Shown here: positions 1-64,000 of the stretch, in pieces | Layout of the letters: each line of letters starts with the position of its first letter | How positions within the stretch are numbered: position 1 is the stretch's first letter | DNA from: Minutocellus sp. GHC0000111 | Lineage: Eukaryota | DNA length: 64,000 bases | NCBI GenBank assembly: GCA_977018835.1 | Contig: OZ361258.1 | Span: 3,472,001 to 3,536,000 of the forward strand | Direction of reading: 5' to 3' | Notes under the pieces: model-generated | What the model was told of the DNA's origin: nothing | The model's input: the letters and a program-made list of their open reading frames with translations, nothing else | Databases searched by the model: none | Position numbers and translations under genes: made by a program

Positions 1-810
1 CCGTTGTTCGAGCCCATGGGTGCTTCGATTTATTTAAGACTGGCTGATTAGAAAGACGTGAGAAATGGGTTGTTTCTGAATGATGCTGCGAGCCTGCCGG
101 CCATACAAATTGCCATAGTGACAAGGAAATGTGACGTCACATAGAAGGAACCCTTTTCTCACGTCTTTCTATTCAGCCAGTCATATTTCTGCATGTGGGA
201 GGCGGTGTTGTGAGTGATGCCAGTCTTATGGTCGCACTCAAAATGATGCGAGTAAAAAAACACATAAAAGGATGGCAGGCACAACAGATGAAACGGAAGT
301 ATGTTACAGTAGTTGTAGATGTGCATGTAGATTCCCTAACGTAGTAGAAGTCACATATCAACAGAGAGGCAGGCACCTCGTTGTACGGTTCATGTTCGAG
401 TCCGCTTCGCATTCAAGAGGATAGAGCGATTCATTCACCAGTTGAAACCGTCAAACCGTCGCAGCCAGCGCTGCTGTAGGCGCGCCAGGCACTTGGCTGC
501 CCACGCTAGCTAGTAGATTGATTTGAGACGTCGGCTCCATCGCCTCGACGATGACCGACGATTCAAAGACATGCTTGATGTCGGTAGCATGAATAATATG
601 CGCTGCGTTTCGTCTTTGCATCTCCGGCAATTGGCAAAATGTCAGAGAACAGCACACCGTCACCGCCAACACTAGTTCTGGTGTGCCCGCCACCAGCAGC
701 CACCGGCAGGCAAAGGCATCTCATGGCGAGATGGAATGAGGCAGGTTGCAGTTCAAGATTCTTCGCTCATGAGGTTGGATGGCTAGCAAACCTCGCCGTC
801 GGCGAAGGCG

Positions 811-1923
811 ATGACGGAGCCGGCGACTGCCGGTCATGGTGTATCGTTTCGTCGTCGTCAGCAGTCGTCGTCACTCGTCGCTGCTACTACCGCCCCTCAG
901 ATACCAGCAGTCAGATTCGCATGCACATGCGTTCGTCTCTCCTCCTCGTCGTTGCCGTTGCCACTATTTCCCTCTCCTCAATCGCCTTTGCCAGAGCCTG
1001 GTCCCTCGGCTTCGTCAACTGCTCGACGACTGGCATTCCTCGGCTCAGCCCGACGTGCTGCTTTCTGGTTGGGCCGCAGCCAAAGCACCATCACCGCTAG
1101 CACCAATACCAGCAGCACCAGCATGTCAAGTGCTCAAGACGATCGGATACTGGACTCCCCGTCCGCCCAGCGGAACAAGGATCCCATCCTATCGATTCTC
1201 AAAGCGCAAGTGGTACCGCTTCTTCGCGACGGTGACGCATCAAGTACTCAAAAGACATCCCTGACGGTCCTCGAGGTGGCGGCCGGATGTGGCGTCCACA
1301 CTTTGCACTTTGCCCGGGGCCTCGTAACCGCGGCAACATCAGCAGATGAAGATGGTGAGGGGAATAAAGTGGAAGCATGCACGTGGTATCCCACCGATCC
1401 CAGCGCCACCAGCCGAGAGTCCATCGATGCGCGCGTGGCCGCTGCGTTGGCCGCCGATGATGACGATGACGAGGAGTCATCCCTGCCCCCCACGGTGACC
1501 ATTCGACCGGCCCAATCCCTCACGCTGGACGCCGACGGCATCATCGAGGGTCGCAACATCGACGGTGGAACATCCTCCCTGCCCAACCCCACAGCGGACA
1601 TTGGTCCCAGCTCCCTCGATCTCATCACCAACATCAACATGATCCACATATCGCCGTGGACAGCCACGCTGGGTCTGATGAAGACATCCTCGGAATTGCT
1701 CCGACCTGGCGGGATACTGTACTGCTACGGACCCTACAAGGTCAACGGCACGGCGGTGGAGTCCAACCTGAACTTTGACCAATCGCTCCAGTCTCGAGAT
1801 GCCTCGTGGGGTGTGAGGGATTTGGAGGAGGTCATCAAGGAAGCCGAGAGGAGGGGGTTGAGGCACGTCCAGACGGTGGAGATGCCGGCCAACAACCTGA
1901 GCGTCATTTACCAGAAGCTGTAA
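811..1923 (+). CDS. DUF938 / METTL26-like SAM-dependent methyltransferase (true start may be M at 1123)
   Basis: Motifs SPSAQRNKDPILSIL, VLEVAAGCGVH, WYPTD, INMIHISPW, YGPYKVNG, SNLNFDQSLQSRDASWGVRD, EMPANNL are typical of DUF938. Confidence 0.88.
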   Translation: MTEPATAGHGVSFRRRQQSSSLVAATTAPQIPAVRFACTCVRLSSSSLPLPLFPSPQSPLPEPGPSASSTARRLAFLGSARRAAFWLGRSQSTITASTNTSSTSMSSAQDDRILDSPSAQRNKDPILSILKAQVVPLLRDGDASSTQKTSLTVLEVAAGCGVHTLHFARGLVTAATSADEDGEGNKVEACTWYPTDPSATSRESIDARVAAALAADDDDDEESSLPPTVTIRPAQSLTLDADGIIEGRNIDGGTSSLPNPTADIGPSSLDLITNINMIHISPWTATLGLMKTSSELLRPGGILYCYGPYKVNGTAVESNLNFDQSLQSRDASWGVRDLEEVIKEAERRGLRHVQTVEMPANNLSVIYQKL

Positions 1924-2208
1924 AGAAATTGCGCATGCGCTACATGTAGATTATCCAAACGTTGAATGTGAGTAGTGCTATTGGTTTTGCTACCGTATTG
2001 GTCTTGATGCGAGTATCTTACAGTATTTGTTCGGTGCGTTTTTTCTCTCCGTGTACTCGCTTTAACTTTGCACACATTCATAAACTCATTCTTTTTTTCA
2101 TTTTCACTGCCAAACATTGCGATACGATTGCTTCGGCCCCCACCGCCACCCCCCAATTCTACCAGTATCCCATATCAAACTACCATCGTCTCCAAAACTG
2201 TCGTCTTC

Positions 2209-3342
2209 TCAAAAGCCAGGAGGACGAGGACCGCGTCCATTGCGACCGATACGAGGAGGAGTGAAGGGACCACCATTTCCAGCACTGCCGGACCAGGTGG
2301 ACAGGCTTCCCTCAATCGAATCCGTCTGGAGAGTTGGCGTGGGAGCCGAGGCCGGCGTGGGGACCGTGGGGACCGTCTTGGGATGAGGACGCCAGAGGCC
2401 GTAGTCATTGGGGCCAGGAGCGGTGGTAGTGCCGGTGGCCGTGTTGGACTCGCGAAGGGAACGAAGCTGGTTCTGGCTCTGGCTCTGGCCATGGTGCTGG
2501 TGAGGGGCCGTCGGGATGTGGCCGGTCACGGCAGCTGCGAGGCTCGTGGGGTTGCTGAATCTGACCCTGCCGTAGGAGGGCCGGCCCGAACCGGCGTCAC
2601 CAATCGACTGCCTCATGCTGGAACCGACGACGGTGCCATAGCTGCTGAACTTGGCCACCAGATCATCGATGGAGATGTTGTTGGGAAGGTCCTCGACGAG
2701 CAGCTCGAACGGGGGACCACCGGCGCCTCCGCCGATGGACACGCGCATCTTGTGCCAGGCTGGGGGGACAGGAGCGTACGATGAAAGGGGAGGAGGAGGA
2801 GGCATCTGGGTCCGAGCATGATGGGGCGGCATGGAGATGGAGGGCTGGAATCCACCGTACGGAGCAGGGGGCGGCATGCCGATACCGGGGTGGTTGCTGG
2901 GGTGATTGTGGTGGTGGTGGAGGTGATAGGGAGGAATGAACGAACCATCCCCACCTCCATAGGGCCCAAAACCGCCGCCGCCACCACCGTACACTGACAT
3001 CTGGCGCCTCTCCTCGGCCTTCTTGATCTGACGCTCTCGGTCGTGAACGGCGATATGAACGCCCGGTCTGCCCATCATGGTGACGGTATTGTTCTCGGCC
3101 TCGGCCAGATCGGCAACGGACAGCGCACCCACCTCGTCCTGCATCGTAATGAAGCCAAAGCCGCGGCTGCTTCCCGTGATGCGATCGACTATCAGGCGGA
3201 CTTGCTCTACCTTGCCATACGTGGAAAAGAAGGAGTAGAGATCAGACTCGCCGATGTCGTATCCCAGATTCGCCACAAAGAACTTCCTCTCTACGCTCTC
3301 TGCGGGAGAATCCTCACGGACGAGGGCTGGCTCAGTGTTCAT
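2209..3342 (-). CDS. RNA-binding protein with two RRM domains and a Pro/His/Gly-rich linker
   Basis: RNP2 FFVANL and RNP1 RGFGFITM; second RRM LLVEDLP...YGRVRF. Confidence 0.85.
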   Translation of the reverse strand: MNTEPALVREDSPAESVERKFFVANLGYDIGESDLYSFFSTYGKVEQVRLIVDRITGSSRGFGFITMQDEVGALSVADLAEAENNTVTMMGRPGVHIAVHDRERQIKKAEERRQMSVYGGGGGGFGPYGGGDGSFIPPYHLHHHHNHPSNHPGIGMPPPAPYGGFQPSISMPPHHARTQMPPPPPLSSYAPVPPAWHKMRVSIGGGAGGPPFELLVEDLPNNISIDDLVAKFSSYGTVVGSSMRQSIGDAGSGRPSYGRVRFSNPTSLAAAVTGHIPTAPHQHHGQSQSQNQLRSLRESNTATGTTTAPGPNDYGLWRPHPKTVPTVPTPASAPTPTLQTDSIEGSLSTWSGSAGNGGPFTPPRIGRNGRGPRPPGF

Positions 3343-3850
3343 GGCTGTTGGTGGTGAGTGAAATACGATCGTTGGAGGTGTGTGGAGCTGCTTTGCAGGA
3401 TTTCAGTTTGAAATAAATGATCATCAGAGTTTGAAAATGTCTGCATTTTTCCAGAAGATTGAGAAGATAGAATTGAAGATGGGCACGTGTACGTGATCCT
3501 CGCTGTTCATAAACATAGATCTTGCTCTCTGTTCTAACTACTTGTAAGAACGGCATTGGTGGCACCGCTTCTTCCAGCAATCAGAAGCCAAGCCAAGCCT
3601 GAGCGAGAGGTGAGCGCGCGAGCGGCTCAAAGAACCCGGAGACTGACGAAACCTGAGCTCTCATTTTCATTCGCCGGTAATGCGTACGAGCTCGTATGCG
3701 TATCGCCCGGCCTCGAACAGTTACTGTCAAAGAGCAACAAGAAGCGACCGCCAGCCACACATTATTGCCCATTAGAGAAGCACATTAGTATCTTTACCAT
3801 CCGCCCTGACCTCTACGACCATTCGATCACCAGCTAATCCGTCACCAGAC

Positions 3851-5584
3851 ATGGCACAAACTTCCGGCCGCGTGCAGAGGCCCAGGGGCAACGCATGTCG
3901 TCGAAGGAGGATACGGCGGTCAGCGTGTTCGCTCGTCACCGCTATGCTTGCCCTGTCACCCTCAAGATCATGCGAGGCTGCTCAATATCCACAGGTTTGT
4001 GCATTTCAGAGCAGCTCGTGTTCGAACAGCAGATCATCATCGCCGGCCGAGATTTTGCGGCATCACCAAACTACAGATAATAATAACCTGATGATGCGGA
4101 TGCCGTCGGTTCCGCAGCTTTCTTCTACCGCCGCCGAACGACGACAAGCGGCACGGTCAGCAATGCGTATGTCCAAGAAGGACAAAAGTGCAGACGGCGA
4201 GAATTCATCCGATGATGATGACGAAAACAAGGGCAAGAGAGGATGGTTCGGCTTGGGTGGGAGCAAGGAGGACGACTCAAAGGATGAGCAAGGCGAGAAT
4301 GACGGCGACAACGCCAAGTCGTCCCAGCGCAAGCGAGGGTTCTTCCGACGAGGTGAGAAAGACGAAGATGATTCAAACGATGACACCAAGTCTTCCAACG
4401 CTAAGAAGCGAAGGCGCAGCGTTAAGAAGAAGGCGTCGGGAGGTGGCCAAGATGAGGTTGATGACCAAGACTCGGAAAATTCGGGAGGCTTCTTTCGACG
4501 GATATTGCGATCACGGGGATCTGATGAAGACGGTGACACTGATGGCAAGAAAAACAATAAGAAGAACGAGGAAGACAGCAAGAAGAAGCTCAGCCTGCCA
4601 TCCGTCGACATCAATGCCTTCGTCGGACCACGGATGCCCGACCTGGGTTCCGAGCTCGATGTGCAGGCCGAGCTCGGTCTGTCGCCCGAGGAGGTTGGGC
4701 GCAAGGAGAAGGCACGGATGGCGATGGAGCTGGCCAAGGTGAAGAGGTTGGAGGCCGAAGAGCGGCGGCAGGCCAAGATCAAGGCCGCCGCCGAACGGGC
4801 GGAGAAGCTGGCGGATAAACGAAGGTTGGCGGAACAGAAGAAGCAGGAGATATTGGCACGCCAAAAGGCAGTCAGGGAGGCGGCCAAGACCAAGCCGTCA
4901 CCGGCAACCAAGAAGGCCCAGAAGGATGCACCAGAATTAGAGGAGAGCGAAGAGAGGAGTAGCCGCTGGCCCAGCTTACCCTTTGGAGGTGGCAATAAAG
5001 AGAAGGACAAATCATCCGACGAAGACAATACGTCCAAGTCCAAGGCCGACAAGAAGGTTGGTGAAGGCGGCGGTGGCATCGGCAGTGTCTTCAGTGGCAT
5101 GTCGGGTATCTTCGGGGGCGGTGGGAGCGAGAAGGAACAACCAGGCGAATGGATCGTCGTTTGTCCCAAAACTCGCATCGCCCCTGGAATCATCGTCCCC
5201 GTCGTGGTCGGTGGATTGGATCTTCTCATCGTGGTGTCGAAGGATGGCAAGCGTCTGGCTTGCATCTCCAACTCCTGTCCCCATCTTGGCACTCCGCTGG
5301 AGACGGGAATCATCGAGCGCCGACCTGTGGCGGGAGCTGCCGCCCAAAAGCCCGATGTGGCCGACGACGGCTGCGAGGACTGCATCGTCTGCCCGACGCA
5401 CAATACGGCCTTCGCGCTTGCCAGCGGTGAAGTCCGAGGAGAGTGGTGCCCCTACCCTCCGGTCATTGGAAGCATGATGGGAGCCGTCAAGACGCAGCAG
5501 AATCTACCGACGTTTGAGATTCGTGCCCGGGGTAAGAACATTGAGGTTCGATTGGCAAGTAGCTTAGATGATAACAAGGATTAA
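3851..5584 (+). CDS. Rieske [2Fe-2S] domain protein with long charged N-terminal extension, probably plastid-targeted
   Basis: CPHLG and CPTHNTAF Rieske boxes at the C-terminus; hydrophobic N-terminal segment followed by 'CAF' and a Ser/Arg-rich transit-like region. Confidence 0.8.
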   Translation: MAQTSGRVQRPRGNACRRRRIRRSACSLVTAMLALSPSRSCEAAQYPQVCAFQSSSCSNSRSSSPAEILRHHQTTDNNNLMMRMPSVPQLSSTAAERRQAARSAMRMSKKDKSADGENSSDDDDENKGKRGWFGLGGSKEDDSKDEQGENDGDNAKSSQRKRGFFRRGEKDEDDSNDDTKSSNAKKRRRSVKKKASGGGQDEVDDQDSENSGGFFRRILRSRGSDEDGDTDGKKNNKKNEEDSKKKLSLPSVDINAFVGPRMPDLGSELDVQAELGLSPEEVGRKEKARMAMELAKVKRLEAEERRQAKIKAAAERAEKLADKRRLAEQKKQEILARQKAVREAAKTKPSPATKKAQKDAPELEESEERSSRWPSLPFGGGNKEKDKSSDEDNTSKSKADKKVGEGGGGIGSVFSGMSGIFGGGGSEKEQPGEWIVVCPKTRIAPGIIVPVVVGGLDLLIVVSKDGKRLACISNSCPHLGTPLETGIIERRPVAGAAAQKPDVADDGCEDCIVCPTHNTAFALASGEVRGEWCPYPPVIGSMMGAVKTQQNLPTFEIRARGKNIEVRLASSLDDNKD

Positions 5585-5846
5585 GATATCGAAGCTATAT
5601 AATGTGCAATCGTTACCCCACAAATATTTTAATATATATATTCTCGACGCCAAAATAATAGTGGCCAAGAGGCTGGTATTTGCCGGGTGGTAAAGATAGC
5701 GGCGAACTTCGGGGCTTTCCTCTTGGACGGCATGGTGATGGCTTCTTTGCTTGACGAAGTGCGAAAAAGAGCTCAGTCATTATTAAACCGAATTTATGTA
5801 CTCTGGCTCGCCCGTTCCCGGCGTGAAAATCGGATGAGTGCTCGCT

Positions 5847-7298
5847 TTATTCCCTCACGGCACCTTCAATGGCATCGATGGTATACCCAGGCTCTCTACC
5901 AGACAAATTCTTGTCGATGTAAAGAAACACCGTCAATATCCACCTCGTCCCACTGGTCACTGGGTAGCCACCGTGAACGAGGCCGCCCACAAAGCTAAGT
6001 ACTGTGCCGGCATCGCCGTTCAGCAAATCACCTGTACTGGCAATGAACAACCCTCCTCCGTCGTAGTCGCTCATATCGTTCAGAGCAATCGTCAAGGACA
6101 CGAGCGATTCATCTTCGTGTGGTTTGAGAGATGCAAAGCCAGGCCCATTGTCGCCGTCGCTGTTTTGAATACTGCCTTGGCCTTCCTCCTTCCCATCGTA
6201 CCGCACAACGAAGCAATCCTGTATCCGCAAATTGTTTGCCGAGAGACCAAGCTCGGACGGCAACGCCGATGCAACGAGGGGAAGCAACACACTGTGAAAT
6301 CCACGACGGACCCACCGTACCGCCGACGGATCTAATTCAAAGGCCGGTATGTCGCAGGTCGGTGCATGGACGTGCCGGTCGGTCGTCCACCCGCCCCGTT
6401 TGGCGGCTGCATCCTTGGCCGATTGGATGAGGAAGCTGCATGCCTCCTTCGTTAATATGGGCTGCTTGCTGGCGCTGATGATGCGGGTGAGGGACGGGGT
6501 GACTTCAGTTTGGCCCGAGAATTGCACAATGTTGGCCGGGACGCTGTCGGGTGGCACATCCAAGACGAGGAACAAGCCGTCATCACTAGCAGGTATAATC
6601 ATGTCGTCAGGCACGTTGATTGGTGCAGCTTTGTCATCTTTGTCGGTGCTATCGCTGGTACCTAGATCTGCATCGTTACCATCACCATGAAAGGCATCGT
6701 GCACTCGACAGTGATGTCTCAACCCCTCATCCGACGGACATCGTTTCGATCCGTATCGAAATATTCGAGCTGCTTCGGCATACTCCCCGGCATCCAATCG
6801 TAGCTTTCCCAGACGCTTCCACAGTCGAGCCTCCTCTTCGTCGTCTTTATTTTTGCCCTTGCTGATACCTGCATTGTCTCCATCGACATCTTGCTCGCCT
6901 TGTTCGACATGCTTTTTGGACAGGAGGAGTTTCACCAGCGAATCGATGACCTCGTCTGCCGACGCATTGGAAAAGTTGGATGCGTTTGTATTGCCGTAAG
7001 AAGATCCGTGCCGATGGTTGATGCGATAGTTGGACCTGCCAAGAAACGTCGTCGTTGAAGTAGTACCGGCAGTGGAAGTGGCAGTGGCAGTGGCAGTGGC
7101 GGGCGGCAGTGACGCATGTGCTCTTATCTTGCTGGTGCCGCCTCTGCCTCTTCTGGTCAAAGTTGGGCGGATACGGTCGTTCCGAGGCGACAGAGGAGAA
7201 CAAGCTGCGCCACCTACCCAAGCGAGAGCGGCTGCAAGTCCGATCAGGGCAAGGGGTGGTGGTAGCGGTAGCATCAGGCTTCGGCGGTGACTCGTCAT
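5847..7298 (-). CDS. Signal-peptide protein with TPR and prolyl-4-hydroxylase-like 2OG-Fe(II) oxygenase domains
   Basis: TPR-like WKRLGKLRLDAGEYAEAARIF; DCFVVRY; HxD motif (PHEDES); SLTIALND..DYDGGG; LVHGGYPVTSGTRWIL. Confidence 0.82.
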   Translation of the reverse strand: MTSHRRSLMLPLPPPLALIGLAAALAWVGGAACSPLSPRNDRIRPTLTRRGRGGTSKIRAHASLPPATATATATSTAGTTSTTTFLGRSNYRINHRHGSSYGNTNASNFSNASADEVIDSLVKLLLSKKHVEQGEQDVDGDNAGISKGKNKDDEEEARLWKRLGKLRLDAGEYAEAARIFRYGSKRCPSDEGLRHHCRVHDAFHGDGNDADLGTSDSTDKDDKAAPINVPDDMIIPASDDGLFLVLDVPPDSVPANIVQFSGQTEVTPSLTRIISASKQPILTKEACSFLIQSAKDAAAKRGGWTTDRHVHAPTCDIPAFELDPSAVRWVRRGFHSVLLPLVASALPSELGLSANNLRIQDCFVVRYDGKEEGQGSIQNSDGDNGPGFASLKPHEDESLVSLTIALNDMSDYDGGGLFIASTGDLLNGDAGTVLSFVGGLVHGGYPVTSGTRWILTVFLYIDKNLSGREPGYTIDAIEGAVRE

Positions 7299-7684
7299 GG
7301 CTGAGAACGATGATGAGAAATGAGCCCAAGCCAGAAAACTTCGCCGTCGGTGAAGTGACTATGAGTACTCCTCTAACTAATTTTAGTTGAGTATATTCCC
7401 AAAAGTGTAGATTGAGGAGTATACAAGACAAAGAAAGCGTCTTTCTGTCGCCCGAAAAAAGATCTCGATCGCTCGCGCTGTCGCCCAGCAAGAGAATAGA
7501 AGAACGGCGAGGCCATGACATGAAAAGCGGCCAGTGCTCGGACGCAAAGTAGCAGCGGCATCCTCCAGCAAGCATACGAGTAGTAACCCTCCTGGCCTGA
7601 GCAAAGACGTGCGGTGGGCATATCATTCTTGGCATTTGCAAGTTTTCCAGCACAAAAAGCCACACAAGTCAACAGGCACAAGCC

Positions 7685-9862
7685 ATGTCCCAGAGGAAGA
7701 GGAGGCACCAGACTGCCGCCGACGGCGACGAGGAGGAGACGGTCGACGATCTGGCCGTCGCTGCCTCGTTCGCCATGGCTGGACTGGTCGGTATGGCCGG
7801 AGACGGTGGCAATGCTAATCAGGAGGAGGAAGATACGTCGAGCGATGACGATGACGAAGAGTCGTCGGAAGACGACGACGACGAGGAGGAGCCTTCCGAA
7901 GACGAGAAGGCTGGGGGCAAAGATGCCGATAATAATACTTATGCCAATGATGAGGAGAAGACAACGGAGGAATCGCCTGCCAAGGACAACAACGTCAACG
8001 GCGTCAACGCCAACGACAATGCCAAAGAAGATTCCGACTCCGACGACGAATCCGACGTCGACCTAAGCGAGGCCCTGGCCAGAATGGTCGGCGAATCCGG
8101 CGACGAGGCCGGTGCCTCGGACGACGAGGGTGCCGACGGCGGAGGCAGACGACGGGGAGCCAGAGGATCGGGACGGCGCGGCAAGCCAAAGGCCGAGTCG
8201 TCGACGGCACCCCTCCGAACCGAGAATGAGATCGACCCGTACGCCTGCCCCGTGTCGGTGCTGGAGGAGAAGCTGGCGATTGATCTGCGCGTGGATACTA
8301 CTTCTAGTAGTGCTGCAGGGCAGGCCTATGGTGCAAAGGCCGATACTACCGCACCGAACAAGGCCACGGGTGGCGGTGCCAACGATCTGCAGCTATGTCC
8401 CGCCGGCAGGGTCAAGAACCATCTCGTCAAGGAACGGACCATCGTCGTGGAGAGCGGCCTGGGCATGGTCACCTTTGCGTCCGGTCCGCTCGACGAGGGC
8501 AGTCTGCTAGTCGTTCGGGCCGGTACTTCTACTACTAGTAGTAGCAGTAGCAGCGGTGCCGAGGCTCCAGAGGCCGGTGCAGCCATCGTCCCCCTGGGCA
8601 GGGTGTTCGAGGTCTTTGGACCGGTCAAGCAGCCGCTGTACACCATCCGGTTGCTATCGCCCAAGGATTTGGTGAGGAAGGCACCGCCGAAGCCACAGCC
8701 GACCGAAACTGCCGGGTCGACGTCGGCGGAAGCGGAAGCGGGTGACGATACCAAGAAGGGCGATGCTGACGCTGACGACAATGCCATCGATTTGGATGAA
8801 GACGGCGAAGAAGAGCAAGAGGAAGAGAAAATGGCGAATGGCGACGAGGCCAAAGGAGCCGATGCTACGGCTATTCCCCAAGAGGAGGCGAAGAAGGACG
8901 AAGACAAGGACGAGGTCAAGGACAAGGGCAAGGAGGAAGAAGCCGACCCGTGGGCAGAAGATGGGCAGCACACCAAGCTCCTTCGGGATCAACCCAATAT
9001 TGAGGTGTATTTCGTCCGGGATGAGGCCAAGCTCATCGACACCAACAACGTCATCAAGCTCAGTGGAAGGGGCTGCGATGCGTCCAATCTCTACGACGAG
9101 GAGCTCAATGCCAACGAAATCGATTTCAGCGACGACGAAGAGGAGAGGATGGCGAAGCGCAAGGCCAAGGACCGGAGGAATGCCAAGCGAATCGACGGTC
9201 AGCAGCAGCGCGGTGGCCCTGGTGGACGAGGGGGTCGCGGTACTGGTGGCCGAGGAGGCCGGGGACGGAACAATGGAAGAGGAAGGGGAGGCTGGGGTTG
9301 TCACTCCAACTTCCATCACCATCAGTACCAGCAGCCTCCGCCAGTGGCAATGACAATGGCACCGACACAGCCGCAGATGATGGGTGCCCCGCCCATGCCG
9401 TATGGTAACCAGTATCCTCAGTACGGCGCACAGCACCCTCAGCAGCAGATGCCGTACATGCAACAAGGACAGCCGCCGATGCCGATGCATCCCCAAGGCT
9501 TCCAGCAGATGCCGTACCCTCAGTATCAGCAGAACCTGCCCAACATGGCCCCTCCGCCGCCCCAACACCAGCCATATGCAGGTGCTGGTGGATATGTTGT
9601 CCAGGCACCACAGCAGTATGGTACCGGTATGCCCGGCGGCGTTCCACCTCCACCACCTCCTCCCCAGGGGGCATACCAGGTCCAGCCTCCCAACTACCCC
9701 GGCTACCCCTCACAGCAACTCCAAATGCAGGGGCAGCAGCAGATGCCGCCCTACCCGGTGCCGCATAGCCAGGGCCAGGGCCAGGTGGCCCAAATGCAGC
9801 AACAGCAACAGCAACAGCAGCAGGAGGGCGGTGACACGGTCTATTATGACTATGGGAACTAG
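7685..9862 (+). CDS. NAF1: H/ACA RNP assembly factor Naf1 (Gar1/Naf1 domain)
   Basis: PLRTENE, PLDEGSLL, LGRVFEVFGPVKQPLYTIR, GCDASNLYDEE...DFSDDEEER; RGG tract and Gln/Pro-rich tail. Confidence 0.85.
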   Translation: MSQRKRRHQTAADGDEEETVDDLAVAASFAMAGLVGMAGDGGNANQEEEDTSSDDDDEESSEDDDDEEEPSEDEKAGGKDADNNTYANDEEKTTEESPAKDNNVNGVNANDNAKEDSDSDDESDVDLSEALARMVGESGDEAGASDDEGADGGGRRRGARGSGRRGKPKAESSTAPLRTENEIDPYACPVSVLEEKLAIDLRVDTTSSSAAGQAYGAKADTTAPNKATGGGANDLQLCPAGRVKNHLVKERTIVVESGLGMVTFASGPLDEGSLLVVRAGTSTTSSSSSSGAEAPEAGAAIVPLGRVFEVFGPVKQPLYTIRLLSPKDLVRKAPPKPQPTETAGSTSAEAEAGDDTKKGDADADDNAIDLDEDGEEEQEEEKMANGDEAKGADATAIPQEEAKKDEDKDEVKDKGKEEEADPWAEDGQHTKLLRDQPNIEVYFVRDEAKLIDTNNVIKLSGRGCDASNLYDEELNANEIDFSDDEEERMAKRKAKDRRNAKRIDGQQQRGGPGGRGGRGTGGRGGRGRNNGRGRGGWGCHSNFHHHQYQQPPPVAMTMAPTQPQMMGAPPMPYGNQYPQYGAQHPQQQMPYMQQGQPPMPMHPQGFQQMPYPQYQQNLPNMAPPPPQHQPYAGAGGYVVQAPQQYGTGMPGGVPPPPPPPQGAYQVQPPNYPGYPSQQLQMQGQQQMPPYPVPHSQGQGQVAQMQQQQQQQQQEGGDTVYYDYGN

Positions 9863-10104
9863 CTAGAACACGAAATCCAGCCTCTCATCACAAAAACAAA
9901 TACAGTTACAAACAAAAAGGGGTGCAGTCATATTTTGTTCAGGCTCTATTATTAAACTAAAACAGAGCGGAACAAACCAACATGTGTTGGTGTGTGTGTG
10001 TGTGTGTTCATCACTGCCTTTATATTGGTGGTGGATTCCATGAAGCCCCGCGCTTCGCCACACACCATTTGATGGCATTATTGATACAAAACCCTCAATG
10101 GTAC

Positions 10105-13100
10105 TCAACGAGCGCCCGCTTGCGCCCGCATCATCTGGAAATGTCTGTTCATTTCTTGCCTTCGGCGATCGTCCATTTGCTGTTGCTGCTTCTTCAGCAG
10201 ACGAAGACGCTCTCGAATGGTGTTACAGCTGGGCATAGGACAATCTCGTAGCTTACAATGCGACGCGTGAATGCGCAGTAGCGTCCATATACGTTTACAA
10301 ATCTTGCACCCGCCCGAAGCCTTGATCTTGCATTGCTTGCTGTGCATAAGATAGTGCTTCATCTTGGCGCAATTCTGAGAAGCACAATTTTGAGCATTGC
10401 ACCGAGAAGCATGCTCGCTGAGCTGAATATGGAGCTGAATGTTGCGCTGCCGCTCCCTTCGCTGATGCTCAGTGAGACCGCTGCCGCCGCTATCATCGGC
10501 GCCGCCTCCCTCGACGGGGATGGCCTCCATCTTGTGGGTACATTGACCCCTGTTCGTGCTGGGACTCTTGTAGCACTCGGTACAGAGATCAAAGTCGGGA
10601 CAAGTATTGCAGTGCCAGCGATATCCCGAAAGGATTTCCTTGCCGCAAGAACCACAGGATTGCACGAACTTGGGAGCACCGCGATTGTGCAGATGCCACA
10701 GAACCATCATCGAGGTATGCTTTGCCCTACGGAGCTCGTCAAATTGGTAATGGTTGCCACGGCACAAGTTCAGGAAGGCCTGACGATTATTGAGGAACTC
10801 ACAATCTAACTCTTCGACGTCGTCGTCGATGATTTTGATTGGCGCACCATCCTTGTCGACTGAATCTGACTTGACGTTGCCGTTGGCGTCTCGTTTCCGA
10901 TTACTGGACGAATCCGATGATTTGCCATTGGCCTTTTCCTCTTCTGCAACCTTGGCTCGATGCTCCATAATCGCCTTGGGCACCTTTAGATTCTCTTCCG
11001 GGCCGCCCTCGCAGTTAAGATAGGCGACGATGAAACTCTCTTTCATCGGGGCGATGATTTCTCCAAGCTTCACCATCACCTCATCTGGCCCCTTGGCATC
11101 ACCAGAAACGCCAGTATCGTCGGATGCATTGCCGCTCTTCTTCTTCTTGCTCTTGGATCCCTTCTTATTCTTGCCCTTACCCTTGTTGAGCTCGGCAATA
11201 ATGTTCTCGGCCTCACCTGGAAAGTAATCGCCCTCCAGATACGGCACGTCGGAAGCGTCCAGCTTCGGATTCGCAAAGTACTCGTCGTGCATGTTGGTGA
11301 CCTTGCCGCAAATGTTTCGTCTTTGGCACTCAACAAGCATGTCGATGTACCACATCCGTAGACGGGTGTCCTTGGGGGTTTTCTGATCCTCTGGTTTGGC
11401 GTAGAAGATGTAGTCATCTCCTTTGAGCGGAGGACAGGCCCAGATGTGCGCCGTCTTGAAGCCCTTGTTCCGAACGTAGTCGAGGTAGCAAATCAAAATC
11501 TCATGGTATACAAAGGTTCGGATCCTTCGGGGACGCATAAAGTGCACACTGTCCAGGTATGAAATATAGACAGTCTTCTTGTTCGGATGGGGATTGTCAT
11601 CGCCGTGCTCGTACACATAGAGCGCGAAGAGAATCACGTCGACTCCGTCAACATTCTGGAAAACAACGATGCACTTACACCGAAAGGGGAACTCCTCTGG
11701 GTAGTTCTTGTGCTTGTAGCGTTTTAGCATACCCTCCCTTACATCGAGCTTGCGGTCGGTTGAAGTTACTTGCCGGATAGTGATGGGACCACCAAGCTGC
11801 GTAGCCTTAATGGCCTCGTTGAATGGAATATTCTGAACATGTGGAGAGTGGGGACAAAGGTGCAAATGGGAAAGAGAGAAAGTTAGATTTGGGGGCAATG
11901 CTAAAAAGTAAGCAAATAGTCAGTAGGAACACTCGTAGATGACGAAGTACTTACGTCGGCCTTGGCCTTTTCCTCCGCAAGGCTCTTGATCTTTTCGTCC
12001 ACCTTGGTTCGGACATGATTTTCGAGAATCTCACTGAGCTTGGTCCTCGGCAAAGCCTCGGCGCCGGGCAGTGAACACGCTGGAGCTTGGTCCTCCTTTT
12101 TCTTCTGCCTCTTCCGTTTCTTGAGTAAGCACGCAGGGCAACTGTATTCACTCTTGTGCTCCTTGTTTTGCCTCGAGTTAAAGAGACCGCAGATCTGATG
12201 GATCCATCTCTCACAGGTATCGCACTGAACCCAACTCTCTTCGTGGACTTCGTCATTCTTTTTCTTCACCAGCTCGGCCTTCTGCATGCTTAGATCTCCA
12301 ACCTCGATTGGAATCTTTCCATCTAGCTCATTGAAGCATGTGGTACACCAAAAGTACTGGTTGCCGCCCCCGATGTAGTAATTGCTATTCCGGCGGATGC
12401 GCTTGCTGGCACAATTCATGCCGTTGCAAAAGTACACAGGTGGCTCGAACAAGAGTTTTTCACAGCCACAGAGACCACAGGCTCTCTCATTCTGCTTCCG
12501 CTCCTCCTCTTCCTTCATTATACCAGCCATGGTCTTTTTGTGCTCCATGGAAAATATATCCTTGAGCTGCTTGGCCATGGTGTGGACCACGGACCCTTCC
12601 TCGTTGTAAAGGATCGCATTGTCGAACGTGAGGTGGACGTCGGCACAAAATTCATCGAGGGAGTGGTACTGGCCGTTGTCTCCACGGTCGAGCTTCTTCT
12701 GGATGGTTCCGAGATCCATCGGCTTCTTAATGATGTCGAGATAATCTGGAAGTCCCAATTCGACGGGATCAACGGGTACATTGAAGACCCAACCATGTTC
12801 GTGGTGCATAACGACCTTAAGCAAGTCAAGGCACTTCGCCTTGATTTCCGCGGGCGATAGAGTCGACGTGCGATTCAAAGAAGCGAGGTGCTTCTCAATC
12901 TGCTCGACGGTGAAGCTGTTCATGAGAGAGAATGATCCGACGTCTTCCGACTTGGTGGACGAGGCCTTGGAGGAGTCGTCCGACTTGCGCGATTTCGACT
13001 TTGCCGCCGACGATGACTCCGGTCCTGGCGGCATCATCTGTCGGTCTGTGCTCTGTGGAGCTTGTGGCGGCACCATCGTGCTGCCACCGCCGCCACGGCC

Positions 13101-15806
13101 ATCGCCAATGCGTTCGGTCATCCTTGCTCGTTTATTCGGTGGCTGCTCCGAGCTCGACTGACCTCCCTGGTACGACGAGGACGACATATTCGGCACCATG
13201 CCATGTTGCTGGCCACTATATGCAGAATACGCTCCCGATTCCATCGGGGGCATATCGCGAAGAGCGCTGTTGAGAAGCTGTGCCTCGAAATCAGCCGCCA
13301 GCGACTTCCGGTTGCCTCCGCCGGGTGCTGCTTGGGCCTTGGCCTGCGACCGGCGGATCACCTCCCTCACCGGCTCACACGCCGCGCAGCCCTCGTGCTT
13401 GCACCGACGATAGTGACTTAGCACGTACCGGCTTGACATGCAGTGTTGTACAGCGCAGGTCTGGTCCTTGCAGTCGGAAATGTGCCTCCACAGCTTCTTC
13501 ATACCACCACACATGGCCGTGACGGGACATTGACCCTCCGGGTAGGGGCATTTGGACGCGTGACGGAGCAGAAGGAGACGCTGCTGCTTGTGTCGGAGAC
13601 GGCTCTTGTCGCCAGGATAGTCGGCGGCACTCTCTGGCGGGCCCATCGGCATCATCATGCCGGACTGCATCCCCGATGACGAAGACGGCCCGTATCCCGA
13701 AGAGCTGCCACCACCCTGAGACGAGGATGACTGGTCGTAGCCATATGCCGACATTGACGAGGCGAAGATCGTCACCGCCTGCCCGTTGGATTTCTTCACG
13801 GTGTCTCTCACCGGACCGCACGCCTTGCAGTGTGGGTCCTTACACTTGCGGTAGTGGCTCAGGATCGACCTCGACGAGAAGCAGTGCGACACGCGGCAGT
13901 TGGTGTCGGTGCAGCCGGCCATGTGCTTCCAAAGGCGCTTCATGTCGGAGCAGTGGTTGGTGACGGGACAGCTTCCATCCTCGTGCGGGCACTTGGACGC
14001 GTGATGGAGGAGCAATAGGCGCTGCTGCTTGTGGCGGGTGCGGAGCATGTCATCCTCAGATAAGCTCCCTCGGCTCCTGCCACTCCGATGAGACGACGAG
14101 GATCCATGATGCGGCGGCGGCTGCTGCTGCGGATGGTACTGGCCCGAGGAGGACGACGGATTGACCGGCATCATTCCGCCACCACCACCACCTCCTCCTC
14201 CGCCACTGCCCCTTCCACGGCTGCCGCTCCCACTCATCATGGGGTTGATATCGTTCATGTTGACAATGCCGCCGCTCATCTGTGGAGGAGGCATTGGCTG
14301 ATTTTGTCCCCGCTGCTGCTGGTGGTACTGCTGTTGCCTCGACGAAGACGACGATCCACCACCGTGCCTCGAGGACGAGCCGGACGCATCCGATCTCGAT
14401 CCACCGCCGCCGCCGCCCATCAAACTGATCAGATTGCCGCTGGTCGGCGAGCTCCCCTTGCCCCCCCGGTCGGTCTTCTTGGCAATCTCCACGGCGAGCA
14501 GCTGCAGCCGATGCTTCAGCGTCGAGATGTCGCAGTAGGCCTCGAAGCTCGGGGCGCTCCGGTACAGGCTGACCTCGAGCTGCTTGACCATCTGGGGCAG
14601 CTTGTGGAGCCACTCGGGCCCGGCGTTCCGGTCCTTCTGCTTGAGGAGGCGGACGATGTGCTGGATCATCTCCCGCCGGGTCTTCATGTCGCGGTTGGAC
14701 TGCCACTCCCCGTTGAGGCGCTGGGGGATGTACAGCTGCTGCTGGGCGGCGTGGCCGCCGCTTCCGCCGCCGCCACTGCTGCCGCCCTGCTGCGATCGCC
14801 TCGAGGACGACGACGGTCCACCGCCGCCGCCGCCGGTGGTGGTGGTGCTGCTGCTTCCCATGGCAACCACGTCGAGGTCACCGCCGCCGCCGCCGTTCCC
14901 CCCAAACCCACCCATGGACGCCTGGGAGATGCTGGCCGGGGACGGCAGGTTGGTTTGGTTGCTGCTACTGCCGCCGTTGTTGTTGCTGCTGCTATTGCCA
15001 TTGCCGCCGCCCATGTTCATGCTCCTGCCCATGGGCATCTGCTGCGACATTTGGGACATTTGCGACATCTGGGACGACTGGCTCTGGCTCTGACTCGACG
15101 AGGACGACATGGACACCACGTTGGGGTTAGGGTTATTATTTTTGCCAGACGAACCCATGTTCCCACCGCTCCCACTGCTGGACGATCGATGGGGCGGCAG
15201 CTGACCGTGGCCGTGGCCTTGGCCGGAAGAGCCCCGCTGCTGCTGCTGCTGGTGGTGGGGCGGGTACTGCGAGTACGGATGGCCAGGACCGGGCGGTGGA
15301 CCTCCTCGGTGGCCATGGCCGGGGGGCGGTCCGTATCCCCCCATGTGGTGCGGAGGCGGTCCATGGCCGTGGTGTCCCGGCGGCGGGCCGTGACCATGAC
15401 CGTGGCCAGGAGGCGGCCCGTGGCCGTGGCCAGGAGGAGGAGGACCAGGGGGGCCAGGGCCGTTCATGCTGGGATGATGGCCCGAAAACTGCCGGGACAT
15501 GCCGCCGCCGCCGCCACTGGAACCATTGCGCGAAGTGCCATTTCCACTGCCACCGCCACCATTGCTGTTGGTATTGCCAGAAGACGAGGACGGAGGAGGC
15601 TGCGGGGAACGCTGCTGCAGGCCGCCGGAGGGATGGCCGTGGCCCGGAGGCGGGCCGTGGCCGTAGCCGTGCGGCGGGGGGCCCGGCGGACCGCCGTGGC
15701 CGGGATGGGGAGGATAGCCGTGCGGCGGGGGGGCCTGCGGCACCCGCGGGAGGGGCGCCGACGATCCTCCTCCGCCAGGGCCGTTGGAAGATGGTCCGCC
15801 CGACAT
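10105..15806 (-). CDS. CBP/p300-type (KAT3) histone acetyltransferase; exons 15806-11955 and 11832-10105
   Basis: Domain order: KIX-like, two TAZ fingers ([20 protein letters not shown]), bromodomain ([27 protein letters not shown]), PHD, HAT core ([28 protein letters not shown]), ZZ finger, C-terminal TAZ. A GT-AG intron at 11954-11833 joins the two ORFs in frame. Confidence 0.95.
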
Positions 15807-16802
15807 GATGATGGAAATTGTGACGATGCGATGCGATGGACGATTCGACGAACCGGACCGATGGAATAATCTATCTATCTAACTACTGCAGCCAGCCCGA
15901 TTGCGCTCGGTCCTTGAACCCGGACGCCTATTCCCCCGAATGCAAAAACTGAGCTGCCCCTCACGTTGCTCGTGCTTGCCTCGGGAGATCAGAGAAGGTT
16001 ACCAGACACCAGATTACCCGACCAGGAAAAACTTCGCTTGTCTGCGATAGAAGTGGAACAACGAGAGACAGACATTGCCGGTGTTGCGTTTCGCAGGGCA
16101 GGGCAGATGATGAGAACATACATGCATGAACTGAAAAACAAATTCGGCCGGTCGGCGGTGGATGCAACACGAATAGAATAATACATGTATGTGCGAATCA
16201 AGAACTTTGTGCCGCAAAGGCAAGAAACTTACCCCGATGCCCAAGGTTTGCAAGCCCAGCAAACGGAAACGAGGGATGCAACTGCGACTTTTCCCGTCGG
16301 GAGTTCCACAAGGAATCAGCCACCGACCCTCTCTCTCTCGATGACAATCGACACGTCGTCCGCTTCCGCCGAAAAAAAAAATGATTATGTGCCCGAAACC
16401 CTATGCGCAAGTCCAATGCCGATTCACAAACAAGCCGTACGCTGCGGCAAATCCGACCAGAGAATTTCCCACGCTTGATCGCACACTGCAGGTCAGTGGG
16501 TGGCAAGCGGGAGGGGGGAGGGGTTGGTAGCTTCGGCGCGTGGCAATGCTGCTGCAGCGCCTTCGGCTATGGCATACGACCGCCGCGCCGGAGGGCGGAA
16601 ACGGCCAGAAAGGGCGCTGGCAGCAGCAGTTTCCTCCGGGTTGCTTCAAAATGGTGATGTGATTGTGACATCAGAGAAATAGGGAAAGATACGATAAAAA
16701 AGAAAGAAGACCAAGCGCAAGCGAGTTGGATCATCGGGTATTTAGACCACCAGTAGATCCAGTCTACATTACTTCACATTCTAGATGCCAACACTGTCTA
16801 TC

Positions 16803-17513
16803 TCATTTGTTAGAATCAATGGCTTCCGAGATTCCCTCGCACAACTCCAGACATTGCAAGTGCGACAGCTTCACCGGTGGGAAGGCATCGACAAGTTCGA
16901 TGGATCCGTCTCGCAACAGTTGGAAGATGGTGGGATGTGGCAAGTCGTCGTCATCTTCAACGGCATCATCGCCAGTTTCGTCATCTTTTGACTTGGGTCG
17001 ATTGTGCAATCTCACCCGAAACATAACCTTGCTCTCGACGCTCCGTCCCATTACAATCTCGTTGACGATGACGTCGTAGATGTCTTCCATGGGCAAGAAT
17101 TGAGGGGTGCCAACAACGAGAGACCGCCCGCCCTTCTTCTTCTTTGTCGTCGTCGTCGTCATGGTGGATATTTGCACTCCAAGTGGCAAAACATCCACCA
17201 CCGCGGAAAGGGTGGGTGCTTTCGTTTTGGAATTTTGGTCGCTGCTGCCTTTACTGGAGCCGCCACCTTGGCGCAATGGGATCGACATTAAAAGAGCAGC
17301 AATGATGATGCCCACCCCCTCCACATCCATGAGTAGGTGAAGGTATTCTTCATCCTTTATGAAGTGAGATGCAGCCCAGCATAGTGCTAGGCCAAAGGCA
17401 ATTGCAAAAAAGAGCAAATCTAGATATGAACGACTTTCCCATGCTTTTGATTCGTTGCCGGAATCCAGATGAACAACGAAGCGAGTATCCCCGGCCGTTC
17501 TGGATGGACCCAT
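16803..17513 (-). CDS. GPI-GlcNAc transferase subunit PIG-H-like membrane protein (a small upstream exon is possible)
   Basis: Two TM segments, then V.VLPLGVQIS and FLPMEDIYDVIVNEIV, resembling PIG-H. Confidence 0.6.
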   Translation of the reverse strand: MGPSRTAGDTRFVVHLDSGNESKAWESRSYLDLLFFAIAFGLALCWAASHFIKDEEYLHLLMDVEGVGIIIAALLMSIPLRQGGGSSKGSSDQNSKTKAPTLSAVVDVLPLGVQISTMTTTTTKKKKGGRSLVVGTPQFLPMEDIYDVIVNEIVMGRSVESKVMFRVRLHNRPKSKDDETGDDAVEDDDDLPHPTIFQLLRDGSIELVDAFPPVKLSHLQCLELCEGISEAIDSNK

Positions 17514-18789
17514 GCTGAACCCCCTCCGCCTGCTGCAATGATAAAATTAACAGAGATGAGAGATCAACACAATATGAGAAAACAATACCTGTACGATTGG
17601 TTCTGACAAGTAAGTAAACAGACCTCAGCCGCCTGATCTCGAACTTTCGATATTTCATATCATCGCAGCAACTCCATATCATTTCTCCTCAGATACTATC
17701 TAGCGTGATAAGGTGTCGGCACCATCAGCCTCTCGGCCGATGACTACTTCCAAAGAGTTTAAAATGAAATACATCAACGGAGATTGGGCGTTGCTGGATG
17801 GAATAAATGAATCGAATTTCAAAGATCGGTGGCGAGACTCCATGCTTGCGTCCCCAACCAGCCAAATCGAGCCAAGAAAGTTCACTGCCAAGCTCCTCAG
17901 GTAATAACTCTGCAAATAATATTGTTTTTCTCGTCACCCGCCTCCTATCAAAGAGAACGGATCCGAATAGAAACCAATACGTGATACATCAGGGGAGCGT
18001 TTCTTGGCTATGGCCGGATGGAACGCAAAATGTGGTCTGGACACCTCGACACCTCGTACGTACTACCACCAACACATACATGAAAACAAGATACCGACGA
18101 CGATCAAAATGAATGAATTTCTCCTCCGCAAAAAGATATTTTAAAAACAATAGTTCTCGTCAGTCCGAAACGAAGCGACGGCATCTCTCAGAGAACCGCC
18201 GATCCGCCGGTAGGTAATCTCATGTAGAACCCATCATCGGAAACTGTCATTCATTTCAGGGCGGGCGATGTCGGTGTTGGGTGGTGTCGGCGTTGGTGGT
18301 ATCTTTCGTCAAAGAAGCACAAAACTCGAACAAACTTACACACTGTTGAACTGCACGGCGAGATTTACTACCGCAGCACGAACATGATTGCTATCGTCCC
18401 ATCATCTTTCGTGCTTCGTCGTATCATCCCGTAGTTCGCTTTGCAAAGCTGAATGACTGAATGGACGGTCCAGCGTGTGCGTGCCGGCAGGAGCAGCCCA
18501 TTAGGTTATGAGCCGCATCCAAGTGGAATTTTTTCTTTGTCAACGCGCGGTTGAAGTTGTAACCAGGGTCTACTATTTATTCATTCCGCTGCTGCATACT
18601 GTCTACTGGAGACATCCGCAAAGCCAATAGTAGTCTGCAAAAGATACTATCAAATGCAAAAGATTCCCCCTCGTAACCGTTGCAAAGTCAAAAGGTCCAA
18701 ATTGATTGCATGTTGTCTTTGGAGTGGATTTTCCCATCTCCCTCCCATGCATTATTGCATACGAGTGTTGACTCTATAGCGCAAGTCAC

Positions 18790-19841
18790 TTAGGCCAACC
18801 AGAGCTTTCCGGCATCGGAGTCACCAGCCTTGAGCTTCTTCCAGGACTCGTGAGTCTCGGCAATGACCTTCTCGGCCTCGGCGGCGTCGAGGTACTTCTC
18901 ATCGAAACCAAAGCCGTTGAGGGGCTTGTCGTCGGGTGTCTTGTACCAGCGGAACCATTCCCGGATTCCGGCCTTGACGGCCTCGGGGACATCGTCGATG
19001 TCGTTGTACTCCTTGGCGAGAGGATCGTCAACGGCAACGGCAACGACCTTCCAGTCCAGCTCACCGTCGTCGATCATGGCAAGGACGCCGAGGGGCTTGA
19101 CCTCGGTGACGGTGCCCATCTCCAGGCCTTGGAGCCAATCTCAACAACATCGATCGGGTCGTCATCGCCGAAAACCTTGAGCTCGGGGTGCTCCTCTATC
19201 GTATGATGTGATATGATTTGATTTATGAGAGTAACGACAAAATAATACAATATGAGATTCGTTGCAAAGAATCTTGCAATCAAGCATTTCTTTGTAGCAA
19301 AGAACAATCACATGATGTGCTTGCTTTTCGCTGATCTCAACACAAAACCTGGCGCATGCACATCAAGATACACCGTCAAATCACATCATCCATCCTGCAT
19401 GCCCACCACTGATCAACAACTAACCAACTCACCGTTGGGGTCCTCCCAGGTCTGGGGAAGGCATCCGTAGTTCCAGAAGATGGGGCCGTGGTAGTCACGG
19501 AGGTTGCCCTTCTTGATGTCCTGGGCGATGGGGTTGTTCTCCTCCTTGGTGGCGACCTCCATCTTGGCCTTGGTCATCTTAGGGATCTCGACGACCATGT
19601 TGTATCCCCCGTCGCCCTTGAGGGGGATGTCGTGCCAGGGGCTGAGGGCGGCACCGTCCTCTCCCTTGAAGTTGAGACGGAAGGACTCGGTGGCGGCCTC
19701 GCCGGACTGCTCGGTGGCGACCGAGTAGAGGGCGGCGGCGAGGGGGCGGGCGGCGAAGCATCCGGCGGCGGGGGAGAAGGCCGAGGCTCCGGTGGTGGAG
19801 GTGGCAACGGCGAAGAGGGCGGCGACGGCGGAGAACTTCAT
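18790..19841 (-). CDS. ppa: Plastid soluble inorganic pyrophosphatase; intron 19432-19196; apparent 1-nt frameshift near 19125
   Basis: Presequence MKFSAVAALFAVA..GASA-FSP; SPWHDIPL, VVEIPK.TKAKMEV, NYGCLPQTWEDP, GDDDPIDVVEIG, MIDDGELDWK, WFRWYKTPD. Confidence 0.92.
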
Positions 19842-20070
19842 GGTGGAACAGATATCGGTGGCAACAACCAAGCAAAAAGTGAAAGTCAGTACGTCAGAAA
19901 CCGCCAGTTGAAAATGGGGGGACTTTCCCAGATTTCTTCGCTGGGGGAGCAGATTTTGGAAGTGGCGATGACGATGACGCAGTGCAGTATGCTCGCTTTT
20001 GTTCTTCCCACTTCCGACGTGTTCCACCGCCTCTGCATGGCCTCTGGCTTCATTTATTCAATCGAAAAGA

Positions 20071-21129
20071 ATGAGATCAGCAAGCAGCACCGCCGCCGTC
20101 GCGGCATTGTTCGCCGTAGCTTCCTCGTCGAATGGCGTTGTGGCGTTTACTCCTGCCGCATCGTCAAAGCAAGCACAACATGTGTCGACCAATGCTGGAC
20201 CCATCACCACCCAACTGTTCTCGGCGGCCGAGGAGACGGAGACTGCTGCTACATCCGCCGCAGTAGACACGACGGACTCGCTTCGGATGCCTCTCACCTT
20301 CGAGGAGATGATCAAGATGGCCACCTCGGCCGTATCCGACGCCTACGAGCAGGGCATCACGAGACAGTCCGTCCGCGTTCTGCTTCCTCGCGACCCCTCC
20401 AGCGGCGATCTCGGCGTGCAGTACGAGAGCGATGCCACGGCCGCCAACGGTCGCAACATGGAGAACTTTGTGCTGGTCCCGCCCGACGAAACCTGGCAGG
20501 GCGGCAGTCCCCAGCTGTATCGTGCCTGCGCTCCGACGGCGCAGGAGATCCTCCGTCTTGTGTCCAAGGACACGGCCGGTGTTCCTCCTCGCATGGTGGA
20601 GGATCGCAGCGTCGATGAGAGTGGGGTCGATGGCATTGGGTTGTGGATGAGCCAGAGTCAGAACCCCGCCGATGATATCAGCTGCTTCGTGCAGCCCAGT
20701 CAGGAAACCATTGGGTCCATCGAGGCCATTTCGGGACAGGCCGGTGATCGGCTGGTCATGCTGATGAATCCACAATGGCGCAACGTCGATGATGCCCTGG
20801 ATGCTGCCTCCAAGCAGGGTGGGATCTTGGGTGGATTCGCATCCTTTTTGGGCGGAAAGGGCGCCTCGCTCAAGAAGCTGGAGGAACTGGGATTCAAGGA
20901 CACGCTGTCGATTGAAGGATACGTTTGCTGTGGTGGAAATATTCGTTTCTTGAGGAGATTCGATTCGGATTATGTCGTATTTGCCGAGAATGATTCCGGC
21001 ACAGCCTACATCAAGGTCGGCACGTCCAAGACAAGGCCGACGTACCAAGACATTGACAAAATGTTGGAAGACAATGGAATTGCTCTTAAGTATGCTCGTG
21101 ACGTAGGTCTCGCAGATAAGCTCGAGTAA
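20071..21129 (+). CDS. Plastid-targeted DUF1995 / LPA3-like protein
   Basis: Presequence ...GVVA-FTP; PPDETWQGG..QLYRA, VDESGVDG, MNPQWR motifs. Confidence 0.7.
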   Translation: MRSASSTAAVAALFAVASSSNGVVAFTPAASSKQAQHVSTNAGPITTQLFSAAEETETAATSAAVDTTDSLRMPLTFEEMIKMATSAVSDAYEQGITRQSVRVLLPRDPSSGDLGVQYESDATAANGRNMENFVLVPPDETWQGGSPQLYRACAPTAQEILRLVSKDTAGVPPRMVEDRSVDESGVDGIGLWMSQSQNPADDISCFVQPSQETIGSIEAISGQAGDRLVMLMNPQWRNVDDALDAASKQGGILGGFASFLGGKGASLKKLEELGFKDTLSIEGYVCCGGNIRFLRRFDSDYVVFAENDSGTAYIKVGTSKTRPTYQDIDKMLEDNGIALKYARDVGLADKLE

Positions 21130-21664
21130 GAGTAGTCTAGAGATCTATCTAGCTAGTAGTACTGGTTGGTAAAGAAGAAGACAAATAAATGTATCTGCGT
21201 TATTTTTTTCACCGACAAAGATGTCACTGTGAGATTTCCAAACACTTTTTTAGCTGCTACCGTGATAACACGGTATTTCTCCAGAGAGCTCGAAGGAAGC
21301 TTCCTTTTGTGAAAGTGGAAAGCAAAGTATATTGCACTGGTATCGGTGCATACGGCATGATGACTCTCTTGCCGGGGGGGTCTTGCTTGATCGAGCAGAC
21401 AGAGCAGCAGCAGCATAGGTGACGGACAGACCGATTTTGCGCAAAGGCAAACTGAACTGCAAAACGGCCTCACATTACCAATTGGTATTTCTGGCCTGAG
21501 CAAGCAGAGCGCTGTGGCCGGAAGGAACTTCCTCCAGCAGCCAAGGTCGAGTTTCACTCACCCCACAGCTGATCCAGTATTCTTGTCGACATTTCATTTG
21601 TAGCATTTGTGGGAATCGGTCAGATCGATTGAAACATTGATCAATAAATTCCCAACTTTCCGCG

Positions 21665-24600
21665 ATGTCCCCAAACAACCACCAGGCGGAGGCCGACGAC
21701 GAAGAGACAATGAGTGTCGATGTGGACGACTGCGTCCTGATTGGCCCCGACTTGAATCAACATCGGGCTCTGAAAGACCCCAAGGTGTACCGGCAATTCG
21801 TCATCAAGAAGAATGGCCTTCGGTGCATCGTCATTGAAGACACGGTCGCCATGGTTCAGGAACGCAATGAGCAAGGAAACTTCGCCGAAGATAGCGGATA
21901 TGAGAGTGAAGCATCGAGTGTTATGGAGGATGAGGAGGGCAGTGCAGAAGACGCCGATAGCGATGATGAAAATTTTATTGACGAGGAGGAACATGAAGAT
22001 GAAGAGGCTGGTATCCGAAAGGCGGCGGCAGCAATGGTCGTCAACGTCGGGTCGTTCTCAGACCCTCTTTGCTGCCAAGGCACCGCCCATTATCTCGAAC
22101 ACATGCTGTTCATGGGGACCGAGAAATACCCTCAAGAGAACGAGTACGACGCGTTTCTATCAAAGAATGGCGGAAGCGACAATGCATTTACTGAGCTTGA
22201 ATATACCCTGTATCATTTCGATGTGGCTCAAGAGAAGCTGTGGGAGGCTATGGACATGTTCTCGCAATTCTTTGTGAGTCCGCTCCTTCGACCAGAAGCC
22301 ATGGAACGCGAATTAAATGCCATTGAGAGCGAATTTCAGTTGAGTAAGAACGACGACGGGTGCAGATTCCAGGAGCTCATGTGTCAGACATGTGGCAAAG
22401 AAGCATCGGATCATCCGTTTGGCAAGTTCAGTTGGGGTAATATTAAGTCGTTACAGGAAATTCCAGAAGCAAATGGAGTCGATGTGATTGAAGAAATTCG
22501 CAAATTTTATCGCCAGTACTATTATGCGTCCAACATGACGCTTGTAGTCGTTGGGGCATACCCCTTGGACGAGCTCGAGGCCAAGGTACTCGAATGTTTC
22601 TCCGACGTCCCGGCGCTTCCGAGAGAGTCATCGCCTCTGCAAATGGTGGTGAAGAATGAGGGCACTTTCGAGAGGGTAGTGGAATCGCCAATCAAGGCTT
22701 TTGGCTTCCCTTTCGATTCTTCATCTATGGGCCGGCTATATCGAATCGTTCCGGTGAGAGACAAGCACAGCCTCACTATAACGTGGCAACTTCCGCCTCA
22801 GACCGACTGGATGTCCAAGCCCGCTGATTACATCGCTCACCTATTAGGTCACGAATCGAAGGGCTCGATATTGTCTGCGCTTCGAACAAAGGCTTGGGTG
22901 ACCGGTTGCCATGCAGGCATTGGATCTGGAGGTTATGAGGTATGTCGGATTTGCGACTGTTTCTCGCTTGGTGAGATAGTTTTTTCTTTTTATATCACTC
23001 ACCTCCAACAACTTTTCTCTTCTTACCGATCGATACTCTTAGAACGCCTCTTCCCACGCACTATTTTCGTTCACGCTGATGCTTTCAGAGGAAGGTGTGA
23101 GCCATTGGTCAGAAATCGTTGCGGTCGTCTACACCTACATTGGCATGTTCCGTCACCATTGTCACTGTCCCGATGGACTTCCTTCCTACATTTATGATGA
23201 GCTCAAGACAATTCAGAAAATTGCGTACGAATATCAAGACGAGGCGAGCCCAGATGAACTCGTTGAGCTCGTCGCCGAAGCTTCGACCTGCTCATACCTG
23301 CCAGCAGACCGGCTTCTCGATGGTAACTCTGTGTTGCAGTCGTTCAATGGCGAAGCGATCAAAAGTCTTCTCGATGATTATTTCAGGCCTATGAACTCGC
23401 GAGTTGATCTGACTTCATCAACATTTGGTAGAGATGTGGACTTTGTCAACAGTAGCATCAATGATGATGATGATGAAGTGATGGAAGAAATGGCATCGTC
23501 AAATGGCAAGGAGCAAAGGTGTGAATCGACCAAAAAGAAATTCGGCGACCCCAAACAGGAATTCAACTTTGGAACAAGATACTGGTGTGAGAAGATTGAT
23601 GCAGGCGTTTTGGCGGAATGGGGAGATCTCTCCCAGCCTCGCATTGCCCCGGCGTCGTCTTTGCTGGAGTTACCCCCGCTCAACCCATTTTTACCGGCCA
23701 AGCTTGGCTTGAAACCTCTACCAGATGCAGAGGATGATGCCCACCACCCACTCACTGAAGAGAATGAAACGCATGAGCAGGACCAGGCGCGAGCGCAGGC
23801 GCATTTTCCTGCTATCCCACCGGCAGCCCCCGAGTCCCATTTGCCTCGCCTGATTTCCAATACGAAGGGAGTAAGATTGTATCATCTGCAAGACCGGACG
23901 TTTAAACGACCCATCGCTGAGCTCCGTATGCGAATCGTCTGCGCTGGGGGAAACCAGTCTCCGTTTGTCCGTGCCTGCAGCGACCTCTTTGTGACATTGA
24001 TGAAAGACTCACTAATCGAGCTGTGCTATCAGGCATCAACATGTGAGCTTGGTAGTAACATCTCGATCGATGACATCGGCTTTCCGATTCGAGTCCACGG
24101 CTTTGACGATAAGCTTTTCGATCTTGCTAGCAAAATTTTATCAGTATTTTTCAGTTTCCGAGATGTTGAACGGGATGGCGAGTTCCCAACATCGATCAAA
24201 ACTGGAAGATTTTCTGCTTGTGTAGAGATGCTAATGAGATCTTACCGCAACGCTGGAACCCAAGCTTCCCAGTACTCCGCCAATGTCCGTCTTCGATGCA
24301 TCCGCCCGACAACGTGGTCATGTGATGCTAAGGTGGGTTTCTCGTTAGTATGATTTGTTCTGGGACAACCATTTCTTCATTTCCATACTTCTAACTACCC
24401 GTCTACTTTCACGTCTTTCTCTCCAAATTCTTCAGGCTAAAGCGCTCGAGGGCATTGATATTGCTTCCTTTATGCACGCCATATCGCCAATGCTTCGCCA
24501 AGTCAGCATCGATGCTCTTTTGCATGGCAACGTGACTTTGTCTGATGCCGCAGAGGCAGAATTGATGCTGCAGAACGCCATCAAATCGCCTACTTCCAGC

Positions 24601-25496
24601 ATTTTGCCGAGGGACCAGTATCCCAAAGAGACTCTCGTTCAGCTACCATTGTCTTCTGGTGATAGCTACATCATAACTACGCCTACCAAAGACGCCACCG
24701 AAAGCAACACCGCCGTCGAGGTTTACTACCAGGTTTCCAAGGATGACGTAAAGAAGAGGGTCCTCGTCGACTTGCTGGAGCACGTGCTGTACGAGCCACT
24801 ATTTGATCAGGTAAGGCCAAAAGTGTTCGAAAGGGTTTTTATTTCGGTTGCCTGCGCTGTAGTGTGCATGGCATGGACATTTCACTGCTTACTTGTGGAT
24901 CTAACGCATCACCTTGGATTGGTCCTAAATATTTCTCTAATTCTTACCTGCAGTTACGAACGAAAGAACAATTCGGCTATCAGGTTTCGTGCGGCGCAAG
25001 ATGGACCGCCGGGGTTATTGGGATGAGTTTTCGGGTTGTTTCAGCAGCAAAGAACGCAACAGAAATCACTGCCCGCATCGATCGATTCCTCCTAGAGTAT
25101 CGCGAAGAGTTAGCCAATATGTCAAATGAAACCTTCACAGAGCATGTGGTAGGCTTGGCCAAGATTAAGCTCCAGATGCATAACTCGCTGGACGAAGAAA
25201 GCGCTGCATTGTGGTATGAGTGCACCATCGACCGATATGAATGGGAAGTGCACCGTAACGAGGCGCTTTGCCTCCGAGAAATCATTTTGGACGACCTCTT
25301 ATCTTGCTATGATGAGTACTTTCATCCTGGCGGTGCGGAGAAGAGGAATGAGAGGAGACGCATTACAATCCAAGTCATTGGCACTGGCAAAGATTCATCA
25401 GATGGAAGACCTGCCATCGATTCTGCCAAGGTCGATGAGGAGGTCGATAAAATGATTGTGAGCTTTCACAAATCGGCCGGTGCAGTGTGGAAGTAA
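21665..25496 (+). CDS. M16A metallopeptidase (nardilysin/insulysin-like); introns 22940-23042, 24333-24435, 24811-24953
   Basis: Inverted zinc motif HYLEHMLFMGTEKYP, N-terminal acidic insert as in nardilysin, HLLGHE.KGS, FDQLRTKEQFGY across the last splice; three GT-AG introns link the four ORFs. Confidence 0.92.
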
Positions 25497-25668
25497 ATAA
25501 CCAGTGTTTCCTCGATGCGCCGTCATATACTACGTAGCTGGAAATTCCCATTTACTTTTTGATGATGATTCTATAACATTTATGTTGGTCCTTCTAATGT
25601 GCTAGCTATCGGTGGCACCATCACCTCCTTCGCATAAATATATACATAAAAACAAAAAGTTATTGGGC

Positions 25669-27610
25669 TTAGAGATCGACGGTATCGCCCTTTTCATACT
25701 TGCGCCCGGCATTTTCATTCGCCATTACAGATAGATCGTCGTTGCGTTGTCTTCTCTCCGAACCATAGACGTCCGGGGGTGCTACTGCTGCTGCAGACTT
25801 CAGGCCAAGGCTACTTTCGTCACTGCTAATCACCGAGCCAGAAGCAAAACTCAAAGCCGCCATAACCTCAGAAGCTCTGGCGTCGTTCGAAGCTCCAATG
25901 ACATGGCCAACATTCCTCACATCATTGTGGCGCAACTCAGAGGGAGGTACGGGAGGGGCGTCGCCTTCCACATCGATGAAGACGGGTTCCTTACCAGCGA
26001 GAGTGCATGTTGGACAAGACGAACTCTGACATCTGTGTACGTTGTTGGCCGCAAGGGCTCTCTCAACGTCATCGCTCAAGTCCAGAGCCCTGCTGTCACC
26101 GACCACCAGCACCATTTTGCTACCATCGCTACCGCTGTACTCTGTACTATCTTCAAAGTCGTAGGGAAGCATGTTGGCATTCTTCCTCAAGCCTAGCTCA
26201 TCTTCTCGGATATTGAGCCTCTTGTCGCGATTCTTCTTCCCAACGAGCAAAAGGATGAGACCAACTAGGAGGGTAGTTGCGGCCATGGCAATGATGGGAA
26301 TGATACTTCTGTTGATGCCATCGGTACTTTGGGCTCCAACAGTGCTACTAATCGCAGCAGCGCCACCAGTGCCATTGTTTTCTCCGTCACTGCCGTTACC
26401 GGCACCCTCAGCACCGCCATTAGCAGTGTCGTCCTTCTTATTTTGAGTGAATATGGCAGATACGGTGTGTTTACCATTGTGGTCCCAAGCCGTTGGGTCT
26501 GTTCCCTGGTCAATCTCATCTTTATCATTGACCTACAAGTGGAAAAGAAGGGCGTAAGTAGAAGAGGGAGTCAAATGAGGTGGGGGTTAGACATTGCTTT
26601 GGCCCAATACTTTTGATTCATACCACAATATTCATAAATGGACGAACTCGACTCACTCCGTCTCCATCACTATCGGCATCGTATGGGTCCGTTCCAAGTT
26701 CCATCTCCTCTGCATCCGTCAGTCCATCGCAATCCGAGTCGATCGTTGAGGAGACCTTGCCCTCTTTCGGACCGTTTGGGGATAGTCGCTGCATTCCTCG
26801 TCGGGTGTTCTTCCCTGATTTCGGCATCTTTGCACTTTTGGCGGTCTTGGCGGTTTTGGGCATTTTGTTACCGGCACTGATGGAGTCACTCCTCACGCCG
26901 TCGGGTCCCCTGCCCCCTGGGCGGGGAACACACACGACCTCCTCGCGGACGTCGGTATCATCGCTATCATCGGCATCGACGTTAGTATCAGTGCCAGCAG
27001 TCATTGCTCCTTTCGCTGATTTCGATTTCGGCGTCATATTTGTAGGAATATCGCCATTGGCATCCTGCTTCACTGCTTCTCCAGTAGCATCGACTCCCTT
27101 GGCCGATTTCGGTGTTTTCGTTGTAGTTGGAGTATCAACAGCGTCCTGCTTTACGGCCTCACTAACAGCATCGGTGCCCTTCGACTTGATCGATGTGATT
27201 GAAGAAGGAGTATCAGCATCGCCATTGGCGCCATCCTGCTTGACTACCTGATTGGATTCAATCGTCCCCTTGTGAGACTTGGGCGTCTTGGGCTCAGCGC
27301 CGGTAGCGCCACGAGGGTCAAGATCGTCCATGTAGCCATGTCCGAGAAGTAGTCCATCCTGGGCGCGATTGCCGGTGGTCTTGCCATGCTTTCGGGGCTG
27401 GAAGAGTGGTTTGGGATATATGAGCTCCACACCATCCTTCTCCTTTGGCTGCAGTGATCTTCTGGCGAAGGCATGTCTCCTGGCGCCGCGATGGTACGAG
27501 GCTCCCAGTACACCTCCAGTCTTCGTTTTGGCATCGGCAGTGGTCAGCACGAGGGCCACCGACGAAACGGAAAGAACGAGGGCTGCGGTTGTGGCGGCTG
27601 GAATCCTCAT
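25669..27610 (-). CDS. Secreted, single-pass membrane KXXK-rich (silaffin/SAP-like) protein, paralog A; exons 27610-26657 and 26532-25669 (about 605 aa)
   Basis: Signal peptide, RRSL (RXL) site, KTPK/KSAK/KTAK motifs, two DxDxDG..D..E..GTDP repeats completed across an in-frame GT-AG intron, TM helix IIPIIAMAATTLLVGLILLLVG-KK, cytosolic VHRCQSSSCPTC. Confidence 0.75.
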
Positions 27611-28397
27611 TCTTTAGGAAGAGAGGGATTTAAGGTTAATTTGGCAAAACACGAACCAACGAGAAGGAAAGAAGTCGATGTACCGTCAGTTCAAGAATAC
27701 CACTGAGATAGATTCTACTACTCTGCCGATCGAGATCGTTGACTGATCAATCGATGAATTGGTTGAGATGTCTTTACTCTCTCTTCGTTGTTGCTGGCTG
27801 GTGGAAGGAGGAGAGCACAAAAGGAAAGTAGCCAGAGAAGGTTACGTCGTACTATTTCACTTCGATCTCTACTCTTTGCAAAAAGATGAGAGTGGCATGC
27901 GCCGTCCCATGCGTTGAATAAGACATTGGTAGCGCTAACAACCAAAGGCGGACAAGCAGGAGCGCATCGGTCGGAGACAAGACACATCCAATCGTATTGG
28001 CTGCGCACCAAGATCCACCATTTTGCTGTGCTCAGCGTGCGTTGGATTGTGGCAGGAGCCGGCAGGCTTGCGAGATATTGACTCTGACTCACTCGACTGA
28101 AAATGCAATCGGTGAAAAAGGCCAACCAGACGGCACGGACGTCCCTGCCGGAGCATTTTTTTCATGCTCGATAGACTCGAGCTAGATCTACTAATTGCTA
28201 GTCTAGTAGAGCTACTTGTACATCTGTGCCATCTTTACGCAGTTTTCGATAAAATTATTCTTGCTCACAAACATATAAATTACTGAATAAGGATCGGAGA
28301 TCGTCGTAATCGCTCTCCCCTGACATTTTCATATTTGGCTTCCCGATCGATAGATAATCATAGATCTACTGAAAGCCGCCATCACTTCAGATTGGAC

Positions 28398-31099
28398 TTA
28401 GGCACCCCACCAGCTACACGTCCAGCAATTCACCATCTCTCCAAAGGAATTAGCCGGAGCGGCATCACGATCCTCGGCATCAACGACAATGGGTTCCTTG
28501 CCAGCGAAAGTGTCCCATGATGCAGCTTGAGGTTTATTGCCGCTTTCAATGTCGTCGCTACCACTGGGCTCCGGGAGGTTCTGCAAGCCAATTTCCTCCC
28601 TCTGCACATCGTCGAGGCGTCTCCTGTCGCGCCTCTTCTTTCCAACGACTACTAGAAGAAGACCAACAAGAAGGACGCAAGCTACCATGGCAATGATGGG
28701 TACGCCACTGAAACTGGCACCATTGGAAGTCATGGCTTCATAGGTGTTACTAATCGCAGCATTGACACTGCTCAAAATGCCACCTTCACTGGCACTCTGC
28801 TCTTCGTTGACCTCCTCAACAGCAGCAATGATAGTACCGGTAGAAGGAGCATCTCCATCGTCGGCGCCGGGGGCGCGAGTGTCATCGCCCTGCTCGTCGT
28901 TGGCCCCTTTATTGGTGACAATAGTAGTAGTACTAGTATTAGTACCGGCGGTGTTGGCAGTGCTGGTAACCTTGGTAGACTTTGAAGCTTTAGGAGTATC
29001 TTCGTTGTCGACGGTGCGAGTGGCAATGCTCTCGGCGGTGGCGGCGGTATCGGTAGACTTGACAGACTTGGGAGTTTTCGTCGTTGCAGGAGGGGTAGCG
29101 GTGGGGGCAGCTCCGTTGTCGACGGTGCGAGTGGCGACGCTCTCGGCGGCGGCGGCGGTATCGGTAGACTTGACAGACTTGGGAGTTTTCGTCGTTGCAG
29201 GAGGGGTAGCGGTGGGGGCAGCTCCGTTGTCGACGGTGCGAGTGGCGACGCTCTCGGCGGCGGCGGCGGTATCGGTAGACTTGACAGACTTGGGAGTTTT
29301 CGTCGTTGCAGGAGGGGTAGCGGTGGGGGCAGCTCCGTTGTCGACGGTGCGAGTGGCGACGCTACCGTCGGTACCACTCTCGGCGGCGGCGGCGGTATCG
29401 GTAGACTTGACAGACTTGGGAGTTTTCGTCGTTGCGAGTGGCGACGCTATCGTACTGCTTGTCGTCGGCTTCTTTAGCAGTACCCTTATCAGCAAGGGCC
29501 GACTTGCCGGTGCTGGTCTCGGCTTCTTTAGCAGTACCCTTATCAGCAAGGGCCGACTTGCCGGTGCTGGTCTCGGTAGTCTTAGACTTGGGAGATTTTC
29601 CTTGACTAGGAGTAGAAGGAGCATCATCTCCATTGTCAGTGCGAGTGGCGAGGCTACCCTCGGTAGCGGTGGCGGTGGTAGTACCCTTGGGCGCCTTCAT
29701 CGTTGTGGAAGCAGTATTTCCATCGTCGGTACGTGTTGCGACACCCTCGGTAGCGGTGGCGGTGGTAGTACCCTTGGGCGCCTTCGTCGTTGTGGAAGCA
29801 GTATTTCCATTGTCAGTGCGAGTGGCAAGGCTACCCTCGGTGGCGGTGGCGGTGGCGGTGGTAGTACCCTTGGGCGCCTTCGTCGTTGTGGAAGCAGTAT
29901 TTCCATTGTCAGTGCGAGTGGCGAGGCTACCCTCGGTGGCGGTGGCGGTGGCGGTGGTAGTACCCTTGGGCGCCTTCGTCGTTGTGGAAGCAGTATTTCC
30001 ATTGTCAGTGCGAGTGGCGAGGCTACCCTCGGTGGCGGGTGGCGGTGGTAGTACCCTTGGGCGCCTTCGTCGTTGTGGAAGCAGTATTTCCATTGTCAGT
30101 GCGAGTGGCGAGGCTACCCTCGGTGGCGGTGGTAGTACCCTTGGGCGCCTTCGTCGTTGTGGAAGCAGTATTTCCATTGTCAGTGCGAGTGGCGAGGCTA
30201 CCCTCGGTGGCGGTGGCGGTGGCGGTGGTAGTACCCTTGGGAGATTTGCCACCTTCACCTTCACCGGTACGTGTGACGACACCCTCGGTAGCGGAGGCGG
30301 TGGCGGTAGTACCCTTGGGAGATTTGCCACCTTCACCTTCACCGGTACGTGTGACGACACCCTCGGTAGCGGTGGCGGCGGTAGTACCCTTGGGAGATTT
30401 GCCACCTTCACCTTCACCGGTACGTGTGACGATGCCATTGTCCATGCCACCCTCTGCCTTAGCGGCCTTGGGAGATTTGCCACCTTCACCTTCACCGGTA
30501 CGTGTGACGATGCCATTGTCCATACCACCCTCTGCCTTAGCGGCCTTGGGAGATTTGCCACCTTCACCTTCGCCGGTGCGATTGCCACCGCCCATACCAC
30601 CCTCTGCCTTGGCGGCCTTGGGAGATTTGCCGGCATCTACACCTGCGCCACCGGTGCGGTTGCCACCGCCCATGTTATCACCCTCTCCCTTGGCAGACTT
30701 GGGAGATTTGCCGGCAGCTCCGTTGCCGGCGTCGGTGCGAGTGCCGACGCCAATGTCAACACCTTCGGCACCGTCGGCAGCACCATCTGGACCCTTGGCA
30801 GACTTGGACGATTTGCTGCCATTCACAATGCCGTTGCGATTGAAGTCCGCGTTGCCGTTGAAACCGGCACCAGGACGGCCGGCAAAGAATCCATCGGGAG
30901 TCAAATCCTCCATGTAGCCATGGCCGAGGAGGTAGCCCTCCTTCGTCCGGTCGCCGTTGGGCTTGCCATGATCTTGCGTCTGGTAGGAGTGGTAGGGCTT
31001 GTTGGGGTAGATGAGCGTTTCGGTGGCATCGACGGAGGTTGCCGAAAGGGTGGCAGCGGAGACGACGAGGGCCGCGAAGGTTGCGGCGGGAAATCTCAT
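28398..31099 (-). CDS. Secreted, single-pass membrane KXXK/Thr-rich tandem-repeat protein, paralog B; two frame breaks (about 30037 and 29435)
   Basis: Signal peptide; N-terminal LIYP..HGK..G.R..EG.LLGHGYM.DL shared with paralog A; KSPK/KAAK/KAPK/KSVK repeats spread over three frames; TM GVPIIAMVACVLLVGLLLVVVG-KK and AGKEP motif shared with A. Confidence 0.7.
29005..30640. repeat. Coding minisatellite arrays: about 111-bp units (29.0-29.43 kb), a 51-bp duplication (about 29.47-29.57 kb), about 87-96-bp units (29.63-30.24 kb) and about 72-75-bp units (30.24-30.6 kb)
   Basis: TCGGTAGACTTGACAGACTT recurs at 29050, 29161 and 29272 (111-bp period); the other blocks are near-identical direct repeats. 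Confidence 0.9.
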
Positions 31100-31792
31100 T
31101 TTCTATTTATTGTATGTGAAGCGTTAGCGTTTGTCTGTGTATGTGCTGTGATCAGTATTGTATGTATTGATCTGCGATGTGTGTATCTTGTGCGATCCGA
31201 TCGGTGACAATGCAAATCAGTACAATAATTGCAGCGCTCCCTTCGTTCTGGGTCGGGGCGGTGGAAAAGTGAGCCCACGCAAAGCACAGTGAAACGAGGC
31301 GACGGTCGTCGCCATCCTCCAGGAGGCGGGTCGACGTGTCAGCTTTCACGTCGCCGCCTTCCGTTGCAAAAACCATGTCCCAGATGAGTGCGGATGCACC
31401 GCCCCATGCGTTGGGGACATTTTGACCCAGGAGCACACCTGTTCTAATGGTTCCATAGCGCGATGCCAACAGCCGTCGCCATCATTGGAACCTTCCGCCG
31501 CGCGCTGGCGTGCGTTGGGCAAGCAAGCGTGCCATGGGTTGGGGTCGGATTTATTTTGGCGGCCTGCGGCAGAGAGGCCGGGCAGGCTTGCTCGGCGAGG
31601 TTGGAACAGCTCGTTTGTATCTGGGGAAAACAGGACTCACTCGACTTGTTTATTTTTCAATATCCGTTGGTAGTGTGACTCATAACCTATTGAATCCACC
31701 GCTGTTCCTTCCTTCCGCCCCGCTGGATTTGCCTCGCTTACTTTTGCGTGTTGTTGTTGTTTAGTAACTATCCGCTCGCAAGCTTCCCAACC

Positions 31793-34101
31793 ATGAGCGT
31801 CCGCACTGCCGCCACCACCCTCGCGCGCGTCGCCGCCCCTCTGGTGCGTTTTTTGATGGTCGGAAATTTTACTGGAAGAGGAGCCAAAGAGTCGTCGGAC
31901 GAACTCCACCGAAAAATCGGGACCAGCAGTCAGTCGGTATCGAAGGGTTGCGGTGGTAGCTGACCGGTAGCTGTCGCTGGGGGAGAGCCGATTCGATATG
32001 CCGGGATGGAATGAGATGTGCCAGTAATGGAATGAGAGCATGGGTCGGTCTTGCCGGTCGCCGAGGATAAAAGCGGCACATGACGTGCCTCGGACTCTTT
32101 TTCCGCCGCACCGCACCGCCGGTTCCGTTTTTTCCTTCCGTCGTGTGTGGTCCGCCGCTCGGCTCCGGGGCGCTGCCGAGCATGTGTTCCAATGAAGGCA
32201 AGGCAGATACCAGTCCGACAGGGTGTTAAAATGGTCTCATAGAGACAAGTTTTGGTCCGCTGTATCGGCAGTATCTTGTCCCCTTCATGCTTGGGACGGC
32301 TCGAGATATTCCCCCCGCGCGGTCGGTCGGAGGGCGGCATGTCGGCGGTTTTTCTCCTTCCCGGACCCGACGGAGAGCTGCTCGCACTTCCTGCTGGTCA
32401 TCGACGTGGCTATTCGGGATATTTACAATCGGATCGGATATCCTTTCGACCGCATTTCTTCCATTCGTTCCCTTTTGCATCTTTTACTCACCTGCCGTTT
32501 CCTCCCCCCTCCCTCCCATTACTATCCAGGTCGCCCGCCGGACCGCCGTCGCTGCCCAGCAGACGACCCGCTCCATGGCCTCGCAGACCCTCGAGCTCTC
32601 GACCTACCTCGAGTCCAAGATCAGCGGCGCCTCCTCGGAGGACACCACCGCCAAGTACGCCGAGACCGGATCCGTCATCTCCGTCGGTGACGGTATCGCC
32701 CGTGTCTACGGCCTCTCCAACGTCCAGGCCGGAGAGATGGTTGTCTTCGCCTGCGGACTCCGCGGCATGGCCCTCAACCTCGAGGAAGACAACGTCGGTG
32801 TCGTCATCTTCGGTGACGATCGCGACATCCTCGAGGGCGACACCGTCAAGCGGACCGGCGCCATCGTCGACGTTCCCGTCGGCGAGGAGCTCCTCGGCCG
32901 CGTCGTCGACGGCATCGGCCAGCCCATCGACGGCGGCGCCTCCCTCGACAACTGCAAGCGCAGCCGTGCCGAGGTCAAGGCTCCCGGCATCATCCCCCGC
33001 GAGTCCGTCTCCGAGCCCATGCTCACCGGCCTCAAGGCCGTCGACGCCCTCATCCCCATCGGCCGTGGACAGCGCGAGCTCATCATCGGCGATCGTCAGA
33101 CCGGCAAGACCGCCATCGCCATTGACACCATCATCAACCAGAAGACGAAGGCCGAGCCCCTCGCCTGCATCTACGTCGGCGTCGGACAGAAGCGGTCCAC
33201 CATCGCCCAGCTCGTCGGACAGCTCGACGAGAAGGAGGCCATGGGCAACTGCATCATCGTCGCTGCCACTGCCTCCGACTCCGCCCCCCTCCAGTTCTTG
33301 GCCCCCTACACCGGTGCCGCCATGGGCGAGTACTTCCGTGACAACGGCAAGCACGCCGTGATCTTCTACGACGATCTTTCCAAGCAGGCCGTCGCCTACC
33401 GTCAGATGTCCCTCCTCCTCCGTCGTCCTCCTGGACGTGAGGCCTACCCCGGTGACGTCTTCTACCTCCACTCCCGTCTCCTCGAGCGTGCCGCCAAGAT
33501 GCACCGCAACCAGGGCGGAGGATCCCTGACCGCCCTCCCCGTCATCGAGACCCAGGCCGGTGACGTGTCCGCCTACATCCCCACCAACGTCATTTCCATC
33601 ACCGACGGACAGATCTTCCTCGAGTCCGAGCTCTTCTACCAGGGCCAGCGCCCCGCCATCTCCGTCGGCCTCTCCGTCTCCCGCGTCGGTTCCGCCGCCC
33701 AGTACAAGGCCACCAAGTCCGTCGCCGGTACCATGAAGCTCGAGCTCGCCCAGTACCGTGAGGTCGCCGCCTTCGCCAAGTTCGGTTCCGACCTCGACGC
33801 CGCCACCCAGCAGCAGCTCAACCGCGGCGTCCGCCTCTGCGAGCTCCTCAAGCAGGGCCAGTACGAGCCCCAGGAGCCCGAGGAGGTCGTCGCCTCCCTC
33901 TTCATCGGCGTCAAGGGCTACTGCGACCGGATCGATGTCGACCAGGTCCAGGCCTTCGAGGCTGCCTTCCTCGCCCACGTCAAGTCGGCCCACGGCAAGA
34001 TCCTCAAGGAGATCGTCGACGCCGGCTACGTCCTCAACGAGTCCGCCGAGAAGGAGCTCCACGAGATCGCCGAGGACTTCACCAACGGCTACTCCGCTTA
34101 A
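31793..34101 (+). CDS. atp1: Nuclear-encoded mitochondrial F1 ATP synthase alpha subunit; exon 1 31793-31843, exon 2 32530-34101
   Basis: [18 protein letters not shown] (P-loop), [44 protein letters not shown]; Arg/Ala/Thr presequence [33 protein letters not shown] across a GT-AG intron; strong C-ending codon bias. Confidence 0.95.
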
Positions 34102-34319
34102 AAGAAAATCTTCTCGTCTGACGTCGCTTGGATGTGATGAAGATTGTTGATGGATACGTACGTAAGTCAGTTATGGATTTTGGTTGCTCTGAGATAAACG
34201 ATATGTCACCAACCGCACGACAAAAAAGATTGAAATGCACACCATATCATAGGAATACAGTGTAATGTAATAGATAAGTGTGCTACCTTGATCGCGTTGC
34301 GTACTCTTTTTAGAAGCGT

Positions 34320-36422
34320 CTATTGTGCTACATGCACTTGAGTTTGCTTTTTGCACTGAGAGGGGATAGAACTCTTCATCGCAACAATGGTACTTGTATC
34401 ACCATCTCCACTGTCTGGCAGCGCGGAGGAATCACTTGCGTCGACCGCATTAGCATTGGCAGCCGCAAGTAGTAGGGCGTATCTTGCAGAAGTCTTGGTC
34501 AACCCGACCATTTGGCCAAAAAAGCCCCTTTCCACAAAAAACGAGCCCTTTGCGGCAGCAGTCGAATACAGTCTTGTTATCATTGGTGGTGAGTTCATGC
34601 GTTCAAACTTTTCCTTGAGCTTGGAATTCACTTCCATTCGGGACATTGTTCCACCGCTTTCATTGAGCCACTGCACTACCTGCTCCTCTTCTTCTGACGT
34701 ATCAATGTCATCCGGAAGATAAGGTGCCATGGCCCATTTGGCGTTTTCTTGCAGAACTTTAGCCTTCTGCTTATCAGGTCGTCTTGCCGAGACGATGGCC
34801 CCAGCTTCTATGGCCCCGGCAATCCAGCTATCCGCCTGGCCTCAGCATCAATCGGCCAACGTTGCTTCAAATGATTGCGAATAACACAGAGAGGGGCCCA
34901 CATATCCCCACTCTCAGCAAACACCTGCAATTGTTTGACGACCCTCTCCGTGGCCTTTGTGGCCTCGCTCTGGATCCAGTAGTCTCTCTTCTCAAAACAA
35001 TTTTGACAGAATAAATCGCCGCATCCTGGTTCTGCAAATAGCTTCGATTTGAGGCAAATTGCATCACAAGAGGCACATTGTGCCGTTGAGCCAATACAGG
35101 GGTGGTGGGCGGCGACTTGAGCATCGGTCGGCTTTGGAAATATCGCAGTTCGCCAATCAACAAGCACTCCATGTCGGAGGAAGGGCATGGAATCGACTGC
35201 ACGCTGAGCATAAGTCAGCTTCCTAAATTCAAGGATCAAATAATGGTCTGAGTGGTCTGATGCACTCTGAACAATGAGTACCACTCGGAATGTACGTCGT
35301 CTTGACGAACAAAACAAAAGGCATAGTTTCGGCCAACTTTGAGACTTTTGCGGGTAAGGCATCGAGAGGGAGAGGAGCAGTATCACAAAGAGAAATGGAT
35401 GGGTGTGCGCCTCCTGCTTCTTGAGATAGGTGCAATTTCTTGAATTCGCCGTCTCCGGTCTCGTAGACAATGTTTTCTTCAATGGCTTTTTGGAAAAAAC
35501 ACTTGACTGAAGAATGATCTGGAAACCTAGCTGGATTCGTCTTGCGGAGCTGATTACCAACATAAGACTTTAGCATCCCAGATGGCGATTCCTTCAGTAC
35601 CGAGCGCAGAAGCTCGGCATCGTCTAGCCACTCCTCGCTGGGAGTAAGGGCCTCCAACGAGAATATCGACTCACTGTCAGAAATACTAGAATCATCATCG
35701 CCACCAGAGTGGCGAGAGGCCATTGGCGTCATCCTCAGAACGTCTGTCTCCCACCTCATTTTCATATTGCAATTGACTTGAAGCAGCGACTGCATTGTGC
35801 CCTTCGAGATGACAATGGTCGTCCACTGTGGCCTTTGCTGTAGTTTGGCGAGAAGATACGCATAGTCAAGATCGCTTGTTATAAAACAAAGCGTGGCTCC
35901 TTCAGGATTTGAGAAAGCAAAAAACAGGGCATCGACAATTATCATTTTATCTGCCACTTCTTTTCGCCCTGCATGGGGGCAGTCTACCAAATGACACCCC
36001 GAGAGTTGTAGTTCGGATTGCTTGCTCTCGGGGATGTGATTCAGACCAATACTGGCATAGCCACGAAATTGTTTCAGCTAAACATGCTGGGCTAGTATCT
36101 CTTTGAGCCTCGTAGCGACGCGGGTTCCGCTGACCTCATTCGGTATGGGTACATTTTCAATGTCCCAAAAGATGCTCAGTGGGACCTCGCTTCGATGAAG
36201 AGCCTCCTTCACGACCTGGCTTATGTCCTTGGCTGCAAGTAGGGGAATGCCCGCTGTCTGCAGATCCACGATGGTTTCGTCTACATCTCTCTGAAAGGTG
36301 TCCCACGATGCGCCTAGCTCAATGAGCGTATCCGCCCATTTGTGAATGCTTGGGTGCGTACTGCTTCTCAACCAATCCTCGAAGGGCTCCATATGCGTTG
36401 TCTGTTGGGTATCATTCGACAT
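34320..36422 (-). pseudogene. Disrupted NYN-domain (MARF1/limkain-b1-like) nuclease gene with probable OST-HTH/LOTUS-like segments
   Basis: IFWDIENVPIP, KEVADKMIIVD, LCFITSDLDYAYLL; in-frame TAG at 36080-36078, frame change near 35280 with a 9-bp duplication (SDH-SDH), further frame breaks near 34840-34800. Confidence 0.7.
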
Positions 36423-36834
36423 CGTGTCGTTGTATTGCCTTAACGGCAGTGATCGTATTCATTCATTTGTTGATTGGGGTGATTATAATCTGGTTTGTGG
36501 TTGTATGGAATAGTTGTGAGCTCATGTCATGAGGATATCATCATGCCATGCGGGGGTAGTTGTCACGTTGTCAAGGCATGAATTCTCATGGTCAAGAACA
36601 AATTCGAAGCGAAGTCAAGGCGCCAGAACGGTTACGGCCGCAGATGACATCTGACTACTGACGCGGGCGCATCGCATCCACAAGCCAAAAAAGTTGATGC
36701 GAACCATCAGTGCGAACCTTGCCCGAGACTCTGCGACGTGGAATCTCTTGGTGGCAAAACTTGATGCTACCATCGGTATCGGTGAGGACCGCATGTAGAT
36801 CGATATCGGTACTATTCAATTAGATGTGCGTCAA

Positions 36835-38871
36835 CTACTGATCATACTGCCTATCTGGTACAAAGTACTGTCGATATCGTCGCAGTATCTCTCTCTTTAC
36901 GTCATCGTCGTCCTTCTTTGTGTTGGGATGGAGAACCAGATCGTGCGCGCAAAGAGCCCCCCGTTCGGCGATCTGTCTGGCCTCCTTGTCATTGTCCCTC
37001 ATCCATTGGACCATTTCTTCGACATTTGTCAGGTTGCGGTGGAGGGGGATGTAATGGGTCCAGGGCTCTAACCACTCCTCCATTGCCCAGCTTGTTCGTT
37101 CTGGGGGTGGCATCATGACCACCGATCGCGACAACAAGGACCATCGCAGGCCGGTGGCCAGATCATTTCCCTCCATGACAATCAGTGCCTTGTACTGCAG
37201 CTGCTCCTTGTAGGTCATTTTCTTGTTTCCTTTGGTGAACAGCTTGGCATTTGGTAGATCATCCATCGGCACGTCAACTACTCTCGTAAGGCGAGCATCG
37301 ACCAGCTTGGACTTGTCGTGCAGCATGACGAGACGACAGCGTGGGATGCGGTCGCACACCTCCTCATCAGACATGACCTTGCGATCGAACTTCTCTCGCG
37401 CTCCCGTCAGTGCTCCCCGCCAAAAGGCCACATCTTTCTTCTTTTTCCATGGTATGTCATCCCTCAGAACTTCCTCGAGAGGTTCGTTGCTTCTCGACGA
37501 ATGAAAGTCCCACACTATCGGAGAGTAGTCCTCAAAGGTCCAATCGACCGTCTGCAATGGCAAACGCGGTACGTGCAGATGAAGAGGATGGCAGGCATCG
37601 GAATGTGGCTCGGTAACATCGGCCGCCGCCGCTCCCGTCGGTGGCGTCGTGGACCGAGCCTCAACATTCAGAAATGGATCGATCGACGCCGACGCGATGG
37701 CATTCTTCCTCGAAACAGCCTCGGCGGCAATCCTCGTCTTGCCAATGATGGGCAGATCGCACAGCACCCCCAGGGTATCTCCGAAGCGCACAATGACGGG
37801 CGTTCGGGTGTTCCGTATGTCGACGAATCCCCCCGTCCTCTTGTCCAGCATGGCCTCCACGACGAGCTTGAGATCTTGATCCCTGGGATCGTACCCGTAG
37901 GCAATCTGCTTGCGCATCTGCAGTCCCGTGCGGGCATACAGGGTCAAATCTCCCGATCGAACTTTGCCGCCGTCATCGTCAATATGCTGCGTCCTGTCCC
38001 CATCCAATGCATCAACAATATCGAGCATCTCCAACGCATCTCGACAGTACGGGGCATGGTGGTTTTGTCGGGGCGGTGTGTCGGCACACTTGGCCACCAA
38101 GTCGCGATCCAAAACGTACAAATTGTGCTTCTCATAATCCTTGGGGGTGGACGTTTCCACGTCGGTACTCAAAACAATGTCGTGACAGGCATCCCCGGAG
38201 GCATAGTGCATCGGCCCGTCCAGCGACACCTCGGCGACGAAGTTGATGGTCATGTTGGGCTGAAAGTTGGGCCGCTGGGACCACGTTTCCAGGTCGGGAT
38301 ACTCGTATCGGTAGTGTATCCTGTCTTCCGCGGTTGGTTCGCGGTAATACATATTGCTGGTCGACTTTCGTCTCATCCTGCGCTTGCTGCCTCCACCACT
38401 GACATCACGGGGAACGTAGCGACACGGCGGGACGTACCAGTTACTCATGTAGATGCGGACGCGCTCGTCGACGGAGGGGAAACGCTCGGAGCGCAGACGG
38501 GGGTGCCACGAGCGGTGCAAGTACGATAGCTCGTGCCGGACGACGTGGTCGAGCCGCCCGTGCGAATGGTGATGATGATTGCGCCGGCTGGTGATTAATA
38601 TTATGGCGCCGACAATGGCGGAAAGGCCAGCTACCGCACCGCATGCTTTGGTGCGGCATCGACTCGAAGGGAGCGAACAGTAAGAACGCAATGACGGGAG
38701 CCTGTTGCTCCGGTGGAATTCCTTGGATGCCGATGAGGACGACGACGCGCTGCTGCCGCCAGGAGGCCACGCTCTCGGCCTCATCTCATCGCCCGCGAGG
38801 AGGCCGTTCATATCCGCGTTGCTACCGCTTCGGCGGGTACTGGTGGGCATGGCTGGAGGGAACTTGCTCAC
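36835..38871 (-). CDS. Glycosyltransferase family 90 (CAP10/POGLUT-like), type II membrane protein
   Basis: N-terminal TM; RFPSVDERVRIYMSNWY, DIPWKKKKDVAFWRGALTG, QLQYKALIVMEGNDLATGLRW, SWAMEEWLEPWTHYIP. Confidence 0.88.
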   Translation of the reverse strand: MSKFPPAMPTSTRRSGSNADMNGLLAGDEMRPRAWPPGGSSASSSSSASKEFHRSNRLPSLRSYCSLPSSRCRTKACGAVAGLSAIVGAIILITSRRNHHHHSHGRLDHVVRHELSYLHRSWHPRLRSERFPSVDERVRIYMSNWYVPPCRYVPRDVSGGGSKRRMRRKSTSNMYYREPTAEDRIHYRYEYPDLETWSQRPNFQPNMTINFVAEVSLDGPMHYASGDACHDIVLSTDVETSTPKDYEKHNLYVLDRDLVAKCADTPPRQNHHAPYCRDALEMLDIVDALDGDRTQHIDDDGGKVRSGDLTLYARTGLQMRKQIAYGYDPRDQDLKLVVEAMLDKRTGGFVDIRNTRTPVIVRFGDTLGVLCDLPIIGKTRIAAEAVSRKNAIASASIDPFLNVEARSTTPPTGAAAADVTEPHSDACHPLHLHVPRLPLQTVDWTFEDYSPIVWDFHSSRSNEPLEEVLRDDIPWKKKKDVAFWRGALTGAREKFDRKVMSDEEVCDRIPRCRLVMLHDKSKLVDARLTRVVDVPMDDLPNAKLFTKGNKKMTYKEQLQYKALIVMEGNDLATGLRWSLLSRSVVMMPPPERTSWAMEEWLEPWTHYIPLHRNLTNVEEMVQWMRDNDKEARQIAERGALCAHDLVLHPNTKKDDDDVKREILRRYRQYFVPDRQYDQ

Positions 38872-39059
38872 TCGCCGGGGATGTAAACTAAACGACTCGA
38901 CTCGACCTCATTAAAGCCGGGCGGGGATCGGGAGGCCAGTTTCGAAGTTCGAAAGTTAGACAGTAGCGCGCGCGGCGGGAAGGGACGGTAAAGGCCGCGG
39001 GCACGTTTCTTCGTTCAGAGTTCTTTTAAGTTTTTGTAAGAAAAACACTCTAATCTTTG

Positions 39060-39262
39060 TTTTGGCGATTTCGCGCGCGATTTTTGTGTGAAGCGCGCGT
39101 TTTTCCGCGGATCACGCGCGAATTTTCGCGGATTCGCGCCGGTCTTGGTTGTGTGTGCATCGCGTTTTTTCGCGGAACGCGCGCGATTTTTAGCGATTCG
39201 CGCGCTTTTTTTGCGTTTTGCGCCGCGCTTTTCCGCAATTCGCGCCGCGCTTTTTCGCGGAT
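39060..39262. repeat. Degenerate tandem repeat of about 19-20 bp, (CGCG..TTTTT..CGCGG), very CpG-rich
   Basis: About ten alternating CGCG blocks and T-tracts, non-coding, just upstream of the retroelement. Confidence 0.75.
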
Positions 39263-39392
39263 AAGTAGAGTGTCTGGAGTTTTTGTGATTGCACAAAAAT
39301 CCCAAATAAAACTAGTGGCAACGGAGATTGCCGTCCCTTCCGGCGCGCGCGGGGGCCCGCCACTGAGCGACACGTCAAAACGATAGTGAAGG

Positions 39393-39866
39393 TGTCATAT
39401 CGAAAGCCAACACAGTGAGCCGCCGGCGAAAGCGCAAAGAAACCACAAGAAGACCGTCCGTCGACGGAGATCTAGAGACGCGCCTAGATCTCCGCCGCAG
39501 ACTCCACATGTGCATGGAGGAATCCTAGCAACGTAGATCTGTCCACAACCCTGGTTAAATCTAGCATGTTTATACTGAACAGAATCCTGCCTCGGTTTTG
39601 ACCTACCAAATGAGTTTTATTTCTCATCCTCTCTCTTGGTCGAACGACACCACCAAACCTTCTGTGCAATTGTTGATGCCGTGGGATACGTACGTACGTA
39701 TACATACGTACGGTACGTACGGTGATCAGACCACTGACTCAGTGCCCTCTCCTGACCGTTGATCCATGGGCCAACGACATCTCCGATGGCCCATTTTTCA
39801 TCTACGCAGGTCCTATTAACCTCTACTAGCTATGTCTGTCTAGCTTAGCTTTAGGACCTCTTAGCA
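39393..39866 (+). repeat. Possible 5' LTR of the copia element (boundaries uncertain)
   Basis: Starts TGT, ends CA, lies about 300 bp before gag, contains an 11-bp hairpin (39465-39494) and a (TACG)n tract; there is no second copy in the window to confirm it. Confidence 0.3.
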
Positions 39867-40162
39867 GACCTACGTGATACATCTTTTCCACCCGTGCTCG
39901 CCCCATTTCGGTTGGTTCGCACCTCACCGGTTTGTCTTGGGTTCTCACTCGTCACGCAAGAAAAACCGACACATCTTCAATCGGCCAAAACGACCGTTTC
40001 TTTCGACAATATTGGAACGACGATCCAATCCCTTCCCCGAAAGTCCTGACCAGATCGACCCATCCAATCGATCACACTTCTCTGGATCGAACCTTCTGTC
40101 GATCACACGTCTCGCACAGCAACGCCGCCGTGCTGCCTGTCTTCGCTGACTGAAACACCAGC

Positions 40163-41446
40163 ATGAATCCCGACGCAGTTTTTGGCCAACCTCTCGGCGC
40201 AGCGCAGATTCTCCCCACCAAGTTAATCACACGTATGAATGACCCAGGACAACCTCCCCAATGCGAGCGTGTTGCCAAAGCGCTCAAGGAACTTCAACAA
40301 GCAAGCGGCGGCCAGCATTCCAGCAGAGGAGGGTGCAATGACCATGGCCTCGGCCATTTGGGCCTCGTCGTCAGCGATGCCGAATGCACCACCAAAAGTA
40401 ACGGCCGACCACATGTGCCTCCGGCAAATCCTGGCCCCAGCCCCACCATTCCCGCCGTGGCCAATCTAGACCAACGCGATCGTGCAATCCGGGGACATTA
40501 CATCGAAAAGGGCCACCACAACTTGCACGAGCAAGTCAACACGGCGCTCAAGAATCTCCTCCTCGACTCGATCGACGCCGTCTACATCAATCATCTCAAA
40601 GATGACATGCTCGGTTTCCAGCCAGTCACCATCCGCCACATCATCGACAGCATTACCGATCGCTACTTGAAATTCAACGAGACTCAGAAGGAGGAATTAG
40701 AGAAGCAGCTCGAGAAGCAGCACGACGGGGGACCCATCGACACCCACATCGCCATGTTCAACAAAGACTTCAAGGCGTTTGAAACGGCCGGCGAACCCTT
40801 CACCAACAAGCAAAAGGTCTCCAAGTTCTACCGCTCCGTGCGCAGGTTCTCATTGGCAAAGAAGGCATGCGAGGACTGGGACGACAGACCGGAGGCCGAA
40901 CGCACGTGGGCCAACATGCAGTCGGACTTCCGCGATTGGCATGATAAGAAGATGGCCAACACCACCGAAGCGGCAGGACATCATGGCGCGAACTTGGCCT
41001 CATCGGCCTCGGACGATCCATTTCTTTCTCGAGCCGATCTCCTTTTGGCTGATGCCACCGAAGCCCTCAAGACCAACCAAGCCATGATGGCGAACCTCGC
41101 CAAAAAGAACGAGAAGGATGATGCCATTGCCAAACTTCGCCAAGAAATAGCTTCACTCAAGGCCGAGAACCGCGTTCTGCGTGAGGGACGCAACCATGCT
41201 GGTGGCAGTGGAGGCTACCGCGGCGGTGGCCAGCAGAACGGCGCCGGCCACTTCCCAGGCCAAGGTCCTAACCTCAACCGCCAGGAGAAGCGGGAACTGC
41301 AGTCGATCCTCCCCAGAGGCCATTGTTGCCACACGTGCGGCTATTCGTCCAACCACCCCAGCTTTGAATGCACTTGCAAAGGGCCCAACCACGTTGATAA
41401 CGCCACCAAGTGCAATCCTTGCAGTGGCAGCTCGCGTCGTAACTGA
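40163..41446 (+). CDS. gag: Retrotransposon Gag
   Basis: GHLGLVVS..E, PANPG, DWDDRPEAERTWAN (CoDi-type gag), C-terminal Cys/His knuckle CHTCGY..H.S.EC....PNH. Confidence 0.82.
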   Translation: MNPDAVFGQPLGAAQILPTKLITRMNDPGQPPQCERVAKALKELQQASGGQHSSRGGCNDHGLGHLGLVVSDAECTTKSNGRPHVPPANPGPSPTIPAVANLDQRDRAIRGHYIEKGHHNLHEQVNTALKNLLLDSIDAVYINHLKDDMLGFQPVTIRHIIDSITDRYLKFNETQKEELEKQLEKQHDGGPIDTHIAMFNKDFKAFETAGEPFTNKQKVSKFYRSVRRFSLAKKACEDWDDRPEAERTWANMQSDFRDWHDKKMANTTEAAGHHGANLASSASDDPFLSRADLLLADATEALKTNQAMMANLAKKNEKDDAIAKLRQEIASLKAENRVLREGRNHAGGSGGYRGGGQQNGAGHFPGQGPNLNRQEKRELQSILPRGHCCHTCGYSSNHPSFECTCKGPNHVDNATKCNPCSGSSRRN

Positions 41447-44400
41447 GCGGGAGGGACGGTGGATGTTAATCAGTGTAAAACAGAGGACAGCATGTCTGAA
41501 TCCACCTCCTCCCCGCCTTCGTTAGCTTTTCTTACGTCAAAAAGCAAACCTCCAACTCAAGAGCCAATCGTCCTCGCAGCAGATGCTGGAACGACGGGAC
41601 ATTTTGTCCAGAAGCCCCAACACCTGTCGCACGATGGCCCTGTTTTCAACGTCCAACAGACAGCAATTCCTATCAGCGTCACCCTTCCGGATGGCAGCAC
41701 AATGACGAACACCCACGAGGCCACGCTTCGCCTCCCTGGGGTTTCCCCATCGGCTAGCAAGGCCTACATTTTCAATAACATGGCATCATCGCTCCTGTCG
41801 ATTGGGCAGCTGTGTGACGATGGATGTGTTGCCACTTTCGATAAGGATTCGGTAGTCATCGCTAAGGACAACACCGTCATTTTGCAAGGCAAACGAGACC
41901 CCTCAACGAAATTGTGGATGGTAGATCTTAATTGCTCGCCCACCATGTCGCCGCTCCCCGGCCCCAACGTCATCCAACATGCTGCCAACGCCGCAATTGC
42001 CCAGGAGACGGTTCCGGAACGTGCAGCCTTTTTACATTGGTGCGCTGGCAGTCCTCAGCTATCTGCCTGGTGCAAAGCAATCGATGCGGGATTTTGTAGA
42101 TCTTGGCCAGGCCTCACACCAAAGCTTGTACGTAAGCACATGCCACAGTCGATGCCGATGATTAAAGGTCACTTAGACCAGCAGCGCAAGAACATCAGGT
42201 CGACCAAGCCCAAACGGTCGATGGCTACGCCAAAATCTCTCCCTGGGGTGGACGAAACCGAGCAGGATCTCCACCCGGCACAACACCAACAGCGCACCAA
42301 CTATGTCTTTGCTGATTGTCATGACACAACGGGCCAGATCTTCTCAGATCAGCCCGGCCGTTTCTTGGTGTCGTCTATTTCTGGCCACCAACACACAATG
42401 GTCGTCTGTGACCATGACTCCAACAGCATCTTGGCCGAACCAATGAAAAGCCGATCGGGAACGGAAATGCGCCGAGCGCACCAAACTGTTTTCGAATGCC
42501 TCTCCAAGCGAGGATTTCGCCCAAAATTGCAACGATTGGACAATGAAGTGAGTCGAGAGCTGAAGGAGTTCATGGAAGAAAAGGATGTAGATTTTCAATT
42601 GACCCCAACGCACTCCCACCGCCGAAATGCGGCCGAACGAGCCATTCGAACCTTTAAGAATCATTTCATTGCGACTCTCTGTGGCACCGATCCCGACTTT
42701 CCCCTCATCTTGTGGGACAAATTGCTGGAGCAGGCGGCAATGACCCTCAATTTCCTGAGAGCATCCCGAGTCAACCCTCGACTATCAGCGTGCGAGCAAC
42801 TCAATGGCGGCTTTGATTTCAATCGCACGCCTCTCGGCCCCCTCGGATGCAAGGTCATCTTTCACGAGATGCCCTCGGCACGCGGCTCTTGGTCCCCGCA
42901 TGGCGTTGATGGGTGCTATGTCGGTCCAGCCATGGAACACTGCCGGTGTTACAAGGTTTGGATTGAGGAAACTCGGGCGGAACGCACTGGCAACACACTC
43001 GTCTGGCTCCCCAAAATGATTCCGGCACCCAAAACGTCGTCGGCCGATGCAGCAACAGTCGCAGCTCATGAACTCCTGCACGCTCTACAGAATCCACATC
43101 CAGCGGCACCCCTTGCTCCCCTTCGAGACGAGCATCGTCAAGCTTTAGAAAAGCTCTCCGAGATTTTCAACAGCGTGACCCCAGCAGAATCTGCCACCTC
43201 CGCCTCTGATGAGACGATGCAGACAACCGCAGCTCCGAGGGTGCTGGAGAACGATGACGACTCCCAACGATTCCGCCTCGGTGCCATCGTCGCCAAAGTG
43301 TTTGGAGATCGCAATTACAAGGGCAGAGTCGTTGCATTTGACAAGAAGTGTAAGCACTACAAAATCAAATACGAGGACGACGACGTAGAAGAGATGAACG
43401 AGACTGAAGCAGGCCGTCACCTTGTCTCCAACCCCAACGCTCCGTTGCCTCAGCCCCAGCAACCTCCGAGGGTGGCAAAATCCTCCACATGTAATGCAGC
43501 CACCACTAAAAGCCGTCGATCACGTCGATCCAACGCGCCACCTCGCTCGTCAGTTTCTTCCAACTGCTACAATCCTTTGGCTGCAGCAGACGAGCCCAAC
43601 GGCGACGATGATGACAATCATGACGACGATGCAACCGTCGCAACATCCAATCAAAGTTCCAATGCCCCCACCTCCCGTCGGCAACGTAAACGCAAGTCTC
43701 CAACGATCGACACCACTCCAACATTACCAGCTCCAGCAAAATCGACAAGCAAGTCCAAACCATCGACCGCCAAACCACCTCGACGACGATCACACCGTCA
43801 GCGAGGGCACATTCCACATCGGAACCCTCCCCCACGGCCATCATCTCGTCGTAGCACCCACCACGTGGTTAACATGGCAGCTTTCTCGCCTTTACCAAAC
43901 CTCCAACACTTTGCTAACGCCGTCGTCCATCCCGATGCTGGTGCAATGCTTGAACACCGCGACCTCCTCAAAACGAACATGAGGGACCAATTCATTCAAG
44001 CAAACATTGATGAAATTGGACGGCTAACGGACGGCCGAGTTGGAAACAGTGCTAGCACTCCCTCCAACACAATGGCTTTCGTCCACTGGTCCGAACTGCC
44101 TCGGGGAAAAAAGCCACATGCCTCCGCATTGTCGCCGACTATCGCTCCCATAAACCAAATCCTAATCGAGTTCGATGGACTGCAGGAGGCGACAAAATTC
44201 ATTACCCTGGTGCAGTCTCGACCCCGACCGCTGAAATGTTGACTGCAAAGTTACTTTTCAACAGCGTCATCTCTACAGACAACGCTCGTTTCATGGGAAT
44301 TGATATCAGTGACTTCTATCTCAATGGCACCATGCCAGAGCCAGAATGGATGTGGGCGCCAGTAGCTCTCATCCCCGACGAAGTCATGGAAGCCTACGAC

Positions 44401-45285
44401 CTCCACGACAAAGTAAAGAATGGTCGAGTGTTGGTCAGAATCGATGGCGGAATGCATGGATTACCCCAGGCAGGGCGCCTAGCCTACGATCAACTTGTCA
44501 AGCATCTCAAACCCCATGGCTGTTTCCCTTGCAAGCGTGCTGCCGGCCTTTGGAGGCACAAAACCCGCCCAATTACCTTTTGCCTAACCGTTGACGATTT
44601 TGGAGTAAAGCATGTCGGGAAAGAGCATGCAGACCATCTCATTCAGGCCCTCAACTCCAAGCACAAGATCACTACCGATTGGGAAGGCCGACTTTATTGT
44701 GGTGTTCAACTCGAGTGGAACTACGAGGCCAAATGGGTGGATCTATCTATGCCTAACTTCGTCAAGGAGATGCGCCACAAGTTCCAACACGACCGCCCCT
44801 CACGGCCCGAGCATGCGCCACATCGATGGAATCGTCCGACGCATGGCCCGGGACCCCAGCTGCCAGAACCGGAAGACGACTCACCACCACTCGACGCCAA
44901 AGGCATCAACGAAATTCAACAGGTGGTGGGCAGCTCCTTGTGCTATGGTCGAGCAATTGATTCAACAATTTTACCGGCGCTCAATGGCATGTCTCAGCGG
45001 AACAATCCAAAGCTACCGAGCGCACTCGACAAGATGCCAAGAAGCTTCTAGATTGCCTTGCAACCCATCCCGACGCAGTCATTCGATGCGTCAAGTCAGA
45101 CATGATCCTACATGCACATAGCGACGCCTCCTGCTTGTCAGCCCCGAAATCAAGAAGCAAGCTCGGAGGGCACTTCTACCTAAGCTCCCGACCTAAGCAC
45201 CCGCACCGCCAGCCTGACTCAAGGGATCCCATGCCACCAATGAATGGAGCCATCCTCGTCAATGCCAATGTCATCAAGCATGTCT
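41447..45285 (+). pseudogene. pol: Retrotransposon Pol (PR-IN-Tudor-like insert-RT-partial RNase H), broken into three frames
   Basis: ORFs 41459-44242, 44236-45051 and 45102 onward join into a continuous copia Pol once two indels are corrected. Confidence 0.88.
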
Positions 45286-45828
45286 CTGGCGGTAAAACAG
45301 CACGCATGCACCAGCAGCATTTACGCCGCGAAAATGGCACTTCTGTTGCGGGCTCACAGCAGGAGTGTGCCATCATGACCGGCGTTGGAGCAACAATGGG
45401 CCGACGTTGGTCGACGCCAAGCAACAGCATGCAGCAGCGTCTCATCGTGTCAAAGCGGACGCGTTGGTTGTTCAGTGGATGCCGCACTTCAATGCTAATG
45501 GCCGGCATCCACTCCAGTGCCGTCGGTCCCCATAGCGCCCACAGCGCCCACAGCGCCTACAGCGCCCGCTCCCCAGCTCGCTCCTTTGGCTCATTGGCTT
45601 GGCTCTTGGCTCCCGGGCTCCCGCTCCGCTCTTTGCGGATGCATCCGGATGCCTTTACCCAAATTTGACACGTCAACATGCATCGATGGTTCTGGTGCCG
45701 GCAGGGAACGGCCAAGCTTCTCACATGGACGTGGTCCATCCTCAATTGACGTGTTCCGGCCACCAGGTCAGTCAATCCCGGCCAATCCGGCCACGTCGGC
45801 TCTCGCCCATTGCTGTATTGCTGTGTGG

Positions 45829-45989
45829 CGGCAGGTCATTCTGTTTTGTCCCCGCCGAAACCTGCCGAATGACTTGCCGCTTTGCGCCCGGTAGGCAAGC
45901 AAATCTCGGGAAAACGTCATATTTGCGTCAATTCGAAAGAAATTGCACAATGACCTGCCGCGAGAGAAAATGCAAGTTTGGCAGGTCAT
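45829..45989. repeat. Cluster of direct and inverted AATGACCTGCCG motifs, possibly the subterminal region of a DNA transposon
   Basis: Reverse-complement copy 45829-45840, AATGACTTGCCG 45868-45879, AATGACCTGCCG 45949-45960, reverse-complement GGCAGGTCAT 45980-45989. Confidence 0.55.
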
Positions 45990-46565
45990 CGAATATCCAT
46001 CGGTGCTCCACGCCTTCGACTACGGTTCCTCGCCTCTACCCCCTGTGCTGTGGTAGAATCCACACAGTTCCCATTTATGATCTCACAATTGGAATTGGCT
46101 GCCTTTTGTAAAGCAAACCCGAGGTGAGCACGTGAATGTTTTTGGTCTGATATTATGATGTGACATCGCTACGTGCGCTGTCGCGGTAGTCAACTCGTTG
46201 GGAGTTCTGCCATCGTTCCGACTTGGATCGGCTCTCACGACGACGAAGTAGGCCACGAAATCGTTTTGTGCTTCCTCATCCTTCTTCATTGAATGCGTCG
46301 CATTCCATGGCGTACATGTACATGTATCTCGCTCCCAAACACATCACATCTCGCATGATATTTCGTCTACTTATATTTTCACTCAGACGAGCACAACAGC
46401 CTCGCGACCGCATTGCCGATTGATCTCATCTGTGCCACCCCTGGCATACTGACTTGTATTTTCCCCACACTTCCCACTAATTCATCTCGTTCGCCCGTCT
46501 AGCGCGAGGTGCATTCTTCGCCGTTCGCTCCTCGGTTCAATCCAGCAAGGAAGTCAACCACGACC

Positions 46566-47197
46566 ATGAAGTTGAATTTGCCCATCGTTTTCCTCGCCCT
46601 ATCGATCCCTACCGCCGTCGTGACCGCCTCCTCCGGGCGTCTGCACAGCGGAGGAGTCAAATCGATTCAGGCAGAGAAGGCATCTGCCACCGAGACCCAG
46701 GCCGTCCATTCCCTCGAGACCAAGGTGCGTTGCTTGTGTGTATGATAGGGTGACATGCCACCGTGCGTGCAAAAAGTTTTGTGCTACTTTCGAATTCGGC
46801 AGTTTGCTGGTTTTGTGTGCTTGGTCAAGTCAAGTGGGGTTTGGAATGAATTATGCATGTGTTGGAACGAGGGCGATTGTGGGCCACACGCCTCCCCTGG
46901 CACACGCCGATTTGTATATTCATACGAACAATCGATCCCTTGTATGGCCTCGAAATGGGTGTCGTATCTTGGTTTTACATTCTTGCATGTGATGTGAAAT
47001 CGTCTTTCTGTCGCCGTCATAACTCATGATCATCATCGCATCGTCGGCAATTTGCCTCATTCTCTGCGTAGACCGCCGCAGCTCACCTGCCTCTGCTTTC
47101 GCTCTACTCTTACCGCTCTGTCCCGCCCCACTCTGCCACCACTTATTATATTTCACCACGATGTCGCCCAGTCTGATGCCGGCCGTGTGCTGCTGCT

Positions 47198-47228
<31 letters not shown>

Positions 47229-50200
47229 CAGCGCACTCTGACGGGCTTTCCCTCGTGGTTCCCTCCCTCGACGGCGGGAGGAGATGCGAGAACTGGAACA
47301 ACGTTTGCCGCACGGGCTCGAGCCCCAACAACGGCTGCGCTCAGGTGTGCACCCCGCCCGATGGAGTGTGTTCCTGTGGGTGGGGCTACTCCCTCGATGC
47401 CGACGGCAAGAACTGCGTTGCAAGTGGCGAAGCCAACGTCGCGCCGGGGAGACCATCGTCCTGGATACCGACGCCTTCCCCGCCGGTTACTCCTTCAGCT
47501 CCCTGGCCGTTGCCCAGGGCGGTGTCCTCACCGCCACGGGGTCCAATCCGCTCATCATTACGGTCGACACGTCCGTGGACATCCAGGGCCACATCAATCT
47601 CAATGGCGGCAAGGGTGGCAACTCGGCCGGAGATCACAAGGCCGCCGGTGGCGGTGCCGGTGGAGGCGCTCTGCGCATTCAGGCCGCCACCATCAATGTC
47701 GGTTCCAGCGGTGCCATCACCGTCGATGGAGGAGACGGCGGAGACGGCGGCGCAGATGGCCAGGGTTTCTTCCCCAACTCCTACTCCGATGAGGTTGCCG
47801 GGGATGGTTCCGGTGGTGTTGGCATCGCCGGGGGATTCAATGGTGGCGCTGGTGGCGCATCGAATCAGGATGGCTTTCCGGGAGAGGGACCAGGAGCCTC
47901 TCAGGGCAGTCCCACCAGCGGTGGAGTGCCGCCTGGAGCGGGAGGTGCCGGCCACGCCTGGTACGTTGAACATGGTGTGAAACTGTTGGTATTGTTCGCT
48001 TGATTTTTGTTATCTCAAATCGTAGCACCAACAGCCTGGATTGACGATTCATGTATTTGCCATGTTCCATTCATTCATTCATTCATTCATTCATTCATTC
48101 ATTCATTCATTCATTCATTCATTCATTCATTCATTCATTCATTCATTCATTCATTCATTCATTCATTCATTCATTCATTCATTCATTCATTCATTCATTC
48201 ATTCATTCATTCATTCATTCATTCATTTCATTCATTCATTCATTCATTCTTCTTCTCCTCCACAATGGCGGTGCCAGGAGCTTTTGGCAGTATGCAGGGA
48301 TACCTCAGCCAGGTGGTCCGAAATATAATGACAAGGATCTATCGTTGGGCCTCTATGGTGGCAGTGGTGCCGGAGGTGGTGGCAACGATGGTGACAATGA
48401 GGAAGGAGCCGGAGGTGGAGGCTCGGGAGGAACGATTCATCTTATCGCCACTACTATCCAGATTGACGGCGCTGTCACCGCCAACGGTGGCCTCGGCGGC
48501 AGAGATGACTACCATTACAATGGAGGTGATAGAGAGTGTTGTAACAATGGCGGTCCTGGTTCAGTGGGCCGAATCAAGCTCGATTACAGCAGTCTGACGG
48601 GCAACCTCGCCAGCATCTTCCCGCTGGCCAATGCGGAACCAACTCCTGATATCTGCCACGCCACGGCAAATCAAGATACTGCAACGGACGCCCCTCAGCT
48701 TGCTGACCCTGTCCCACCTACCGATCAGTGTGCCACAAGCAACAATGGCTGTGAACAGCTTTGCTCTAGTCCCTATGGCACCTGCTCTTGCAATGCCGAA
48801 TATGCTCTGAATTCTGATGGCAAGACGTGTTCGATCATCGATCAATGTGCCACAAACAATAACGGCTGTGCCCACGCATGTAGCAGTCCCGCTGGAGCCT
48901 GTTCTTGTAATTCCGGCTATCTTCTGGGTTCTGATGGGAAGAGTTGTGATGACATCAACGAATGTGATACCAACAACGGCGGTTGCGACGCCAATGCTTC
49001 CTGTCAGAATACTGCTGGCGGCTTCACCTGTAGTTGCAACTCTGGATTTGCTGGCGATGGCAACAGCTGTACCGACATCGACGAATGCTCAGATGGCACC
49101 GATAATTGCCACGCCAATGCTTCTTGTCAGAAACCATCGGTGGCTTTACCTGCACATGCAACTCAGGATATGCAGGGGACGGCGTATCTTGCTCGGTAAG
49201 CTCATGAATATGACATGATGCGATATCGATCCATCACTCCCCACATATTTATTTTATGCTACATCCAACCTCACGTTTTAATGCATATCACTTTCCCCCC
49301 ACTTACCTGTCCAGGACATCAACGAATGTGCCGATGGTACCCACAGCTGTGACGCCAACGCTTCGTGTGAGAATTCCCCAGTTGGTAGCCATTCATGCAC
49401 ATGCAATTCGGGTTACGAAGGCAATGGCAACACTTGTACTGACATCGATGAGTGTGCTACAGACAATGGTGGTTGTGCCCATATTTGTACCGACACGGAT
49501 GGTAGCTTCGAGTGCTCGTGTCGAGCCGGGTACGCCCTTGACGACAATAGCTTTGGCTGCTCTACCATTTATATCGGGGCTGGCCAGACTCTTCCTGAGG
49601 CCGAGACGGCTTCGATTGAGGCCGCCAATACCGTTACTACCTTCTTCACCGCTCGCTCGGCATACGAGGTTGCCAGCCACAATCTTGATGTTGCTACTAC
49701 TGAACTTGACGATGCCACTACTGCCCATGACGAGGCTAAGGACAAAACCTTTGCGCTCACCAAGGCGTACGAACAGGCTGCTGCCTACGAAGCCACCATG
49801 AAGAAGGCATTCGATGATGCCAAAACTCGCGCCGACGCCTCCGATGCTAGCGCGGCCGAGCGATACCGTCTCCTCATCGAGGCCGAGATTGCCTACAACG
49901 AGGCTGCCGCCGTCAGCGCCAAGGCCGAGGAAGCCAAGGAAGCTGCCGAGTCTGAAGAGTCGGCTGCTGCTTCAGTTTTGGCCGAAGCTACCGCCGCCAA
50001 GGATCAGGCTACCACTGCTGAGGCTGCGGCCAAGACAGCCCTTGATTCCGAGCTGGCCGACGTCAATGCCAATGCTCTCATCCCGAAGATCAACCCCGCC
50101 ACCCTCGATTTTCCCTACGTTGATACGGACGGCGATCTGATTCCCAACGACTTTGATGCCTGTCCTACTCAGATGGGTCTTCGTCGCAACACCGACGATC

Positions 50201-53079
50201 GCACTAGCTCCGACAATCCCGGCCCTCAAGACTTTTGCCCTTCTGGTTGTCCCGAGACGGATGCCGCTGGCACCATCCTGGATTCCGATGACGATGGCAT
50301 TCCCGATTGCGAGGATCGCTGCCCCTTCGAGGCCGGTATCAAGTACAACCATCTCTGGACATGGGATAAGTTCAATGCCAACGAGATCGACACGCTCGAT
50401 GCCAACATGGCGTATCACGGCTGTCCCGACCGAGACAATGACGGTATCCCCGACAAGTTCGATGCCTGCCCCACCCAGGCTGGTGGCAAGTGCTACTCTG
50501 GATGTCCCGACAAGGGCATTGATCCCGTCACCGAAAAGCCTTACGATGGAGACATGGACGGTGTGTCGGATTGCGATGATCGTTGCCCTGGCTTCTACGG
50601 TCCCGGAAACAGCGGCGGTTGTCCCGATGGCGATTTCGATGGCACGCCCGATTACCGTGATTACTGGTGAGTACCGGTTACTATTAGGATGTGGCGCTCT
50701 TGGTATCATTATGATGTGCTCTATGGTGTCTTATTTAACTACAGCATTTACTGTGTTCACTCACAAATCATTTGCTCTCTTTCTTCGTCTCTACAATCTG
50801 CTTCTCGCAGCCCCTCCAATCCTGGCGACGCCCTCTTTGAGTACGAACGTAAGCTCGAGAGCAACACCCAAAAGTACATGAACATTCTTGGTTGCCCCGA
50901 TACGGACGAGGATTTGGTCCCCGACCAGGCCGATCTCTGCGATGCCCCTGCCTTCCCCAACCAGGATGTTTCAATCTATACCGGACTCACGCGTGTTGCC
51001 ATTGTCGACAATATGGGCTGCCCACTCGACAGCGACCAAGATGGTGTTTATGATGGAATTGACAACTGTGATGGTACCGTCCACAGCACCAATCCTGTTC
51101 ATGATCCCCGAGTTGTTGTCTTGTCCCCATCTGACGCTGGCTTCTCTGCCTCCGATGACCAGACCAAGCTCGGTTGCCCCAAGGATACGGATAATGACGG
51201 CGTCGCCGATGGTATTGACCAATGCCCAGCCGAAGGCGGCTACATCGGCCGTGATGGTTGCCCCATCGATTCCGACAACGATGGTGTAAAGGATTGCATC
51301 TCCAATGAGGCTCCCGCTTCCTACACCCGGCCCTTTCAGCCTACCACCTGCCATTCCACCGAAGCCAAGCCCGATGCAGCCTGCTGCACCTTCGAGCAGG
51401 ACATGTGTGCCGACACCGTCCGAGGTGCTACAGTGTATGCCATAGAGTACACCCACCCCAAGCTCGGTGCTCCCGTCGATCCAGGATGCTCCTTTGATCT
51501 TGATAAGGACGGCGTAGTCGACGGCGTTGACCTTTGTCCTTACACGACCGAGTTAGAGATTGCTCTGGCCAAATCCGACCCAAAAAAGGTGTCCATCGAC
51601 GAGAAAGGCTGCGCCACCATGTCAGCCCCGATGTGGGAGTCAACCTTTGTTGATGTTACCACCGGTTCGGAGGGTGCCAACCCCAAGGTAGAGCTGCTCT
51701 TCACCGTGGATGCTCTCCTCCCTCAAATCGCAACCTCGCGTAAATACGATGTTGCCAACGAGTTGGTCGCTGTCCAGGTAATGGATGCCTCGTGCACCAA
51801 TACTTTTGACGATGAGACCGATGCCGATGATAAGCTTCTTCCTGTCACTATCGCCGTCAACGACAAGGGTCTGTTCACCGGCCAGACTCCTACTGGTTCC
51901 ATTCCCATTACTATCGACCTCAATCTCAACCCTGACAATGTTGTCGGATCGGAGGTTTGGACCACCAAGGCACCGTACGATGTCGGAAGTATCGATTTCT
52001 GCCTCGGATTTGCCGTTCTATCCGATACCAAGAGTGCGTTCTCTTACTGATCCATTTTTGTTTCGTCGCCCATCGTGTCTCTATTTTTATTTATCGATAT
52101 TCTTTGACTCACTTTGATTCGTGGTCTTTCTTCCTTTTGTCTATCAACCGTCTCCACAGAATCTGTCACCTACAAGGAGCTCAAGACGACCATCCTTATC
52201 GACATGACTCAGGATTTCGCCGTCGCTGACATCAGCGTCGAGCGTAACGAGGCCGAGGAGACCACCAAGCTGATCGACATCGAATACCCTCTCGCCGCTT
52301 GTCAGTGCACCAACGACAATGTGTGCGTTGAGGATTCGGATCTCGATGATTCCTTCCTTTCCCAGAGTGACTCCCTCAAGCTCTGCGTCCGCTTCGCTCC
52401 CGATGCCGACAACGGCGATGTGCTGCCCCCTGATTACGTTCAGATGACTGATGTCAAGTCCTTCACTTGCAACCAGGGCGGTCTGTCCATCTCGCCCATT
52501 GTCAACTTTGAGCGTCAGGGTGACGGAGGTCAGCTCACTTCCGTCGAGACGATCAACAAGGAGCTTGGCAGTGGAGAGAGTTACACCGACGACGACCGTA
52601 TGCTCATTGTCAACACCCGGCTTCCTGCTACCTTCTTTGGTGCCGAGGAGCGCCCCGTTGACTGCGTCGGTACCATCGTGTATGAGTTCGCTGCTGGAAG
52701 TGTCATCGATCCTGACCTCGTCGGTACCGGCCGCCAGCGTCTTTTGTCCGAGGCTTCGGTGCCCCTCACCTCTGGTCAGACCAACCGCCGTGATGCCGAG
52801 GAGGCCCCCGAGGCGGAGGCCGAGTCCTCTATCGAGGTCATGCTCGCCAAGGCCGCCGGAGGACGTAGTCTAGGCGTCATTGTCGGCGCTGCCGTGGCAT
52901 CTACCCTTGTGGTTGTATCGGGCGCTGCCGTAGCTACCATGACTCTTCGTCGCCCAAGTGTCGGCGTTGCCAAGATGAGCGGCCGCCACGCTTCAGTCCA
53001 AGAGTCTTGGGCCGAGACCTCAGCCAGCACTCAAGAAGAAGGTCGTGCCTTTACAATTTCCAATGGTGCAGTGGCCTAA
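46566..53079 (+). CDS. Large multi-exon cell-surface protein: signal peptide, RXL sites, EGF/cbEGF repeats, Gly-rich domain, Ala-rich coiled coil, TSP3-like repeats, C-terminal TM; several apparent 1-nt deletions
   Basis: MKLNLPIVFLALSIPTAVVTA signal; DINEC..NNGGC..NASC.N..GGF.C.C..GF.GDG cbEGF units; DxDxDG..D..D.CP repeats; TM LGVIVGAAVASTLVVVSGAAVATM. Donors near 46724, 47961, 49196, 50667 and 52033; frame slips at about 47262, 47448 and 49135. Confidence 0.75.
48068..48249. repeat. (CATT)n microsatellite, about 45 units, intronic
   Basis: Near-perfect CATT run with one interruption near 48225; follows the GTACGT donor at 47961. Confidence 0.97.
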
Positions 53080-54318
53080 GGAAGTAATTATATGTATGTG
53101 TGTATGTTAATGAGGGCATCGCATGTGATATATTGTTCGCTCTTTGCGACCCTCTTGAAGTAGATCTATCGAATGCTCCTGTGTCTTCTGAATCTACATG
53201 TACACAACACAAATTTTGAGGAGATTTTTGTCAAATTTAAGACTCTTTCTGATTCTACGAAGCTAGACTCTACTACATGTGCTGTAGACATAGATACTAG
53301 TAGCTAGCTAGAGAGCTTGGTACAATATGACACCCTCTTCTCTCTCTCTTTCTCGCCTTTTCTTTCGATTGACACGCGACTCACAAGGTATCGGTCGATG
53401 CCAAGGTGCACACCGACCGCGCTACTAGCCAATTCACGAATGAGGAAGGGCATAGATTGAGACAAGACGAAATCAACTCTAACTAGCTAGCTACGTAGCT
53501 AGATAGTACTTCACCCCAGGTATCATGCGATGCAGATAGATAGTCGATGCAGATGCAGGCAAAAGGCAGCAGCGGCTCTCACCGTCGAACGAGGACACGA
53601 TGTTCTTCAATGGGCCAATGGCTACATGTAGGAATTCCTACAGACACCTGTGCCACAAGGCGGCTTGCTGCAGTGCCGTTCAATGTCCACCTCCATTTCA
53701 CCAGTGCCTTCGGCGCTCAGTGGCGTGGCGGCGCGACCCTCCAGCTCCCAGCTCGCTGGCTGTGCTGTGGTCACTAGTTTTAGTGCTTGTGTGCTTGGCG
53801 GCCATCGAGCAGCGAGCTTAGAAGCTACGTCATGAAGAAAGTCGCGACACTTTCACGTTACAGCCCTACACAATGGCCCTTCAAGACGAGAGACTCTGAC
53901 GTATGTCCTAAAAAAACACTACTTGTCGCAGCGACAATGGCCTGTGCAGTTTTACAGACGACGCGACGACGACGCCACATCGGCACTCGGCACTTGAAGG
54001 CACTTTCATCGAATTATCTTTCTGGTGGACGGCCGGTCCCCGCATCCTCAAAGGATCCTGCATTAGATTTTCCAGAGAGTTCAGCAGATCGGCAGATCGG
54101 AACAGCGCATGCAGAAATCTTTTCCCCGGCTCTCTGTGCTGCGCTGCTCTGCTCTACTACATGTTGTGACTTCAAGAAGGTTCCTTGTCGTTCCTCACCC
54201 TCGTTCTACGTTTCTGCGTTCGCATGATTGACCATCGCAAAGCAAGAAAAGACCACACGAAGTAAGCGGTAACGTAATCGCGCATGACCGATCGATCCTG
54301 TCAGCAGCAGCAGGCAGA

Positions 54319-55697
54319 ATGATGAGGTCGATCACAAGTCGAAACGATCGTGCCACCGCGGCCTACACAACCTCCTCAGGCGAGACGATACGGATTCGCA
54401 TAGCAGCTCAACCGCCGCCTGCTTCCGGAACAAAGGGCATATGCACCTCAAATATCAATAAGACGACCTCGTCAAAAACATTCATGAAGGTTTCCAAGTT
54501 CACCAAGCGCCGCCTCACAGCCGGAGCATCCACCACCGCTGCCGGTCCGGATCCAAAGGAAACTTCCACAAGTACCAGCACCAGAACCGCTTCTCGATCG
54601 TCGAGACCACCGATGGAACGCGTCGACAGCCTCGACCTCATCTCCCTGCAAAAGATACCGGAAGACGGAAACGTCCGGCTGAGCGATCTGTTCCTATCGT
54701 CCTTATCCCAGCATCGTTTGCATCAGGGCGACAATCATGAGAGTCACCGCAGTACCGGCACAGCGACCACTGCCGCCAGCGACTTTACTTCCAGCACCAA
54801 GTCTCTCCAATCGATGCCCGATATCAACGCCAGCGCTAGCTTTCGTGGCGGCATCACCAACAACGGCGCCGTCGAAAGCACCACCTCCACCACGACGACC
54901 AGCAACAGGAAACTCCCTCCCCTAAGAAAGGGTGGGAGTCTTTGCCTGCTCCGAGCGACGGCATTATCGTCGTCATCACCTGCAATAGCAGCAGCCTACG
55001 ACACTGACCTCGACCGCAGCAACGCCTCCTGTCCGTGCGATCTGGGCCACATGCACTCCGTCCACTTTGGGCGGGTGGAGATACTCGAATTTCGACGTGC
55101 CATTGGGGACAATCCCAGCTGTGCTTCTGGAGGACCGCCATTACAATTAGGGGGGCTACAGTCGTCTCAGTCGATCGATTTGGACGACTACGAGATCCAT
55201 CGGACGATGAATCGCAGAAAAAGGGAGCAGATGATGGTCCCGCCGCACATGCGTGAGGTAAGGAATAATGAATGAACGGAGGTCCCATTTATGTTTATAA
55301 CAAGTTTACTTTGTTCCATTTCACTCACAGCCAGTTTATTCTCAATCCTCTCTTCACACTGCAGATATGGCTTCGGGATGCTGGCTATGGCTCCGCTCAG
55401 ATCAACGAGAGTATCCGCCGAGCGTCGGTCATCAAGCGGCAACGACAAAAGAGCATCCAAACAAGCACCGTGGTCCATGAACTATCGCAACGATTCATTA
55501 ACGTCACGAGATTTATGAAGAAAGCGCACCAACGACGCCGTGACAGATCGAAGCACGCGGCTTCGGTAGGAGAGGACGACGACGCCGATAACACCAAGAA
55601 GATCGAGCCACTGGATGATTCCAGTAGCAGAAGAAGACAGGAAGAGCTCAGCGATGAGCTCGATCAGAAACGATTCGTAGATGCGCTCGCAGCCTGA
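54319..55697 (+). CDS. 'GDNPSC' family protein (RVxF-like motif), paralog 1; intron 55258-55364
   Basis: SVHFGRVEILEFRRAIGDNPSCASGGPPLQLG...DLDDYE...PPHMRE|IWLRDAGY; the splice is in frame. Confidence 0.75.
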
Positions 55698-55846
55698 AAT
55701 TTTTGTATCATTTTTTTAACGCTTAGAAAACTACATTTTTGACCTCGAACAAATGAACATAGCTTACGTGTATTTATTTGTGGACTGTAAAATAAACCTT
55801 CTTCATGTCTTGATCTCTGGAGCTAGCTCGTAGCCGGCTTCATTTG

Positions 55847-57813
55847 CTATATCTGGTCGAAGTATGTGTCTTCAATGTCTTCTTTGACGACCAACTCCTT
55901 GAGACCGGCCTCCCAAGTCTTTATCCATTCATTTGCATTGAAAAGAGGCGACGAGAAACGGTTCTTCTCCAATCGGTCCCTGATATCACTGTACCACTGA
56001 GCGTCAGTCGCACACTTGACCATTACATCCTCATATGCCCTCATATCCGATGCAACCAGCTCATCCAAACCCAATGTTTGAAGAAAGCTTGCACCTACTC
56101 GACTGGGCATCTTGTCTGTATCTACCTCACCATTTCTAGCAGGATTTGAGCGAAGCAATGAGAGCATTGGTATGCCATTGACCAAACAATCACACCCGGT
56201 GGTGTGGGCGTTGTACGCTGGAGTATCAAGAAACAGGTCTGCCACACGAAGTCGCAAAAGATGATCGTTTCGAGGAACCTTTTCAGAAAAGACGAGTCGA
56301 TCCTCTCCAAGGCCAAACTCTTTCGAGGCAATCATTCGAAGATTTTGTTCCATTTCAACACCAGCACTCAGTATCCACAAATAAGATGCAGGCACTCGAG
56401 TCAATGCTCGGAGCCACGTTCGAAACGTTCTAGGATCAATCTTATCGGACCGGTGATGTGCACAATAGATGAATCCATCTTCTGGGAGTCCGACTTCTTC
56501 TCGGGTTACTTCACAAACGCTTCCATTCATTCCGTTTGTTGGGAGATAACGATGCGAATTGACAAAGAAACAGTTTGGCATATACAGTTTCCGCTCAGAA
56601 TAGTACTGCTGCAAGTGGACCGGAACAGTGACTTTATCACACACGATGTAATCGATGAGAGGTGGACATCCACAGGTCGCAGGAAAGCTCCATGTGAGAT
56701 TTGTATCGGAGCTACACGATAGGCCAGTATCTCAGCTTCATTGGCAGGTCCATTGTAAATGGTCAGGTCCACCAAAATATCGAGATTGACGCCTCGTATT
56801 GTTTCAGCAGAGTCGTAAGGAGAACCCAGCAATTCTCTCCACCCACCAGATGCCGAGGCGGCTCGAATCTTTTCAACCTCTGGGCTTCCATCATAATGCA
56901 TGAGTGAATAAATATAGACCTCAAAGCCATTCGAATGAAATCGAAACACATCCTGCATCAAAAAGCCCAACGGATGCCTCCCCGTAAAATCGTTAGACAA
57001 ATATCCAATGCGCACTTTCCCCGTTTCTTTGTATCGGCTTGCTCGTGGTGATAGGTCCGGCAGAGGCAACGCTTTATTGACACTGGCGAGAGCCCTGGCA
57101 CCATATTGCGCGCCAATTCTCGCGGCATCGGACACGGATAAACAAGGCCACATGAGCGCCTCATAAGGATGCACGGTCGGTAACTGATTTGCCTCCAAAC
57201 TGGATCTAACAGTGGCAACCAACGCTGCGCAGTCATCATCATATCCACTCCAATCGCACACATTGGCCTTGCACCTAAACAATGAGGAGGCGGCTCGCTC
57301 TCGAGAAGTCTCATCGGTCAAAGTAGCATCGTCCAGCACCGCCTTGAACTCGATGGCTGCCTCGCTGTACTTTTCACGTTCCAGCAGCAGACTTCCGAGG
57401 CCTAATCGATCGAGTGGATCGTTGTAAAGGCTTATTCTGGCTCTAAAGACGTCCTCAAATGCTGCAAAGAGGCCTGGTACATTGGCGTTGGTTTCATGAG
57501 CTTGCGCAAGTTGTGCGAATGCAGCGTCCGTGTCATTCTGCGCTAAGGATTGTCTGGCTGATTCCACCAGTTCCTCGGCAGTAGGCGATATTATGTGCAG
57601 GGATGATGTACTGCGCCTAGTAGTGGCAGTTTGCCATTTCCTTTTGCTGCTGCCAATCGGTGGTGAATGCAGTTGAAAACGATGCACCTGAAATGCTGTT
57701 GCTGTGCCGGGAATGAGGCCTGCTGCACCAGAGGCAACAAGAGTAGCGATGCTTGGAAGGGCAATGACTGCACGGCGATTCCTGCAACGCTGGCAGCGCT
57801 CTATCTCTACCAT
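55847..57813 (-). CDS. GT41 (OGT/SPINDLY-like) glycosyltransferase with TPR-like region and putative plastid presequence; frameshift near 56690
   Basis: VRIGYLSNDFTGRHP.GFLM, LDILVDL..Y, LAYRVAPIQ, DYIVCD, MPNCFFVNSH, KIDP..F..W, ADLFLDTPAYNAHTTGCD, MPSRVGAS. Confidence 0.85.
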
Positions 57814-58506
57814 CTTGGTCTCCTCTTGCTTGGACAATCTCTTGCTTGGACAATCTCTTGCTTGGACTCCTCGCCTGATCTGCCGACATTGAGTCATTGA
57901 GTGAGCGAGCGAGTGTGGCAGAGTGGCAGAGCCTACACGTAGAGTGAGACGACGCCCGACGACAAAAAGACCGACAATGATAGGAGTGATGGGAAGGAAG
58001 AAAGTCGATACGTGGCAAAACGGAAACGGTGTCAGAAGAGCCTTATCGGTAGACATTTTAGAGGCCGAATTGGAACAACATCGAAGCGCTTGACGACGCG
58101 CTTTCTTGTGTCCAGTCAAAACTCTCTCTGCCAAGCAAACCGAAAAGCAAGCGAAGAAGCTCATCCCTGCCCTCGCGTGTTCTTGCCTGGCAGCAATTCA
58201 ATGGACCTTAACTGTTCCGTGTTCGTCTTTCTTGCGCTCACATTCATCGGCAGTTGACAATTTGCTTCCGCCTTAATCTGTTGTAGACGACGACCCATCG
58301 TCATATGCATCCACTCTTTCACGTGTTTTTCTACTTCTCTAGAATTGGTAGGACAAACCTCATCGGCCTACAACCTCAAGAGCCGACCCGACAATAGAAG
58401 TTCGAACGTCGAAGAAACAATCTTAGTTGCCCCTTGAGGTTTGGTCATTCTTTCATCGCTTTATTTCCCACATCCTTGGCCAACGAGGCACCAAGCGGGC
58501 ACAAGC

Positions 58507-59204
58507 ATGTCCTTCACAGATGAAGAGGCCGACCGCTACTTTGATGACCGACAAAGTTCCGACCGACCACAACTACGCCTACAACAACAGATGCAGAACC
58601 GATCCACACCAAAACCAACTACCCGCCCAAGTCTCCAGGGCACGAGGTCACCCAGCGAAAGGAGCATCACCTTTGGAAGTGTCGACATAACCTCATTTCC
58701 TGTGGCGATTGGTGAAGGGCATGGACCTCCTCGGTCCGGTGGGCCTCCAATATCTCTGGCAAAAAATCCTGTGTCGACTGCATCGTTCGATTTGGAGCAC
58801 TACGAAACGAACAGAGAAAAGAGGCGACAGGCCGAAGAGATGATAACCCCACCAAACTTACGGGAGGTGAGATGAGAAATAGTACCGTAGGAAATCTACG
58901 TATTGAACATTATTTCTCTGTTCTACAAATGAAATAGTACTGATATTGTAACATCGAAGCTCAACACATTCTCTCCCTCGACCATTTCATTACACAGGAC
59001 CTTCTGAGGGAAGCTGGATATAGCACATCGCAGATCTACGAAAGTATGCGCAAGGCATCACATATCCAGCAACAACGCAAGGCGAGCAAGAAAGGAAATG
59101 TCATTTTGCAAACCCTCCGTGAGCAGCTCCAACAGGTTTTCTCGAATAGCAAACGGAAAGGACGGAACTCACCGCCGCGTCCTGTCCTTGCAAAGTCGGC
59201 TTAG
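58507..59204 (+). CDS. 'GDNPSC' family protein, short paralog 2; intron 58867-58997
   Basis: RSITFGSVDITSFPVAIGEG..GGPPISL...DLEHYE...PPNLRE|DLLREAGYS; exon 2 is open to TAG at 59202-59204. Confidence 0.72.
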
Positions 59205-59313
59205 ATAAGAACGCAATATAAGTGAAAAGTATTTGTAAAATGACATTTATTTGTCGGTGGCACGAGTAGTACGTACAAGGTATTGAAAAAAATATTGAGG
59301 ATATTTTTCGATT

Positions 59314-60630
59314 CTAATTCTTTGACGACCCACCGTTCGCCTGCATTTTTCTCTTTAATCTGGCAAACCGTCGACGCAAAATCTCCTTGAGCTCCTCTAG
59401 TTTGTGAAATCTAAGTTTCCGAACAGTCTCTTCTCGCTCGTTCTGCGTTCGTTGGACATCTCTCATCGCCTCGTACATTTGCTTGGAACCAAAGCCTACC
59501 TTTCGAAGCCAATCCTGTCGAAGAAAAAATATATAGGTTAAGAATCAGAGGAACATGGTGAGAATGTGACGGCACAGATATTACAGCAATGAAGAATGCA
59601 GACGTCAGATTAGTGCAGAATACGAATGCATCAACCTCACCTCTCTCTGTTCCGGAGGGGCAATCATTTCTTCCTTCTGACGCCGTTCGGGCCGTCTCTC
59701 TTCGTAGCTGTCAAGATCCAACGTCCTGGTTTGGAAGGGCTTCCACTCCAGCGTTACCGGAGGTCCCGTCGCCGTGCAACTGGGATTGTCACCCAGCTCC
59801 CTTTGATGCATTTGTATAGTAATGCTATCCCACCGTACGGACCGAGACGATCGAGAGGAGGACTGAGACGATCGTTTCAAGTTATTACCTGTACTTCTGC
59901 TGGTGCTAGAAAGATCAGCAGGCAACTCTGATCCCTTATCCGATGAATGCACAGAGCTCCTATTGGTCTTGGCAGTGGTTTTGGTCTTGACATTGGCCGA
60001 TGACGCCACATTGGTACCGGCCGAGCACCTTCTCGATGATGAGGACGATGGCAGCAGGAGCGATTCATGCTTGGCATCAATGGCCGCTAATAACAATTTC
60101 TCGTCTTGTTCTACATCGCCAGTTAACGCCACTGCCGAACCCAGTACCGGGTACAAACTACTATTGCTGTTCATCAAGTCACTTGCACTTGAATGGTTCG
60201 AACTGTGCGCTTGTGCCTTCGTTATATCTGCCGATCGAGAAGCACCAGAAGTGCTGCTAGTATCGACCGCTGAGAATCCAAGGGAAGCAGCCGAAGACTG
60301 TGGCTGGGGCGGTGGACGGACGAAGGAGCCAATGTGCTCCACACTCACAAGGCTCTCGTGGTGTTCTATGGTGTGGTCAGGAGCTTTCTTAGCAGCCTTG
60401 CGCGCCTTGTTAGTGCTGCGTGTGGTGGATCCTGCATCGTCGCTCCTGCTTGTACCACTTTCGCATAAATGCAATGAGGCCTCTTTCTTCCTGCCATGTG
60501 CGGCGCTACTGCCACACGTTTCTTCCCCTCCGACTGCGCTATCCGAGCATTCGCCCACCACAGATGCCGCATTTAGCTTTGGACTACCACCGCGAGAGCG
60601 GCGGCGCTTTGGATACGAGCCCGTCGACAT
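59314..60630 (-). CDS. 'GDNPSC' family protein, paralog 3; intron 59640-59515 (ORF open upstream to 60732)
   Basis: RSVRWDSITIQMHQRELGDNPSCTATGPPVTLEW...DLDSYE...PPEQRE|DWLRKVGF; exon 2 is open to TAG at 59316-59314. Confidence 0.75.
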
Positions 60631-61135
60631 CCTCTTTGTTGATGATTCGCCGAGATTCGTTGCATACATCAGCGAGGAAAGGCCGTACACAGCAAAAAGA
60701 ATTGTTGATGTTTGTGCTACGCGGCGGTGCACTTGAATGTGTCACTTTTTCACAACTTCGGGAAGAGATCCAAGGCGAAGATGACGCGCCCTTCCTCTTC
60801 CATACGCGTAGGTTGGGATCTCAGCTTCTTGACTCTATCACTTTGGCTCTCCGGATTCTCATTGCAAAGTACACAGCTGGAAATTCAATTCGCCGTTGTG
60901 CGCCGTCTGTTTGCAAAATGCCTTGCGGCTTTGAGTATTTCGATCTGACTCCATCCTGACGTCGACGACCGACCGCAAGGCCATTTTTGTAGCCATCAAT
61001 TTCCTCTTCATAATTGCGTTCGCCGTTCGCCAATGGCTGCTGCTACTGGATTGAGAGCGCGAGAGCCGATCCGAGACGAGTCCTTTCACTGCCCAGCCAG
61101 CCCATTACTATTGTCAACATAAAACAGAGCTCAAG

Positions 61136-62698
61136 ATGAGGAGATCGGGCTCGTCTTCGTGCATGCTGAGGCCGAAATCGTCCATGTCCTCCGAGGACCT
61201 TCGAAAGCTGGCCGAAGAACCTCCCCTCACCATCACCATGGTCAATACCACCCGGCTGGCCACGTATTCCACCGAGCGGTATTACATGCTGAGCGAGTTG
61301 GAGCAGAATGCCTCCTCGGTCGAATTTGTCTGCGATCATGGTGGCAGTGCCGGTATCGGCGGCCCACAGCAGCACGTGCCATTACAAGCACAAGCACAAA
61401 ACGGAGAAGAGGAAAAGGCGCCTCAGTCCCCATCACCAACACGATCATCATCACTCCCACCGTACGTGTTGCTGTACCTGCTTTGGAGGCCCAACACATA
61501 CCCCTCCCCAAGATCCTTCGTGGAGGGACCAGTATTGGACAATGTGAGACGGATCCTGGAGCTTGGCGGCGACGAAGAACACGTGTCGAAACTGTTCGAT
61601 GGCGGCGGCGGCGGCGGCGGCAGTAGCACCAATTCCTCACCGTCGACATCGCCCACCACACCGTCCAAGCCGTTGTTTAGTTTCGGTGGCAATGGCAGCA
61701 TGGCTGCGGCACCAGCAGCTACCAGGAGGGCGTCGTTCGGTCGAAGAGCATCCTACAGAGATAACTCGACGGGAAAGACCGTGACGGTGGACGCCAGAAC
61801 CAAACTATATGTTTGCATCGATCGAATATCGCCCCCATCGTCGGCGGCAGCCGAGGGAGGACATGGATTGGGACTAGGACTGGATTCAACTGGAATTATA
61901 AGTGAAGACACCACAAAGGAAAACGGAGACGACACCAACGGTGATCCACTTCACTCATCAGAGTACAGCGACATCCACTCCCTGCGATCGGCCGACGAGC
62001 AGGCACGACGGCAGAGACAGCACGCTGTGGAGACGCAAATCGCCGAGGCCGTGGCCAAGACCATATCGACTCATCCCATCCTCCGTGGAGTTGTCGAGGG
62101 TGTTTCGGTGGGAACCACCGCCGAGGTACGGGCGGCACCAGCGCTGGAGGTTTGTCTGAAGGCCATAACGCACGGCAGTGGAGAACGAAGGAGGCAGGGA
62201 CGTGCATTGCAGCGGAGACAGATGACCGATATTGCAAGAGGACACAGCAGCAATGGGAGCTATGTGCAGGTAGATCCGATGCGAAGTCCGATTTGCTTAA
62301 TGGCGCCAGATCCGGACGATTTGGTCGGTCTCGATCCGGAGGAAGATGCTGACGCCGTCAAGGGGGCCATTCAAAGCATCACCGTCGCCGAATGGAACGG
62401 CAATGGTGATGCCGTGTGCTTCGCTTCGAGGGCCATGGAAGAGTGGAGAAAACGCAACGGGTTGGAGAATGAGGCCGCAACCCCTGGGTCACCATCTCGG
62501 ATGACATCGGCCCGCAAACGAGCCCGGCAACGTCTTACCAAACGCAGCAACAAGTATGATGACGGTGAGGCCGAGGATATAGCACAGACCATGGTGGTGG
62601 CGTTCGTAATCGCCGCCCTTGCCTTCCTCTGGACCAAATACCGGGAATCGATTTGGAATAACCTGTTTGAGGCAATACAAGGCATCTATGGAAAATAG
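61136..62698 (+). CDS. Hypothetical tail-anchored protein
   Basis: 520-codon ORF with coding-like composition and a single C-terminal hydrophobic helix (MVVAFVIAALAFLW); no family recognised. Confidence 0.65.
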   Translation: MRRSGSSSCMLRPKSSMSSEDLRKLAEEPPLTITMVNTTRLATYSTERYYMLSELEQNASSVEFVCDHGGSAGIGGPQQHVPLQAQAQNGEEEKAPQSPSPTRSSSLPPYVLLYLLWRPNTYPSPRSFVEGPVLDNVRRILELGGDEEHVSKLFDGGGGGGGSSTNSSPSTSPTTPSKPLFSFGGNGSMAAAPAATRRASFGRRASYRDNSTGKTVTVDARTKLYVCIDRISPPSSAAAEGGHGLGLGLDSTGIISEDTTKENGDDTNGDPLHSSEYSDIHSLRSADEQARRQRQHAVETQIAEAVAKTISTHPILRGVVEGVSVGTTAEVRAAPALEVCLKAITHGSGERRRQGRALQRRQMTDIARGHSSNGSYVQVDPMRSPICLMAPDPDDLVGLDPEEDADAVKGAIQSITVAEWNGNGDAVCFASRAMEEWRKRNGLENEAATPGSPSRMTSARKRARQRLTKRSNKYDDGEAEDIAQTMVVAFVIAALAFLWTKYRESIWNNLFEAIQGIYGK

Positions 62699-63269
62699 AT
62701 TCACCGGTAGATTTACAGTGGAAATTTAATGAAACATCAACTGGTTGCTTTTTTTCTTCAAGAAATTGTGAGCTTGAGGTTGCGAATTCATGGTGAAGTC
62801 ATCTAGTCGAGTCTAACAAATGTAGTAGGCATTGCTTTATTATCAGCGGGAATTCCTACGTGCGCATACATGCAAGCGCCTTTCTATTACTTCGCAAGCG
62901 AGCTTTGTACCGATAAGAAGAGAGAAGAAGAAAAGATTTGCCGAGCGAGAGCCAAAAAATCCACGCGTAACAAGAGATACCCCCCTATCCAAAGAAACGG
63001 GGAAATCGCTTCATCAAACTGGGGGATATCTTGCGTGGTCCACTGACGTACGAAAAGCACCTTGCATGAGGTCGTTCTTTTTCGAGTTACTTAAAAATTA
63101 TATTGAACAGAAAGAATGTGATATTTATTGTCATTTCAATCATATGTTATTTTACTATTTAGTTTTCACCACACCTGAAAATGCTCCGTGAAGAACGAAG
63201 GCGCCGAACAGGTCGTCGACTGCTTCCTCGTATCATTTATTCCTTTAGTTTGCTCAAATTACGGTAACC

Positions 63270-63740
63270 ATGAACATTGTTGCTTTCGCTGCCCTTGTTG
63301 CTGGCACCGCCGCCTTCAACCCCCAGCTCGCTGGACGCGTCTCCACCGCCGTCTTCAATGAGATTGGCGCCGGCGGCATGGCCGACACCCGTAACCCCGA
63401 TGCCTTCGAGCACGAGGATCCCCGCAAGTCCATCTCCGCCGCTCCCTCCTTCGAGGAGTACTTGAAGATGCGTGACGGTGGCGGAGCCGCCCCCGCTCCT
63501 GCTCCCGCACCGGCCGCCGCCGCCCCCGCTCCCGCGTGGACCCCCCCTGCCCCCGCCCCGGCTCCGGCTGCCCCCGCATGGACTCCCCCCGCCCCGGCCC
63601 CGGCTGCCGGCGGTCACGCCGAGATCGGCGCTGGCGGCATGGCCGACACCCGTAACCCCGATGCCTTCGTCCATGAGGATCCCCGCAAGTCCATCTCCGC
63701 CGCTCCCTCCTTCGAGGAGTACCTCAAGTCGCGCCAGTAA
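63270..63740 (+). CDS. Small plastid-targeted protein with two near-identical 39-aa modules joined by a Pro/Ala linker
   Basis: MNIVAFAALVAGTAA-FNP presequence; EIGAGGMADTRNPDAF.HEDPRKSISAAPSFEEYLK twice; strong C-ending codon bias. Confidence 0.85.
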   Translation: MNIVAFAALVAGTAAFNPQLAGRVSTAVFNEIGAGGMADTRNPDAFEHEDPRKSISAAPSFEEYLKMRDGGGAAPAPAPAPAAAAPAPAWTPPAPAPAPAAPAWTPPAPAPAAGGHAEIGAGGMADTRNPDAFVHEDPRKSISAAPSFEEYLKSRQ

Positions 63741-64000
63741 GTCTGCTTTCGCGTGTTGAACAATTGAGCATGTCTGTTCTTCCGACATGCTCATTTTCAA
63801 GCACCCTGGAAACCGAGAGCAGCTAAACCGCTTCCGCATCCCGAGTATAACTTAAAGCATACGTATAATAGATCTGCGTTGCTGTATATACAAACTGAGA
63901 TATAATAGCCGTGTAGTGTTTATTGGGCGAGTGTTGATCACGATGTTGTTACCGGTACGTTCTGGTCATCTTCAACCCCTATGGCCGAAAAAGACAGTAC

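Follow-up and report, generated by a model that had tools for sequence, protein, structure and literature searches.

Within the 64,000-nucleotide stretch analysed here (the window), a copia retrotransposon copy has lost TpA dinucleotides through A:T>G:C transitions on both DNA strands. We favour the view, at a probability of roughly 55% and on the basis of sequence comparisons, that each copy of this family has its own set of TA-to-CA/TG changes, acquired likely after insertion through a host process that targets silenced foreign DNA, with deamination of the adenine in TpA as its most likely chemistry. A putative host DNA-editing defence is the likely agent of these changes.

The copia copy lies on the forward strand and extends from a 5' LTR through gag-pol to position 45283, its 3' end being missing. 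The LTR (39671-39867) is 197 bp long with TG...CA termini; positions 39671 and 39866 are marked in public contigs by a rise in depth and by loose ends. It is followed by a leader (39868-40162), placed by the LTR end and the gag ATG, and by the gag ORF (40163-41446), which encodes C-terminal Cys/His knuckles and terminates at a TGA codon, pol following in the same frame. The first part of pol (41447-44113) encodes protease, integrase, a PTM/DIR17-like Tudor domain and the start of the reverse transcriptase (Pfam), and is 75-82% identical to two intact relatives, P0001 and P0002. Part two (44104-44994), downstream of a frameshift near 44102-44113, encodes reverse transcriptase (RVT_2, E=5.6e-6, under the curated cut-off; 82-84% identity to P0001 and P0002), while part three (44991-45283), after a second frameshift near 44990, comprises the end of the reverse transcriptase and the start of RNase H (85% identity to P0002 residues 1176-1273). 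The protease and RNase H are assigned from motifs typical of these domains. Beyond 45283, where the copy is lost, X2 contigs run on into different sequence, and no LTR repeat is present among the repeats listed for the window. In a correction to the initial annotation, the element itself starts at the LTR at 39671, is truncated at 45283 and carries the two frameshifts. The TpA loss proposed there to inactivate the element is not its sole lesion, given the frameshifts (near 44102 and 44990) and the 3' truncation.

The order of integrase before reverse transcriptase is of the Ty1/copia type, as judged from the colinear relative P0002, in which weak DDE_3 and SH3_retrovirus matches precede RVT_2, all below curated cut-offs. 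The TG..CA LTR and the order protease-integrase-reverse transcriptase-RNase H are shared with the diatom CoDi elements (PMC2806351), and homologues at 43-49% identity occur in Phaeodactylum, Attheya and Thalassiosira; unlike CoDi, the copy in the window has a Tudor-like domain downstream of the integrase. The likely diatom origin of the host is based on these pol homologues, on a DUF1995 protein with a signal-plus-AF leader and on KxxK-rich secreted proteins; atlas and PDB comparisons of atp1 gave no placement. No intact full-length pol of the family was found among proteins of 581-2000 aa (best identity 82-84%), a weak indication of absence. Similarly, 80 metagenome loci included no family members and none with Tyr loss (Y>C 0-3 each). 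L001 was the sole metagenome locus near enough for comparison at the DNA level; gag residues 232-427 are 79% identical to it, and its five Tyr correspond to two His, two Cys and one Tyr in the window.

Tyr occupies 8 of the 931 codons of the first pol ORF (41447-44242), the shortage that the initial annotation had remarked on, compared with a Tyr content of 4.1-4.3% in intact relatives. The 13 codons that it had listed as altered by one transition (41585, 42392, 42395, 42407, 42413, 43937, 43955, 44119, 44455, 44611, 45054, 45114 and 45132) read as described, and P0002 displays Thr, Tyr, Ile or Val at these positions. A further example, WTV>WTA, is insecure, as WTA is also present in the intact P0001. 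The copy keeps 13 of the 42 Tyr common to the two intact relatives, 16 being now His and 11 Cys; Ile (32/43) and Thr (52/62) are the next lowest, and the remaining residues are retained at 88-100%. The mutation spectrum was derived from 932 codons identical in P0001 and P0002, from which the window departs at 96. Single A>G or T>C steps at TpA account for 42 of these departures (22 A>G, 20 T>C) and the same steps away from TpA for 10, so the TpA share is 42/52, where 15% is expected by chance (p=2e-25). Of 26 single-step A>G or T>C differences that separate the window copy from the majority of its sister copies, 24 fall at TpA. Within 41459-43346, 30 of 61 TpA-informative codons are changed, and gag-pol as a whole retains 4 RTAY sites (gag itself, 1) where ~67 are expected.

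The changes have a clear direction. Against a relative of 76% identity, TA became CA or TG 64 times and the opposite occurred 11 times, supporting the earlier contention that fungal repeat-induced point mutation (RIP) operates in the reverse sense, while TpC, TpG and TpT displayed no directional excess in this comparison (p 0.14-0.83). Generic AT>GC drift, or GC-biased gene conversion between copies, is consistent with X1 contigs over 9.8 kb, where reads have T/A at 94 places at which the window has C/G and the opposite at 48. It is, however, a remote prospect in view of the unbiased TpC, TpG and TpT, the strong influence of flanking bases described below, and alleles that are largely private to copies.

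Sister copies were represented by 43 fragments, 88-98% identical, which are proteins from long-contig assemblies. Two pairs (P0171/P0303 and P0302/P0304) are possibly alleles or duplicates of each other; three candidates at ~85% identity and two at ~89-90% (reverse transcriptase only) were left out of the counts. At 10 of 16 Tyr sites the residue varies between Tyr, His and Cys from copy to copy. As the copies are mosaics, the TpA changes are independent, and likely arose in each copy after insertion. The rate of change depended on both flanks: 148/494 (30%) at RTAY, 54/476 (11%) at YTAY, 14/392 (3.6%) at RTAR and 0/183 (0%) at YTAR. On the strand where A becomes G, the 3' pyrimidine weighs most (~eightfold after a purine, and 54/476 versus 0/183 after a pyrimidine), with a further ~threefold increase where a purine precedes the T. 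Consistent with this, Tyr codons preceded by a purine are distributed among the sisters as 73 Tyr, 52 His and 40 Cys, and those preceded by a pyrimidine as 104 Tyr, 2 His and 16 Cys (p=5e-13). TAT was changed about as often as TAC (102/457 versus 100/513). Arg, which requires a double change at a Tyr codon, was observed once among the sister fragments. CpG decay was considered and is not prominent in the sisters (10/2529 at CpG versus 28/7290 at other C/G). Separately, gag contains two private CpG-type changes, at 40262 and 40598.

The TpA load per copy is overdispersed (chi2 204, 40 df) and displays no tie to other divergence in the sisters (rho 0.18, p=0.27), in which ~1% of non-TpA codons are changed. 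Influence of both flanks, unclustered hits on two strands and loads that differ from copy to copy are what would be expected of a chromatin state. They could reflect a heterochromatin by-product in which, for example, flexible TpA steps are exposed to error-prone repair or to a translesion polymerase and no enzyme is dedicated to defence. We regard this as rather improbable, however, because the changes are near-pure transitions at one dinucleotide, YTAR sites are untouched, other codons are changed so rarely, and the baseline spectrum reported for P. tricornutum is biased towards GC>AT (PMC6604790).

Tabulation by context and strand, as the initial annotation had proposed, showed enrichment at TpA on both strands in the window (22/20) and in the sisters (130 A>G, 86 T>C, A>G being visible in more codon types). 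Both strands are affected in 30 of the 37 sequences carrying at least two changes, with no strand clustering in the sisters (same-strand neighbours 0.507 versus 0.499 when shuffled). Processive deaminases of single-stranded DNA leave strand-clustered changes, and the unclustered hits count against the deamination that we favour. The same data bear on a pre-insertion origin, through ADAR-like editing of the RNA intermediate or reverse-transcriptase error. ADAR prefers U 5' of the edited A, according to a preprint (bioRxiv 10.64898/2026.01.13.699255), and A>G does exceed T>C in the sisters, albeit with the codon bias noted above. Conversely, the strands are interleaved within single copies, His exceeds Cys (52 versus 40) at purine-preceded Tyr codons, and the window copy is nearly balanced; such an origin is thus scarcely credible. 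The exclusion of sense-strand-only ADAR editing in the initial annotation is upheld, since T>C hits sit in the same copies.

Host genes, the 3' flank and the RTAY array of the LTR are spared. In line with the earlier assertion that neighbouring genes keep their Tyr, atp1 retains 12 of the 16 Tyr of mammalian F1-alpha, with none replaced by His or Cys (counted by eye). In this single window RTAY density is 0.8 per kb in gag-pol, compared with 4.5-12.7 in atp1, CBP and GT90. A host gene at 29-31 kb contains tandem repeats, coding and short, that retain 13-17 RTAY per kb. The 5' LTR has kept a GTAC/ATAC array (39687-39718) with 9 RTAY sites and has two altered TA sites, at 39807 and 39838. The downstream flank (45284-46400) is unmutated, with 8.1 RTAY per kb, and X1 contigs match the window with 0 differences over 45310-45671 and 45673-46400. 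In the upstream flank (39285-39580), 7 of 14 A/T>G/C differences are at TpA (p=0.003), among 40 of 199 differences listed and between divergent alleles, pointing weakly to a possible spill-over of TpA changes.

Long reads could miscall a base that is modified where TpA occurs in repeats, or the copy could be misassembled, particularly as the window and sister contigs may have one platform in common and, among the differences listed, the summed depth of DNA contigs is mostly TA at 39807, 39838, 41475, 41693, 43793, 44212 and 44986. An artefact is nonetheless very unlikely. The A at 44212 is absent from Illumina RNA contigs of two studies (X6 and X9); this is the one site at which short reads directly display the mutated allele, and the contigs carrying it argue against a base-calling artefact. 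In addition, X6 differs from the window at just 2 positions over 44121-44521, a segment with TpA-type changes at 44212, 44326, 44455 and 44515, and the T/A allele is missing in 15-26% of X1 depth at 41475, 43793 and 44212. The comparable data from the alga Bigelowiella natans are from Illumina sequencing. Even an artefact, if true, would imply a TpA-specific base modification on repeats.

In the mechanism that we favour, silent chromatin or small RNA would single out the copies to be targeted, and A would be deaminated to inosine, which the following round of replication would treat as G. A single hit would remove the TpA, accounting for the rarity of double hits; hits would accumulate in episodes, and gag-pol would be disabled through loss of conserved Tyr, Thr, Ile and Val with no stop codons created. 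The initial annotation is supported in its view of strand-symmetric, DNA-level TpA transitions confined to the element; its attribution to adenine is not established by the pattern, as T>C on the complementary strand would leave the same TA>TG/CA changes. An adenine deaminase is the likeliest chemistry, ahead of thymine oxidation, the main rival. As also noted initially, the window offers no responsible enzyme, with no deaminase domain in the 33 ORFs scanned. The reported preference of a TadA-derived DNA editor, ABE7.10, for TA and the motif TAC speaks for adenine deamination; against it, TAT and TAC are changed about equally here and the 3' base dominates, whereas for ABE7.10 its effect was smaller than that of the 5' base (PMC8065034).

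Thymine chemistry with the same targeting would involve TET/JBP-type oxidation of T in 5'-RTA-3' to 5-hydroxymethyluracil (5hmU) and then 5-formyluracil, with mispairing to G or misrepair giving T>C. 5hmU pairs with A, as T does, and a further step is therefore required. By symmetry the predicted pattern is identical; moreover, dinoflagellate 5hmU, a product of TET/JBP enzymes, coincides with repeats, is linked to transposon silencing and reportedly replaces T preferentially in TA and TC (PMC11572971). Against this, the window copy has no directional TpC excess, and the main text of that study is silent on diatoms and T-to-C changes. We consider thymine chemistry unlikely, if still a serious competitor.

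A bolder generalization, to which we give somewhat less than even odds, is that diatoms possess a natural genome-defence DNA adenine editor, guided to silenced transposons, that acts at R-TA-Y on either strand in copy-by-copy bursts, leaves the promoter array of the LTR alone and destroys elements through the loss of their Tyr; the same system in Rhizaria would make it an old and widespread 'reverse RIP'. If real, a natural A-to-G DNA editor would add a new branch to genome defence and offer a starting point for base-editing tools. As the copia family is young, multi-copy and partly mutated, the process is measurable copy by copy. In diatom genomes, TpA loss would skew GC content as well as the dating and annotation of transposons.

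Several known systems resemble the process in part. Like RIP in ascomycetes, it spares genes and produces transitions with a dinucleotide bias on the two strands of repeats, but RIP changes C:G to T:A, chiefly at CpA, and so generates TpA, which is removed here. The proposed targeting of repeats holds as a restriction to the element. A RIP-like homology trigger is conjectural: the family is multi-copy, yet the host-gene tandem repeats, albeit coding and short, keep their RTAY sites, and the hypermutated region of B. natans is described as single-copy (bioRxiv 10.64898/2026.01.13.699255). The RID-related DNMT4 of diatoms (PMC9998398) was discounted as the cause, as a cytosine methylase gives no account of A:T>G:C. 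TadA/ADAT enzymes and ABE7.10, a TadA-derived DNA editor reported to prefer TA with the motif TAC (PMC8065034), share A>G with T 5' of the A; natural TadA, however, targets tRNA, and in contrast to ABE7.10 the sisters show TAT equal to TAC and a far stronger 3' base effect. Dinoflagellate 5hmU also has repeats as its target and a bias to TA and TC, but is described as a silencing mark and not a mutator (PMC11572971), and TpC is not in excess here.

The closest parallel is the hypermutation at TpA of NCLDV and virophage DNA that has integrated into the B. natans genome (Mettrop et al., bioRxiv 10.64898/2026.01.13.699255), where de novo TpA>TpG/CpA mutations are reported in Illumina-sequenced lines, at a rate in foreign DNA ~1000-fold above background, and an ADAT-like deaminase is the proposed enzyme. 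No report of a TpA signature in diatoms or LTR elements was found in the literature, and a 2025 preprint on diatom transposons makes no mention of TpA, hypermutation, RIP or deamination. The signature itself is already published for an unrelated alga; what the present case would add is its occurrence in a copia family of a likely diatom and the four-base target rule (RTAY>YTAY>RTAR>YTAR), which, like the spared LTR array, is absent from the main text of Mettrop et al. A process known from one 2026 preprint is thereby extended to LTR retrotransposons of a likely second eukaryotic supergroup. The two cases share TpA>TpG and TpA>CpA changes on both strands, restriction to foreign DNA and unevenness across lines or copies. 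They differ in that the target here is a multi-copy LTR retrotransposon in a likely diatom host, displaying standing variation between copies, whereas in B. natans the mutations arise de novo.

The pol of the copia copy in the window was compared over 1,226 codons with its intact relatives P0001 and P0002, and scored at the 932 codons where these two proteins agree. The window departs at 96, and TpA changes comprise 22 A>G and 20 T>C of the differing codons, the remainder being 10 A>G/T>C changes outside TpA, 14 C>T/G>A, 23 transversions and 7 multi-step differences. These data uphold the proposal in the initial annotation that A>G at TpA affects both strands of the element. Among 42 Tyr common to P0001 and P0002 the window has 13 Tyr, 16 His, 11 Cys and 2 Phe, while in the control comparison of P0001 with P0002 Tyr is kept at 42 of 46 aligned sites. 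Of the examples originally listed, WTV>WTA is insecure because intact P0001 also reads WTA. At the DNA level the reference was L001, a metagenome copia locus with 75.7% identity to the window over 2.9 kb. Its 104 TA steps correspond in the window to 17 TA, 39 CA and 25 TG, with 7 and 4 changes in the reverse directions (p=3e-10), and no directional bias was evident at TpC, TpG or TpT.

The claim that neighbouring host genes retain Tyr is borne out for atp1, which in the window keeps 12 of 16 mammalian Tyr, and none has become His or Cys. The window also contains a DUF1995 gene, with a signal-plus-AF leader; a pair of paralogues (25669-31102, minus strand) that encode secreted proteins anchored in the membrane and bearing KxxK-rich tandem repeats, presumably silaffin/silicanin-like; and a long (CATT)n microsatellite (48068-48250) inside an EGF/TSP3-repeat gene region (46920-53079).

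The element begins at 39671 with a 5' LTR, a 197-bp TG..CA repeat at whose start public contigs change depth, with loose ends at 39671 and 39866. Its gag (40163-41446) ends in TGA with pol in frame behind. The sequence around this stop (41444-41470) is nearly identical to L001 1560-1600, a conserved junction of a read-through-like or reinitiation type. Aligned to intact P0001-P0003 (1,200-1,399 aa), pol is split in three by frameshifts near 44102 and 44990 and breaks off at 45283 within RNase H; a 3' LTR was not found for this element. One contig from the DNA run X1 lacks the element and links 39670 to 45283 through ~360 bases of other sequence, as deduced from record coordinates. The insertion is polymorphic, and a deletion in the window allele likely took away the 3' end of the element along with some flank. 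Behind the integrase lies a PTM/DIR17-like Tudor domain (43280-43410, E=1e-11), also present in P0001-P0003, which might read chromatin for target choice. Contigs from the RNA libraries X6 and X9 span much of 39671-45400; DNA carry-over is possible, and the family may be transcribed. Homologues of pol occur in Phaeodactylum, Attheya and Thalassiosira, and together with the DUF1995 gene and the KxxK-rich secreted proteins they point to a diatom as the likely host.

Sister copies, protein fragments with 88-98% identity to the window, came from a shorter-protein search and two cluster listings (the largest cluster has 30 members, 15 of them listed) and lie on contigs of 22 different lengths, mostly 0.2-5.3 Mb. 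From 48 candidates, 3 at ~85% and 2 at ~89-90% identity were dropped; of the 43 left, some may be alleles or duplicates. Tyr is still present in some sisters at 16 of 16 Tyr sites, and both His and Cys occur in others at 10 of these; Arg, a double hit, occurs once. At 28 of 630 codons the window departs from the majority reading of the sisters; one of these is a start-codon artefact, and TpA steps make up 24 of the other 27 (after manual reclassification of the codon at 42152). At the 61 informative codons, hits in the sisters number 130 for A>G and 86 for T>C, with both strands hit in 30 of the 37 sequences carrying at least two; same-strand neighbours (0.507 vs 0.499 at chance) reveal no strand clustering. 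Load per copy ranges from 0/27 to 29/51 (chi2 204, 40 df) and is uncorrelated with the remaining divergence (rho 0.18, p=0.27). In the window copy itself 30 of 61 informative codons are hit, against 2 of 567 other codons changed. Mosaic Tyr sites, hits on both strands, the lack of clustering and the uneven load together favour hits that arose independently in copies already integrated as double-stranded DNA.

Written for the strand that undergoes A>G, hit rates across sisters and informative codons depend on the flanks (R, purine; Y, pyrimidine): 148/494 at RTAY, 54/476 at YTAY, 14/392 at RTAR and 0/183 at YTAR. Only 4 RTAY are left in the 5.1 kb of window gag-pol (0.8 per kb, compared with 13.1 in L001, 10.2 in all 80 metagenome copia loci and 11.0 elsewhere in the window); the density of YTAR is unchanged. 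The 197-bp LTR retains 9 RTAY in a GTAC/ATAC array (39687-39718), the adjoining coding region retaining ~6%; candidate explanations are protection, inter-LTR conversion and slippage. In the 3' flank X1 contigs match with 0 differences, and in the 5' flank TpA accounts for 7 of 14 listed A/T>G/C differences from public contigs, a weak signal. A CG-rich low-complexity piece of 392 bp (38974-39365), missing from one X1 contig, has imperfect 30-bp inverted arms and 0 RTAY among 9 TA, and is possibly a MITE-like insert that was also mutated. In two of the metagenome loci, L005 and L016, which come from other hosts, CpG has decayed (observed/expected 0.24) but Tyr is intact, with no loss of the TpA type.

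Among the 40 of 199 rows listed are seven sites of the element with CA or TG in the window but TA in most DNA depth, and thus those changes are not family-wide. Miscalling of bases is an unlikely source of the TpA signature given the read-level alleles here and the TpA data in B. natans, which are Illumina. Illumina RNA contigs from two studies have no A at 44212, and at three sites the T/A allele is missing from 15-26% of X1 depth, although direct short-read support here is thin. On these sequence comparisons, a real, context-specific and strand-symmetric mutator acts on the copia family.

The best reading (probability roughly 0.55) is that the host directs an activity to foreign DNA that has been silenced, which would deaminate the A of TpA(Y), and that replication would fix G at that position. 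Oxidation of the T of RTA, though less probable, is the main rival because 5hmU marks dinoflagellate repeats with a reported TA/TC bias (PMC11572971). RNA-stage editing and GC-biased conversion were also considered and are contradicted by strand and context.

In the literature searched no report of a TpA mutator in diatoms was found. PMC6604790 describes the normal diatom mutation spectrum as biased GC>AT. An ABE7.10 meta-analysis (PMC8065034) indicates that this TadA-derived enzyme prefers TA and TAC, although the effect of the 3' base is smaller than in the window family. The process has been reported once before: Mettrop et al. (bioRxiv 10.64898/2026.01.13.699255) describe it for viral DNA integrated in the B. 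natans genome, where the spectrum is TpA-only, like that of the window family, and suggest that the process also reaches transposons; new here are the host, the target and the flank rule.

Follow-up and report, generated by a model that had tools for sequence, protein, structure and literature searches.

Loss of TpA dinucleotides marks both a retrotransposon at this locus and the non-coding DNA on its 3′ side, which raises the question of whether a mutation process acting on mobile DNA has spread from the element into the host chromosome. The locus lies in a 64,000-nucleotide stretch of DNA, here called the window. In the preliminary description of this stretch, ~500 bp of the flank were read as depletion continuing from the element, and a 9-bp tandem array within them as a record of independent TA>CA changes. 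The host is diatom-like: every named organism among the relatives of a host gene is a diatom, as are the named homologues of the reverse transcriptase (RT) of the element, which has 1074 homologues at E ≤ 1e-30.

The element is a multicopy Ty1/copia LTR retrotransposon on the forward strand (39671–45283), hypermutated at TpA and truncated at its 3′ end. Its edges are marked by the loose ends of public-run contigs at 39671 and 45283 of the window, and the summed contig depth over it is 50–200x that of the flanking DNA. Both a copia-type RT and a TG...CA LTR are present, the RVT_2 match in pol (E = 5.6e-6, 26.6 bits) falling under the curated cut-off of 31.6. The 5′ LTR (39671–39866, forward strand, 196 bp) is delimited by its sequence ends and by a contig loose end at 39866. 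Self-comparison of the window found no second LTR, so that this Copia lacks the usual pair of LTRs with a target-site duplication, as its truncation explains. A gag-like open reading frame (40163–41446, forward strand), so labelled from its position, matched no gag family; its TGA stop at 41444–41446 stands in frame with pol, an arrangement that suggests stop read-through. The pol region (41447–45283, forward strand) contains a Tudor-like domain and the RT and is disabled by two frameshifts and many changes of Tyr to His or Cys. Within the pol reading frame, the Tudor-like domain (PF21743, E = 1e-11) lies 5′ of the RT at ~43280–43410.

The broken end at 45283 falls inside RNase H, and other copies of the family run on past this position. 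One contig in each of four public runs (X1, X2, X4, and X8) reaches 45283 from identical non-element sequence, and an X3 contig passes from 39670 through ~350–360 unaligned bases to 45283, with no LTR sequence in between. From these element-free contigs leading into 45283, we therefore infer that the allele of the window arose by insertion of the Copia followed by a deletion. The DNA from 45284 on would then be pre-existing, single-copy host DNA 5′ of a gene with EGF and thrombospondin repeats.

Within the Copia, TpA is hypermutated to CpA and TpG on both strands, and a different subset of sites is changed in each copy. The copy-by-copy mutation proposed in the preliminary description is thus borne out. 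The changes are A>G and T>C transitions at TpA that focus on mobile DNA and, on small numbers, spare host genes. At 44650–45283, exchanges among TA, CA, and TG account for 15 of the 16 transitions listed (9 of 10 dinucleotide sites), and all three states are found among the copies at several sites. In a 10-kb alignment of public-run contigs, for which 40 of 182 difference rows were listed, 10 of the 12 listed Copia sites with C or G in the window and T or A in the reads are TA-type; over this alignment, X1 differs from the window by C>T 51, G>A 43, A>G 16, and T>C 17. TpG and CpA products occur in the same DNA, and both His and Cys are found within single copies. None of the five differences listed for the GT90 gene (38000–38700) is TA-type, nor is any of those listed between the window and the element-free contigs for host DNA at 45801–46600, the numbers being small in both cases. 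Assembly error was considered and rejected, since three-state sites recur in independent runs and in Mb-sized contigs.

Protein comparison gives the same picture. The window was compared with 15 family proteins, possibly derived from several assemblies, after removal of P0126, which does not differ from the window, and of columns with fewer than six sequences or less than 73% local identity. Of 172 cells in Tyr columns, 60 are changed, 59 of them by transitions that lead to His or Cys. Control columns are nearly invariant (Trp 0/94, His 0/121, Gln 0/95, Phe 1/94, Asp 2/231). The changes form a mosaic over the copies, with 31 of 36 character pairs incompatible with inheritance, a fit no better than that of shuffled data (mean 77%), and two copies are untouched, retaining Tyr at 9/9 sites. 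Among 80 metagenome Copia loci, a set biased to intact elements, His or Cys occupies 19 of 1112 conserved-Tyr cells. The observed/expected ratio (O/E) of TA is by itself a poor marker of the process, being 0.49 in the RT region of the window and lower in 3 of the 80 loci with intact Tyr. A Copia fragment of another metagenome (L058:1–1978) accounts for 7 of the 19 His or Cys cells; half of its 14 conserved Tyr are changed in this way, which is the signature of the process in a different organism.

The process has a sequence context. On the A-bearing strand, a pyrimidine follows TA (TA-Y) at 14 of 15 changed sites. Among surviving TA sites, RTAY makes up 6 of 98 in the interior of the element versus 175 of 570 in host non-coding DNA, and TAT, the most depleted context, 14% versus 28–31%. 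AA/TT steps are not depleted. The start of the LTR is an exception, as nine R-TA-Y sites survive in the first ~50 bp and the TA O/E of the LTR is 1.56. RTAY accounts for 9 of 19 survivors in the LTR versus the 6 of 98 in the interior (Fisher p = 3e-5), where the six are spread over 5.4 kb. The sparing of the LTR start shows that the mutation process depends on position, and a bound factor, open chromatin, or the CpG context are candidate causes of the protection. The nine RTAY sites sit in a TACG-rich array at 39686–39721.

Beyond the broken end of the Copia, the stretch at 45313–45815 is non-coding host DNA, GC-rich and TA-poor, its nature being indicated by single-copy depth and by orthologues in relatives (P0261–P0263). 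A recount returned exactly the 5 TA at 45301–45780 and 37 TA at 53101–53580 of the preliminary description, but the sevenfold contrast drawn from them is inflated by a comparator that is unusually TA-rich (GC 0.44, O/E 1.00; 24.4 TA expected from the host baseline). Set against a non-coding host baseline of 23 segments chosen by eye (12,684 bases, TA O/E 0.66), the flank (GC 0.60, TA O/E 0.26) retains a deficit of 5 TA vs 12.5 expected (Poisson p = 0.015), and it has 52 CA vs 34.0 (p = 0.002) and 35 TG vs 30.8 (p = 0.25), all for a region picked post hoc. The depletion is real and ~2.5-fold, not 7-fold. Low O/E does not single the flank out, as 46 of 1059 overlapping 480-bp spans over the 64 kb lie at or below 0.26, many of them coding, whereas a Markov test that sets a model of TpA erosion against one of a simple GC shift favours erosion. 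The log-ratio for the flank is 7.2–7.8 (9.4 without the array). For comparison, the highest value was 1.6 among 25 held-out non-coding windows and 4.8 among 300 simulations, and of 41 coding windows one scored at least 5, reaching 6.7. RTAY is absent from the flank vs 4.1 expected (p = 0.017), with none before 45815, and the RTAY-free run is unbroken from 44303 to 45815, spanning the Copia/host junction.

Six-frame Pfam and Rfam searches of the flank gave no match, self-comparison of the window revealed no second copy of the flank or LTR, the exact flank pattern had 0 matches in genome-contig and viral-contig collections, and comparison with the 80 metagenome Copia loci gave no match. A coding exon was rejected, as the relatives carry many frameshifting indels; X6 holds no RNA contigs over the flank, which counts neither for nor against coding. 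A repeat, considered for the fourfold depth of X3 at 45310–45671, was also rejected, as X1, X2, and X4 each have one contig at single-copy depth. Several copies of a GGCAGGTCAT-type motif, in both orientations, lie at 45828–45989, 5′ of the EGF/thrombospondin gene; the rest of the window has none, and they may form a factor-binding cluster. Other compositional features of the window are a second GC-rich non-coding stretch at 31228–31630, equally TA-poor and without CA excess, 5′ of ATP synthase alpha; a (CATT)45 microsatellite within the region of the EGF/thrombospondin gene, at 48068–48249; and long coding tandem repeats with periods of 78–153 bp and high TA content at 29003–30719.

Comparison with element-free alleles dates the depletion of the flank. 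Over 45313–45800, the differences from the window listed number 0 in X1, 1 in X4, and 2 in X2, with 1 in X8 up to 45549, where its piece ends. To 46600, X1 still has 0 listed, X4 and X8 have one non-TA change each, and X2 has four. At 45642, a site in the preferred TA-Y context, X2 has TA, and X1 and X4 share the CA of the window. No window-specific TA-type change vs X1 or X4 occurs at 45313–46600. Spreading at a 35% rate predicts 2.7 window-specific changes in 45295–45800 (P of none 0.07), where the zero observed is, taken alone, weak evidence against spreading; it predicts ~16 to 46567, and to that point there are again none vs X1 or X4. Since the element-free alleles share the depleted state, this Copia was not the source of most of the depletion, which beyond ~45312 is older than the insertion. 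The ~500-bp continuation is therefore not supported, the alleles without the element showing just the identity that the preliminary description had itself named as contrary evidence.

Relatives extend the comparison further back. P0261–P0263 are translations from short ENA contigs, with the underlying DNA deduced codon by codon, and are orthologous, indel-rich counterparts of the flank; in a diverged relative, conservation and synteny extend to 46248. P0263 differs from the window at 18 of 154 codons over 45336–45852, 2 of them TA-type, which is about chance level; therefore, it is composition that argues for an older erosion of the flank. If the flank was eroded, the erosion predates the split from these relatives. 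At 46151–46157, Tyr-Tyr of the window faces His-His of P0262; TA>CA differences in the intergenic region also run the other way.

The choice between older erosion and intrinsically GC-rich regulatory DNA is near even for this flank. That it was never eroded, and is ordinary promoter-like DNA 5′ of the EGF/thrombospondin-repeat gene, is given slightly less than an even chance; it is compatible with the explanation preferred below and would replace only its clause on older erosion. Conservation and synteny in a diverged relative, the similarly TA-poor stretch 5′ of ATP synthase alpha, the modest p-values of a region picked post hoc, and a TG count that is not in excess all agree with it. However, log-ratios of 7–9 lie well outside the ≤1.6 of the held-out windows, the lack of RTAY is not expected of such DNA, and the one TA/CA polymorphism, at 45642, falls in the preferred context. 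As the junction is secondary, the flank may have met the Copia after most erosion had ended.

The four-unit tandem array (45531–45566, forward strand; period 9 in TRF) reads exactly as first described, but its units cannot be taken as independent TA>CA changes from a TATAGCGCC ancestor. X1, X4, and X2 carry this array unchanged. At its position, P0261 and P0263 have a single unit, which is CACAGCGCC as deduced from His-Ser-Ala in P0261 and, in the neighbouring frame, Pro-Gln-Arg in P0263, assuming a unit common to both; this orthologous unit has C at both variable positions. Two C>T changes after a single CACAGCGCC unit had multiplied in this lineage would explain the array. The TATAGCGCC ancestor would need more events, all on one strand, together with parallel changes in the relative, which argues against it. 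The words of the flank read as eroded fared unevenly as well. Their supposed ancestors are not common elsewhere in the window, with 14 strand-matches for GTACGTA (7 in the Copia LTR) and 3 for TACCGGTA, and GGTGCCGGCA is the same in relatives, but CACGCATGCA at 45305–45312 does match TA in P0263.

These last positions belong to the host DNA at the deletion junction (45284–45312), which likely carries a cluster of TA>CA/TG changes. Each of the four element-free contigs has 3 differing letters beyond those listed, which are known by count only, and every difference row listed is, in one run or more, at least 31 letters away from an end. The unlisted letters would therefore lie within ~30 bp of the junction. 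The X3 piece at 45310–45671 has no difference from the window. Residues 1–11 of P0263 align to the window at 45302, ungapped and with 9 changes, a fit equalled at 10 of 63,966 positions. They imply TA at 45305, 45307, 45309, and 45312; the letters of the window there are CA, TG, CA, and CA, respectively, and TA-Y fits three of these four sites. A leak of ~30 bp past the broken 3′ end of the Copia is likely the simplest reading of these letters, and the three junction letters may possibly be scars of deletion repair instead.

The 5′ flank of the insertion provides further non-retroelement DNA. A stretch at 38967–39351, with terminal inverted repeats and internal 21-bp repeats that make it MITE-like, is replaced by 27 letters in the X1 and X3 alleles (contig joint 38973>39366). 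TA-type differences from other contigs occur within it at 39285, 39291, and 39294, of which the first and the last pair with each other in a hairpin (39275–39304). The flank at 39366–39670 is ~6% diverged from the element-free alleles with many indels (in X3, 17 letters and 26 gap letters), and its neighbours are nearly identical; TA-type differences are found at 39411, 39541, and 39580, where the window is changed, and at 39574, where the other allele is. Across 38974–39670, TA-type changes make up 7 of 13 transitions among the differences listed vs 16% expected (p = 0.002, or p = 0.007 with the hairpin pair merged), with some of these rows near indels, three from a probable paralogue, and one change in the other allele. 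All eight TA-type differences of the non-retroelement flanks (the seven here and 45642) are in TA-Y context. Together with the junction TA sites in P0263, these transitions indicate that the process is probably not limited to reverse-transcribed DNA, as had been suggested.

The explanation that we consider probable is that TA>CA/TG changes are made copy by copy and on both strands through post-insertion, regional editing with a preference for 5′-TA-Y-3′, likely by adenine deamination, and that this editing leaked ~30 bp into the host DNA here. The history of the locus might then have run as follows. The intergenic DNA would already have been rich in GC and poor in TA, perhaps through earlier activity of this process, and one CACAGCGCC unit would have expanded to four, two of which gained C>T changes. 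The Copia would then have inserted at 39671 and eroded in place. A deletion would next have removed its 3′ end along with ~350 bp of the host chromosome, so that RNase H came to abut 45284, after which a few TA sites beside the new junction would have been mutated. A bolder form of this explanation, to which we give slightly less credence than to its denial, is that a diatom adenine editor with a TAT>TAC preference acts on chromosomal domains and not on retrotransposition intermediates. Such an editor would erode copies independently, skip the LTR start, remain active after the deletion fusion, and stop within ~30 bp, and its older rounds would have scarred single-copy regulatory DNA and so reshaped host promoters.

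Adenine deamination on resident DNA is the favoured mechanism, by analogy with the alga Bigelowiella natans. TadA-type enzymes favour U-A-C. A thymine lesion or an error-prone polymerase in place of adenine deamination is unlikely. Candidate causes of this kind are oxidised thymine in R-TA and patch synthesis of the Pol-eta type. TA is strand-symmetric, so that TA-Y on one strand is R-TA on the other, and there are a few transversions at TA sites (e.g., Tyr>Phe at 44758), both of which would accommodate such an origin. However, 59 of 60 Tyr changes are transitions, and the retention of AA/TT steps does not resemble the broad WA signature of polymerases.

It is less likely still that the changes were made during retrotransposition, by A-to-I editing of RNA and editing or miscopying of cDNA, and not on the chromosome. 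The clearest signal is indeed that of a retroelement, and edits of RNA and of minus-strand cDNA would together give both directions of change. Yet the LTR start is spared despite passing through the same RNA and cDNA, and the differences in non-retroelement flanks share the TA-Y context. In addition, B. natans accumulates the same change in silent, single-copy integrated DNA during clonal growth (Mettrop et al., bioRxiv 10.64898/2026.01.13.699255). Spread of TpA mutation over ~500 bp from the Copia, with the four units changed independently from TATAGCGCC, is highly improbable, for although the RTAY-free run crosses the junction, the erosion score of the flank matches that of the most eroded Copia windows, and TA-type changes cluster at 45305–45312, alleles with neither Copia nor solo LTR share its letters beyond ~45312, the single unit of the relative has C at both places, and the six changes needed would all be T>C, the first-position change being the disfavoured product under the TA-Y rule.

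Within the searched literature, a TpA-removing mutator has been reported in one 2026 preprint, for a rhizarian alga, and the Copia locus is a further instance; the search, with subscription journals outside its coverage, found no paper on TpA hypermutation in diatoms. According to the preprint, TpA>TpG/CpA changes affect integrated NCLDV and virophage DNA of B. natans at a rate raised ~1000-fold in clonal lines, and an ADAT2-like deaminase was proposed (Mettrop et al., bioRxiv 10.64898/2026.01.13.699255). As described there, the two systems share a restriction to TpA>TpG and TpA>CpA, action on both strands, a regional pattern aimed at foreign or mobile DNA, and a direction against the usual GC>AT bias. 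RT domains are enriched among the TpA-depleted sequences of B. natans, and the Copia likewise bears an RT. In contrast, the host here is a diatom-like stramenopile and the target is a multicopy LTR retrotransposon, in which the changes prefer TA-Y (TAT>TAC), leave the LTR start intact, and have an edge that could be mapped; the words 'diatom', 'flank', 'spread', and 'context' are absent from the main text of the preprint.

The element itself resembles the diatom Ty1/copia elements known as CoDi, having a TG...CA LTR (196 bp, within a reported range of 153–844), two ORFs, a copia-type RT, and insertion polymorphism between strains, but, unlike them, this copy is 3′-truncated and dead (PMC2806351). 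A comparison with repeat-induced point mutation (RIP) of ascomycetes is also instructive. Both processes destroy repeat copies singly through dinucleotide-specific transitions, but RIP makes TpA from CpA, whereas TpA is lost and not gained at this locus; RIP is moreover bound to sexual recombination and duplication (PMC9970103). RIP also requires RID. Diatom DNMT4 is related to RID (PMC9998398), but a cytosine methyltransferase would not explain the loss of TA. With respect to duplication, two copies of the Copia family are unmutated at 9/9 Tyr sites. RIP is known to leak into flanks. Here, the element-free alleles bound the leak to tens of bases, and they advise caution, in that TA-poor flanks and variants of tandem repeats alone do not prove spreading. 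The locus adds population-level evidence from a diatom-like host, in the form of three-state sites among copies, and its TA-Y fingerprint narrows the candidate enzyme. A mutator that strips TpA from mobile DNA would be the mirror image of fungal RIP.
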